Assembly (NCBI RefSeq): GCF_046119375.1
Contig: NW_027362765.1
Location: 166,718,001-166,782,000 of the forward strand
Direction: 5' to 3'
Source: Phyllobates terribilis
Lineage: Eukaryota
Length of the DNA: 64,000 nt
The notes beneath the pieces are model-generated. The model did not search any database. It worked only from the letters and a program-made list of their open reading frames with translations, and had not been told where the DNA came from. Position numbers and translations under genes: made by a program. This document shows, in pieces, positions 1-64,000 of the stretch (position 1 is the first letter of the stretch; every line of letters begins with the position of its first letter).

Positions 1-18
1 TATCCGTTCAGGGCGGAA

Positions 19-2628
19 TTGTTGCGGATCGCACACGAGATTCCGATGGCCGGACACCTAGGGATCGCTAAAACCAAGGCCAGGATAGCTCAGCATTTCT
101 ACTGGCCTGGGATGGGAGCCGCGGTGGGTGCCTACTGCCGTTCGTGTGACACCTGTCAGAGGGTGGGGAAGGCGGGGCCGCGCCCCAAAGCCCCACTGGT
201 AACTCTGCCAATCATCGAAGAGCCTTTCTCGAGGGTCGCTGTGGATCTTATTGGACCTCTGTCCACTCCCAGCCACTCCGGGAAATGCTTCATACTCACG
301 GTAGTGGACTATGCCACCCGGTACCCGGAAGCGGTAGCTTTGTCGTCCATTCGGGCCGACAAGGTGGCTACCGCCTTACTGGAGATCTTCTCCAGAGTGG
401 GTTTCCCCCAAGAAATGCTCACCGACCGAGGGACCCAGTTCATGTCGCGGCTGATGGAGTCCCTCTGTAAGCAAATGCAGGTGCAACATCTGGTGGCCAG
501 CCCGTATCACCCACAGACTAATGGCCTGTGTGAGCGGTTCAATGGCACCTTAAAGCAGATGCTTAAGATGTTGGTCGACTCCCACGGGAGAGACTGGGAG
601 CGCTACCTCCCACACCTCCTATTTGCTTACCGGGAGGTTCCGCAGGCCTCAACGGGGTTCTCCCCCTTTGAGCTCCTGTACGGGCGACGGGTACGGGGCC
701 CCCTGGCTCTGGTGAAGGAAGCATGGGAAGGGGATTTGGCCACCCCCGAGGTGTCGGTCATCGAGTATGTCGTGCGCCACCGGGACAGGATGATGGCCTT
801 GGCAAAGCTGGTGCAGGACAATATGGCCCAGGCCCAGGCCGACCAGAAGCGGTGGTACGACCAGAATGCTTGTGAGAGGACCTACCAGGTGGGTCAAAAG
901 GTGTGGGTACTGGTCCCCGTACCACAGAACAAGCTTCAGGCAGCCTGGGAAGGTCCCTACTTCGTGCACCAGAAACTCAATGCCGTCACCTATCTGGTCA
1001 CCCTGGATCACGCCCGTGGAAGGAGGAAGGCCTTCCACGTGAACATGATGAAGGCTCATCATGAGCGGGAAGCGACTGCCCACCCAGTGTGCAACCTTCC
1101 CGAGGAAGGAGAGGTAGAAACCCTCCTGGATCTGCTCACCCAAGCCAAGGCGGGTGGGTCCATCGAGGATGTGGGGGTTGGCCACCAGCTCACGGAGGAC
1201 CAACGGTCCCAGCTGGGGACCACCCTGCACCCCTTCCGGGGGCTGTTCAGCAGCCTGCCCGGAAGGACTGAGATGGCTGTCCACGACGTGGACACTGGCG
1301 ATCACCCGCCGATCCGGCGTTCAGCATATCGGGTCTCTTTCGAGGTGCAGGGAAACATGCGCCAAGAGATAGACGAGATGCTGAAGCTGGGGGTGATCCA
1401 GGCATCCAGCAGCGCGTGGGCCTCGCCTGTAGTCCTCGTACCAAAGAAGGACCGTACTACACGGTTCTGCGTGGACTACCGGGGGCTCAACGCTGTAACG
1501 GCCACCGATGCGTTCCCCATACCACGCATCGATGACCTGCTCGATCGGATGGCCGGGGCTAAGTACCTGACCATCATGGATCTGAGCCGGGGGTACTGGC
1601 AGATTCCTCTGACCCCCGCGGCAAGGGAACGCTCTGCCTTTATCACCCCTTTTGGACTGTACGAGTCCACAGTGATGCCATTCGGCATGAAGAATGCCCC
1701 TGCCACTTTTCAGCGGATGGTCAATACGCTGCTTGAGGGACTTGAAGGGTACGCGGCTGCGTACTTGGACGATATTGCAGTCTTCAGTCCCACTTGGGAG
1801 GATCACCTAGAGCACCTGCGGCAGGTGCTCGGTCGGATCCACCGGGCAGGCTTGACCATCAAGCCGGAAAAGTGCCAGCTGGGCATGAGTGAGGTCCTCT
1901 ACCTGGGTCACCGGGTAGGCGGGGGGGTTCTGAAGCCAGAACCGGGGAAAGTGGATGCCATCGCATCCTGGCCCACTCCTAGGACCAAAAAGCAGGTGAT
2001 GTCCTTCTTGGGGACCGCCGGGTACTATAGGAGGTTCGTCCCACACTATAGCACCCTGGCCAAGCCCCTGACGGACCTCACCAAGAAGAAGCTGCCCGTC
2101 GCAGTCGACTGGACAGTCGCCTGCGAGACAGCTTTCGGGGCACTCAAGGCCGCCCTAAGTAGCTCCCCTGTACTGCAAGCTGCCGACTTCGACCGGCCGT
2201 TTGTGGTACAGACCGACGCCAGTGACTTTGGCCTCGGTGCTGTGCTAAGTCAGGTCAACACGACAGGCCAGGAACATCCTGTCTTGTACCTGAGCAGGAA
2301 GCTACTGCCCCGGGAGGTGGCTTACTCCACGGTGGAAAAAGAATGCCTGGCAATTGTATGGGCCCTGCAGCGTCTGCAGCCCTACTTGTACGGGAGCCAT
2401 TTCACCGTGGAGACGGACCACAACCCCCTCAGCTGGTTACACACGGTCTCTGGGTCGAATGGCAGGTTGCTACGCTGGAGCCTCGCTCTCCAGCAGTACC
2501 ACTTCTCCATTCGCCACAGAAGAGGCCGTGACCACGGTAACGCTGACGGGTTATCCCGGCAAGGGGAGGGTGCAGAAGGACGCACGGGGGAACACAGGAA
2601 TGTGCTACCCCCTCGCGCCCTCGTATAG
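19..2628 (+). CDS. Gmr1-like Ty3/Gypsy pol, 3' part (integrase - reverse transcriptase - RNase H); the frame is open from the window edge, so the true start lies upstream
   Basis: Uninterrupted 869-codon frame. HHCC tail (HEIPMAGH...CRSCDTC), integrase DDE (VAVDLIGP / LTDRGTQF / GLCERFNGT), GPY motif (WEGPY), then RT (LVPKKD, RFCVDYR, YLDD), then RNase H (QTDASD, EKEC, ETDH). The INT-before-RT order is the Gmr1 clade hallmark. Confidence 0.93.
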   Translation: MLRIAHEIPMAGHLGIAKTKARIAQHFYWPGMGAAVGAYCRSCDTCQRVGKAGPRPKAPLVTLPIIEEPFSRVAVDLIGPLSTPSHSGKCFILTVVDYATRYPEAVALSSIRADKVATALLEIFSRVGFPQEMLTDRGTQFMSRLMESLCKQMQVQHLVASPYHPQTNGLCERFNGTLKQMLKMLVDSHGRDWERYLPHLLFAYREVPQASTGFSPFELLYGRRVRGPLALVKEAWEGDLATPEVSVIEYVVRHRDRMMALAKLVQDNMAQAQADQKRWYDQNACERTYQVGQKVWVLVPVPQNKLQAAWEGPYFVHQKLNAVTYLVTLDHARGRRKAFHVNMMKAHHEREATAHPVCNLPEEGEVETLLDLLTQAKAGGSIEDVGVGHQLTEDQRSQLGTTLHPFRGLFSSLPGRTEMAVHDVDTGDHPPIRRSAYRVSFEVQGNMRQEIDEMLKLGVIQASSSAWASPVVLVPKKDRTTRFCVDYRGLNAVTATDAFPIPRIDDLLDRMAGAKYLTIMDLSRGYWQIPLTPAARERSAFITPFGLYESTVMPFGMKNAPATFQRMVNTLLEGLEGYAAAYLDDIAVFSPTWEDHLEHLRQVLGRIHRAGLTIKPEKCQLGMSEVLYLGHRVGGGVLKPEPGKVDAIASWPTPRTKKQVMSFLGTAGYYRRFVPHYSTLAKPLTDLTKKKLPVAVDWTVACETAFGALKAALSSSPVLQAADFDRPFVVQTDASDFGLGAVLSQVNTTGQEHPVLYLSRKLLPREVAYSTVEKECLAIVWALQRLQPYLYGSHFTVETDHNPLSWLHTVSGSNGRLLRWSLALQQYHFSIRHRRGRDHGNADGLSRQGEGAEGRTGEHRNVLPPRALV

Positions 2629-2635
2629 GGGGAGG
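2627..2635 (+). other. Polypurine tract of the Gypsy element
   Basis: AGGGGGAGG overlaps the pol stop codon and directly precedes TG at 2636. Confidence 0.8.
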
Positions 2636-3841
2636 TGTGATGAACCTGTAGCCGCCATCTTGGTAATGATAAATCATATCCAGGGATGGCCACACTTCAG
2701 CAGCCCCCACCCTTGGGACCTTCTGTTAAAACGTCAACTAGATAGTTTCCCCCCATCCAGGCTCCTGTAAGATAAGAAGCCTACTTAACACTTGAATGCT
2801 AGGAGCTTCAAAGACTTCGAGAGGAAACACAGCCAGCAGGGGGGGGTGCTTCGTCTATCTGTACCTGACCATTTGTCCCATAGGACTAGTTTCTTTGTCT
2901 GTCACAAGCATGGAGGCATAAGATATAGAAACATGAATAGTACACGCATGTTGCGTGGGATGGGCCAATAAAAAAATATCACGGCGTCCCGGAGCCATTG
3001 CGCACACAAGCCTCCGCGGTAGACGTTTGTACGTGCTCTGGAAGCCAAGATATAGCGCGGAGCCATTCCTGAGGACCGTATGGTATCATAATTGATATCA
3101 AAAGGTCGGTTACGGCGGCCCGAATCCATGGGAACCCCTGGGGGTATCATGAGACCATCCCAGAAGAAGTTATTGGGTTCCATAGAATTTGGGCTTCTGA
3201 TCGAAGTTAGACCTGAGGGTGGAGACTGAGCCAGCTGACCTCACCAGCAGTGGGCGGGACGGGGCAGGTAAGATAGCAGGACAGACAAGAGACAAGTCAG
3301 TTTTTGACCCAAGAGTGGTGTGCTGAACATCTGAGCACCAGCTGAGGCCACCAAGGGGAGGAGCAGTTTGACCATGCGGTGGTAGGCCTCAGCCTGTAAC
3401 AAAGAACCGTGCCTGCGACCGCAGAATCCTCTCCCTGCGTCACAAGAAAATCAAGAAACCGGTAACTGATATGCTGTGGTGATTCTGTGTGTTGTATTCC
3501 ATTGTTGTATAGTTTAGCCTGACCTTATACCTGTGTATATTTAGTTGTATATCGTGTATCTAGTGTATTATTATAATCAATTACCTCAAGTAATTGTGGG
3601 CCTGCCTTTTATTCTGCATAACGAACGCACGTCCGTGTGAGCTCGGCTCAAGCCAAAACGCTACCCAGGGTTGGTTCCTGACCCGATATAGGCCCATTCA
3701 CGGACTGGGCGTATATCTAAAATAGGGACTGGTGGCAGCATACCAACTGGGGATTGGGGAAGGCTGGTAGTGACGGTCGGAGGTTCAGATATATATATTC
3801 CTGGCGCGGCCAAGGAAGATATATATACCGCCCTCACTACA
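2636..3841 (+). mobile_element. 3' LTR of the Gmr1-like element (right boundary approximate)
   Basis: Starts TGTGATGA right after the PPT. Best end is TCACTACA at 3834-3841, an imperfect inverted terminal match; an alternative end is GTTACA at 3868. The 5' LTR is outside the window, so the end cannot be confirmed. Confidence 0.55.
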
Positions 3842-4915
3842 GAGGGCCCCGATACCCAGTAGGTTACAGGACAGTCTCCCTGGCGACCGCTTATCCTAGG
3901 TGCAGTTCCTTGACTGACCTGAGGCTAAGAGGGCGCTAGCGAGTTGTGCTGTGTAGTGACGTTACGGTTTAGTGACGTTGAAGGGATAACACACTACCGT
4001 GTTCCCTGCGCTGGTTGCAGCTTCCTGGCACTACTTTCTCTAGGTGCAGTACCTTGACTGACCTGAGAGGTAAGGGGGCGCCAGAGAGCTGCACCCACCG
4101 GCCGGCTTTCATCACAGATAAGAAAGTGTTTTTGTTTGCATATATTATATATAGGGAGTGGGGAGGGCCTTCCAATAAGGGAGTCAATGGAAGGCTGTAG
4201 GGATATAGTTAATACACACTGGGTAAGATAAAGTTAAATGTTTGGGAATAGCCCACATACTGGGAGGAGTTAAAGCAAACAAAAAGGGGAAGCACTTCCT
4301 GAATAGGGGAATCTCAGACAGTGTTAGTGCAAGGTTCAAGGTCAGTTCAAGGAGAAGCAGCAATGGGCCCTAACAGTATCAAGCTTCCAAACAGCATGAG
4401 GGTGCATAGGAAGCCTAGCGCAAATCCTTGGACGGTCCGTGGCCAATTGCCCAGAATAGGCAGTGAAGTCCATGTCTCATTCTCTTCTAAGAGGAAGAGG
4501 CTAGTCGGGGAAGAGCAAGGTGGTGGGTCTCAGGAAAGCTGGGTTGCCAGGCAGGGAGTCCCTAGTGCCAGCAGAAGCTGTTGAGGTGGGGACAGTTCTG
4601 GCAGACCGGAGGCAGGACCTTGAAGCGTACTGTTGTGTGGGAACATCAACCAGAGGGGCTCTGCCCTATACTGTATGCCGCAGCCGAATGTATCTGAACT
4701 GTATAGAAAACCGAACCTGTTGAATCGGACCCAAGGTCTCCTGGTGTGTTACTAATCTCGGTCCCGAGGACAGCGATGCAGCAGAGGCTTCCGGCCTACA
4801 AGCAAGAGCAGAACGAATACAACACAGCACACATGGGAAAAATATCAGTTTACAAGTGGGGTGTCAAGGTGACGAGAAGTCAGAACCGGCCCACAGCACT
4901 GGCCCTGAGGCCCCC
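3842..4915. mobile_element. Probable LTR-derived repeat of another family
   Basis: GC-richer non-coding block with an internal direct repeat CTAGGTGCAGT(T/A)CCTTGACTGACCTGAG (~3896 and ~4039). No diagnostic ends identified. Confidence 0.3.
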
Positions 4916-4996
4916 TTCATCTATTTGATTGATACAAATACTATATAAAAGCAATTTATAAGATTTACTTTTTTTTGTGCTCAAACTTATTTTAAA

Positions 4997-5280
4997 CCCT
5001 CAACTGGTGAGGTGGGGTTTTTGTCACGCAACTGGTGATGTGGGGTTTCCTATACCCCAGTGTTTAGAATTTTCTTATTTTTACAGAAAATGCAAAGATC
5101 ACGTTTGTTTTAATCGTTTTCTTATTGGCGATTGATTACACATGAGTATAACAAATTTTTGACACCCACAAATGGATGGAAGCTAGTGAGACACGTATCC
5201 TCATACCAGCATTTTTCAATGAATGGCAGCCGAACAAAAATTCCATGGGGTGTGGCAAACCCCACCTTACCAGTTGAGGG
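4997..5280. mobile_element. piggyBac-like MITE
   Basis: TIRs CCCTCAACTGGTGAGGTGGGGTTT / AAACCCCACCTTACCAGTTGAGGG; TTAA on the right flank, TAAA on the left. Confidence 0.65.
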
Positions 5281-8200
5281 TTAAAAAAATACTGTGTAGC
5301 TCATGGATAGAGCATTTTTGGAAGAACTAGCTGAGTCCTATTGATGAGACTTTTTTAATTATTGATTAATATTTTCTCTGTACAGTCAAGTTCCCAGGGC
5401 ATTTTTAAGGTACAGGGAACACTGTCAAAATTAAACCCCCAAAAACAATGTCTATTTCCTGCTTTTTATTACATTATTTAGGGTCATCCAAAACTACAAT
5501 TTGTTCTATAAAGGATAATGAAAAAAATTACAAAGTCATGGCTCTCGGAAGAAGAGCAAAAATAGCTGTGTAAGAGCCATGAAACATTGTAAGGATTTTA
5601 GGCAATGCAGGGTTCTCCTCTAAAAGGAAGGGTCAGTAATGGACTTACAGGGGATAAGTATATATAGATTTCAGGAAAATGGAGGGATCTGAACCCCATT
5701 TTGTTCTCTCCATAGAGCAGCATCTCTCTGTATGGCACTACAAGTTGTATGAGGTTATTTAACCATACAGTGAAACATTATAAGAAAATCTCATAGACTG
5801 GGTTATGCCTGCAGCAGGGCTTAAAGGGGTGTTGAATGGAACAAGGTTTCAAAGAAAACCAAAGAGAAAATCCACATGATGCTCCACCACAATTGGCTTT
5901 GCCCTTGACATAACACAGTATCAGTTTTGCCTGGACTGTTTCTTTAAAACGTATTTTCCTGATTCTCTACGTCCCTGTTGTTGTTGATTGGGCAGAAGTT
6001 TATCTCCCCTGCTGTTGAAAAACTACAATTCCCAGCATGTCCCAACTCCCTACTGTAATAATAAAGTGGATAGTGGCAGTAAATATAGTCTACTAAGTTT
6101 TTGGATTGAATGGGTTTTATAAGAGACAACTATTCGAAAGCAGAAATGTCCTTACATCTATTGTCACTTCCCTCCCCCATTCTTCTTAGCAGGCTACACA
6201 ATCTACATTAGGCAACAGGGGGCGATGATGAGCACAGAATACAGAGCAACCAATTAATAATAGCTATGAGCAGCATCGGTCCGATAGTCTATTACATATA
6301 GGGGTCTCCCTACTATCTCCCAACAAATGATGTCGGGGAGAAGAAGCATGCGAGCATTTTAATTTCAATGGAGGCGTCTCATAGAGAGAGAACATTGGAA
6401 CCAAGCTGTGCGCTCCTGTGTACTGGTGCAGGGGTATAGCGAATAGCTATAAAATGTGTATGGGGGCCTTTAGTGACTATGTTGGGATATTTTTGGCGAA
6501 GGGAGAACCAATGCAAATACTGGGAAAGAATAGACCTTTTTCTTATTAAGTAGGTGAGTGTAATACGAGCCCATCTTCCCGGGCTGGCTGAGTCTCTCTG
6601 TACCAGAAACCCCATGTTGATCTGTTTACTTTTTATGATCTGTTGACTTTTACTGTTTCGCATTGAATTCTTTCACAAATATTGAATTCCAAAGTGCAAA
6701 TAACAACAAAAAGAGACCGAGAATCCCACAGACACCAGATCCATTATTCAGCTGTGTTAGTCAGGCACACAGTAATCTTGGGGATTACACTGTACACCTG
6801 AGAGTGCTGCTTTAAATTAGGGATAAAGACATTAATTAAGACAAAAATCTCAAGCCGTCTTGTTTATAAGGGATATTCTTAAAAAAATTAGTTATATGTA
6901 GAATAAGGGATAATTTGCTAATTCCTGGAGCTCTAACTGCTGGCACCACCAACGATCCCAAGATCGGGGCTCTGAAACCTTGACAATGGGGCTCTGCAGC
7001 CCAGTCCTGAATGGAGCGGATTTGCTCATACTCGACCTCCAGTCCATTCATTGTCTATGGGACAAGTAACCGAGTGCTCTACTCGGCTGTACTGACAATG
7101 AATGAAGCAGAGGCAAAGCATCAGGAAAGAGCGGCAGAGAGGTCTTCTCAGGGTTCCAGAGCACTTTTCTTGGGATCACTAGGGAGGCTCATTATTTGGA
7201 CCCGTTAATAGGGGAAAACTTGATTTTTTGGGGAATAATCCTTTAAAAAAGTGCTGCAATGCAGGACTTATAGGTCTTATCTGAGAAGCAAAAAAAAAGT
7301 CTGCCATCAGCACCACTCGTGCACAGGCTATACCTATAGTTACTGGATTCTTCAGGTTAGTACGATAACGGTGATACCAAACATGTATGTTTTTTTTGTT
7401 TTTTTTTACATAGTGAAAAAATATGTGCTGCTGTTAAAGGCAAATGCTGTGTACCACAGCCAGCATCTGCCAGGTATAGTGGAGATTCAACACCTCAGCC
7501 GCTCCATATACATGTACCCATCTTTGGACGTATCAGTATGCTCAATGTGAGGATGGGGTAAATCTCATCTTGGGCAAAAATGTCATCTTGTGGTTCTCAG
7601 GAAGTCAGAGACTGACTTCCTGTCCACACAGGAAAGCATGTATCGGTGGCTGGTGGTCAGACTGGAAATCACATGACACAGTTGCCCATAATAAGGAGAG
7701 AAGATGTATGAATGTATGAATATAATGAGTTCTCATGAAGCAAATTACGTAGCTAGAACATTGACGGTCAGCTAGAATAATAAGTGAAAAAAAATTGCTG
7801 GAGTGATACCTAAAGTAAATGGGGATCAGCAAAATATAAGACTAGATATGCACAGTAGGGGCGCTATTTCTGGTATAAAGTAGGCTTTTTTTTCTGATCT
7901 CAGGCTACCATATTAAGTGGCTATATATGGCCTACTCCCACAACTCATTTGTAAGAAAAACACGGATTATAGATTATTGGATTCACTAAAAAAAAAAAAT
8001 ATATGAACCTAGGATTTTACATCATCTGTGCTAAGGGATTACATCAAACAGGTATTGCTACAATGCTTAAAAGGGAGTACATACTATATCTATGTCCATA
8101 GAGCTAGCTACAGTGGTGTCTTGCTAAGAGACCTAAGGAATATTGTGGCCACGGATTATTTTGGCCCCCTATACACTCCAGAAAGATGTATATACTTTTT

Positions 8201-9583
8201 TACCCCTAGGTCCTGCCAGGCCCAATATTACAGTACATAAAATTTTTCAAATTTTTTTGCCCAATAGTTTGTGATCACATGAGAATTTGACCTCCATGAT
8301 CCAAACCTTTCTGCAAACAGAAATGGCCACGACCTTGAGGTTTTTGTTTTTTTTAGAAATAAAGACCCATTTCAATGGATTTACCATATTTTCATGTGTT
8401 TCCTCCACCAGTTAGACCACACAGGTGTGTTTGTTCCTGACTAAAGACACAGTCCACTCACTATGCAGGGAATTATCTCCATCCAAATGAATGGGGTTAT
8501 GTTATGTGTCGCAGCACACCAAGTGGCATGGAGAGCTGCTATTCAGGAAAAATTTCGTAGGGATCTCTACCCTTAATTTTTTCCAGTTGGTGTTAAGGAC
8601 CATAAGGTTCTGACTGAGGCCTTGTCAATGCAGTTAAATGACAAGTGACAAATCCCACACCAAGCTAATTCTTCCCTTATGAAGTAGATGATGTCTGCAG
8701 CGCTGTCTTGGGCTGTAAGAAGCTACGTGCATGATAACAACAGCCAAGTTTCTGGAGGAAAGACGTTAAAAAAATCCAGCTCTGGGTTGACTCCAGCAAA
8801 CCTCCCAACATTACAAATTGCCAAATAGGGACATTTTCTGTATAGATTAAACAAAGAGATACTTATATATATTCAGAGCCAGGAGGCCTGAGCTAGTGGT
8901 TTATGATTTAAATTTTCAACCTTAAAGTGGTTGTCTCACATGAAATATTTATAACGTATACTGTGGATATGCCGTGAAGGTATCACGTGAGACAACCTCT
9001 CTGATAAGTGTTTTCACACTGCATCTTTTTTTCTTCATTTATTATATACATTGAGAAAGGTTGTGGTGCATACAGTAAATAGGTCTATAAGCTCTAATTT
9101 ACTGTGTAAATGCCAATATTGCCCAAGCATTGGGGATCTTTTTGACTGTGTATAGAATAGTGCCTCAGGGTGAATTATTCCATACCATGGCATCTAATAA
9201 AATGAAAATACATATACCGCATAGAATTATTTTGTTTGCAATAGATGGTCATGGATGATGGATACCGCAGTATCACATCCATCACAGCCTTTCATTAGTC
9301 AATTAGCCATTCACAATGGAAACTTTCCTGGTGCATGCGTTTAACAGGAGGGAAAAAAACAGTGTGAAAAGAGTCTTAGCCTCAGAGAGGCTTATACAGC
9401 CCATCTGTGCAACCAGCCATTGGCGCACATGCGTGCAAGCTATCCCCTCGCCATGGTCTTGGGCTGGAGATGTATGGCAGAGGGCAGTATTAAGCCCCCT
9501 ATACATATTAGACTAATGTTGGGTGAACCCACAGATATCGACAGGTTCAGCTGACACTCCAGTGTATGTAAGGGCTCCATATA

Positions 9584-11210
9584 CAGTTAGGTCCATATAT
9601 ATTTGGACAGAGACAACATTTTTCTAATTTTGGTTCTAGACATTACCACAGTGAATTTTAAACAAAACAATTCAGATGCAGTTGAAGTTCAGACTTTCAG
9701 CTTTCATTTGAGGGTATCCACATTAAAATTGGATGAAAGGTTTAGGAGTTTCAGCTCCTTAACATGTGCCACCCTGTTTTTAAAGGGACCAAAAGTAATT
9801 GGACAATTGACTCCAAGGCTATTTCATGGACAGGTGTGGGCAATCCCTTCGTTATGTCATTCTCAATTAAGCAGATAAAAGGCCTGGAGTTGATTTGAGG
9901 TGTGGTGCTTGCATTTGGAAGGTTTTGCTGTGAAGTAAACATGCGGTCAAAGGAGCTCTCCATGCAGGTGAAACAAGCCATCCTTAAGCTGCAAAAACAG
10001 AAAAAACCCATCCGAGAAATTGCTACAATATTAGGAGTGGCAAAATCTACAGTTTGGTACATCCTAAGAAAGAAAGAAAGCACTGGTGAACTCATCAATA
10101 CAAAAAGACCTGGGCGCCCATGGAAGACAACAGTGGTGGATGATCGCAGAATAATCTCCATGGTGAAGAGAAACCCCTTCACAACAGCCAACCAAGTGAA
10201 CAACACTCTCCAGGAGGTAGGCGTATCAATATCCAAATCTACCATAAAGAGAAGACTGCATGAAAGTAAATACAGAGGGTTCACTGCATGGTGCAAGCCA
10301 CTCATAAGCATCAGGAATAAAAAGGCTAGACTGGACTTTGCTAAAAACATCTAAAAAAGCCAGCACAGTTCTGGAAGAACATTCTTTGGACAGATGAAAC
10401 CAAGATCAACCTCTACCAGAATGATGGAAAGAGAAAAGTATGGCGAAGACGTGGTACAGCTCATGATCCAAAGCATACCACATCATCTGTAAAACACGGC
10501 GGACACAGTGTGATGGCTTGGGCATGCATGGCTGCCAGTGGCACTGGGTCACTAGGGCAGAAGCAGCCGAATGAATTCTGATGTATTCAGAGCCATACTG
10601 TGTGCTCAGATCCAGCCAAATGCAGCCAAACTGATTGGTCGTCGTTTCATACTACAGATGGACAATGACCCAAAACATAAAACCAAAGCAACCCAGGGGT
10701 TTATTAAAGCAAAGAAGTGGAATATTCTTGAATGGCCAAGTCAGTCACCTGATCTCAACCCAATTGAGCATGCATTTCACTTGTTAAAGACTAAACTTCA
10801 GACAGAAAGGCCCACAAACAGCAACTGAAAACCACCGCAGTGAAGAGTGAAGGCATGGCAGAGCATCAAAAAGGAGGAAACACAGCGTTTGGTGATGTCC
10901 ATGAGTTCAAGACTTCAGGCAGTCATTGCCAACAAAGGGTTTTCAACCAAGTACTAGAAATGAACATTTTATTTACAATTATTTAATCTGTCCAATTACT
11001 TTTGGTCCCTTTAAAAACAGGGTGGAACATGTTAAGGAGCTGAAACTCCTAAACCCTTCATCCAATTTTAATGTGGATACCCTCAAATGAAAGCTGAAAG
11101 TCTGAACTTCAACTGCATCTGAATTGTTTTGTTTAAAATTCATTGTGGTAATGTCTAGAACCAAAATTAGAAAAATGTTGTCTCTGTCCAAATATATATG
11201 GACCTAACTG
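9584..11210 (+). mobile_element. Tc1-family DNA transposon, full length with long (222 bp) TIRs, defective
   Basis: TA duplication at 9582-83 and 11211-12. TIRs 9584-9805 and 10989-11210 start CAGTTAGGTCCATATATATTTGGACAG. Length 1627 bp. Confidence 0.95.
9941..10957 (+). pseudogene. Tc1 transposase pseudogene (DD34E type)
   Basis: MRSKELSMQVKQ... paired-like HTH with GRPWK. Catalytic motifs WTDET, QMDNDPKH, SPDLNPIEH. Frameshift near 10350, small deletion near 10555, further disruption near 10825. Confidence 0.9.
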
Positions 11211-13097
11211 TAACTGATTGTTGGGAGCGTTAAGGAAAAAGCATGTCTGATTTTGGACTGCCAATCCTTTTATTCTCCTGGAGATAAGCCGCCATCAGAC
11301 ATGTTTGGCGGCAGCTCTCTTAAAGAAAACCGAGGAGAGTTCAGCCGAACAAGAGCCGTCGTTGGTTGGTTCCAACAGAACCAATGTTCAGCTGACAGTC
11401 ATCTAATATGTATGGTGGGCTTTAGAAAAATGCTCTTGTTTTATATTAATCCTGCAGCTTTCTTTCATTGCCTAGATCAAAATTGCTGCAATGCAGAGTG
11501 ACCCATTACACGAGTAATGTCTGTACCCCTGGACTGTTACGTTGCATTTACACATGCGATATCAGGCCAATGAGACCAATATTACAGATTATAAAATTGG
11601 TCTGAGTTCGCCATTTCCTCATCTGTTGTAATCATCCAAAAATTAAACCCTCCTATTCCTTACAATGGAGCCGTCCTTCAGATATCTGTTTACTCTACAA
11701 TCATTGGGTTTGTAAGACAGATTTTTAAGCACGTCAGATTAATTTTCGGGCAGATGAGACAGATTTTAATCATATGAAATGGACATTTACACAGGTTAAT
11801 TTTGGTTCGGAATAGACAGAAGAAATGAGTGAATCGATTTGCGAACCCTGATCCCGCAGCCACGTCAGTGGTCCGTGGTTGCTGGACGGCAGACCTGTGA
11901 GCTGCCTCCCACCTGGCAGGATCCCTGGCGCCTCCTTTGTTATGTGGGCCATATGTCATCGTTGCGGACTTGAAGACTCCCATCCGGTGGCCAAGGCCAC
12001 TAGTATGGCTGCTGGACCAGGGTCATGCAGATCATCTCACTCATCTCTATTAGAAATTGGTCAGGTATTTAACATGTAAATGCACCTTTACATCAGACAC
12101 GGGACTGTTAAAAATGTATTGGGGGAAATCCTGCTAGCATTACAGATGGCAGATTAAAAGAAAAACAATAAATACATGTATGAAACCTACAAATTGCTTG
12201 TTATAAACCAACCAGGTACTTGCCAAAGCAATTGATTGATAGTAAAATTGTGACATAATCAATAAAATGAGAATAATCGTGAATGTCCAGTATTGAAACG
12301 TCTGGACAAATTCAATCACTCAGAGCGACTATAACTTAAAAAAATGAATCTATATGCCAATAGCATCGGGGGTGTATATATATATATATCATCCATTGGT
12401 GCTACTGGTGACTACTGCCTACATATAAAAAATGTGATTGCACCCAAATAATATGTCTAATAAGGGATATCCCTGTAGGAATTGGGACAAGGGCAGCATC
12501 CATCTCGTTGTAAGGACCAGATGTTGTAGACATCGTAGATGTTTCTGCCTACATTCTCTGCAGATCGCATATAATATATGATGCAGAACTGCTGTGCTAA
12601 TTCTGTAAGGAAAATAAAAAAAAATCAACCTGTCTCTTTATTCTACCAAGAATTTCCATTTGCCTGTAAAGGTTGACGCAATTTCATATGTAATTGTCCA
12701 ATCCCTACCCCAGTGCTTCATCTACCTACATACACGACTTGTCATTTAATCCTATAACTATATATGCAGATGTGGAGCTGCGATTAGGATCTTACAGAAC
12801 AGACATCAATTTTCCATAATTAACCCTGTAGAGTAAGGTATGAGAAACAACCCCAGTCCATTCCCATCCATCACACCACATGCGGGTAGCTGCACATTAC
12901 TATAAGCTATTGCTATACTAGTAAATCTGGGGCTAAAAGAGTTAAGAATTTCATTTGGTGGTATAGTATATCCTTTAGGCATTTCCTGCCTTTGAAGTGG
13001 GAGAGAGGAGGCAATTGCAAGTTCCTTAAGTCACAAGTTAAGAACAAGGTTGCATGAAGTTACTGTTTCCCTCTGCTCATTGTTGATTAATTCTCAC

Positions 13098-13443
13098 CTG
13101 CTGTTGGGAATGTTCCCTGTATGGCTTCTATCTCCCCGATTTCAGTGCAGACCCCTTGTCCATGCATAAGGGTATGTAGGGGTCTTTCAGAACCTTTCGT
13201 AGGGTAACAGCGAAGCCCTGAGCCACATCGGGCAGTGTAGACCCCACATGGCATCCCTTTTTGGAGGGCACAGATGGCACAGCAACCGCACCCTGGTTCT
13301 CTCACCAGCTCCAGGCACCCAACAGGGTCCAGACAACGAATAAGCTTCTCCTGTGAGCAAGGGGGGCACTGTATGGCTTCATCAGCCCCTCCAAGAGATG
13401 CCAAAGAGATCACGATCAAGGCAAGGTGGCACTGCCCCAGCAT
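13098..13443 (-). CDS. igfbp4: Insulin-like growth factor-binding protein 4, exon 1 coding part (signal peptide and IGFBP N-terminal domain)
   Basis: [14 protein letters not shown]...[15 protein letters not shown]...[14 protein letters not shown]...[22 protein letters not shown] closely matches mammalian IGFBP4 exon 1 (GCGCCxxC motif). Phase-1 donor G|GTGAGA at 13098/13097. Confidence 0.95.
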
Positions 13444-13628
13444 TGTATTGTGTGTGGGCTAGCAGGTAAGGTTAAAGGTGAATGAGTGGGTATCGTTAGG
13501 GCTCAGCTGGCAGCCTGGTTAAGAGTTAGCACACTGGAACATGAAATGATGTAGTCTTAGCTGTGCTGCTCTCCATAGCAAGAATGAAGGGGACTGAGGT
13601 TTTACTGCACTGAGCAGATAGATGTGGA

Positions 13629-13635
13629 CTTTATA
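13629..13635 (-). promoter_or_regulatory. Putative igfbp4 TATA box
   Basis: TATAAAG on the minus strand ~190 bp upstream of the ATG, with a pyrimidine-rich tract (minus strand) further upstream. Confidence 0.6.
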
Positions 13636-15049
13636 CTGGCTGTAAGCCACTCCTATCTCGAGTCCCACTGCTCGAGGAAAGGGGGAGAGAGCGAGGACTG
13701 GGAATGAGAGAGGGACAGCATGAGATGTAGGAGAAAGGAGAGAGGTAGAAGATATTCATATGTAAAGAAAAAGCTGACAGCAAACATAACGCTTCATATA
13801 CAGGGCCCATAAACCCGATTCACACCCACAATGCTTTTTTTCCCAGGTTTTATTGTGTCTAGTCAAAATAATGAAAAGCATAACTATTCACGCCCTTAAT
13901 TAGGCAGCGGCACCTTTGGCAGCCTCGAGTCTATAAATAGATCGCCATCAGCTTTGCACGAGGATGCTGCAGTTTTTCATTCTAGACGAAATTATTACAC
14001 TGTTCAAAAGAAACAAGATTTAAAGGGTTTGTTCACTACCAGACAACCCATTATCAATGACTACGGGTGCAGCAAAAAGTAAAAAAATCTATATTCATCT
14101 CCAGGACCGATGCTGCTGCTCACTCTCAGCCCTCTGTCCCCTGCCCCTCCTGACACAGACAATGTCACGTAACCGCTGCAGCCAGTCAGCTGCCACTGAT
14201 AAGCTGTAGCCTTCATATTTTTAGTTAGATATAACAGTGATTACCAAACTGAAATGGGAGTAATAATACCTATCAAAAGCACATGGCAAAACGCAACAGC
14301 TACAACAAAATTTAGCATAGGGCATAGCCTATAATAGTACATTTTTTTGGCATTAATATTATAATATTTGTATAGGAACAATGTAACTTTGGTACCCTGT
14401 TGGTATCTCCACCGCAACAGGATACACAATAAGCCATCACAACCAAAAATATCAGTCCCGCATAGTTCAGTGGATAGCAATGGGATTCGGGAAGCACCAG
14501 TCGTTGAAGGGGTTCTCCAATAATGTGATAAAATGGTCCCCGTCATGTAATTCAAACTTCAGGCCATCCTAGTCACGTGTGAGGAGGACTAAGGCTGGAG
14601 AAACACAGCTCCCGAGACCTGTGTCTCAACTGACAGAGCAGCTGTATTGTAAACCCAGAGCTGAGTACTGCAGAAGGGCGATGACAAGAGAAGAAATAGA
14701 TCTTCTCCTCAGCTGAGTGCACACAGAGGACTGATGCTGGAGGCAGCTCTTGATTGCTTAGTCAGTCAAGGAAGAGATATTTCTACTGATGTCACAGCCC
14801 TGTTCTAGCAGCTTCTGTATGTGTGCAGCCTCGGTAATAGTACAGTTCTTCTTTCAATTGAGACACAGGTCTTGGGAGCTATGTTTCTTCAAACTACAGC
14901 AATCCATCCTGATTCATGATTAGGCTGGGCAGCCATTAGAATTATGTGATGGGAGCCATTTTATCACAGTCTTGGAGAACCTCTTCAATTTTCGTAAGGA
15001 TAAGGCAAACGGGATTAAAGAGGTTTTCCAGTTTTGAATACTGCATGCG

Positions 15050-16120
15050 AGGGTATCATATTGTGTGTCGGGGACAAAGTAGGGATTCTGTGTATGGGGA
15101 AATATACTGTGGGAGAACCATGCTGTGTGTAGGGAATGTACTGTGTGGGCATCATACTATGTGGGGGGGCTATCGGCGCATCATACTGGGTGGAAGGGTC
15201 TGTTGGAGGGAAGTCATAATACTGTGGGGGGGCCTCATACTTTGATGGTCCCCACATACATCCCACACACACACATATTGTGTGGGGGAACAAAGTAGGG
15301 ATATCATACTGTGTGGTGGAAATGGGGGCATCAGCTGTGTAGGAGAATCATAATGTTCTGGGGGAGACTGTCAGGGCATCATACTATTTGTGAGGGGACT
15401 AGTGGGTCATCATATCATGTGGGGGCATCATTCTGTGTATGGGGAAATGTACTGTGGGAGAACCATGCTGTGTGTGGGGAATGTACTGTGTGGGCATCAT
15501 ACCATGTGGGGGGCTATCGGCGCATCATACTGGGTGGAAGAGCCTGTTGGAGGGGGATCATGATACTGTGGGGGCCTCATACTCTGTGTGCGTGAGACGT
15601 ATGTGGGGACCACCATCATATTGTGTGGGGATTGTTTATTAGGCATCATACTGTGTGAGGGAGGCCAGGGGGGCATCATACTCTGATGGGCTGTTGTGGC
15701 ATAATAGTGTGGGTTGGGGAAATCATACTGTCTGGATGGGCAGTGGGGGCATAATACAGTGTGTGCAGCATCATTCTGTCTGTAATGGTAATGTAGTGGC
15801 GTCATTCTGAGTGATGAACACTGGGGGCCATATACAGTGCAGGAGGGGCTTGTATGGGTATTATACTGCATGTGGGGGCACTGTGGAAGTCTCATACTGT
15901 GTGGGGGCATGTGAGGGCATCATGCTGTATGTGGGGGTTTGTGGGGAGATCATACTATGTATGGGGTGCTGAGGGGGCCTTATACTGCTTGCAGTTGAAC
16001 GTGCTGTGCCAGTATCATACTATATGGGGGCACTGTGTAAGCATCACATTGTGTGCAAGAGGCTGTGGGACATCATACTGTGCATGGGGGATTCTACTGT
16101 GGTGCATCCTACTGTGGGAG
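15050..16120. repeat. Degenerate minisatellite (CATCATACTGTGTGGGGG-like units), probably a non-autonomous TE interior
   Basis: Dozens of GCATCATACT(G/A)TG units; a ~150 bp internal duplication (~15108 vs ~15455). Confidence 0.75.
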
Positions 16121-17719
16121 GTGGCATAAAACCAATAGATGGTGTAAATTTATCATGGAGCATGAGGTATGGTGTTAAAATTGGTGCATTTTAAGACAGT
16201 CTAGTCAAAGGGTCTAAATCAACATTGCATTGTTGCCAGTTTTTTATGTGAATACCTCTGAATTAGTAACTTTTTGATTTGCGACAGATTCATCAAAGAA
16301 TGCACGCTTATCTTAAAGTTGTCTTTTTTTGTTTAGTTAGTTTTCTGATTTTAATGTGGCTTTTCCAGATGTTTTAGATTGATCCATCAAATGTAACTTT
16401 TTAAAAAGTGGCAAAATTTGACTCAGATATACTCCAGTCCTCTCCTGGGGTGATTTAGGTGTGTCATATATTTTGGCTCAATTTGCAACATTTCATGAAA
16501 TGTGTGACTTTTTGATATTAAAAGTCACAAAACAGGTCAAAGACAGAAGAGAAGTGCTTTTTTATATGGCACAAATTTCAAGAAACGTGCACCATTTTGA
16601 AGAAAACCACAAAACAAAAAGGAAAAGTGAAATGCAAATCATGAATCAGAGCAAAAATCTGCACTGTCTAAATATTAGACATAATTAGTGAATCTGCCCC
16701 AAAGTTAATTTACAAATTGCATAATTTTATATATGCATTATACAATGAATTTCACTAATACTGTAAAAGTGACAGCTCTTGCTTTTATTTCCTAACCCAA
16801 AGTCAGGTTCCAAGGGACACCAAGATTCAATCAAGCAAGGTTTCATTCACACGTCAGTTTTTCACGTACGAGTTCTATCCGTGTTTTTACTTTTGAAGTC
16901 GTACCAATTATACTCTATGGAGCTGTTCACATGCTTGTGTCTTTGGAGGACCAAGTGGCGGGGGAGTATCTAGGGGGAACCAGGAGGGGCATTTGCTCCG
17001 AGCGTAGCCAACAGGGGGCATTGTTGAGTCGCTTATTGCAGCGGTTTGATGTGTCTCCCTGGGGACGGCATTTTGCTGCTCCCCTTGAAGTAGGATTCAA
17101 TCATACTCCGAGCTGGCTGTTAAACTGACAGCCAGCGCTGAGAGCATGTAACATGCTGGTTCCATGCACTCAATTGTGTCTTTCAGGCGCGAGTACAGTT
17201 GAAGCTCTTCCAGCACTTTCGGGGTCAAGGCAATGTTAGCAGTGTGATCTAGTCACCATAAGGGGGACAATGTGGCGGTCATAATTTGTGCAGAGAGCAT
17301 AATGTCTGGGACATTCTAATGACATTGTTATTTTTAAGGGCACCATTTCAGGGTGTGCAGCAGAAGACTGAAGAAGATGGAAGTCTGCAGAGACGAGCTG
17401 TGGATGTGAAAAGTCATCATGGTGTCTGGACTAGGTGGAGACGAACGTGATGAGAATGACTCCAATCAGAAAAGATGACACATTTAAGGTACCTGGATGT
17501 AAATGTTTATTTGTGCTACTGCCTGCGTCTCATCAGTACTGTGGCTTCTGTATAGTCCACAGTATGATGATGGCAGATAGCAACAACTCCCAGTATCTCC
17601 TTACCATTGTTAAGGATATACTGGAAATGGTAGGTTCATGTGAATTATATATGGGTCTGACCTGCCATTCCATTTGATTGTTTTACCAAGCTTGATGATG
17701 TATTCATGTAGTCATGTAT

Positions 17720-18265
17720 TATGATGGTTCTGGTAATATATTTCTGTACTGTTGGTGGTTCTGGTGTTGTATTTCTGGATTTGATTATGTATTCCAGTAC
17801 TGATGGTGGTTCTGGTGATATATTTCTGTACTGTTGATGGTTCTGGTGCTGTATTTATGTACTGATGGTGCTTCTGGCAATCTGGTGATATGTATTCATG
17901 TACTAATGGTGCTTCTGGTGTTATATTCCAGTACTGATGATGGTTCTCGTAACGTATTTCATTTACTGATGGTGGCTCTCGTGATGTATTTCTGTAATGA
18001 TGTGGATTCTGGTGATGTGCTTCTGTATTGATTGTGGTTCTGGGTCTGTATTATTGTACTAATAATGGTTGTGATATAGTATTTCTGTACTGTTGGTAGT
18101 TCTGGTGCTGCATTCCTGTAGTTATGATACTTCTGATAATGTTTTGATGTACTGATGTGGTTGTGATACTGTATTCCTGTACTGTTGATGGTTCAGGTGT
18201 TGTATTTCTGCACTGTTGGTAGTTCTGTTGCTGGATTCCTGTACTGTTGTTGATTCTGATCCTGT
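17720..18265. repeat. Degenerate minisatellite (GTATTTCTGTACTGTTGGTGGTTCTGGTG-like)
   Basis: Repeated GTACTG(A/T)TG...TTCTGGTG units. Confidence 0.7.
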
Positions 18266-21200
18266 ACACATGTAGCAATCCACAACTTTTCAGATAACGT
18301 GAAACATGGCTATGTTGATAAAGTATTGTCTTCTGACTAGTTAAGGGTTACTACATGTGTATCTATGTTTGGAGCATTAATTATAAAGTTAAGCACTGTT
18401 GTTTACCCAATCCTAATAACATGTAAAAACACATTGTCATGATTCGGCTCTGCTTGCTGGTTTCAGTGGTCATCACATGACCACTCATATGCGATTTTCA
18501 TACAGTCACGTGCGACTAGCTTCTCTCAATGAAGCAGGGGGTTTAATTTTTCACTAAACATTGAGAAAATTAGGGGGAGAAGCTAGTCACCACATGAGGT
18601 TGCCAAGCTCAATGTTTGCCCTGGGTGCAGGAAAATCTAGATTTGCCTCTGCCAAGTGGACCGCTATTGTTCTGAGTCACAAATCAAACTCGCCAATACA
18701 AGTCTATGGGTCGGTGAAAAAAAAGGGACAGCTCTCAGATATTAACCATATGCCTTCAGATTTTCACTGCCTGTTTGCTAGGAGAAGCTTGAAAAATCGC
18801 CAAAACACTGATGACATTTTGCATACAAGAAAAATTGCTGAAGTCTGAATGAGCCCTAAGGCTGAACTCAAACGTTTCTTATTTACTGTCCTTATACAGA
18901 CCACACAGCCTGGATTGACTGTGGATCTTCTAACCCGTGGTCAGTCCAGGCATTGTGATCCATATTCGGATCATGAAAATCAGATGTTTGAATTCAGCCT
19001 AAGTCTGCACAATGAGGATGATGGGATATGGATAGGATGGGGGTAGATGTCAGGCAGAGCTAATAGTAAGTGACCAGGCAGTGACCAGTTGTCAGAACAA
19101 ACAAAGCCGCTAAACTAATATACCTAACATGTGACAGGTAGGTGTCAGACAGCTACTTTCTGTTTCAGAAACTAATTGCAGGAAAAGTCTAGAGTAGAAA
19201 AAAATGAATTTTCAAGAAAAACACTGAACCCAGTTACTGCACAAAATGAGATCTATTTAGCTTTCCTGTTTGCTTAGAAGCAGCCTTTAAAGGGATTGTC
19301 CAGCTCCAACAAAAACCTAACAGTCAGGAACTTCCTGGAAGTGATGACATCCAGTTATTGAATCACGTGACCACTGAGGCCTGTGATTGGCTGCAGCGGT
19401 CAGGTGACTGAAATGGTGCATCATCAAAGCCCATCCAATGATCCAGAGTAAAGTCACCTAACTGCTACAGGCCTCAGCCAGGAATTGCAGACGTAAGAGG
19501 GATGGTTATAGATGACTTCTATACGGTTATATGAATAAGGGCTGAAGATGAAATCCGCAATTAATTCTGAAAAAAGAATTGACAAGATATGGATTCAAAA
19601 ATGCCAATTACATGTTTATATACATTTGGCAAATATACCTAACATGTAGATGAGATTTGTTAAAAATCATCTACTTAGCTAATCAGGTATTACATTTCAA
19701 TATTACCCATGCAAATCTATGGGTCGGTGAGAATCACTGACAGCACATGGATGACATCAGTGTACACTCCTTGTGCTGTCCGTGATTAACATTGCAATGG
19801 ATAGGAGAAGTTTTATAATTTATTTATTTTTCATTATTTACAGTATTTTACTGATTGTTAAACCTGATTCACTGACCAAACAGCGATGAAACTCAGATCC
19901 AAAACACTGTTGAACAACGGTCCTTATTTTTACATGCAATCAAAATCACGGACGTCTGAATGAGGCCTTAAGCTGCGGATGTGTCGCTGGCAAACCTACA
20001 GAAATGTTTCCCTCGTTTTTCAGTAGAGTAAATATATAGTAAAATGGTGTAATTTAAACTATAACTCATTCTGCAAAAAAGAAGCCATCAAGCGGCTACG
20101 AGGACAGAAATGTAAAAAGCTATGAAAAAAACAAAAAGCAATAGTGAATAAAAATGAAAAATTCCCTGGTCCTTGAGAAGTTAACAACTGGCCAATTGTC
20201 ATTACAAGAAGTAGCTCACTATTAGAGATGAGCAAACCCGAACTTAAAATCAATGATCACTGTTCTTAACATCATAGTGGAAAGCTATGGCACAGAGGTT
20301 TCTGTCGCATCTGGTCCCTTGTGTCTGAGGTGCCTGAAAAGTCACTGTGCCTCATAAGAAGACAACAGTATATTAAAAAGCACATGGTGGGTAGTGGGTC
20401 CTGTTACAGAATTTGAATTGGGGCTGAGGAGGTTTTGCCTTTAACAAGGAAGAACCCCTGCAAACAGTTGTAACTACTAAAATGATTTTTTTGTTTAAAT
20501 ACGATTTTTGTGTTATATGAATTTATTTTACAAATTGTTGGCAATGGATCACAATCTTCATAAAAAAAAAAAAGAAAAATCTTGTAATTTTCACACTGGG
20601 GCTTTTTTATCTCTCATTTCATATTGTTTCAGGAAACAACACATGTACATTAGGCACAATGATCTTACTTTGACCCTACATGTTGTATTGAAGCATCTAA
20701 TGAGTGTGTGCAAAGGTCATTGTGAAGTGTTTAAGGTTCAGCTGTAACACCGCCTATAGTGACTGGTGGATCCTGTGTTAACAGCTGTGTTTGTGTATAG
20801 ATGTGTTGTCCTGTCATTGTAATCCTGCAGATAAAGAAACTACTATAAACTTTTCCTGAAAGCACAGGAAGCAAAATGTCTCAGGGGCCAGTATGAAAAT
20901 TTCAAGATTACTATTTTTTTTTTTTTCTATAAACATTGTGATATTGAAGAAATTTTTTTTTTAAATTAGGTCATTTTCTGATGATAGCTTCCCTTTGTTC
21001 TTTTAGCAGCCAATCCTTTTGTTTTCCCTTGAAATAAGCCACCACTGGAGGAGCCTGGCAGTGGCTCTATCATAGTGAATATAGGAGCGCTCGGCTGAGC
21101 CTACCAATCCTGTTTAGGGGGGTAATGGCATAGATAGTTTTTGGGGGACCGTGAAGAATCTTGAGTGTAAAAGAACTTTTGACTAGGTTGTTGGGAACTG

Positions 21201-22786
21201 AGCGCCGATCAGTACCTTCATTCAGCAACAATAACGCTACCGATAAACCACATGGTTACGCCAGCGTCTAAAAGACGTCATGTGCACATAGGATTTTCAC
21301 TATGAATTTATAGGGCTTGCCAGTTGTCACATTCTGGAATAATATATGTTGTCAGAAAGGAAAACATTTCTGCTATTTTTTAAAAAAAAAATACAGCTTA
21401 CTGGCAAATATCGGGTTCTGGATTAGGCAAGATTGGCAGATGAACTGCGTTGATAGTGTGATTTTTATTTTAAAGGATGTGGATTTGGCAGAAGCCGGGT
21501 TCTGGACTTGAAGTTATTGCCAGTCAAATACCAGTTGCTGTAACTTGTCATTTTGCTCAGAGGTTACGGACTTATAAGATGATGTGTTGGTAGAAATGGA
21601 GGATTTTCTCTCTCAAATTACCAATAGATATTTAGGTTGTGGATTTTTTGCCACACAGGTTTTTCTTTTAAGTAGATTTTTACAGCTGTAAAATCCACAT
21701 CCAAAAACTGCATCAAGAAATCAAGTTTTTGAAGCGTCCTTTGTTGCTGCTTTTGTGCATAGGGCGTCCTTTCTACTCCAGTTAATTTAGGAGTCAAATT
21801 TGGAGCGTTTTTTTTTTCCTCTCAAGCAGAAACACATCAACAATTAACATATTGCTTCTCGTTTAGGATATGTTCACGCACCGTTTTTACACGGATTTTG
21901 GAGGTGTGTTGATTTTTTCATGAATTTTTTTTCTACATCGAAAAAGAAACAGTATGTCGATTTCTGAGGCATTTCTACTTGAAAAACATATGCAAATTTG
22001 ATTATGGGATAAAATGGAGCAGAAAAAACAACCCATACACAAAAACTGCATAAAAAAAACTTTAAAACTTTTAAAAAGTACTTTGACAGAAAAATCCATG
22101 TAAGAAAACAAATCTCAGTATGAACATATCCTAATTAGAGGGTAAGTGCAGAAAGCAGATATTTACATGAATAATGGAACAGAGTCTGCTTCTAAATCCA
22201 CATGAGAAACGCCTATAGTGCACACGGCGCTGTTTTTATTCCCTCAAACTATGTTTTCTCTGAAACACCAGGGCGTCCCTGAGCAAAACATATCTGGCTA
22301 CAATTGCACGGCCATGTTCTGATTCATACTGCCGTGGTTTGAGCTGCATGGATTTAAAGGCAACCTGACAGCTGATACATGCTGCACGGTCCCCGAGCAG
22401 CATGTATCAGCACTGGCTGCATAATCTCAGCCATATATGTTTACTTCTGAAACGCTGCGGCGTTTCATGGGAAAAATATAGTTTAATAGATACCTGGGAC
22501 CAAGGCACACGGGAGACTAGTTGGACAGCATGGATTGGACTGCATGTATCAGCTGTCAGGTTCACTTTAAATATAAGATCCTTTTAGATGTATTCGTCCA
22601 GACGTCCAAGGCACCTGAGGATTGGATGAAAAAACCTTAGCTTGTATTTAACCCAACCATAAAAAATGCATTGCAATGTTTTGGCCAAAATGGCCTTTGT
22701 CAAGCCAAAACTGGACTAAAATAAAACATAGCACATATATTAAATGCACATTCCCCTAAACATTATTTTCAGGACTAACTATTTTA

Positions 22787-22978
22787 GGCCACAGCCCCAC
22801 TATCAGTATTCGGTCAGTATTTTTTCTCAGGAGTGGGAGACAAAACCAGGTGAAGAACAATCAGAGAAAAGGTATAATAGAAACAAGTCACCAATTCTGT
22901 ATTTATCACCCACTCCTGGTTTTGGCTCCCACTCCTGAGAAAAAATACTGCCCGAAAACTGATAGTGGGGCTGCGGCC
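22787..22978. mobile_element. PIF/Harbinger-like MITE
   Basis: TTA duplication at 22784-86 and 22979-81. TIR GGCCACAGCCCCACTATCAG / CTGATAGTGGGGCTGCGGCC. Near-palindromic body. Confidence 0.8.
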
Positions 22979-23650
22979 TTACTCTGATTTCTTGATGCTT
23001 CTTTTAGATCTCCTGTGCATGAGCAGATAATCGTGCAGTCGTAACACACGACGAGAAAACTATGTCAGACAAGATGGGAAGAAGAGAAACAAAAAAATAA
23101 ATCCCCCACTGGTCACCAGTCCCGCAACCACAGCCCCCTACATCTAGTCTTCACACATTTTTGTTTGGCTCTTCAGTCTTCACTTATCACTGAATAGGCC
23201 TCAGTTGCCCAAGGCCTTGTAATCACCTCAGACGACATGGTGCCATGACGTGCAGGACCCGTGGTGCTGTCTAGAGGCATGTCGTGACATCATGACATAA
23301 ATCGTGACTTCTGAGACCTACTTGATAGAAAATGTTAAAAACCCAAGAGGTCATTGGGGAGCTGCAGGGTTGAGCAGCGAGGAGAGGCTTTTGTTTTTTT
23401 ATGGCCTCCTACAATTCAGCGGAGATGGTGGCCACTATTTTGCTGAATTCAAACAAAGCGAATAACCAAAAATTATAACTGGAGTTATTGTAAAATTTGA
23501 GGGTAATCAAATTAGAGTCGCTCATCTCTAACATATATTATATATGCAGTATGTACACACACAATGGTATATACAGTGCAGTTTGTAGTCACAGCCATGA
23601 TATCTCAAGCCCCCCAGAGGTAATGATTATGATGCCGTCCTGTCTTACTA

Positions 23651-23654
<4 letters not shown>

Positions 23655-23688
<34 letters not shown>
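23655..23688. repeat. (AT)n microsatellite
   Basis: A run of roughly 15 AT dinucleotides. Confidence 0.9.
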
Positions 23689-23691
<3 letters not shown>

Positions 23692-24163
23692 ACTGTAACA
23701 CTGCTGTTATTATAGTACACATATAGGTAGGTCAGAGCATGCTGGGAAGTGTACTGTCTTACAGCTGGAGAGCCACAGGTTGGATAGCAATGCACTACAC
23801 AAATATGTATTAGGAATTTTTCATAAGCAGATAAGAATTAATGTGGTTTTATGCAATATCCGGACATAGTTGCCACATGGCAAGCAGCGCTAGAGCATAA
23901 CCGAACAGATACAGGCAGCATCTGGACTTCAGCAATGGCGTCCCGTTTATTAATATCGGCCGGATATTCAGATTTTCAGTCTTGCATATTGCAGGGTTTG
24001 CGAGGTCGGTGTATTTCTCATTTGTTATATTGGTTGAAGTAGATCGCGAGCTGCACGACTCATATACTGATCACTGCTGCCTCCTAGTGGATTTTTCTTG
24101 AAAAGAGGAGTTCAAACATTTCTCATATCTATTGCATCTGTTTAGAGCTCTAGAAAATATTAA

Positions 24164-24481
24164 AGGGGTCGTCCACATTTTTTTTTTACTTAAAGGAATT
24201 TTCCAGATTTGGAAAAAAAAAACACCTGTTTCTTGGCTGCAAAAAAAAAAAATAAAAATGTTTACTCACCCTCTCCGGGTCCAATAAGTGAGCTCAGTGG
24301 CACATCTTGTCAGCTCGGCAAAGCCACTGAGCTCAGTGACAGCAACCAAATAACAGAGACTGGGGCAGCGGCAGAGATACTGCGCCAGACCACGGGAGGG
24401 TAAGGAAAGAATAATTTGGTTTTTTTTTTTTACAACAAACTGTACATATCAGGAAAAGTTTTTTGAAATAGGACAACCCTT
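24164..24481. mobile_element. TTAA-flanked MITE (Kolobok/T2-like)
   Basis: TTAA|AGGGGTCGTCC ... GGACAACCCTT|TTAA. Confidence 0.7.
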
Positions 24482-24728
24482 TTAAGCTGAAGACGTTAAG
24501 GTGCCAATAATATAAATAAATTCAGGACATTTAAGCCATGCCCATGGAATGTCCCCAATGTCGCGGTGTCCTAGTAAGTGGTAGGCATGCCAAAAGTGAA
24601 CACTGTCCTGGTAAGGCTGCCGTGGGAGTCTGAACTGGACACCGGACCAGGGCAGAGAGAATCTATTTGCGCGTTAGCATGGAAGCGTCATATCTCCCAT
24701 GTGTCTCCAGCAATCAGTCCATCTAATG

Positions 24729-25216
24729 CACACATGTCAAACTTGGGCCTGTGGGCCAAATTTGGCCCTTAATGCCATATGGAGGACTATGTGGGGCCAT
24801 TATTCTGTATGGAGGGCTACGTGTGGCCAATTATACTGTGTGGAGGGTTGTTTGGGGATCACAGTTGGGGCCTCATACTGTGTTGGGGTCACCATACTTT
24901 GCCAGGCAAGTTGAGGGGAGGGGTACAGTAGGGTCATCATACCATATGTGTGGAGGAATTCACTGTAGGGGTATCATACTGTGTTTGGGGGGAGCACTAC
25001 TGTTGGCATCATACTTTATGGGGCCAATGAAAGGGCAATCTAGAGGCTTCAATAGGAGGAAAATTACTATGTAAGGGCTGCAAAGTTGTGAGATATGCCC
25101 CTTTGTGACCCCACCGAATATTACAATTTTTTTTTAAAATAAATATCAAGGTTGGCCCGCGACTTTGTCCAAGTTTTTAATTTTGGCCCTCTGTGTATTT
25201 GAGTTTGACATGCCTG
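24729..25216. mobile_element. hAT-type MITE with minisatellite interior
   Basis: Perfect 8-bp TSD ATCTAATG (24721-28, 25217-24). TIR CACACATGTCAAACT / AGTTTGACATGCCTG. Confidence 0.85.
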
Positions 25217-26340
25217 ATCTAATGTAACTATATAGGTTGTTGGCACGCCTTTACTTCACTTTGTGGTATTAATTAGATTTTTCTAAACATTGTCCCACTA
25301 ATCCACTGCAAGCAAGACCATGTTTGTCAAATTTAAAGAAAGTCATGACATTTAGTATATGTCCACACCAGATTTATAGCCTCCGCTTGACATTTACATC
25401 GGGAAAAGCTTTTGATGTGTATGTTAAATGTAGGAGGCCTATGATCCTGCTCATGCTGTTCTCTGCTGTGCATTCAGGTCTTCTTCTGTGGCTTCTATTT
25501 GAAATCCGTGAAACAGGAAAATTCTGCCGTGTCCTTGTGCACATCTGAAAACAATGCCATCACGAAGTGCAAACACTGCCCAAAGTTTCTGGACTCCATT
25601 GGCTTTATTTAATTCTATCGTTCTCTCTGGAGCATTTCTTAATCCCATTTTATGGGGATTCAGATGGTACCTCCGAATTTAGAAATGAGCAGTCAGCAAA
25701 ACAAAGCATGAACAGGCCCTAACAGTGACATCTGTCATGCATATACTTCAATGTAAATAAAAAAAAGCCATTTAACGAATACCTTTTATAGGATCTTATC
25801 TTTTATTCCATGCATTTTTTGCAGTATACTGACATATTACATATCACATAAAAGTCTTCCACTCTGAATGGTTTTTTGGCTTTGATCTTGCAATAGACCC
25901 CAATGGATGCGTTTAGCAAGTACATCAGGAGCTTTCTCTACATAAATGCTAAATATAGAGCAAAAACATGTGGTGGACAGTCACATCGCCCAAGATTGTA
26001 ATAACCCGCCAGGAGGGCATTCCATATATAACCTTAGGCTGATATATATATTCAATTATGCAGAAGTTTTATTGCAAATCAGATCTCTCTATAAGCTAGG
26101 AGATGTCTCATTGTCAGTTGCTAATCCTTGGGATGGATCCATGGGGGTAGAATGTTGTATCTCATGATGTCTTAGAACGTCAAAAGTCTCAGTCAAAGTG
26201 TACTCTTCATCTTCAGACCTGCATACTTTGCTCCATATTTGGCCTGTGATTGTTTGGGTGGGTGGCCTTTATGTTGCTCCCCATCATGATGACATTGGGC
26301 CTCTGGATTATTGATTCTCATTATAGAGGACATTATCGCC

Positions 26341-26895
26341 TCATCGCTCATTTTCCTTTGCCATCTTGCACATTTTCTCCAGAGCCTCATGAACACCTTC
26401 TCCGGTGACTCCCGAGCAGCCACACACGTCCCATCTCCCAGAAGGAAAATTGTGAAGTTTAAGATGATGCACAAGTTCAGAAGGACTACAAGCGCCAGCC
26501 AGATCCTGCTTATTGGCCAGTACAATAAATGGTAAGTCCTGTGAGTCCATACATACCGCATGGAAGAGTTCTTCATGGGCATCATAAAATCTCTCGGTGT
26601 CCTTACTGTCCACTACAAACATAAAGCCTTGGCACATTTCCAAAAAATGTCTTTTCAAGGGCCCACCTTTGGCTCCTAGACTAACGTCCCATACTACAAG
26701 TGATAGGTCCTGAAAGATGTCCAAGGTCTCAACATTGTAACTAACAGTTGGAATGGTTTCCACAGCTTCTTTGTGCTTCAATCTGTACAGTATTGTAGTT
26801 TTGCCACTTCCATCAGGTCCAATCATTACAATGGTAGCCTTCCTGAGCTGTGTCCTGCCACACAGCCCCTGTACTCGGCTCACCAGGGTGCCCAT
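26341..26895 (-). CDS. Atypical single-exon ARF-like small GTPase (ARF-C), 184 aa from MGTLVS
   Basis: MGxxxS myristoylation consensus; G1 GPDGSGKT; G2 IPTVSYNV; G3 altered (WDVSLGAKGGPLK); G4 NKQD; G5 CSG. No internal stops or introns. The ORF track's upstream ATG at 26934 is less likely because it would bury the myristoylated Gly2. Confidence 0.8.
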   Translation of the reverse strand: MGTLVSRVQGLCGRTQLRKATIVMIGPDGSGKTTILYRLKHKEAVETIPTVSYNVETLDIFQDLSLVVWDVSLGAKGGPLKRHFLEMCQGFMFVVDSKDTERFYDAHEELFHAVCMDSQDLPFIVLANKQDLAGACSPSELVHHLKLHNFPSGRWDVCGCSGVTGEGVHEALEKMCKMAKENER

Positions 26896-27392
26896 ATTCT
26901 CTACTGCCCCAAAATGTGACCAGAGAGGACGCACTTCACTATTGAGTCACAGTAGGAAATCCTTCAGACTAATGACACGTGATGATCACTTCTCCTCCCA
27001 GTCATCCCTGTGCTATGCCAAACTCTCCATGCTGGTGCTGCTGTACAAGAAAAAAAACTTTGTTAGACAAAAAAGCATTGAACTTTAGACAGGTTCCTGA
27101 AGGCTACACAAAGGGATCTAGATAGAAGACGGAATTTAACCCTTTAGCTTCATGAGCTTGATAATAACCAGAACAGCTAATCCTCTGCAGTTGTCCCCAG
27201 AACACATTAAATTTACAGATCTTAATAATGTGTCCTGCAATGGCATTTTATAGGGTGACATTCAGTGACCCCCTCTAAACTGTGCACTCTGGAGATGATA
27301 GTTAAAAAATACCACCCTCCGCCTGGCAGGTATACCTCATTGACCTCATTAGTAGGTTGTTTTAACTCTTTCCAGAGTGTACAGGGACCACT

Positions 27393-27844
27393 GCAATGGT
27401 ACTCACCAGCCAAGAATGTCAAGAAAAATGCACACCAGGACGCAGCCGACCCCCTTTTGTAAGAAGGAGGTAACACAGGTGCAGAATGCTGATGAACAAT
27501 CACTATCATCCCCTCTCACTGGAGGAGCGACTGCCTAGCACTAAAACTGCACACAGATGAAACTTGCAATAGGGTGCAATTCACACACTCGCGGCACCGT
27601 GCCTAGTCAGTATCCTATTACACGCCCCTACTATTCGATTAGGCGGGATGCCCGACACCCTATCCGAGCATCGCAGAGGTGCAAAGCCCTCAGTTCACAA
27701 GGTCACCATTAATGGGCCTGGCTGCACCCTGGCAGATAAAAAAAATCAGCATTCTGCACCTGTGTTACCTCCTTCTTACAAAAGGGGGTCGGCTGCGTTC
27801 TGGTGTGCATTTTTCTTGACACCTTGGCTGGTGAGTAACATTGC
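27393..27844. mobile_element. Fold-back MITE with ~100 bp inverted arms
   Basis: Arm ~27393-27493 is the reverse complement of ~27745-27844 (TACTCACCAGCCAAG...GCAGAATGCTGA). No clear TSD. Confidence 0.7.
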
Positions 27845-28266
27845 CTTTCTGCTGTTTTCTACAATCAAAAGTGGCGCCTATGACTAAAAAAAAATCCTGA
27901 TTGTCAGTGTCGGATCCAGATGATTGCAGCTGTTTGTTACCCTGGAGAAAATCCATGATGTGTATTCAGATCTTGGGGTCTCCCCAGTCATACTGGTGAT
28001 GTAATTTTATTTGGGGCCCTCACCTGTGTCTGTGTCAGGGCAGGTAGCAGCGGAAACATCCTACATGACACGGGCTCCTGACAGCAGATTTAGGAAATGT
28101 TATTGTAATCTATCTAAACTGCTTGTGGCTTATAAATGCAGATTGTGTTCACTGTATAAAGAAGGGGCTGGCTGATTCCATGGGCACCACGGCAGTAGTA
28201 AGTGGCCCATGAGTAGAATTATGAGCCCTTTAGTCAGTCAGTTCTGTGCAGGCCCATACAACTTAA

Positions 28267-28530
28267 AAGGGTTGTTTTAGGAATATTCTCTATAAGACTG
28301 GCAATCTGGAAAGTAAAGTGTTAACGCAACCTTACCAATATCCCCCGCCACTCCTGCTACAGCGATGATGTCCTGGCACATGACCGCTGCAGCCAAACAC
28401 TGGCTGTAGTGAAACACTACTGTAATCATAGATTGGCTAGAGCAGTCACATGTCCCTGTGACTGGACGTCATCACTGGTAGCAGGAAATGTGAATATTCT
28501 GTAACAAAATTTACTCTCTAGACAACCCCT
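28267..28530. mobile_element. TTAA-flanked MITE
   Basis: TTAA|AAGGGTTGTT ... GACAACCCCT|TTAA; shares its right TTAA with the next MITE. Confidence 0.6.
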
Positions 28531-28534
28531 TTAA

Positions 28535-28891
28535 AGGGAAGCTGTCAGCATGTTTTTTTCCATATGGAAGTAGTGGTATGGCTGTGCAGACCTATCCATG
28601 TTACCCTTTTAAGGTAGAAATCCTGTCATAAGAAATCAACAAAGAAGTCAGATGCAAATCAGGCTGGAAGTGCACTGGTGGGGGCGTGTGCACTTGGAAA
28701 GAGCAACCTAAAGGTATGGACACGCCCCCAGTGCACTTCCACCCTGATTTGCATATAACTTTTATATTAGAATTCTCATGACTTGGTACATTGGATCTCT
28801 ACAAAAATAAATTGTTATTATTATTGGGGGATAAGCACCTATACAGCCATAACATTACTGCTATATGGAAAAATGTGCTGACAGGTTCCCT
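28535..28891. mobile_element. TTAA-flanked MITE (Kolobok/T2-like)
   Basis: TTAA|AGGGAAGCTGTCAGCA ... TGCTGACAGGTTCCCT|TTAA, with an internal palindrome. Confidence 0.8.
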
Positions 28892-29076
28892 TTAATGTCT
28901 GGATGCCTAGATCACTTTTAGGCAGGATTCACACAATGCCTGGATTGACCACAAGTTTCCCAAACTGACCTTACAACCTCATACGTGTCTATGAGGCTGA
29001 AATATGTGAGATCTGCCCCTGTGAGCCCGACTTTAGAGCACCAGCAGCATAAAGACCATATTATAAGGCAGTTTTA

Positions 29077-29260
29077 GGCCATGTTCACACGTTCAGTATT
29101 TTACATCAGTATGTGTAAGCCAAAATCAGGTAAGGAACAATGAGAGGAAAAGTATAATAGAAACATGTGCACAACTTCTGCATTTTTCACCCACTCCTGG
29201 TTTTGGCTTACAAATACTGAGGTAAAATACTGACCAAATACTGAACATGTGAATGTGGCC
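29077..29260. mobile_element. PIF/Harbinger-like MITE
   Basis: TTA TSD; TIR GGCCATGTTCACACGTTCAGTATTT / AAATACTGAACATGTGAATGTGGCC. Confidence 0.8.
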
Positions 29261-29399
29261 TTATAGTTGGCCTAAAGCAGGTTATGTGACTTAGAATCAG
29301 CATATACTCGCTTTTCTTGGATCATATACCAAGGATCCAATGTAATGTGAAAGCCGTGCAAAAATACCATCTACTAGTGAGGACACTGCCCCACTGTCA

Positions 29400-29595
29400 C
29401 TATTTGCTCAGTGTTCAGTCAGTATTTTTTCTCAGGAGTGGGAGCCAAAACCAGGAGTGGGTGATAAATGCAGAACTGGTGACTTGTTTCTATTATACCT
29501 TTTCTCTGATTGTTCCTCACCTGGTTTTGGCTCCCACTCCTGAGAAAAAATACTGACCGAAGACTGACCAAATACTGATAGTGGGTTCGTAGCCT
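29400..29595. mobile_element. Second copy of the 22787 MITE family, opposite orientation
   Basis: Its core is the reverse complement of the 22787-22978 core. The left end is degenerate. Confidence 0.7.
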
Positions 29596-30569
29596 GAGAG
29601 ACACATGAGGGATGTCAGGATCTGCAGCATTCTCTGCAGTAGAGATACCTGCCCTTGTTATTTTGTGGCTTCAGCTATCTGTCCATACCTGTCACCGCCC
29701 TGTGCCTGAGTTCACTTCCCATGATGCACTCCCAAATGTCACTGTCACAACAGGTTATATAACAAATTCCAACACTACACAAAGTGACAGTGCAATACGG
29801 AAGTTTTTCACTACTATCTTCATCAGGTCTAACACATCTATTTAAACCCCTGGACAACCCCTTTTTAAATGAAACAGTGCCCCAAATAAAATCATATACA
29901 CACCTCCCAGACGAGCACCATTCCAATGATGTCGGCGCTGTGATGCCAGTGCTCGCACTGTTATGTCACATAAGCACTACAGTCAGTAAATGGCTGCTGG
30001 TGGGCTGCAGCGCTCATGTGACATAATGTCACACAAGCGCTGACAAAGTGCCCGACAGCCAGTTCAGGGGGTGAGTATATGCTGATTTTATATTACACAA
30101 GGCACTCTTTCATTTAAGTAAATTATACACAAACCCATTTAATAATGTAAGCAGTTTGTATTGTGAAATCTGATTACAGATCCACTTTAACCACGACGTG
30201 AATGACCAATTCAAGCCAAAACATGGAGACCCAAAGGCATCTTTGTTACATGACAAGACTTTATTAATATCATAACTCATTACCGTCCTGGATTCAGCTC
30301 AACAGTCCTGAAATTGACAACCTGTCCTGGAAGGTCAGGGGCATGTCCCAACTTCAGTTGTATTTGTGTCCTCAGGACACAGATACAGATGACTATAATG
30401 GTGGTGCAGGGAACTGTGAGATCCCTGCTCCACCATTTTGTCTAGGTAGAGACTGAAAGGCCTGCAAGGTCCTTTAGGTCACATAACTGAGCAGCAGAGA
30501 CCATCTCGGTAGCAGAAGATCAGGAATGTGAACACGGCACAGTCAAGAGGGATGCTTGTGTGGGGGCAA

Positions 30570-30900
30570 AAGACTTCAAACTGTGTGTGGGGAGGACTGT
30601 GAGAGTCATTATACTCTGAGGGGCATCATACTGTGTAGAAGGAGTGGGGGCATCATACTGTATGGGGAAATGTGTTAGAGCATCATACTGTGTGTGAGGG
30701 GGCTGTTCAGGCAACATATTGTGCGGGGGAGACACTGTGGGCATTATACTGTGTAGAGGGTGCTGTTGGGACATCATACTGCTTGGGGGGGGAATGCACT
30801 GTAGGAGCATCATTTTGCATGAGGGGGAATGCACTGTGGGAGCATCATACTGTGTGGGGGGGGGCAGCATACTGTGTGGGAAGTACTGTGAGAGCATTGT
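30570..30900. repeat. CATCATACTGTG minisatellite block (TE interior)
   Basis: Same unit family as 15050-16120. Confidence 0.65.
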
Positions 30901-31344
30901 ACTCTTAATCTTAGAGAAAAAAATTGATATACATTTTAAGAAATCAATAAAGAAGTTTGTTTTTATAGAGTGCTGGACTTATGGAATATTTATTATTTGT
31001 ATCTTGGAGTCAGCAAGACGTCTAGAGCATCCGATATTTAAGGAGTTTTCTTTAGATATATATTTCTGATATATAAGTCCTCATACAGCTGTGTCGGAGG
31101 AAAAATATGGAACTTGGAAGGAGAGAAAAAAACTAAAGTGGAAAAATAGTCTGATCATAAAGGGGTCGAATGCGTTTCAATTAAAACCATTCAATACATT
31201 TACAGTAAAAAATAATTTGTGGTTTACATTTGGTGCTTTTTTTTCTTAAACTTAAAAAGGTGATAGTGCCATCTACAGGATGATTTCTCTGTATTTACTG
31301 ATCGCAATAAAGTTACATGTGTACAAACGCAGATTACTGGAGAG

Positions 31345-31510
31345 GTCACTTCCTTTGCCGTGCACAACAGTCATACTCATAATAGGTTGCACTGAAATCT
31401 TCCAACACGGCACAGAATGACAGAACAAGCAGGAAATACTAGATCGGAGCTTGTGCGGTTGCTATGAGCACAGATAGGACTGACAGGTGAAAGGGTTGTA
31501 TATAAATAAA
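31345..31510 (+). promoter_or_regulatory. Proximal promoter of ARF-A (ETS-like sites and TATA)
   Basis: GTCACTTCC at 31345-53, a 37-bp block at 31401-37 ending CAGGAAAT, and TATATAAATA at ~31499-31508. All three are conserved in order with the ARF-B upstream region. Confidence 0.7.
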
Positions 31511-31528
31511 GGGGAAAGTCTGCCATAA

Positions 31529-32146
<618 letters not shown>

Positions 32147-32518
32147 CCATTTTGATCATATCAACCTTGTATATCAATATCTGTCATGGGGGTGAAATGT
32201 AATCTAATTTCACATTAATGTTAAACTGCATGAATGTTACTTTCATTCCTGATTTCAGATCTTCTTCTGATATAAATGATTGTAACAGTTTAATGTAAAA
32301 ATCTGAATTGAAGACATTACAGGGACTATAGCACCCGTGTGTGGTGTGATCCGAGCATCATGGCACAGATGTATATACTGTATGGACATTTCATCATGAC
32401 CTTTTACCGCAAAGACCACTGCAACAGAAGGAGTGATATACCGGTAATATAACTGTAATACCATATAACATTCCTGGCATTTCTAGTTCTTGTCCTACTA
32501 TTTGCACGTAATTTTATA

Positions 32519-32524
32519 AATAAA
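32519..32524 (+). terminator. Candidate polyadenylation signal for ARF-A
   Basis: AATAAA ~370 bp after the stop codon, in an AT-rich 3' region. Confidence 0.4.
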
Positions 32525-32907
32525 TCATACAATAATAATTTTCATCTATAGAATATATTATGTTTTTTTATTTATCCAAATATATGAGTTGTTATATTTA
32601 TTAATATATGTAATAGATAGATGCTAGATTCATACATTGTGTGTCAAGATATATGCAAACATTTTCTATATGAATTTTAAGTGGAATTATCATTAAAATA
32701 TACTGTAAAACTGGGGTACTTCGTGCACGAATTGGCCAATAGCGTGTGTGCCCACCAGCCATGACAAGGCGATATATCTTTGGATAAATCTTGGTGCACA
32801 GAGTGTCTGCTGCATTCTTTAGTTTACATTTGCTTCATTCTGTTAGGTCATGCTGGTCAGTTTTTGTTTCTTTGCAGCTAGATAGATTTCTAGATAAATA
32901 GATATGG

Positions 32908-32947
<40 letters not shown>
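32908..32947. repeat. (GATA)n microsatellite
   Basis: About 9-10 GATA units. Confidence 0.9.
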
Positions 32948-32948
<1 letters not shown>

Positions 32949-33130
32949 ATAGCTTGTAAATAAATGTCACAGCACTACAGCAATTGCAAGTGAACGTGGC
33001 AAATTTATTCACGCATAACACAGCGATGTTTAAGTTTTCTCCACATCTATTTTCTAGCAATGTGATGTATAATCTATCCATCCCACATCCATCCCACATC
33101 TATCCCACATCTATCCCACATCTATCCCAC

Positions 33131-34014
33131 GATTAAGAGTAGCAAGGGCCCCGAGCAGTTTAGAAGGCCCCCCCCACACACACACACCTGATGTATCACG
33201 TGACATGTCACATGATCCCCTGTGATAGATCATGTGATAGTTCACGTGAAATTCATTTGGCACAATATTAATATATATTTTTTTACATTAATTGTATGAC
33301 TTAATATTGAGCACAATTAAGTATGCTTACATCCCCTATATACTGTACAGTATGAGACCCTACACACAATATGAGCTGCCACAATCCTCCCATACACAGC
33401 GGGAGGCCGCACGTGACGTAGCCATCTGTACACAGCGGGAGGCCGCACGTGACGTAGCCATCTGTACACAGCGAGAGGCCGCACGGCGCCATCTATACAC
33501 AGCGGGTGGCCGCACGGCGCCCCCCCAGAGACAGCGGGAGGCCACACAGTGCCCCCACAGAGACAGCAGGAGGCCGCGCGCACACACATACATACATACA
33601 CGCATAAACACATTTGAAACACAAAAATACATATAAACAGACATCACACAATATCTGCCTGCACACACACACACTCACCATCCCCCGGCTCCCGTCGTCC
33701 AGCTCCTCTCCGGTGGTAAGTAGCAGTGCAGGGCGCACACTGCGTGACGTCACACTAGCAGACACTGCCACGCACAGGGCCGTGTCTCCTAGCTGTGACG
33801 CGGCCGGGCCAGCTCACAGGGAAGTTAACAGGTGCAGCGCTGGCCCGGCCGAAGAAGAAGCAGCGGTCGTGCGCCACGGCTTGGGGAGCGGTCCGGGGGC
33901 CCCCCGCCTCTGACTGCCAGTATGTGCCGCAGCGCCGCACATATTATAATGAGGGCAATCTGGCCATGGGGCCCCGGGCGGTAGCCCAGATTGCCCTCAT
34001 TATAATCCGCCTAT
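33131..34014. mobile_element. hAT-like non-autonomous element with a 36-bp tandem repeat (33395-33560); left end eroded
   Basis: Right end CATTATAATCCGCCTATG followed by CCCACATC, a word that also recurs in the left flank. Internal ACAGCGGGAGGCCGCACGTGACGTAGCCATCTGTAC repeats. Confidence 0.5.
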
Positions 34015-34077
34015 GCCCACATCTATCTATCTATCTACAGATGCTTCTCACTAAACTAGAAAATCATCAAAAAGCTA

Positions 34078-35690
34078 CACTACCGTTCAAAAGTTTGGGG
34101 TCATTTAGATATTTCATTATTTTTGAAAGAAAAGCACATTTTTTTTTCAATGAAGCTAACATTAAATGAATCAGAAATACACTCTATACATTGTTAATGG
34201 GGTAAATGACTATTCTAGCTGCAAACATCTTGTTTTTATTGCAATATCTACATAGGTGTATAGAGGCCCATTTCCAACAACCACCACTCAAGAGTTTTAA
34301 TGGTACATTGTGTTTGCTAACTGTGTAAGAAGGCTAATGGATGTTTAGAAAACCCTTGCACAAGTATGTTAGCCCAGCTGAAAATGGTTTGGCTGATTTG
34401 AGAAGCTATAAAATGGACCTTCCTTTGAGCTAGTTGAGAATCTGGAGCATTACATTTGTTTGTTTTATGAAACTCTCAAAATGGCCAGAAAAAGAGAACT
34501 CTCATGTGAAACTCGACAGTCTATTCTTGTTCTTAGAAATGAAGGCTATTCCATGTGAGAAATTGCCAAAAAAAACTGAAGATTTCCTACAATGGTGTGT
34601 ACTACTCCCTTCAGAGGAGAGCACAAACAGGCTCTAACCAGAGTAGAAAGAGAAGTGGAAGGCCCCACTGCACAACTGAGCAGCAAGACAAGTACATTAG
34701 AGTCTCTAGTTTGAGAAATCGATGCCTCACAGCTCCTCAACTGGCAGCTTCATTAAATGGTACACGCAAAACGCCAGTGTCAACGTCTACAGTGAAGAGG
34801 CGACTCCGGGATGCTGGCCTTCAGGGCAAAGTGGCAAAGAAAAAGCCATATCTGAGACTGGCTAATAAAAGGAAAAGATTAATATGGGCAAAAGAACACA
34901 GACATTGGACAAAGGAAGATTGGAAAAAAAGTTTTATGGACAGACGAATCAAAGTTTGAGATGTTTGGATCACACAGAAGAACATTTGTGAGACGCAGAA
35001 CAACTGAAAAGATGCTGGAAGAGTGCCTTACGCCATGTGTCTAGCATGGTGGAGGTAATGTGATGGTCTGGGGTTGCTTTGGTGCTGGTAAAGTGGGAGA
35101 TTTGTACTAGGTAAATTTGGGTTTTGAATAAGGAAGGCTATCACTCCATTTTGCAACGCCATGCCATACCCTGTGCACAGCGCTTGATTGGAGCCAATTT
35201 CATCCTACAACAGGACAATGACCAAAAGCACACCTCCAAATTATGCATGAACTATTTAGGGAAGAAGCAGGCAGCTGGTATTCTATCTGTAATGGAGTGG
35301 TCAGCTGAGTCACCAGATCTCAACCCCATGGAGCTGTTGTGGGAGCAGCTTGACCGTATGGTACGCAAAAAGTGCCCATCAAGCCAACCCAATTTGTGGG
35401 AGGGGCTTCAGGAAGCATGGGGTTAAATTTATCAAGATTACCTCAGCAAATTAACAGCTAGAATGCCAAAGGTCAGCAATGCTGTAATTGCTGCAAAGGG
35501 AGCATTCTTTGACGAAAGCAAAGTTTGAAGGAGAAAATTATTCTTTCTAATAAAAATCATTATTTCTAACCTTGTCAATGTCTGGACTATATTTTCTATT
35601 CATTTTGCAACTCATATGATAAATAAAAGTATGAGTTTTCATGGAAAACACAAAATTGTCTGGGTGACCCCAAACTTTTGAACGGTAGTG
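34078..35690 (+). mobile_element. Short-TIR Tc1 element (inner), full length, defective
   Basis: TA TSD at 34076-77 and 35691-92; TIR CACTACCGTTCAAAAGTTTGGGGTCA; length 1613 bp. Confidence 0.95.
34481..35528 (+). pseudogene. Tc1 transposase pseudogene
   Basis: MARKRELSCETRQ...; motifs WTDESK, QQDNDQKH, SPDLNPMEL; several stops and frameshifts. Confidence 0.9.
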
Positions 35691-35932
35691 TAATTTATTT
35701 CAGTTCTTCAATACAAAAAGTGAAACTCCTATATTATACAAAGTCATTACAAACAGAGTGATTGATATATTTCAAGTGTTTATTTCTGTTAATGATAATG
35801 ATTATGGCTTACAGCCAATGAAAACACAAAAGTCATTATCTCAGTAAATTTTTTTTATAACAAAAAACACCTGCAAAGGCTTACTAAGCATTTAAAAAGG
35901 TCCCTTAGTTTGTTTCAGTAGGCTCCACAATC

Positions 35933-36648
35933 ATGGGGAAGACTGCTGACTTGACAGATGTCCAGAAGGCAGTCATTGACACACTCCACAAGGAAGGTAA
36001 GCCACAAAAGGTCATTGCTAACGAAGTTGGCTGTTCACAGAGTGCTGTATCCAAGCATATTAATGGAAAGTTGAGTGGAAGGAAAAAGTGTGGTAGAAAA
36101 AGGTGCACAAGCAATCGGGATAACCGCAGCCTTAAAAGGATTGTTAAGAAAGGGCCATTCTAAAATTTGGGGGAGATTCACAAGGAGTGGACTGCTGCTG
36201 GAGTCATTGCTTCAAGAGCCACCACACACAGACATATCCAGGACATGGGCTACAAGTGTCACATTCCTTGTGTCAAGGGACTCATGACCAATAGACAACA
36301 CCAGAAGCGTCTTATCTGGGCCAAGGAGAAAAAGACCTGGACTGTTACTCAGTGGTCCAAGGTGTTATTTTCAGAGGAAAGTAAATTTTGCATTTCATTT
36401 GGAAATCAAGGTCCCAGAGTCTGGAGGAAGAGTGGAGAGGCACACAATCCACCTGACCTTAACCCCTATGGGGTATTGTCAAGAAGAAGATAAGAGACAC
36501 CAGACCCAATAACGCAGACGAGCTGAAAACTGCTATCAAAGCAACCTGAGCTTCCATAACACCTCAGCAGTGCCACAGGCTGATCGCCTCCATGCCACGC
36601 CGCATTGATGCAGTAATTGATGAAAAAGGAGCCCCGACCAAGTATTGA
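35933..36648 (+). pseudogene. Tc1 transposase pseudogene with the catalytic core partly deleted
   Basis: Sequence jumps from ...SGEAHNP directly to PDLNP, so the region with the second Asp is missing. In-frame stop at 36161-63. Confidence 0.85.
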
Positions 36649-38239
36649 GTACATTTACTGAACATACATTTCAGTAGGCCAAAATTTCAGATTTTAAAAA
36701 CCTTTTTCAAGCTGTTGTTATAAAGTATTCTAATTTACTGAGATAATGACTTTTGTGTTTTCATTGGCTGTAAGCCATAATCATCAACATTAACAGAAAT
36801 AAACACTTGAAATAGATCACTCTGTTTGTAATGACTCTATAATATGAGTTTCACTTTTTGTATTGAAGAACTGAAATAAATTAACTTTTTGATGATATTC
36901 TAATTTAGTGAGAAGCACTTCTATCTATCTATCTATCCATCTATCCTTAGGGTTTTTACTCATTCAGCTACTTTTGAAGTAGGCACAGGAAGCGGTTTCT
37001 TTAAAATGTCCAAGGCAGGTTTATTGCAACTTCATAAACCGCACTCTTAGAAGTAAATGAAACACAGTCTTGTCCGGCACAGAGTAACAAACATGCTGGA
37101 GACCTCCAGCCACAGACGCTGAATGAGACACTCTGTCTCCATTTTATACACACGCCCTGGGGTGGGGATATATGAGCAGCCAATCCCCCCCCCCCCCCCA
37201 TCTCTTATGACTGCTCGTAAAAACCGGCCTTGATACGCCCTATTAACCTTCTCAGCACTACGTGTGCTGGAGCATGCTTTCCCAGATTTACATCACCGAA
37301 GCGATCAATCTCTGATACATATCTCCCCTCAAGGACCTGTCCGGCGGCCATCTTATACTATTTACCATCAATGTATATATTCTCTATCTATCCATCCATC
37401 CGTGTATATATACCAGTAGAAGTGCTCGGACAATAATGAAGTCATTACAAATGCAAACCAAAAATAAAGTGTTATGTTTTTCAAACCATTTGCCATTTAA
37501 AGGGGTTTTTCAGTGACACAATATTGAAGAGCTATCCACAGACTAAGTCATTAATATGAGAATTGTGAGTCTGACACCCCAATAGTCAGTTATTTGCTCC
37601 ATCAATATGGTGTGACCGGACAACCGCTCGAAGATCATGGAGCATATGAAGAAATATCCAATAGAGGTAAATACTCCGTATGTACAATAAAGTGCATTAA
37701 ACGTGAATTCTTTCTTGCACATGTAAATTAGTTAGGACAGATGCACCCATGAGAAGCTGAACATCACAGGTTTACTTAATGTCAAGAGGGCTTGTAGTTC
37801 ACTGACGCTCAGGGAAACAGTGACCTGACATTACTGAAATGAGTCTCAGATCTCTTAGAAAGTGTCACATGTCTAAAAAAGCCAATAAAGACTAAGCATA
37901 GGTTGGTATCATGGCAACTAAGCAGTGCATCACACAGGAAGAGTTCACACATGTGTAGTGAGCTATTCTAGAGAGCGGCGGCCATACTGACTAAGGGCAT
38001 TATTCCATTAACACCTTAAAGAAGCACTCCTCCCATCAGAGTTTTTATGATCTTAATATATTGTAGTCATCTTATTATATAGCACTGTGTACTTACAATT
38101 GCTATTTTTTTCCCTTCTACTCAGTTAATTCTTCTGTTTTCCATTTGGTCTATGACATCACATGATTAAAGAAAAAAAGGGGGGAGGCAATATCATAGGA
38201 TGATACTGAAAGGTACAGATAAGAAGGCAGTTATGGAGT

Positions 38240-39727
38240 TACAGGGATCCGACAGCCCCTCTGCAGAGATCCAACAGCCCCTCTATACAGATCTGACAAC
38301 CCCTCTACAGGGAGCTAGCGCTATAACAATGCTCTGATCCTCTCCGCCTCAGTGCAGCAGAGCTGACAGCCCCTCCACAGGGATCCGACAGCCCCTCCAC
38401 AGGGATCTGACCGCCCCTCCACAGGGAGCCAGCGCTATAACAATGCTCTGATCCTCTCTGCCTCAGTGCAGCAGGGCTGACAACCCCTCCACAGGGATCT
38501 GACAGCCCCTCTACAGAGATCTGACAGCCCCTCTACAGGGAGCCAGCGCTATAACAATGCTCTGATCCTCTCTCCCTCACTGCAACAGCGCTGACAACCC
38601 CTCCACAGGGATCAGACAACCCTTCCACAGGGAGCTAGCGCTATAACAATGCTCTGATCCTCTCTGCCTCAGTGCAGCAGAGCTGACAGCCCCTCCACAG
38701 GGATCCGACAGCCCCTCCACAGGGATCCGACAGCCCCTCCACAGGGAGCCAGCGCTATAACAATGCTCTGATCCTCTCTGCCTCAGTGCAGCAGGGCTGA
38801 CAACCCCTCCACAGGGATCTGACAGCCCCTCTACAGGGGATCTGACAGCCCCTCTACAGGGATCTGACAGCCCCTCTACAGAGATCTGACAGCCCCTCTA
38901 CAGAGATCTGACAGCCCCTCCACAGGGAGCTAGCGCTATAATAATGCTCTGATCCTCTCTGCCTCAGTGCAGCAGAGCTGACGGCCCCTTCACAGGGATC
39001 TGACAGCCCCTCTACAGAGATCTGACAGCCCCTCTACAGAGATCTGACAGCCCCTCTACAGAGATCTGACAGCCCCTCTACAGGGAGCTAGCGCTATAAT
39101 AATGCTCTGATCCTCTCTGCCTCAGTGCAGCAGAGCTGACGGCCCCTTCACAGGGATCTGACAGCCCCTCTACAGAGATCTGACAGCCCCTCTACAGAGA
39201 TCTGACAGCCCCTCTACAGAGATCTGACAGCCCCTCTACAGGGAGCTAGCGCTATAACAATGCTCTGATCCTCTCTGCCTCAGTGCAGCAGAGCTGACAA
39301 CCCCTCCACAGTAATCTGACAGCCCCTCCACATGGAGGCAGCGCTATAAAAATGCTCTGGTCATCTCTCCCTCACTGCAACAGCGCTGACAACAACCCCT
39401 CCACAGGGATCTGCAAGCCCCTCCACAGGGATCTGACAACCCCTCCATAGGGTGTCCGCGCTATAAAATGGTCTCATCATATCTCCCTCACTGCAGCAGG
39501 GCTGGCTCCCTGTGAACGGGTTGTCAGCTCCCTGTGATTGGGTTGTCAGCTCTGTTGCAGTGAGGCAGTGAGGATCAGAGCATTGTTATGGCGCTGGCTC
39601 CCTGTAAAGGGGCTGTCTGATCCCTGTGGAGGGGCTGTCTGATCCCTGTGGAGGGGCTGTCTGATCCCTGTGGAGGGGCTGTCAGCGCTGCTGCAATGAG
39701 GCAGAAAGGATCAGAGCACTTTTATAG
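38240..39727. repeat. Compound minisatellite with higher-order structure and an inverted terminal copy
   Basis: 22-bp GACAGCCCCTCTACAGAGATCT units alternate with ~60-bp GCGCTATAACAATGCTCTGATCCTCTCTGCCTCAGTGCAGCAG units (about 10 cycles). 39500-39727 is the reverse complement. A TTAA|AGAAGCACTCC end at 38020 suggests a host MITE. Confidence 0.85.
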
Positions 39728-40038
39728 CACTGACACAGCTGTTTGGACTGAGCTGTTCCATCAGCTGGTCTTTGTATACTCAGAATGCTGCTGTAAATAT
39801 GCTGGAAAGTCCTTCCTCTTTACACTTGCTTGGGAAGCTGTAACCCAATCAGCAGTTCACATAGATGGAGGGCGTGGACTGAGGGCCTGCTGGAGACTGG
39901 GGGTGGTGTCTCTTGATGGAGCAGGAGGAGTGGGAGGGTCTGGCAGAGACTGAGGGTGGTGTCTGTGGCTGAAGGAGGGGGATGGTCTTGCAGAGACTGG
40001 GGTGGTGGCTGTGGCTGGAGCAGGAGGGGGAGGGCCTG

Positions 40039-40650
40039 TGTCACGGGTGTGTCAGGTGTGACAGACAGTCACTCTGGATCCAGCTGTAGAATGACATTGC
40101 GCTTGGCTCTGCAGGCACCTTCTTGACCTTTTCATCTCTGTAGTGTAGTGATATCCTTCTCCCTCTAGGACCTAGCAGTGACCTCCACCTTCTGCTGCTA
40201 ATTGACACAACCTTGCTGGATGTTTAAATATCTTCAGTCCCTCCAGAGAGTCGCTGGTGATAGCTCTATGTTCCTCTGTCCAGGCTTCAATTACTAGTAG
40301 TTGGCTAGTGTTTTCTTGGAATTCACTTGGAGGATAGTTGGTGTGATCTCTCTGGTGTCTTCTCAAGCTAAGTGCTTCACTTGTCTGTTTACCTGTTTTT
40401 CTTTAGTTGCAGTGGGGGCTGACTAGTGCTCACCCTGTCCCCTCCCTACCTAGGGCCTATCGCTAGGGGTAGTCAGGGATTAGGTTTCCTGCTCGGCGAT
40501 AGGTGCAGAACCTATTTAGGGATGTTAGGGGAGTCAGGGTGACTGTCAGATCTGCCTAGGGGTCTCCACTCCCCCTTTCCCTAGTGTTTGGGCTTCCTCC
40601 CCCCTCTTCCCATTGTTGTGCACTTAGTCTTTCCCTCACCTTGCATGACA
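40039..40650. mobile_element. Solo LTR (612 bp)
   Basis: TGTCAC...CATGACA with perfect 5-bp TSD GCCTG (40034-38, 40651-55), inserted in a GGAGACTGGGGG-type purine-rich repeat. Confidence 0.85.
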
Positions 40651-41189
40651 GCCTGCTGGAGACTGGGGGCTGTGGCTGGAGCAGGAGGAGCGCGAGGTTC
40701 TGGCACAGACTGGCTGTGGTGTCTGTGACTGGAGGAGTGGAGGGTCTGGTAGAGACTGGGGGCTGTGGCTGGAGCAAGAGGAGGGGGAGGGTCTGGCAGA
40801 GACTGGGGGTGATGTATGTTGTGACATCACCAACTAGACTCTGCCAGACAGGAAAACTGTAGTCCAGTTTTCACCAGCTCCTCCAGAATCAGGACTGAGG
40901 CTGGTCACATGACATGTTTGTATCTAGGCAACGGAGCAGAATGCTGACAGAGAGTAAATTACAAACTGTCAGCATTCTGCAGCCTAGGTACACACACAGA
41001 TTATACTGAATGCCTGGACAACCCCTATAAAGTAACGATGGACTGTAGTTTCTCTTTCCTTAGTTGAGTTGTTCTTGCCACATTCTGGTTTAGAACAGTT
41101 GTTATGACACTAACTATAAGATAATAATGCCAGTGAGGGAGCATATGCCCAAATGATCAGAGCTATTAATGTCAGCCTACCTAGCATAT

Positions 41190-41251
41190 TGTTGTTATAA
41201 AGTATTCTAATTTACTGAGATAATGACTTTTGTGTTTTCTTTGGCTGTAAG
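41190..41251 (+). mobile_element. Fragment of a Tc1 TIR (same family as 34038-36921) abutting the hAT left end
   Basis: GTTGTTATAAAGTATTCTAATTTACTGAGATAATGACTTTTGTG matches 36714-36775. Confidence 0.75.
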
Positions 41252-42170
41252 TAGAGATGAGCGTTGTTCTACTCGAACTGTTCGCCAATCTCAAATTCGA
41301 GCTGTTTTGGGCGGTGTTCGAGCCGGTCGGCGAACACGAACAATTTGAGAAAAATTCGGCTGTTCGAGGTTATGTTCGATAACTGTTCGTGCACCAAAAT
41401 CATAACTGGATTTTTTCTCAGTAATGATGAAAATTAATGTTAATACGCAGTTTGAGTGTACAGCTGGGCGGGGGGAGGGGCAGGGGATGGATCTCTGCAG
41501 GAACAATGAAGATCTCCATTTTTTTTTCTCTTTCCCGCATTTGCAGTGGGGAGGTGTAATCTGTCAGCCTATCAGCAGCGCACACACGGAGCGAAGTGCT
41601 TTTTTTCACACAAGCAAGGGCATGTGTGATTGGCAGTGTATGTCACATGTCCTTGCCCTATAAGACCAAGCCATTTTCCCCGTCGCCACCATTTTCTCAC
41701 TGCTGCAGCTGCGTGTTAGACGGCACCGCTGTTGCTGTGTGCGCTATACCTTGTTAATTTCAAGCCAATTTTCGCACAAATATACAGATAGCTTGGGAGT
41801 AGGGAATAGTTGTGATTGCAGTCCTTTTAAGGACTAGGTTACAGCATTTCCTACGACTTTTATCAGGCAGGTCTGTGCTCTTAAATAGATAGATTGTGGG
41901 AGTAAAGACTAATTGTAATTGGAGTCCTTTTCAGGACTAGGTTACATCAGTTCCTATCAGTTTTTGCCAGGCAGGTCTGTGCCAGTGCTGTGCAAGTTTT
42001 TTTCACAGCATTTGGCTGAATCTAGCAAAGCTAATCCTTTTTGGCCTATTGCAGAGTGTGTTAGTCAGTGGAGTAGCCTATCTGTGTTGCAAGATATACC
42101 ACCTGTGTATAGAATACCAATTTTTTTACTGCACCTAGTGAAGTAAAATCTTTTGGGCATAGCATCATTC

Positions 42171-42566
42171 TATTAGTCCATCTATACTGACCTCCATCAG
42201 GTTGCAAATTAAAAATAATTTTTTTCTGCATCTAGCTCTGAAAAAATATTTGGGCTTCTAGCAGTGTGTGGGACTTGGTCTATTAGTCCATCTATACTGA
42301 CCTCCATCAGGTTGCAAATTAAAAATAATTTTTTTCTTCATTTATCTCTGAAAAAATATTTGGGCTTCTAGCAGCGTGTGGGACTTGTTCTATTAGTCCA
42401 TCTATACTGACCTCCATCAGGTTGCAAATTAAAAATAATTTTTTTCTGCATCTAGCTCTGAAAAAATATTTGGGCTTCTAGCAGTGTGTGGGACTTGGTC
42501 TATTAGTCCATCTATACTGACCTCCATCAGGTTGCAAATTAAAAATAATTTTTTTCTGCATCTAGC
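42171..42566. repeat. 110-bp tandem repeat, ~3.6 copies, upstream of the hAT ORF
   Basis: Units start TATTAGTCCATCTATACTGACC at 42171, 42281, 42391 and 42501. Confidence 0.92.
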
Positions 42567-42680
42567 CCAGCCAATAGTTTTGGCCTAATACCACAGTTTG
42601 GCCACTCAGCTCTGCTCGGTTACCATCCATTGTTTTTTTGTGCAAACAACTCCAGAGTTGTGAATTAGTTAACCACCAAA

Positions 42681-45600
42681 ATGAGTGGAAAAAGGCCTGC
42701 TGCTGGTGGAAAGGGGAATAGGCGTGTTGGGAAGGGGAAAAAAGGTTGTGTCCGTGGGGTAGGTGCAGAAGAAAGACCATCTTCCAGCCAAACTAAAATG
42801 TCTACTTCTTTTAGCGGACAATGTGATAAGATCCCTTTCTTACGGCCACGCCAATCGCTACAAATTCCAGATGAGGCACAAAAACAGCAGGTGCTTCAAC
42901 GGATATCAAGTGCTCCTTTAAGTGGGCTCTCCTCCACATCAACTTCAACATCACAAATACTCCAGTCCTCAAAGGTGTCACCCAAATCGCACTTGCTTCC
43001 TCACAGCTCCCAAATCTCCAGCTGCCCGTCTGAGTATGAGGTAGAACAGATGGTTGAGTCTGCAGAGCTGTTTACTCATACTATAGCCTGGGAATCAGAG
43101 GTCGACTCCAGCGCTTCTGTGAATCCAGACGAGGAAATGATCTGCACTGATGCCCAGAATCTTTATGAGTCGGATCCAGGACCAGACGCAGAAGGTTCTG
43201 ACCATAATGTAGACCCTCATTCCCAAACTGTAACTCCTGTTGGTGGAGACAATGAGGAAGACGATGATAAGACTCAAATACCTGATTGGAGCGACAACTT
43301 TAGTTTTTTGTCAGGGCAGGAACAGGTTGGCTCTGAGGACGACGGGTGTGATAACGCACAGGGTGATGATGATGAGGTCGGAGATCCCACTTACTGTCAA
43401 CCCACAGTCAGCCAAGAGATGAGGTCAGCAGAGGAGGTGGAGGAAGATGCTAGTGACGACGAGGTCAGGTTGCGCCTTCCTGGACAGAGACGTAGTACTG
43501 GAAGCACGTCAACAACTGCATCCTCAAACACAACTCTGCCTCTCACCACAAGTCGTGGTGGCTCTTCAGGTCGCATGGGTGCTAAGCCTTGCATAGCCTG
43601 GGCATTTTTTCAGATCGATAAAGATGACCCAACTCGTGTTATCTGTAACATTTGTCAGCAAAAGCTAAGTAGAGGCCAAAAAATACATAGTTTGAGTACT
43701 TCATGCATGAACCGGCACATGGACATGAAGCATAAGTTGCAGTGGGAAGCTCAGTGTGCTACAATGCGGCCTAGCCGGCCGGGCCAATCACCGTCTGCCA
43801 TATCTTGTGCATCCGCGGCCTCTTCATCCTCTGTGACTGGGGGGACAGCAGTCACACCTGTTTTGGGGCGCAGACCTGCCACCTCTTTACCCGCAACAGC
43901 CAGCGTGATTGGCAGGTCATCATTTTCTTTGGAGGTGGTAACACCAGCTGGTCTTGAGCGCTGTCCGACATCGATAGCACCACCTTTGGATCAAGGCAAC
44001 CTAACATGTCCGCCTGCATCTTCCTCACAGACCGGCAGTTTGCCGGGGACACCCTTATCAACCCCGTCTAAGCACAATAGCCAGCCCTCGGTCCCTCAGA
44101 TGTGGACAAGTAAAAGACCATTTCCTCCTAGCCATGAGAAAGCTAAGAGGTTGAATTTCACCATCTGCAAGCTCTTGGCTACAGAAATGCTGCCTTTCCG
44201 CCTGGTGGACACAGAGGATTTTCGAGACCTTATGTCCGTCGCAGTGCCCCAGTACCAGATGCCCAGTCGGCACTACTTCTCAAAGAAAGGTGTGCCTGCG
44301 CTCCACCAGCATGTCGCACACAACATCACCGCTTCTTTGAGAAACTCTGTGTGTGACAGGGTGCATTTCACCACAGACACTTGGACGAGTAGGCATGGAC
44401 AGGGGCGTTACATGTCGCTGACTGGGCACTGGGTAACTATGGTGACAGCAGGACAAGGGGCTGCTGTCCAAGTCTTGCCGTCCCCACGAGTTGTGCGTCA
44501 ATCCTCTTTATGTCAAAGTTCCTCCACTGCTTCTGCCTCCTCAACCTCCTCTCGGTCTTCCACCTGCACCCAAAGCCTGTCTGGTCATGCCACAAGCTTT
44601 CTAACTGCGCAGAAGGGATCCTGCACACCTCCTTACTATGCTGGCAGTAGGGCTCAACGTCATCAGGCGGTTTTTACATTGAAATGTCTGGGAAATGTGA
44701 GTCACACAGCTGAGGAGTTGTGGTCAGCTCTGGAGAACCAATTTCATGAATGGTTGTCTCCACTGGACCTGAAACCAGGGAAGGCCGTGTGCGACAATGC
44801 TGCAAACCTGGGTGCGGCCCTTCGCCGGGGCAATGTCACACACGTGCCTTGTATGGCTCACGTGTTGAACCTGGTTGTCCAGCAATTTTTAGCCCACTAT
44901 CCCAGACTAGATGGCCTTCTGCAGAGGGCACGGTCGCTGTGTGCTCACTTCCGCCGTTCGCATCCCGCAGCTCAGCGACTTACATCTCTACAGAAGTCGT
45001 TGGGCCTGCCACTTCACCGGCTAAAATGCGATGTGCCTACCCGGTGGAATTCAACTCTGCACATGTTGCAGCGACTGTGGCAGCACCGACAAGCCCTGGT
45101 GCAATACGTTCTGACGTATAGCCTGGGCCAACGAGATTCAGAGGTGGGGCAAATCACGCTGGAGGAGTGGTCTCAGATCAGGAACCTATGCACCCTTCTG
45201 CACAGTTTTGAAATGGCGACGAAGATGTTTAGTGCTGACGATGCCATTATCAGCATGACTATTCCGGTGATTTACATGCTGGAGCACATGTTAAACAGAA
45301 TTCGGAGTCAGGTGGTGGCACAAGAGGAGGTGGAGGAAGTAGAGGAGGAGGAGTTGTATGCGGAAGGGCTAACATCTGCAAGGTCCAGACGGTCGGCAGC
45401 ACCAAGGCGGCAGGCATGTGAGGGTGGGGGAGATGGTTTTACCAGGGCGCATGGTAGCAGCCAAACTAGTGAGGAAGGTGCAGGAGCCCAGGAAGAAGTG
45501 GAGGACGAACTGATGGAAGACTCATCAGATGAGGGAGACCTTGATCACATTTCTGTTGTGCGAGGTTGGGGGGAGAGGACAGAGGAAGGAAGCATGATTG

Positions 45601-46361
45601 TTACCTCGCCACCAACACAACAGGGACTTGGTGCTCCTGGATGCGCAACACACATGAGTGCCTTCTTGCTGCACTACCTGCAACATGACCCTCGAATTGT
45701 GAGAATTAGAAATAATCCTGACTACTGGGTTGCCACACTGTTAGATCCCCGGTACAAAAGTAAATTTGCAGAAATTATTCCTGCCATAGAAAGGGATGCA
45801 CGCATGCAGGAGTATCAGCAGAGACTGTTGCAGAATCTTACATGTGCTTTTCCACAAAATACCAGTGGTGCACGTAGTGAATCTCACAGTTCCAACTTGC
45901 CAACCGTGGGACCGTCAAGTGTTCAGCACTCAAACCGTAACAGAACCACAGTATCTGCTGGTAACATCAATTTTGCGGAATCATTTCACCACTTTTTTAG
46001 CCCATCCTTTGCAAGGCCACAGGAGACAAGAAGTCTGACACATAGTCAACGCCTAGAGACGATGGTACAGGAGTATCTCCAAGTAAACATTGAAGCCACG
46101 ACTGTGTCACTGGACCCTTGCTCTTTTTGGGCTTCCAATCTGGATAAATGGCCGGAGCTAGCCACTTACGCCTTGGAGATCTTGTCATGCCCCGCAGCCA
46201 GCGTTCTGTCTGAACGTGTGTTCAGCGCTGCTGGTGGTGTGCTGACAGATAAGCGCACGCGGCTCTCCACTGATAATGTAGACAGACTCACGTTCATAAA
46301 GATGAACAAATCATGGATCCGAAACGACTTTTCTACCCCTGTGTCATCCTGGGGAGAGTAA
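42681..46361 (+). CDS. hAT transposase with BED zinc finger (ZBED-like), 1226 aa, open frame
   Basis: BED finger (AWAFF...CNIC...MNRHMDMKH), catalytic FTTDTW, CDNAAN, CMAH, RWNST, and C-terminal dimerisation domain (LSCPAASVLSERVFSAAG...LTFIKMN). Confidence 0.92.
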   Translation: MSGKRPAAGGKGNRRVGKGKKGCVRGVGAEERPSSSQTKMSTSFSGQCDKIPFLRPRQSLQIPDEAQKQQVLQRISSAPLSGLSSTSTSTSQILQSSKVSPKSHLLPHSSQISSCPSEYEVEQMVESAELFTHTIAWESEVDSSASVNPDEEMICTDAQNLYESDPGPDAEGSDHNVDPHSQTVTPVGGDNEEDDDKTQIPDWSDNFSFLSGQEQVGSEDDGCDNAQGDDDEVGDPTYCQPTVSQEMRSAEEVEEDASDDEVRLRLPGQRRSTGSTSTTASSNTTLPLTTSRGGSSGRMGAKPCIAWAFFQIDKDDPTRVICNICQQKLSRGQKIHSLSTSCMNRHMDMKHKLQWEAQCATMRPSRPGQSPSAISCASAASSSSVTGGTAVTPVLGRRPATSLPATASVIGRSSFSLEVVTPAGLERCPTSIAPPLDQGNLTCPPASSSQTGSLPGTPLSTPSKHNSQPSVPQMWTSKRPFPPSHEKAKRLNFTICKLLATEMLPFRLVDTEDFRDLMSVAVPQYQMPSRHYFSKKGVPALHQHVAHNITASLRNSVCDRVHFTTDTWTSRHGQGRYMSLTGHWVTMVTAGQGAAVQVLPSPRVVRQSSLCQSSSTASASSTSSRSSTCTQSLSGHATSFLTAQKGSCTPPYYAGSRAQRHQAVFTLKCLGNVSHTAEELWSALENQFHEWLSPLDLKPGKAVCDNAANLGAALRRGNVTHVPCMAHVLNLVVQQFLAHYPRLDGLLQRARSLCAHFRRSHPAAQRLTSLQKSLGLPLHRLKCDVPTRWNSTLHMLQRLWQHRQALVQYVLTYSLGQRDSEVGQITLEEWSQIRNLCTLLHSFEMATKMFSADDAIISMTIPVIYMLEHMLNRIRSQVVAQEEVEEVEEEELYAEGLTSARSRRSAAPRRQACEGGGDGFTRAHGSSQTSEEGAGAQEEVEDELMEDSSDEGDLDHISVVRGWGERTEEGSMIVTSPPTQQGLGAPGCATHMSAFLLHYLQHDPRIVRIRNNPDYWVATLLDPRYKSKFAEIIPAIERDARMQEYQQRLLQNLTCAFPQNTSGARSESHSSNLPTVGPSSVQHSNRNRTTVSAGNINFAESFHHFFSPSFARPQETRSLTHSQRLETMVQEYLQVNIEATTVSLDPCSFWASNLDKWPELATYALEILSCPAASVLSERVFSAAGGVLTDKRTRLSTDNVDRLTFIKMNKSWIRNDFSTPVSSWGE

Positions 46362-46689
46362 AAGCTTGATGATTGGTTAAAATCACCCTACCAACCGTTT
46401 TAAGCTTTCAAATTACTAATCATGTTTATCTGTATCTTGACTGGAAAATAATTTGGGCTTTGTAGCAGTGTGCAGCACTGATCCTATTAGGCCATCTATA
46501 ATAAGCTTCACCAGATTTAAAATTAAAAATAATTTTTAGCTGCATCTAGCCCGGAAAATAATTTTGGGGCTCCGAGATGCGCAAGACACGTAAGTGCCTT
46601 CTTGCTGCACTACCTGCAGCATGACCCTCATATTGTCAGAATTCGAAGTAATCATGACTACTGGGTTGCCACACTCTTAGATCCCCCAA

Positions 46690-48060
46690 ACTTTTCGATC
46701 AACCTTTTCATTTTAATAAAGACCAAAAAAATGGTCATTTTTGAAATTATAAGCATTAGCAGGTTGTTAGAAACTGAAATCAAACAGTTTTCAACTCAAA
46801 ACTTTATTCTAGGTGATGTTACATTTTCACATAGGACCCCTTGTTCGAATGGAGCTTCTGAACTCTCTCGTCCATTGAATTTGTCAGGTTTTGGATGGTT
46901 TCTGCTTCAATTGTTTTGCATGAGGACAGAATACCCTCCCAGAGCTGTTGCTTAGATGTGAACTGCCTCCCGCCATCATAGACACTCCTTTTAATGATGC
47001 TCCAAAGGTTCTGAATGGGGTAGAGGTCAGGGGAGCATGGGGGTCACACCATAAGTTTGTCCCCTTTTATGCCCATATCAGCCAGAGATGCAGATGTTTT
47101 ATGTGCAGCATGAGATGGTGCATTATCATGCAGAAAAATGATCTTGCTGTGAAATACACGGTTCTTCTTCTTGAACCATGGCAGGAAGTGCTGTTTGAGA
47201 AAATCCACATACATTATGGAGTTCATCTTTAGCGCCTTCAGGGATCCTAAAGGGGCCGACAATCTCTCTCCCCATGATTCCAGCCCAAAACATTACTCCA
47301 CCTCCTCCTTGTTGGCGCTGTAGCCGTGTTTGCGTGGGGTGTCCATCAACCAGCCATCCTCCACTCCATTCATCTGGACCATCGAGCGCTGCACGGCACT
47401 CATCCGTGAACAAAACAGTTTTGAAATCAGTCTTCATGTAATGTTTGGCCCACTGGAGCCGTTTCTGCTTGTGTGAAGTGGATAGAGGAGGTCGACAGGA
47501 TGGCATATGCACAGCTGCAAACCTCTGAAGGACCCTGCATCTTGTTGTTCGGGGGACGTTGGAGGCACAAGCAGCTTCAAAAACTTGTCTGCTGCTATGA
47601 CAAGGCTTTTTTGCCGCTGCTGTTTCAACCTGACGTAATTGCCTGTAGGAAAGAGTCCTCAATTTGCCCTTATCAGCACGCACACGTGTGTACTGTGAAT
47701 CAGCTACATACTTCTTGATTGCCAAGACACTTCATCCTGATCATCGCACAATGTTGATTGTAGTCATGCCTTGACCTAAACACTCCACAATTTGTTGCTT
47801 CTCAGCAGCCGACACATCCTTTTTCTTTCCCATTTTGGCAGAAAATGTAGGCTGCTTAATAATGTGAGAGAGCCTTCTTAAGTAGTCTTGCCTTTCATTG
47901 GACACACCTGCCAAACTAATTAGCACAGGTGTCTGCAATTGCTTACAGTGATATAAAGAGCCCTGACACACATCACCATCAATGAGTTTAACTGACAAAC
48001 AAACAAATTCTTCCCTTATCACTCCTAAACACTTTTTGCATAATAATTTGGAACGCGGTG
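46690..48060 (-). mobile_element. Tc1-related DD37E (TRT-type) transposon; the 3' TIR is deleted
   Basis: 5' TIR CACCGCGTTCCAAATTATTATGCAA with TA at 48061-62. Transposase remnant 47833-46819. Confidence 0.85.
46819..47833 (-). pseudogene. DD37E transposase pseudogene
   Basis: MGKKKDVSAAEKQQIV..., VLFTDECR, HDNAPSH, then 37 residues to SPDLYPIQN (catalytic E replaced by Q). Frameshifts and an in-frame stop. Confidence 0.85.
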
Positions 48061-48132
48061 TACATGTGCTTTTCCACAAAACACCAGTGGTTCACGTAGT
48101 GAATCTTACAGTTCTAACTTGCCAACCGTGGT

Positions 48133-49960
48133 CTGTATGGAATTGTTCAATAAAGGGCCCAAAATTAAGATAACATAGATGGGAGAGGTCTCTATGAATA
48201 GGAATTCCTAAGTATTTGATACCCTGTGAGGGCCAGGCAAAGGGAAAGTTGGACTGGATGGAATCCTATATGGATTTAGGGAGGGAGACATCGAGGGCCT
48301 CAGACTTCGCTGCATTGATTTTAAAATTTTACCATGTAACAAAGTGATCTATTTCAGCCATAACAGCAGGGATGGATATATGTGATTGAGTGATATATAC
48401 TAGGACATCATCAGCAAATAGAGAGCACTTGTACTCGGTGCCTCCCACCTCAATCCACCTAATATTGGGGTTATGGCGAATTGATGAGAGCAGGTGCTCC
48501 GTCACTAGGATGTATAAGAGAGGGGACAGAGGACATCCCTGCCTTGTCCCATTGGTGATTGTGAAAGGTGATGAAAATGTTCTGACGCACCCCCTGGGCC
48601 TTGGGACACCCGGAGCCGGACACTTTTTGGTGGATGCTGGTGGTTGTAGTCTTCGTGGCGGCGATCCGGTTCCGTGGCTCAGGGCGGTCAAACCAGTGGT
48701 GGAACTATTTATGTGGTTTTGATGTTTAAATGTCCGACTACGCCACCCGTGGATTGCGGTCAGAGTGAACCGCCGCTACAGGGCAGACCGCTAAGGCTGG
48801 TGTTGTGGGTGCAGCAGAGCGTAGCATAACTCCCCACGGGAGGAGTATAGCCTCAGGGCAGTGTATGTGGAGGATGGGGGTGATGGTGCAGGGCAGCAGC
48901 AGTAACGACACGGAGTCAGTGATGCAGTTCAGGGCCTTTACTCACAGTTCTTATTATCCAGACCACGTCTGCAGGTAACGGCTGCCCACGTCGTACTGTG
49001 CTCACCAGGTGAGGGGCTCAGACAACTCCCAGATAACTTTGGAGCGCTTCACAGGACCCCCTTTGTGTGTCCTTTGTCTGGCCTTTCTTACCAACACTTC
49101 TGTCCGGCTGCCTCGGGCCTCCTCTTGGTAAACTTGGCGCCAGTTTCCCTGACCCTATGTGGTGCCTTCCTAGCGGGTGGAGCAAGGGGCTGCGTCACAT
49201 AAAATGTCAGAGCCTCCGGTTTCTAGCTGAGGGTCGTTTCCTGCCTCCACTAGTTCGGGGACCGGTCTCCCCCTTTGGCCTGACCCCTCCACGCAGGTGG
49301 ATTCGGGCGTGCGGTGGCGACTCGCCCGTCCGCACCCCTGGGATCCCTTCATTCCTCGTTCCTGGAGCCTTCTCCGCACCACTTCCTTCCTTCTCCCTCT
49401 TGCAGGCCTGGGCCTCTGTTACTAGGCCCGCCTCCGGAGCAGAGCTCATGCAGAGCCCCTGCTCCCTGCCACTTCTGCTCAGACTTCTCTGCACTGAACT
49501 AAGATGGTGCCCACCTTTTATACTCCCTTCTCAATGCACCCAGGAACTGCTTCCTCCCTGCTCCTGCACTGCAGGGTTCCCCTTCCTCAGTGTTCCCTCC
49601 CCCCACTCCAGCCAGGGACAGGGACTGTCGTGCCCATCTCAGGGGCATATTGGTCGCCCTGCCCCACGGCAATGTGGTGTAATGCATGCAGGTGTCGGGT
49701 CCTGATCCACACTCCATCCTTATCTGAGAGTGAGATATCACACCTCTGGGTGAGGTGCAATACGTCTGTAGCAACCGAGCCCTCGGTGCTACAGTTCCAT
49801 TTATCTTCAGCCTAGGTGACGTATTGTGATACAGGGCCGTGATTTTGGCTATAAAAGGGTCCCCTAGACCCCTACCCCAAGCTTTTTAAGAGAATCATAT
49901 ATGGCGTGCCAGGAGACTCTATGGAATGCTTTCTCAGCATCCAACGAGAGTATCTACTTA
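48133..49960 (-). mobile_element. L1 ORF2 (RT) fragment split by a solo LTR
   Basis: LSLDAEKAF...ALYHNTSPRLKINGT|FSSPFTITNGTRQGCPLSPLL...FADD...IKYLGI reads continuously once 48583-49793 and one TSD copy are removed. Confidence 0.85.
48583..49793. mobile_element. Solo LTR (1211 bp), Gypsy-type
   Basis: TGACGCAC...GTGCTACA with 4-bp TSD GTTC (48579-82, 49794-97). Confidence 0.8.
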
Positions 49961-51606
49961 CAAATTTTTAACTGCATCTAGCCCAGGAAATACTTTGTGC
50001 CTAGTAGCAGTGTCTGCTAGTCAGCGGATTATCCCGGCTGTTAAGCAAGCTACACCACCTGTAGTTTGGACACTTAATTTTTTCAAAGGAAATGCTTCGG
50101 GACCACGGGATACTTAGTGAAGAGCATCAGGAGGCACCCCAAGGCATAGGGGCTGGGACTGGCACTAGGATGCCTTGCGGTGGACAGCCGAGCTCGATCC
50201 TTATAAAAGCTTTTTAACTGCAGCAGCTTTAGTGGACGCTACTGGAGCTGGAATTACGCGGCTGCTGGCATGAGACTTGCCCTCCAATAGATCCTTGTAA
50301 ATGGATTTAAAGTGTATTCATTCAAATTAGAGGGACAATTTAAATTAAAAAGCTTAGAGCTGCCTCCACCACAGGGGGGCTCTCTCGACCCACCAGCGGA
50401 CAGGCACCAGTATTGGGAGAGGGGGGCTGGCCGTCAGGGTTCACCGCGGCTCTGGCACAAACCCGGCGACACGGAGGTGGCACGGGCAGGAGCGGACTGG
50501 CCGTCTCGGCTTCTCACTTTTTGGATTTTAGAAGGGCATGACATGCCTATATCTGTGTCTCCCCCTCCTTTTACTCCTCCACCTCTTTTCTTTTCGCATG
50601 ACTATATGTACTTGTCACTTTTCCATGTGTTAGTTGTGTCTTCTGAGCAGTTTGTCAGCTTTTGGACACCTTTGAAGGTGTTTTCTATGTGTTTTTGTTT
50701 GCCTGCCATTGGTTTTAACGGTGTTCGAAGGTGTTCGACGAACAGTTCGGCGAACACACGGGTGTTCGACGAACCGAACCGAACTCGAACACTACGGGGG
50801 TGGCTCAACACTAGTAGAGAGGCTAGAAACAACTCAACTAAGTCACTAAACCTCATATTTATAGCCAGACTTATATAAAAGAATCAGTAATGTCCGGTTT
50901 ATTGGAGGCCGAATGCTGAATCCCTCAAGTTACCCTTTTCTGAAGGGTAACTACGTGCAGCCATAAAAGAGTCAAAACCGGGGAAAGCCCCTGGTCCAGG
51001 TGGTTATTCACTACCATATTACCAACAGTTTACTGATTCGCTTACTCATCTCGTCTATAGTTTTAATGCACTATCTAATGGTTCCTCTTTCCAGGGAGAC
51101 TTTTACAGGCTCATATATCAGTTATTCATAAGGAAGGGAAAAATCCATCTCAATGTGCAAGCTATAGACCAATCTCACTCCATAATGTAGATATTAAACT
51201 GTTTGCAAAAATGATTGCATCCAGACTATCCCCACTTTTAGCATATGTTATCCACCCGGATAAAACAGGATTCATGAGAGGTAGAGAGGCCAGGGACAAT
51301 ACAACTAAGGCACAAAACCTCATATTTACAGCCAGAGTTAAGTTCCAGCCTCTTTTGCTTTTGTATACTGATGCTTAAAAGGCCTTTTATATGCTAAACT
51401 GGTCTTTCATGAATGAGACATTACATAGCATAGGAGTAAAAGCAAATGTGTTATGATGGGTATTGGCCCTGTTTGAAAACTGACTGCCAGTGTGAAGGTG
51501 AATGGATTTCTGTACCAGGAGTTTGACATACTTAACGGCAAACATCAGAGGTGTACTCTTTCCCCATTAATTTCTATATTTACTTTGGAACCCTTTGTCA
51601 GGAGGG

Positions 51607-53156
51607 CAGGGCCGGCTCCAGGTTTTTCTGGGCCCCGGGCGAAAGAGTCTCAGTGGGCCCCTTTAACACATACCACGATTCATGATGCACAGATACCACA
51701 GAGAAATATATATATATAGTACAATGCAAAGATTTCACTTCTTACATTACATGAGTGATATCTATTGTAAATTCCACAATAGCTCAGAAACCGGTGAATC
51801 GCTCCACACAGAATACTGGCCCCCATATAAGGCTCCATACGGAATACTGGCCCCCATATAACGCTTCATACAGGATACTGGCCCCCATATAAGGCTCCAT
51901 ACGGAATACTGGCCTCCATATAAGGCTCCATATGGAATACTGGCCCCCATATAAGGCTCCATACAGAATACTGGCCCCCATATAAAGCTCCATACAGGAT
52001 ACTGGCCCCCATATAACGCTCCATACAGGATACTGGTCACCTTATAAAACTCCATACAGGATACTGGCCCCCATATAACGCTCCATACAGGATACCGGTC
52101 CCCTTATAACGCTCCATACAGGATACCGGTCCCCTTATAACGCTCCATACAGGATACTGGCCCCCATATAATGCTGCATGCAGGCTGTTACCCCCCACAT
52201 AATGCCCCATACAGGCTGTCCCCCCCTTATAATGCTCCATGCAGGCTGTTACCCCCCACATAATGCCCCATACAGGCCCCCCCCCTTTTAATGCTAAATG
52301 CAGGCTGTTACCCCCCACATAATGCCCCATACAGGCTGCCCCCCCTTATAATGCTCCATGCTGGCTGTTCCCCCCCACATAATGCACTATGCAGGCTGCC
52401 CCCCCCCCTTTATAATGCCCCATGCAGGATGTCCCCCCCCCCTTTATAATGCCCCATGCAGGATGCCCCCCCCCTTCTCTTTATAATGCCCCATGCAGGC
52501 TGTTCCCCCCCCCCTCTATATAATGCCCCATGCAGGATGTCCCCCCCCCCTTTATAATGCCCCATGCAGGATGCCCCCCCCTCTCTTTATAATGCCCCAT
52601 GCAGGATGCCCCCCCCCTTCTCTTTATAATGCCCCATGCAGGCTGTTCCCCCCCCCCCCTCTATATAATGCCCCATGCAGGATGTCCCCCCCCTCTTTAT
52701 AATGCCCCATGCAGGATGCCCCCCCCCTTCTCTTTATACTGCCCCATGCCTCCATACATTAAAAAAAAAAAATCAAATACTCACCTCCCTTCTCCTCACC
52801 TGCTACCTGCTGCCCGCCGCTCGCTGCTCGGCTCCGAACTCCAGCGTTGTCGGTGTCTTCCCGCTCAGCGCTCCCTGTGACGGCTCAGGGGAGGGCGCGG
52901 TGAAAATACGTCACCGCGCCCTCTGACCTGAGACGTCACAGGGAGCGCAGAGCAGGAAGACAGCGGATCTGCGGAGGCACGGGGAGAGGTAAGTATCCGC
53001 CTGCCGGGGCCCTGAGCAAGCGGCGGAGAAGGGAGGGCGCTGACACCGCTCTCCTCCGCCCATAGCCCAGCGGGGTGCGCGACCGCCAGTGGGCCCCTCT
53101 GCCTGCTCAGGGCCCCGGCATTTGCCTGGGTGCGCCGGGTGCTGACGCCGGCCCTG
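51607..53156. mobile_element. hAT-type non-autonomous element with minisatellite interior
   Basis: TIR CAGGGCCGGC / GCCGGCCCTG; 8-bp TSD CAGGAGGG / CAGAAGGG (7/8 match). Internal ~32-bp arrays at 51815-52750. Confidence 0.85.
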
Positions 53157-53264
53157 CAGAAGGGTCCGGTCAAACCCCAATATCACAGCCCTTGTATTCA
53201 TGACTCTCCCTACAAGTATTCGGCTTATGTGAATGATTTACTTTTTTTCATTACCGACCCAGTT

Positions 53265-53777
53265 ATCCCTGGTCCTGGTGTGGCCAGTGTCCTGAAACTG
53301 ATTCCCTGGTCCCAGTGCGGCCAGTCCTGAACCCAAAGTCACTGGTCCCAGTGCGGGCAGTGCTTGAACCTCATCCCCCGGTCCGTGTGCAGCCAGACCC
53401 TGAATCAATATCTGAGACCTGTGTGTCTGAATATGTGCCTATCCGAGTACCATGTATATCCAGACTGCTACAACCAGTCTCCGAACACTGAAGCTGCATC
53501 GGCGGCATCTGTATCCTGAACGGTACCTGAATCAGTCCGGTCTGTCTGTGTCAGTAACCGTTCTGCAAAGGATCCAGAACCTATTAATCTGAATGGAGTC
53601 CAAGTCCATTCCCGTGTCTGCGTACCTGACCCCTGGGGTCCGCAGCTGTAGTACCGGGGACTGTGCAGGAGTTGTAGTGAACACCTGGTAGCTGCTTAGC
53701 TATGCCCCTCCTAGGTAAGGACGGCCCCGTGGCACAGTGGGTCTGCGAAACCACGGGCGCCACTGGGTGCGTCACAC
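53265..53777. mobile_element. LTR-like fragment
   Basis: GC-rich block ending GGCACAGTGG...GCGTCACA; left end not recognisable. Confidence 0.45.
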
Positions 53778-53819
53778 ATATGTTTTAAATACCTGGCGAT
53801 TTTACTACTGAGAGATGTG

Positions 53820-54542
53820 ATCATAAGCAAGGTAGTTAAAATATAACGTTTATTAGATATATATTAAAATTCTTCTTTAGATAAAAAAAAACCAGTGAGC
53901 CATATAATGAACCCTGAGTCTTCTGAATTACCATCAACAGTTTATAGCTGTATATACATGCAAACCATACCTCAAAATGCCAAATACCAAGTATATAGGG
54001 TTTAAAAGAGTCAGCCTCAGTTCATCCAGAACATAGAGGATCATATAGTTAAATATTACCCTTACTAATGTTGGTTGACATTTTTAATAACAATCATATA
54101 GAGATACCATGTATGCGCTCAAAAAAATGTATAAGAGGTCAAGATAATGTTCTCCAACCTGGCACCTAAATAAATCCTGCGACTTCTCTCACAGGAGTGT
54201 GCTAATACATTATCAAGAGCCTTAAGTATACAATGAGATCCCACATGCCCTTTAACAAAAAAAAAAGGTACCATGGACTATAAAGTAAAATCCCACATGC
54301 CCTTTATTCAAAAAAGGTACCGTGGCCCATGTCAGGGAAAAACAACAAAGCCTCACTGAAAGAATCCTTCGGGTTGTTGTTATTCCAAGCAAAATGAAAC
54401 AATCTCACCCAATCCTAAAGTGCAATTGATGGTAATTCAAAAGACCCATGGTTCATTATATGGCTCACTGGGTTTTTTTATCTAAAGAAGAATTTTAATA
54501 TATATCTAATAAACATTATATTTTAACTACCTTGCTTATGAT
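53820..54542. mobile_element. Unclassified fold-back element with ~117-bp inverted arms
   Basis: 53820-53937 is the reverse complement of 54426-54542. No TSD visible. Confidence 0.7.
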
Positions 54543-56581
54543 TTGATTGATCTGGTGGTTACCCCGATAGCTTGTGAACCTGACATATTCATTCAGCTAT
54601 CCCAATTTACTCAAATCAGTCAGAGAGCTGCTCTAGATGGACGAGGAGTGCCTTTTCTTGGTTTGGGAGATGCGGAATTTTTAAAATAAACATTCTTCCA
54701 CGGATTTGGTATGTTTTGCAAGCTCTACCGATTGGGATTCCCTCATCTTTCTTCACGAGCCTCGCATCGGTTCAAACTAATTCATATGGTCTGGGAAACC
54801 CCTTTCACACCAGAGTTAGGAGAACAATTTTATACTGCCCTAAGTCTTTGGGGGTATTGCTTTGCCCAATTTCAGATCTTATTATATCGCTTACCACCTA
54901 CAGTATCTAGAATTTTAGATTGGTGTCGGAATGGTAAGGAAAAAGCCTGGATTGGGATTGAGCAAAGCTTTATGAAAATCTCTCTTATAGCTACCGCTTG
55001 GCTGGACTTGACGTTTGGTTAAAATAGTTAAAGACCACCCTATGGTAGGGGCTACTCTTGCCTGTTGTACTAACCCAGTGGTCCGCTCCCACATTATACT
55101 GCAATCCTACTCCATATATCCTATTTTAGGTACCGGTAATCCGTTATTCCCTCCCTATTTAGATGATTCAGTGTTTTGTTCTTGGCTAAACAGTGGTTAC
55201 TTTAGAAAATCACACTTTGGGGATGGAATTAACTGGCCTTCAAAGGAACATCTACGGTACTTGACATCTGCAATCTATCTCCTCTGGGAGAATGGAGAGT
55301 TGGCCAACTTAGTCACTTTTTTAAATCATTATCGACCAGATCTCTTTATAATAGGGACAAGACGCCTTTTGAAGCTGCTAGTGCAGTTGGGGGATCAAGA
55401 CACACCTTATCCTTTTCATACTCCTTACTGATCGATCCCCCAAATTAACCTGCTCCCTATTTTCAGACTCAATGGGAGGTCGACTTGGGGCTCAATCTTT
55501 CGAGAGAGCAGTGGAGGCTTATCTTTACTCTGAGACACAAATCATCTATCTGCTCTCGCTTTCAAGAAGCTGGCTATAAGCTGCTCTCTCGGTGGTATAG
55601 GGTCCCAACTCGCTTACACTCTATCTTCCTAGACGTTGGAGATGTGGAGATGAAGAGGGTGACTTGCTGCATATTTTTTTGTCATGCAGACTTCTTACTC
55701 CTTTTTGGGATAAAGTCACTGATCACTGATCCTACATTTGATTTAAATTCTATACCTGCCTTCTCCATCCCCTTAAAATTATGTAGATACTCTATCCCAA
55801 AACTTTTAGTCTTCACAGCAAGAGTGTGCATCCCTCTGTTTTGGAAAAAAGATTCTTCTCTGACATTGTCTCTCTGGTTTTCAAAAATGAATGAAGTTAT
55901 GCTAACGGAGAAACTCACCTCCTCAGTCAACAACTGTTATGAAAGACTCTATAAGACCTGGTCCCATGGGATGGAGTTTAGATCCTCCATCGAATATCAG
56001 ACCTTCAGTGTGGAAAATTAAATTCGGCGTCTCAGACTCTTATATCGTTCTCTTCCTCCCCCCAGTCCTTCCTATGTCCTCCTCCTGCTACAACCCCCCC
56101 CCTTTTTCCTCTCTTCTTATCCTTAATCTTGCATTCTCTTCTTTTCACAGCATCTTTTTCTCCAAAATTTCCTGCATGTAGACTCTTACCCACAGCGACA
56201 TGTTGTCGGATTTTTTACCTGGTATAACTTATTCTGCAAAACAGATCTATTAAAAAGTAAAGAAACAAAATTTGTCTCTGTCACAAAGGGGTCAGACCAC
56301 CAGCAATCGGGCACTTATTAGCCTAGTTATCATTATTGGAACACCACTTTAAACCTCTAATGATCTTTTCCATGTCACAACACTGCATCAGTAATTTGCA
56401 GAGAATCTTCCGTATGCACATACCCTCAAGGGGCTAAGATATTTGTATTCCAAACATTCATAGCGTGGGATTTCTACTTATATTAGAACACCAGGTTATG
56501 TATTATATGAGGTGCAGCTGTATTAGTATTGGATTAGTGCAGTATTATTATCTGCTGGGACCTTACGAGTCACTCAGTGAT

Positions 56582-56735
56582 GTCACTTCCAGGACTTCTC
56601 TCACTACTGACAGTGTAACTATTGGTTATAGTGAAAAGCTCCAACATGGCACAGTGTGACAGAGCAAGCAGGAAATTCCTCATGAGCGTTAATAATTGCT
56701 AGGTATCATGGGTTTGGCCAGCAGTGTATATATAG
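56582..56735 (+). promoter_or_regulatory. Proximal promoter of ARF-B (ETS-like sites, kB-like site, TATA)
   Basis: GTCACTTCC at 56582-90, conserved block 56640-76 running into AGGAAATTCC, TATATATA at ~56727-34. Confidence 0.7.
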
Positions 56736-56816
56736 CAGGAGAGCTTTCTGAAAGCATGCACAGCTACCTACTCAAGACCCAGGAGATCCTTACAGAGAGG
56801 AACATTTGCAGCAGAT

Positions 56817-57386
56817 ATGGGTGGTCTCCTGAGCAGCCTCTACCAAACTCTTCTGAACTTCTCTGGAACCAAAGCCCGGATCCTGCTACTGGGTCTTGAT
56901 GCTGCAGGAAAGACAACTCTTCTATATAAACTAAAGCTGAATGAGACGGTCTGTACAATCCCCACCATTGGATTCAATGTCGAAACAGTGGAACCCATTC
57001 GTAACGTCACTTTCACCGTGTGGGACGTGGGAGGTCAGGACAGAATCAGAGCCCTGTGGAAACACTACTTTACAAACACCGACGGTCTGGTTTTTGTGGT
57101 GGACAGTGCCGATCCAGAGAGGTTTGGGGAGGCCAAGGCCGAGCTCATAGCCATCCTTGAAAGTGATGAAATGAGAGGGGTCCCATTTGTGGTGATGGCC
57201 AATAAACAAGATCTACCTAGTGCCCAGAAGCCCATGGAGCTAGCAGAAAAATTCGGACTGATGAAGATGAAAGGACATCAGTGGCACGTTCAAGGCTGTT
57301 GTGCTGCCAATGGAGAAGGACTTGTGGAGGGGCTGGAGGTCCTCAGCAATTTGGTAAAACAGTTTCAAAAGAACAAACAGTTCTGA
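56817..57386 (+). CDS. Single-exon ARF-family small GTPase (ARF-B), 189 aa; paralogue of ARF-A
   Basis: MGGLLS myristoylation motif, [38 protein letters not shown]. 143/186 identities with ARF-A by hand count. Confidence 0.93.
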
Positions 57387-57792
57387 TTGAGAAACTCTCT
57401 CTAATGACAAAAACTGGCACCATGTGCATTTGGACAGATGTTCTGTGGGCAACACAAGTTTATTTGCCCACTTTCAAGCCACGTATCAAGAACAGTTCAT
57501 ATACTGTATAACTACTACATCATGATGAAAGCATGCTGCTGTCTGGCCCCTAGCTCGGGGTGCCCCCATAAGAAAGCTGGATTTGCAAGCTCCAATGGAC
57601 ATTAAGATCTGAATATGGGAGGGTTTCCTATATCTTTGGGTTGCCAGATAATAACTTCTTAATTGCAGTATCTCACCCTTATCAAAAAGTGAGTCCTATA
57701 TATTGTTTATACTAAGTATAAGAATGTAATTTTATTGTACACATTTATGTTTTGGACATTGTGCATTTATGATGCTTGGAATTTATTTTGTT

Positions 57793-57798
57793 AATAAA
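57793..57798 (+). terminator. Candidate polyadenylation signal for ARF-B
   Basis: AATAAA ~400 bp after the stop; a second AATAAA follows at ~57815. Confidence 0.55.
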
Positions 57799-58384
57799 TG
57801 TTAATTCTGGGATGAATAAATAATTTGATGCTGCAATAAGCTTTAATTTTTGTCATATGCAGACATAGTGGGATCATTTGGGATGCTTGTGCGTGGTATG
57901 GGAAGGGATTCAGATGATCACAAGAGATCAATATTTCAACACGTAGACAATGTCCTTGCAAATAAGCATTATCTTCCCTTTTACATTGTTCAATATTACG
58001 TCTTTACAGTTAATGATTCACAGTTAATGATACAATCCTCGCTGCCTGCAGCCACCACTAGTGGCGCTCACTGCATATGGATTTTATAGCTACTAGTAAG
58101 CTCAATGTGAACTGTTGAAAACTCTATGCAATGAGGTCCCCCTAGTGGTGGCTGCTGGGAAGCACTATGATTGTGAGCGAGGGAAATTGCTGCCCCTTCC
58201 TTTTATAAAATCATTTTCAGAGTTAGTTAATGAGTTCAATTTCTGGTAATAAATAGTTTTCTTACCTCCTCAGGATCGTTCTTTGTGTTGCAGTCACTGG
58301 TCCGGACTAAAATTAGGCTAGCAGGGTCTGAGGGTGTAGGCATCCCAAAGTCATCAACATTGCTGCTGAGTGGTGACATTTTAA

Positions 58385-58753
58385 AGAGATTATCCTGTAA
58401 AAAAGTTATTACCTATTCACTAGATAGGTGATAGCTTGCTGATCGGTGTCAGTCAGACTGTTCAAACCTGCACCAATAGGCAGAACATGGAAGTTGTATC
58501 CACGTTCATTCCCTATGGGGCTACCAAGTGCTGCACTTGGCTTTTTACAGCAGCACAATAAAGAATGTATGGAGGGCGGGCAGGCATTTGACTTTCTCCT
58601 CCATTCTGTAAGAGGGATAAAAGTTCCCCTTTGGGGATAAAAATTCCCCATTTTGCTGATCGGTGTCAGTTCCAGCAGTGGGACACCCACCAATCAGCAA
58701 GTTACCACCTGTCCACATGATAGGTGATTACTTATTTTCATTGGACAGTCCCT
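58385..58753. mobile_element. TTAA-flanked MITE
   Basis: TTAA|AGAGATTATCC ... GGACAGTCCCT|TTAA with degenerate long TIRs (CACCTATC / GATAGGTG, GCTGAT / ATCAGC). Confidence 0.65.
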
Positions 58754-60676
58754 TTAAGTGGCAACCCAACATTTCCCCAAAATAGCCCCGCCCCTTCGGT
58801 CCACCTGGAACGTCATGGTGTAGGCCTCGACCCTTTTAGTCCAGGAGTCCAAGGAAATCTGGGAGAGTTGGCGACTGTGGCATCCTGCCATATAGACAGC
58901 CGGGAGCAGGTATTCCAGTCACTAACACTCACATGAACGCCCACTTCGGTCACACGGTCCTGGTCATGTGACCGCTGAAGCAGACAGAAACTCCCTACAG
59001 CAGTTCCTGCTAAGCAGAGGTCATCTTACAGACTCCCACCTGGAAGTGTTTTCCCTTGTTGTGCGGTGCTCCTTTGCACAACAGGACCAGGTGAGTGGTC
59101 ACAACATCCCCCCCCCCCCCCAAACCTCAGGCTCTTCACCATTGGCGCTCCAACTGCTTTTGTTTCCACTTACACTCACATGGACACACACAACGTGACA
59201 TATACACACAAATGCGGCTTTTACACTCATATAGACTCACTCACACTCTACTTGTGATAATATCAGGATGACTCAGAGAAGCCGCAAGATAAGCAATGCA
59301 TAAAATAATGTAACATAACCTGCCATTATCTAACCATTTTAAGTTACTTTGGAGGCTACAGTAAGCTGTCAGTAAGTAAGCTGTCTTCGGCCACCAGTAA
59401 GCATACAGTATACACAAACCTCTCTCCAGGCTGAAGAAGGTTAGTATTATAATTACACTAATCTTACAAATCAGCAGCAGAACATTGTAAAGATTTCATA
59501 CTAACGCAGACCTTGGCAAAGTGCAACCCACTGGCCACATCCAGCTCTTTGACTGTTCCTGTACGGCCCGCAGGCTAGAAACAGTGGCATCCCGCAAAAC
59601 GCAACAGCGATTTCAACAGTATCTGCATCTTCATGATGCAGGTAGCGGTGAATCCAATGGTGGAACAGGAAACCATTGGCTCACTGAGGCTGCAGTACAC
59701 GCTGCCAGCCAGTCAAAGGCTGGCAGCTGACGTCTGCGTGCCAGGCATTTCTGTCCCATGGCATGCACGCCAATGTCAGTTGCCGATCTCTGCGCCGGCA
59801 GCCGAAGAGGACACCGCATATAGAGGAAGAAGGTGAGTAAATGTATTTATTTTATTTTTTTTTTGCAGAGGCAGAACAGGGAACATATATACAAGGGGGG
59901 TGGGGGGGGGGGCAGGATGGGAGAAATATATACCAGGATGGGGGACATATATATAGCTACTAGTAAGCGCAATGTGAACTGTTGAAAACTCTATGCAATG
60001 AGGTCTCTCTAGTGGTGGCTGCTGGGAAGCACTATGATTGTGAGCGAAGGAAATTGCGGCCCCTTCCTTTTATAAAATCATTTTCAGAATAGTAATAATT
60101 GAGTTAGTTAATGAGTTCAATTCCTGGTAATCAATAGTTTTCTTACCTCCTCAGGATCATTCTTTGTGTTGCAGTCACTGGTCCAGACTAAAATTAGGCA
60201 GCAGAGTCAGAGTGTAGACATTCCAAAGTAGTCAACATTGTTCCATCAGCTGGTCTCTGTATACTCATAGTGCTGCTGTGAATATGCTGGAAATCCCTTC
60301 CTCCTTACAGCTGCTAGGGAAGCTGTAACCCAATCAGCAGTTCACATAGATGGAGGGAGTGGACTGAGGAGGGCCTGCTGGAGACTAGGGGTGGTTCTCT
60401 TGCTGGAGCAGGAGAAGTGTGAGGGTCTGGCAGAGACTGGGGGTGGTGTCTGTGGCTGGAGCAGGAGGAGGGTCTGGCAAAGACTGGGGGTGGTGGCTGG
60501 AACAGGAGGAGGGGGAGGGTCTGGCACAGACTGGGGGTGGTAGCTATGGCTGGGGGAGGGGGGGGGTCTGGCACAGACTGTGGGTGGTGTCTGTGGCTGG
60601 AGCAGGAGGATGGGGAGGGTCTGGCAGAGACTAAGGGTGCTCTCTGTGGGTGGAGCAGTAGGAGGGGGAGGGCCTG

Positions 60677-61068
60677 TGTCACAGGTGTATCAGGTGTTAC
60701 AGACACTCGTTCTGGATCCAGCTGTAGAAGGTCATTGCGCTTGGCTTTACAGGCACCTTCTTGACCTTTTCATCTCTGTAGTGTACTGTACTGTAGAAGT
60801 ACTAGTAGCCAGCTAGTGTATTCTTGGAGTTCCCTTGGAGGATATTGGCGTGATCTCTCTGGTGTCTTCTCAAGCTAAATGTTTCCCTTGTCTCTTTGCC
60901 TGTTTTTCTTTAGTTGTAGTGGGGGCTGACTAGTGCTCATCCTGTCCCATCCCTACCTAGGGCCTATCGCTAGGGGCAGTCAGAGATTAGGTTTCCTGCT
61001 TGACGATAGGTGTGGAACCAATTTAGGGATGTTAGTGGAGACAGTGTGACTGTCAGATCTTCCTAGGG
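60677..61068. mobile_element. Truncated second copy of the 40039-40650 solo LTR with the same left junction
   Basis: GCCTG|TGTCAC junction and several hundred bp of matching LTR sequence; ends after AGATCTTCCTAGGGGT. Confidence 0.8.
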
Positions 61069-62245
61069 GTGTATACTGATAGGAGTGATTTTACACCCCT
61101 GTCAGTATACACTGCTGTCTTCTACAGCAGTGACATCAGTGATTGTTGATGTCACTGCTGTAGAAGTGACACGAATCGTCGTGGGATACTCGGTGGTGAT
61201 CATGGACTGCGTCATTGACGGCGGACAGGTGAGGGATATGGTCGTTTGTTTTGGGTTTTTTTTTCAGGAGATCGAGGGCTTCGCGGACGGAGTGTAATAA
61301 AAAAAATTGTAGAACCGTGTGTTTTTTATTTCATTAAAATACAAATCTAGCCATAATTTTATTGAAAAAGTGGTGACCACTTTACTACACAGTTAGTAAT
61401 GAGGGCGTCTTATAGATGCCCTCCATTACTAACCTGGGCTTCACGTCAGCCGTCAATGCAAGGCTGATGTGAGCCCCAACCCCATTACCCCACTCGCCAC
61501 CGCTACAGGGCAGTTCGAACAGAGGAGGCTAAGTGCCAGATTTGGCGCATCTTATGGATGTGCCATTTCTGGGACTGCTGAGGGGTGATATTAATATTCG
61601 CGGATGGGGCTAGTACCCATGGCCCCTTTCCTGGCTATTAATATCACCCCGCTCTGTGTAGTTTAGCCTTTTCTGGTTAGATTTTATAGGGGGACCACAA
61701 GTCAATTTTTTTCTGGGGTCCCCCTGTAATCTAGCCAGTAAAGACTAAACAAACTGCGCGCACTTTGCTTCCTCTCGGCCCCGTCTCTCCAAGCACTGTG
61801 CAGCAGGGTCCTATTGTGCAGGCGCTGGGGAGTCAATGTCACTTCCTGGCGCCTGCGCAATAGAACCCTGCGGTGCAGTGCATAGAGAGACGGGGCCTAG
61901 AGGGAGCAAAGCGCGCTGTATGTGAGCGCCGCTTTGCGCATGTCCGGCAAGTGAGGGAGAAACGTGCACATCACAGGGCCCTGTGACGTGCAGGGGAGGG
62001 GGTAATTATGATAAATACACACATAGGCGGGGATTTCAGGGATTAATAAACAGATAGGAGGGGATTTCTTGGCGTTCCCCGCAGACCAAGCCTGTGCAAA
62101 ACAGAGTTTATAAAAACACATTTCTCTGCAATCAAACCTCTACTATAGGCCATGCACGTAAGTATAGGTTTACTTTTCTATCACCTGTATGCCCATAGTA
62201 GAGGTCTGATATCGCCCAGTGGGGAAAGATTCCCTTTAACTTAGG

Positions 62246-62472
62246 AAGCCTTTGCAGGTGTTTTTTGTTAATTATTCTAATTTACTGAGATTATGACTTT
62301 TGTGTTTTCATTGGCTGTAAGCCATAATCATCAACATTAACAGAAATAAACACTTGAAATAGATCACTCTGTTTGTAATGACTCTATGTAATATATGAGT
62401 TTCACTTTTTGTATTGAAGAACTGAAATAAATTAACTTTTTGATGATATTCTAATTTAGTGAGATGCACCTG
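62246..62472 (-). mobile_element. Tc1 left-end fragment (TIR plus adjacent sequence), same family as 34038-36921
   Basis: Reverse complement of 35693-35884 plus terminal GAGATGCACCTG|TA. Confidence 0.85.
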
Positions 62473-62959
62473 TAACTGTATACTCTTTCGTTCCCTCCCC
62501 TGCCCTGGAGCTGTGGTATGATCAGACCAGGTTCCTGTACGGTCAGACACAGACATTACACAGTACACAGCAGGGGAACATTTATAAGATTATCTCAGCA
62601 CAGGAACATTTTATTTAAACACATCCAATTGTGGAAATTATTATTATTATTCCAAGATCTATTAATTAAAATGAACATTAGTTCGTGAGAAAACCCCTTT
62701 AAGTACGGATATATGTTTTAATAAAGTGCATGTGCAGACAAAATAAAAGCCATAGGTAAAGGGCAACCAAAGTTAATACTTCAGGTAACACTTCTATTGT
62801 TGCAAAACAGAGACCTAGACTGTCTGATGTATGTTTGCAGCATTACTGCATTAATAAAAAGGTGATATAGCTGTCATTGAAGATATGTGATATAATCTAA
62901 TGCGCACCTCTGAAAAGCCAGATACCGCCGAACAGAAGCCAGACGGAGTCCAGAGTATC

Positions 62960-64000
62960 AAAATACCGAAGAAATGTAAATAGAGGGCGGGGCCCCAATT
63001 GTACATGTAAACTGAAAAAGAGAAAAAAAGACCCCTAAAATATAACCTTTAATCTCTTCATGACAACCGTAACGCATTTTCCGTGAAAATGCGACGCTGA
63101 TCACAAAAAAAATTGTGCCCGCAGTTTCCCAAAGCCCAAGGATAGGACCTTAAGTTGGTAATTACTAAATTCAATATTCGAGAGGTTGATTACCTTCAAC
63201 GTGTTTTCTCCTGAAGGTCCTGAATCCCATTGTGCACCAAATTTATTTCTGAATGATGCAAAACGTGTATTTTAGCGATTAGATTGATTCTGGAATTCAC
63301 TGGAGGTGGATCCATTCGAATTTTTGGAACCATCACTTGAAATTGAGCTGAGAGACTCTGATTTCTTCCTTAGTGGTTTCGATCTCCAGTTAAAAATTCC
63401 TGCATGTCACGTTGATATTTGCCCAGTTTCTGTTTTTAAATCTCTGCTTCCCATTTATTTAATGATGTATTAAGTTCCTAATCCAATTTGGCCCAATCGG
63501 CTGCATTCAATTTTTGCCGTAGTTTCTCCTGTAGTATTTTTATATCACTTTCCATAGTCTCTAGATTATGTTTGTCTATCTCAATCAGAATTTGCAGAAA
63601 TGAATGGGAACAAATATTACAAGCTTCCTCCCACTTTTTCAAAGCTCATCCACCATCTGGATCAAGGGTGAGACTTGTACATGAAGACCACGAGGAACCA
63701 TTTGACGACTCATGTATTGTTGTAATGATGTCATATTCCACCAAGTTTTTTGTTCGCTTTTGAAGCAATTCCTTAATTGTCACTTTATCTCTACCTGTAT
63801 CATCCGACTGATCATTCACATTAGTAAGTCCTGTGTCTTTAAAAATATCCGATAGTTGGGACAACCAATTACCATCCCGACTTTTATAATCCATTATGCC
63901 AGTTCTACGTCAAACCAGATAAATAACCTATACACGCACTATTCCATCATGGCTGCGGGGACGTCGTACGCCGTCTGCGTGTGCGCGCCACTCGCTCTCT
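62960..64000 (-). mobile_element. Penelope-like retroelement 5' fragment, degenerate
   Basis: Across frameshifts it reads MDYKSR...KRTKTWWNMTSLQQYMSRQMVPRGLHVQ...WEEACKICS...KVINLSNIEFSNYQLKVLSLG. The WWN..L..Y...PRGL and VINLS..L..G motifs resemble vertebrate PLE ORF N-termini. Truncated near 63135, before the RT core. Confidence 0.6.

Follow-up and report, generated by a model that had tools for sequence, protein, structure and literature searches.

The frog Phyllobates terribilis transcribes and splices a divergent ARF-like gene with a rewritten switch II segment, and this segment is itself under purifying constraint. The gene is located at 26341..26895 (-) of the window, i.e., the whole 64-kb stretch of DNA that was analysed, which is N-free. 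The coding sequence consists of 184 codons and a stop, and its translation, a protein of 184 aa that begins with MGTLVS and ends in KENER, has zero internal stops. The protein matches the Pfam Arf family (PF00025) over residues 17-177 with an E-value of 3.6e-40 and 137.7 bits, compared to a curated cut-off of 22.3, and an identical protein is annotated on the matching NCBI contig of assembly GCA_046119375.1. ARF1 structures are the best solved relatives (E ~1e-36, HMMER against PDB), and a protein-atlas search matched only generic ARF/SAR/ARL clusters. The usual description of ARF-family proteins is that of GDP/GTP switches driven by GEFs and GAPs. Two ORFs that overlap the coding sequence, 26193-26585 (-) and 26311-26535 (+), are taken as chance ORFs within the ARF-like gene.

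Rewritten switch II, retained motifs and transcript

When the protein is aligned to ARF1 (HMMER against PDB), W69-L85 pairs with ARF1 W66-F82 without gaps. This stretch, codons 69-85 at 26641..26691 (-), comprises G3, switch II and the end of the interswitch, and WDVSLGAKGGPLKRHFL replaces the ARF1 sequence in it. The substitutions, in ARF1 numbering, are G69S, G70L, Q71G, I74G, R75G, W78K, Y81F and F82L. In addition, the GF of switch I has become SY (S52, Y53), by which ARF1 G50 is changed. The family signature wDvGGqxxxRxxW with its catalytic Gln is thereby missing; WDVSLGAKGGPLKRH is present instead, ARF1 G69, G70, Q71, R75 and W78 all being replaced.

Other hallmarks of the ARF family have been kept: G1 GxxxxGK(S/T), G4 NKxD, the switch I Thr and the G3 Asp show no variation or at least 90% conservation. 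In an alignment of 16 family sequences, M1, G2, G26, G31, K32, T33, D70, G74, N128, K129, Q130, D131, G159 and C160 are invariant. These include four residues of the P-loop (G1) GPDGSGKT (codons 26-33, 26797..26820 (-)), the middle positions of which vary within the family (PD, LD, PW, PH or PS). The G4 motif NKQD (codons 128-131, 26503..26514 (-)), which determines guanine specificity, is invariant in family members and relatives alike. The switch I Thr (T50, ARF1 T48) is at least 90% conserved in the 16 sequences, the G3 Asp is D70 (ARF1 D67), and the G5-like GCSG belongs to a GC(S/C) motif that is invariant or nearly so across the sampled frog lineages. Aromatic residues are found at the positions of ARF1 F51, W66 and Y81 (Y53, W69 and F84).

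An earlier note, made from the letters of this DNA, had described an intact frame, the switch II changes G69S, G70L, Q71G, R75G and W78K at 26645-26690, the exchange of GF for SY in switch I, and the retention of the G motifs, the myristoylation-type start and the aromatic triad. The uninterrupted frame at 26341-26895 (-), the codons at 26641-26691, the ARF1 alignment and the presence of MGTLVS, GPDGSGKT, T50, D70, NKQD and the three aromatics agree with this description. Its further claim, that the changes are concentrated in one normally invariant segment, holds as well. Comparison of the rewritten family with its canonical relatives (see below) yields 29 family-separating positions, 14 of which lie within residues 50-88, a segment that makes up 21% of the protein (one-sided Fisher test, p = 3.3e-4). 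At thirteen positions, each group has a conserved residue of its own (C12, G29, R38, L58, D59, D63, L66, S72, G74, G77, I124, S161 and I179). Sixteen further positions, including G52, R78, W81, Y84 and N87, are fixed in the canonical copies and free in the rewritten family.

Transcription was assessed with Logan contigs from four small runs of Phyllobates terribilis, originating from two studies, which were aligned on 24400-30399. In all four runs, contigs cover only an exon of ~1.26 kb, from 25781/25866 to 27040/27042. They match the window letters over 26123-27040, with as sole exception a polymorphism at 26360 in one run (G>A, Ala179Val, run X16). A sequencing artefact at switch II is ruled out by this agreement of four runs from two studies with the window. 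Another variant, a 3-nt deletion at 26069 in the 3′UTR, occurs in run X15. At 25400-25799 and 27200-27399, three runs have no depth at all; run X2 has trace depth only in 25600-25799, from a contig end at 25781. Because the depth is zero on the flanks of the exon, the four runs are not genomic DNA, and the coverage pattern together with a canonical splice joint identifies the material as RNA.

The splice joint, 27040-29689, is seen in one contig of run X1. This contig is 991 nt long, with 918 nt on exon 2 and 73 nt beyond the joint, 44 of which are aligned. The contigs of the other three runs end at the exon 2 boundary, 27040. The joint delineates a 5′UTR intron of 2648 nt (27041..29688 (-), GT..AG) and a 5′UTR exon 1 at 29689..29761 (-), with an exact 3′ end and an approximate 5′ end. 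The skipped ends read CT..AC on the plus strand, the donor context is CAG/GTATGG, and a polypyrimidine tract and AG lie directly upstream of 27040. Exon 2, delimited by contigs from the four runs (25781..27040 (-)), comprises 145 nt of 5′UTR, the coding sequence and ~560 nt of 3′UTR. An AATAAA polyadenylation signal is present at 25802..25807 (-), 21 nt upstream of the end of the longest contig (25781). Expression, which the earlier note had put forward as a check, is thus found as contigs of a spliced transcript in four runs from two studies. Transcript-sized contigs of the orthologues are present in other frogs too. The 5′UTR contains upstream ATGs, at 29720-29722 (-) in exon 1 and at 27028-27030 (-) at the beginning of exon 2; the latter opens a five-codon uORF (ATG GAG AGT TTG GCA TAG). 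These ATGs may have an effect on translation of the ARF-like gene.

Frog orthologues and selection

The first homology search returned 16 frog sequences, all of which have the rewritten motif WDV[SGA][LFT]GAKG.PL. Identity to the Phyllobates terribilis protein is 82% in Anomaloglossus, 76% in both Rhinoderma and Bufo, 71% in Hyla and Engystomops, 70% in Dendropsophus and Eleutherodactylus, and 68% in Leptodactylus. It amounts to 57% and 54% in the two copies of Hyperolius, 53% in Discoglossus, 52% in Spea and 47% in Ascaphus. When 1.84 billion representatives were searched exhaustively with a profile, Pelobates (WDVSAGAKGWPL) and a group of ranids (Lithobates, Aquarana and Rana) were added; in the ranids the motif is altered further (WDVSLNPETWPF), with G74 changed to Asn. 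With the exception of the lungfish protein P0019 (WDLNYGAKRK), the same search found no members outside frogs, and none in salamanders, caecilians, amniotes or fishes. Presence or absence in Xenopus and other genomes was judged from annotated proteins only. The orthologues that the earlier note expected in amphibians and sauropsids are thus found in frogs and not in sauropsids, and elsewhere there is one divergent relative in lungfish.

In a maximum-likelihood tree of 61 rows, the 16 frog sequences form one clade with a support of 100/97, in which the branching of Ascaphus, Discoglossus, Spea, ranoids and hyloids is the species order. In a second tree that includes Pelobates and the ranids, the clade is supported at 100/98 and lungfish P0019 is placed next to it at 99/96. 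The lungfish protein is likely the sister of the frog clade, both being long branches. Ascaphus and the ranids (P0306, P0442 and P0443) pair at 94/78, and the Ascaphus copy (L009, 10001-10567) lies between an ATP-synthase-gamma-like gene and KIN17, away from the canonical cluster and IGFBP. This pairing and the different Ascaphus locus hint at two subfamilies within the rewritten clade. An AU test did not reject an origin of the clade inside the frog canonical copies (p = 0.093). The duplication is at least as old as crown frogs, which are ~200 million years old, and is possibly much older. Vertical inheritance, from the common ancestor of extant frogs or from even earlier, is the best explanation for the distribution of the rewritten gene, and descent from vertebrate copies of the Arl19-like group is the best explanation for its origin. 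The clade may date to the lungfish-tetrapod ancestor, with later losses in salamanders, caecilians and amniotes.

Orthologue DNA was retrieved for ten orthologues, and selection was estimated with the codon model GY+F3X4 on eight neobatrachian sequences. The ORF is intact in every orthologue with retrieved DNA (10 orthologues; 11 species and transcripts). Pairwise dN/dS values among neobatrachians are 0.18-0.32 at dS 0.36-0.94. The tree-wide omega is 0.301, and neutrality is rejected when omega is fixed at 1 (2dlnL 149.5). The region-wise comparison that the earlier note proposed gives values below 1 in every region. Residues 1-20 are the most constrained part (omega 0.157), and in residues 21-58 (0.464) the P-loop middle and switch I evolve faster than the rest. 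Residues 59-90, which contain the interswitch and switch II, have an omega of 0.222, the rewritten segment being itself under purifying constraint. Residues 91-125 and 126-184 have values of 0.499 and 0.194, respectively. For overlapping species, the omega of the canonical neighbour is 0.178.

A pseudogene of recent origin, a duplicate under neutral drift or a misassembly could be suspected from the gene's single coding exon in a transposon-rich region and from an omega that is above that of the canonical neighbour (0.30 vs 0.18). This suspicion is refuted, and hardly any credence is left to it, by the intact orthologue ORFs in all 11 species and transcripts with DNA, by the rejection of omega = 1, by the spliced mRNA and by the confirmation of the letters in four runs. 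The earlier note had favoured specialisation over decay, and the retention of the motif across frogs, the dN/dS of 0.30 for the whole gene and 0.22 for its rewritten segment, and the transcribed and spliced gene all argue for this view.

The same note had proposed, among other roles, a decoy for ARF-targeting pathogen effectors; such a protein would sequester effectors that act on host ARFs or exploit them. Many bacterial effectors indeed bind ARF-GTP, as seen in the PDB matches, and switch I evolves somewhat faster. However, those effectors and ARF partners recognise the very surfaces that are altered or relaxed here (switch I, the interswitch and switch II), which a decoy is expected to keep. 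Moreover, omega is below 1 in all regions, without any sign of an arms race, and the motif is stable over the frog radiation. A decoy function is considered very improbable, so the earlier interpretation is supported in part: specialisation is retained and the decoy is dropped.

A putative non-cycling adaptor

Codons 1-17 (26845..26895 (-)) specify a myristoylation-type start with Gly2 and Ser6, a putative amphipathic helix and a family-specific Cys12. In the 16-sequence family, M1 and G2 are invariant and S6, Q9, G10 and C12 are at least 90% conserved. The MGTLVS start and the hydrophobic periodicity are likewise conserved, within the region of lowest omega (codons 1-20). The conserved Gly2/Ser6 start suggests that the protein is myristoylated. 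Cys12 stands where canonical relatives conserve Leu. Because a hydrophobic helix residue is replaced and the change is family-specific, Cys12 is a candidate S-acylation site and thereby a potential permanent membrane anchor.

An AlphaFold2 model based on a 47-row alignment has the ARF fold, with a mean pLDDT of 78.7 and a pTM of 0.78. Confidence is high in the core and low for residues 1-14, and block means are 53-68 over residues 41-80, a region that includes switch I, the interswitch and the beginning of switch II. Foldseek ranks ARF1, ARF6 and ARL3 highest (probability 1.00, TM up to 0.79). The query-normalised TM is 0.75-0.79 against GTP-form or GEF-complex structures and 0.64-0.72 against GDP forms, but this closeness to GTP-form structures may be a habit of the predictor and is given little weight.

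Judged from its sequence, the protein is probably a non-cycling, membrane-bound ARF-like adaptor with a new partner surface, i.e., a hydrolysis-deficient atypical GTPase. The membrane-anchored nucleotide-binding protein, unable to cycle normally, that the earlier note envisaged fits the sequence. N-myristoylation at Gly2, perhaps in combination with S-acylation at Cys12, would seat the protein at the membrane. It would still bind guanine nucleotide and Mg2+, as can be expected from the conservation of GxxxxGKT, the switch I Thr, the G3 Asp, NKQD and G5. Missing from its sequence are the catalytic Gln (ARF1 Q71) and both glycines of DVGGQ, by which the gamma-phosphate is coupled to switch II, as well as the partner-surface residues I74, R75 and W78 (switch II) and G50 (switch I). 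In the absence of Q71, hydrolysis fails, whether intrinsic or stimulated by a GAP (ARF1 Q71L is the standard GTP-locked mutant), and without the flexible glycine of DxxG, switch II cannot follow the gamma-phosphate. Due to the loss of the Gln, the GG pair and the surface residues, GTP is most likely not hydrolysed, either by the protein alone or with an ARF GAP, and the normal toggle of interswitch and switch II is most likely impossible. With I74, R75 and W78 changed, Sec7 GEFs and classical effectors would probably no longer fit. The outcome would be a constitutively loaded, non-cycling adaptor that resembles a class II pseudoGTPase; the sequence has the corresponding features, with Q71 replaced by Gly and the nucleotide-binding motifs G1, G4 and G5 kept. 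The conserved surface S-L-G-A-K-G-x-P-L-K-R-H would bind a partner, and control would be exerted via expression and lipidation instead of GEFs and GAPs.

Some observations speak against this proposal. If the register is shifted by one residue, so that G74 of DxxxG serves as the gamma-phosphate glycine, part of the switch may remain functional; the omega of 0.46 for residues 21-58 could point to weakened nucleotide coupling, and in ranids G74 is Asn, so the motif is not universal. A switch that works after all, either by unconventional catalysis with a GAP residue in trans, comparable to RapGAP, which supplies a catalytic residue in trans to Rap, or by a register-shifted switch II with Gly74 as the DxxG glycine, is regarded as unlikely. 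It agrees with the invariance of Gly74 and the conservation of Lys76 in the 16-sequence family, and with the strong constraint on the rewritten segment (omega 0.22); the conserved switch I Thr and G3 Asp are relevant only to the Mg2+/GTP state. On the other hand, none of the members has a Gln or another obvious catalytic side chain at or next to the Q71 position, the residues I74, R75 and W78 that Sec7 GEFs and ARF effectors use are changed or variable, and ranids have the Asn at position 74.

Even less probable is a nucleotide-free class I pseudoGTPase that serves as a G-domain-shaped scaffold. The variable middle positions of the P-loop and the faster evolution of switch I (omega 0.46) would suit such a scaffold, as would the fact that some ARLs have been purified in the apo state (PMC12722892). 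However, GxxxxGKT, NKQD, the G5 motif GC(S/C), D70 and T50 are invariant or nearly so in all frog lineages sampled, which is hard to explain without nucleotide binding.

The putative adaptor can be compared to several known systems. Firstly, like the GTP-locked mutants ARF1 Q71L and ARF6 Q67L, in which removal of the Gln abolishes GAP-stimulated hydrolysis, the frog protein has lost the Gln of switch II. The mutants keep the remainder of switch II and the effector surface, whereas the frog protein has both rewritten. Secondly, loss of the switch II Gln has natural precedents in ARL10, ARL13A/B, ARL15 and ARL16, which are atypical GTPases or candidate pseudoGTPases (PMC12722892) and, like the frog protein, keep their other G motifs. 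Unlike in these different and older paralogues, both glycines of DVGGQ are replaced as well in the frog protein, and this change is restricted to one frog-centred clade. Thirdly, the class II pseudoGTPases Rnd1-3 and RhoH bind GTP without hydrolysing it (classification quoted in PMC12722892). A GTP-bound state without hydrolysis, a lipid anchor and control by expression or modification are likenesses that are only proposed for the frog protein. Rnd1-3 and RhoH are Rho-family proteins with an experimentally established mechanism, whereas the frog ARF-like protein is known here from its sequence.

The field has yet to settle how atypical ARF members function without catalytic residues (PMC12722892). 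The frog gene constitutes a natural experiment, in which the most conserved signature of the ARF family has been replaced and the replacement is itself held by selection across frogs. The adjacent normal paralogues are built-in controls, and comparison with them could reveal what an ARF G-domain is able to do without the switch II machinery. The case is of moderate interest to ARF specialists. In the literature searched, no paper on the rewritten frog clade was found, and the database names of its members are 'uncharacterized' or misleading.

The Arl19-like group and the genomic neighbourhood

Two canonical ARF-like paralogues are present in the window. Paralogue A (31586..32146 (+), identified by tblastn and its ORF) has a single exon and is arranged head-to-head with the rewritten gene, with ~4.7 kb between the start codons. 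Paralogue B (56817..57386 (+)) groups with canonical frog copies in the tree. The head-to-head pair recurs in Rhinoderma, Hyla, Engystomops, Spea and Dendropsophus, and in Rhinoderma and Spea an IGFBP gene lies downstream of it. The canonical family is abundant in amphibians and is also found in lungfish, coelacanth, squamates, turtles, alligator, bichir, sturgeon and elephant shark, as well as in many invertebrates. Its database names are inconsistent, e.g., 'ARL14', 'arl11.L' and 'ARF1-like'.

One relative in the tree, P0031 (XP_002131839.1), is Arl19a of Ciona (Vargova et al., 2021; PMC8358228). Together with the invertebrate copies, the canonical vertebrate copies and the rewritten clade, it is separated from ARF1/4/6 at 100/99. 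ARL4D is nested inside this Arl19-like assemblage, in agreement with the description of the Arl19 group by Vargova et al. (2021; PMC8358228). The trees contain no bona fide ARL11 or ARL14 sequence. A lungfish protein named 'ARL11' was considered as a true ARL11 and rejected, since a homology search with it returned only the canonical Arl19-like family; it is a divergent member of this group. Arl19 has been described as absent from vertebrates, on a sampling of human and fugu only (Vargova et al., 2021; PMC8358228). Members of the Arl19-like group do occur, in expanded sets, in amphibians, lungfish, coelacanth, reptiles and non-teleost fishes, which corrects the published record of absence.

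The rewritten gene resembles canonical Arl19-like members in its single-exon coding sequence, Gly2 start, G5 motif of the GC(C/S)A type and position in a tandem cluster. It differs from them in that WDVGGQxKIRxLW is replaced by WDVSLGAKGxPLKR in the rewritten clade, AAGKT in the P-loop has become GSGKT, Cys12 has been gained and evolution is faster. Besides the frog clade, other copies with a rewritten switch II occur, namely P0023 in Lytechinus, P0017 and P0019 in lungfish, P0018 in coelacanth, L006:3595-4164 in Engystomops and P0181 in P. terribilis, elsewhere on the contig. Motifs among these copies are WDIGYSEK, WDVCSHPK, WDLNYGAK, WDVCSQTK, WDTASQEK and WDMGGQCRMKALRK. Independent rewriting of switch II has taken place several times in the Arl19-like group, which seems prone to copies with a broken switch.

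A wider and more tentative reading, which is possible rather than probable, is that the Arl19 lineage survives in many non-mammalian vertebrates and repeatedly gives rise to copies in which switch II is rewritten; of these, the frog clade would be the oldest and best conserved. The frog proteins would then be dual-lipidated, GTP-locked or nucleotide-insensitive, and equipped with a partner surface of their own. If this is true, they constitute a new frog-specific module of membrane traffic or signalling and not a variant of any named ARL.

Several other elements are found around the gene. In the intervals 24600-25200 and 29000-29600, each of the four runs has contig word depths of thousands to ~100,000, and partial matches and rearranged joints are numerous. 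The two intervals contain strongly expressed or highly repetitive elements, which flank the gene and lie inside its intron. At 19-2628 (+), an ORF of 869 aa has the domain order integrase (H2C2, rve), reverse transcriptase and RNase H. This order is unusual for gypsy-type families and may be due to tandem or nested copies. An intact ORF of 1226 aa at 42681-46361 (+), in which a BED zinc finger is combined with a hAT dimerisation domain, is a hAT-type transposase or a domesticated copy of one. Lastly, a fragment of a Tc1/mariner transposase is located at 9902-10354 (+).
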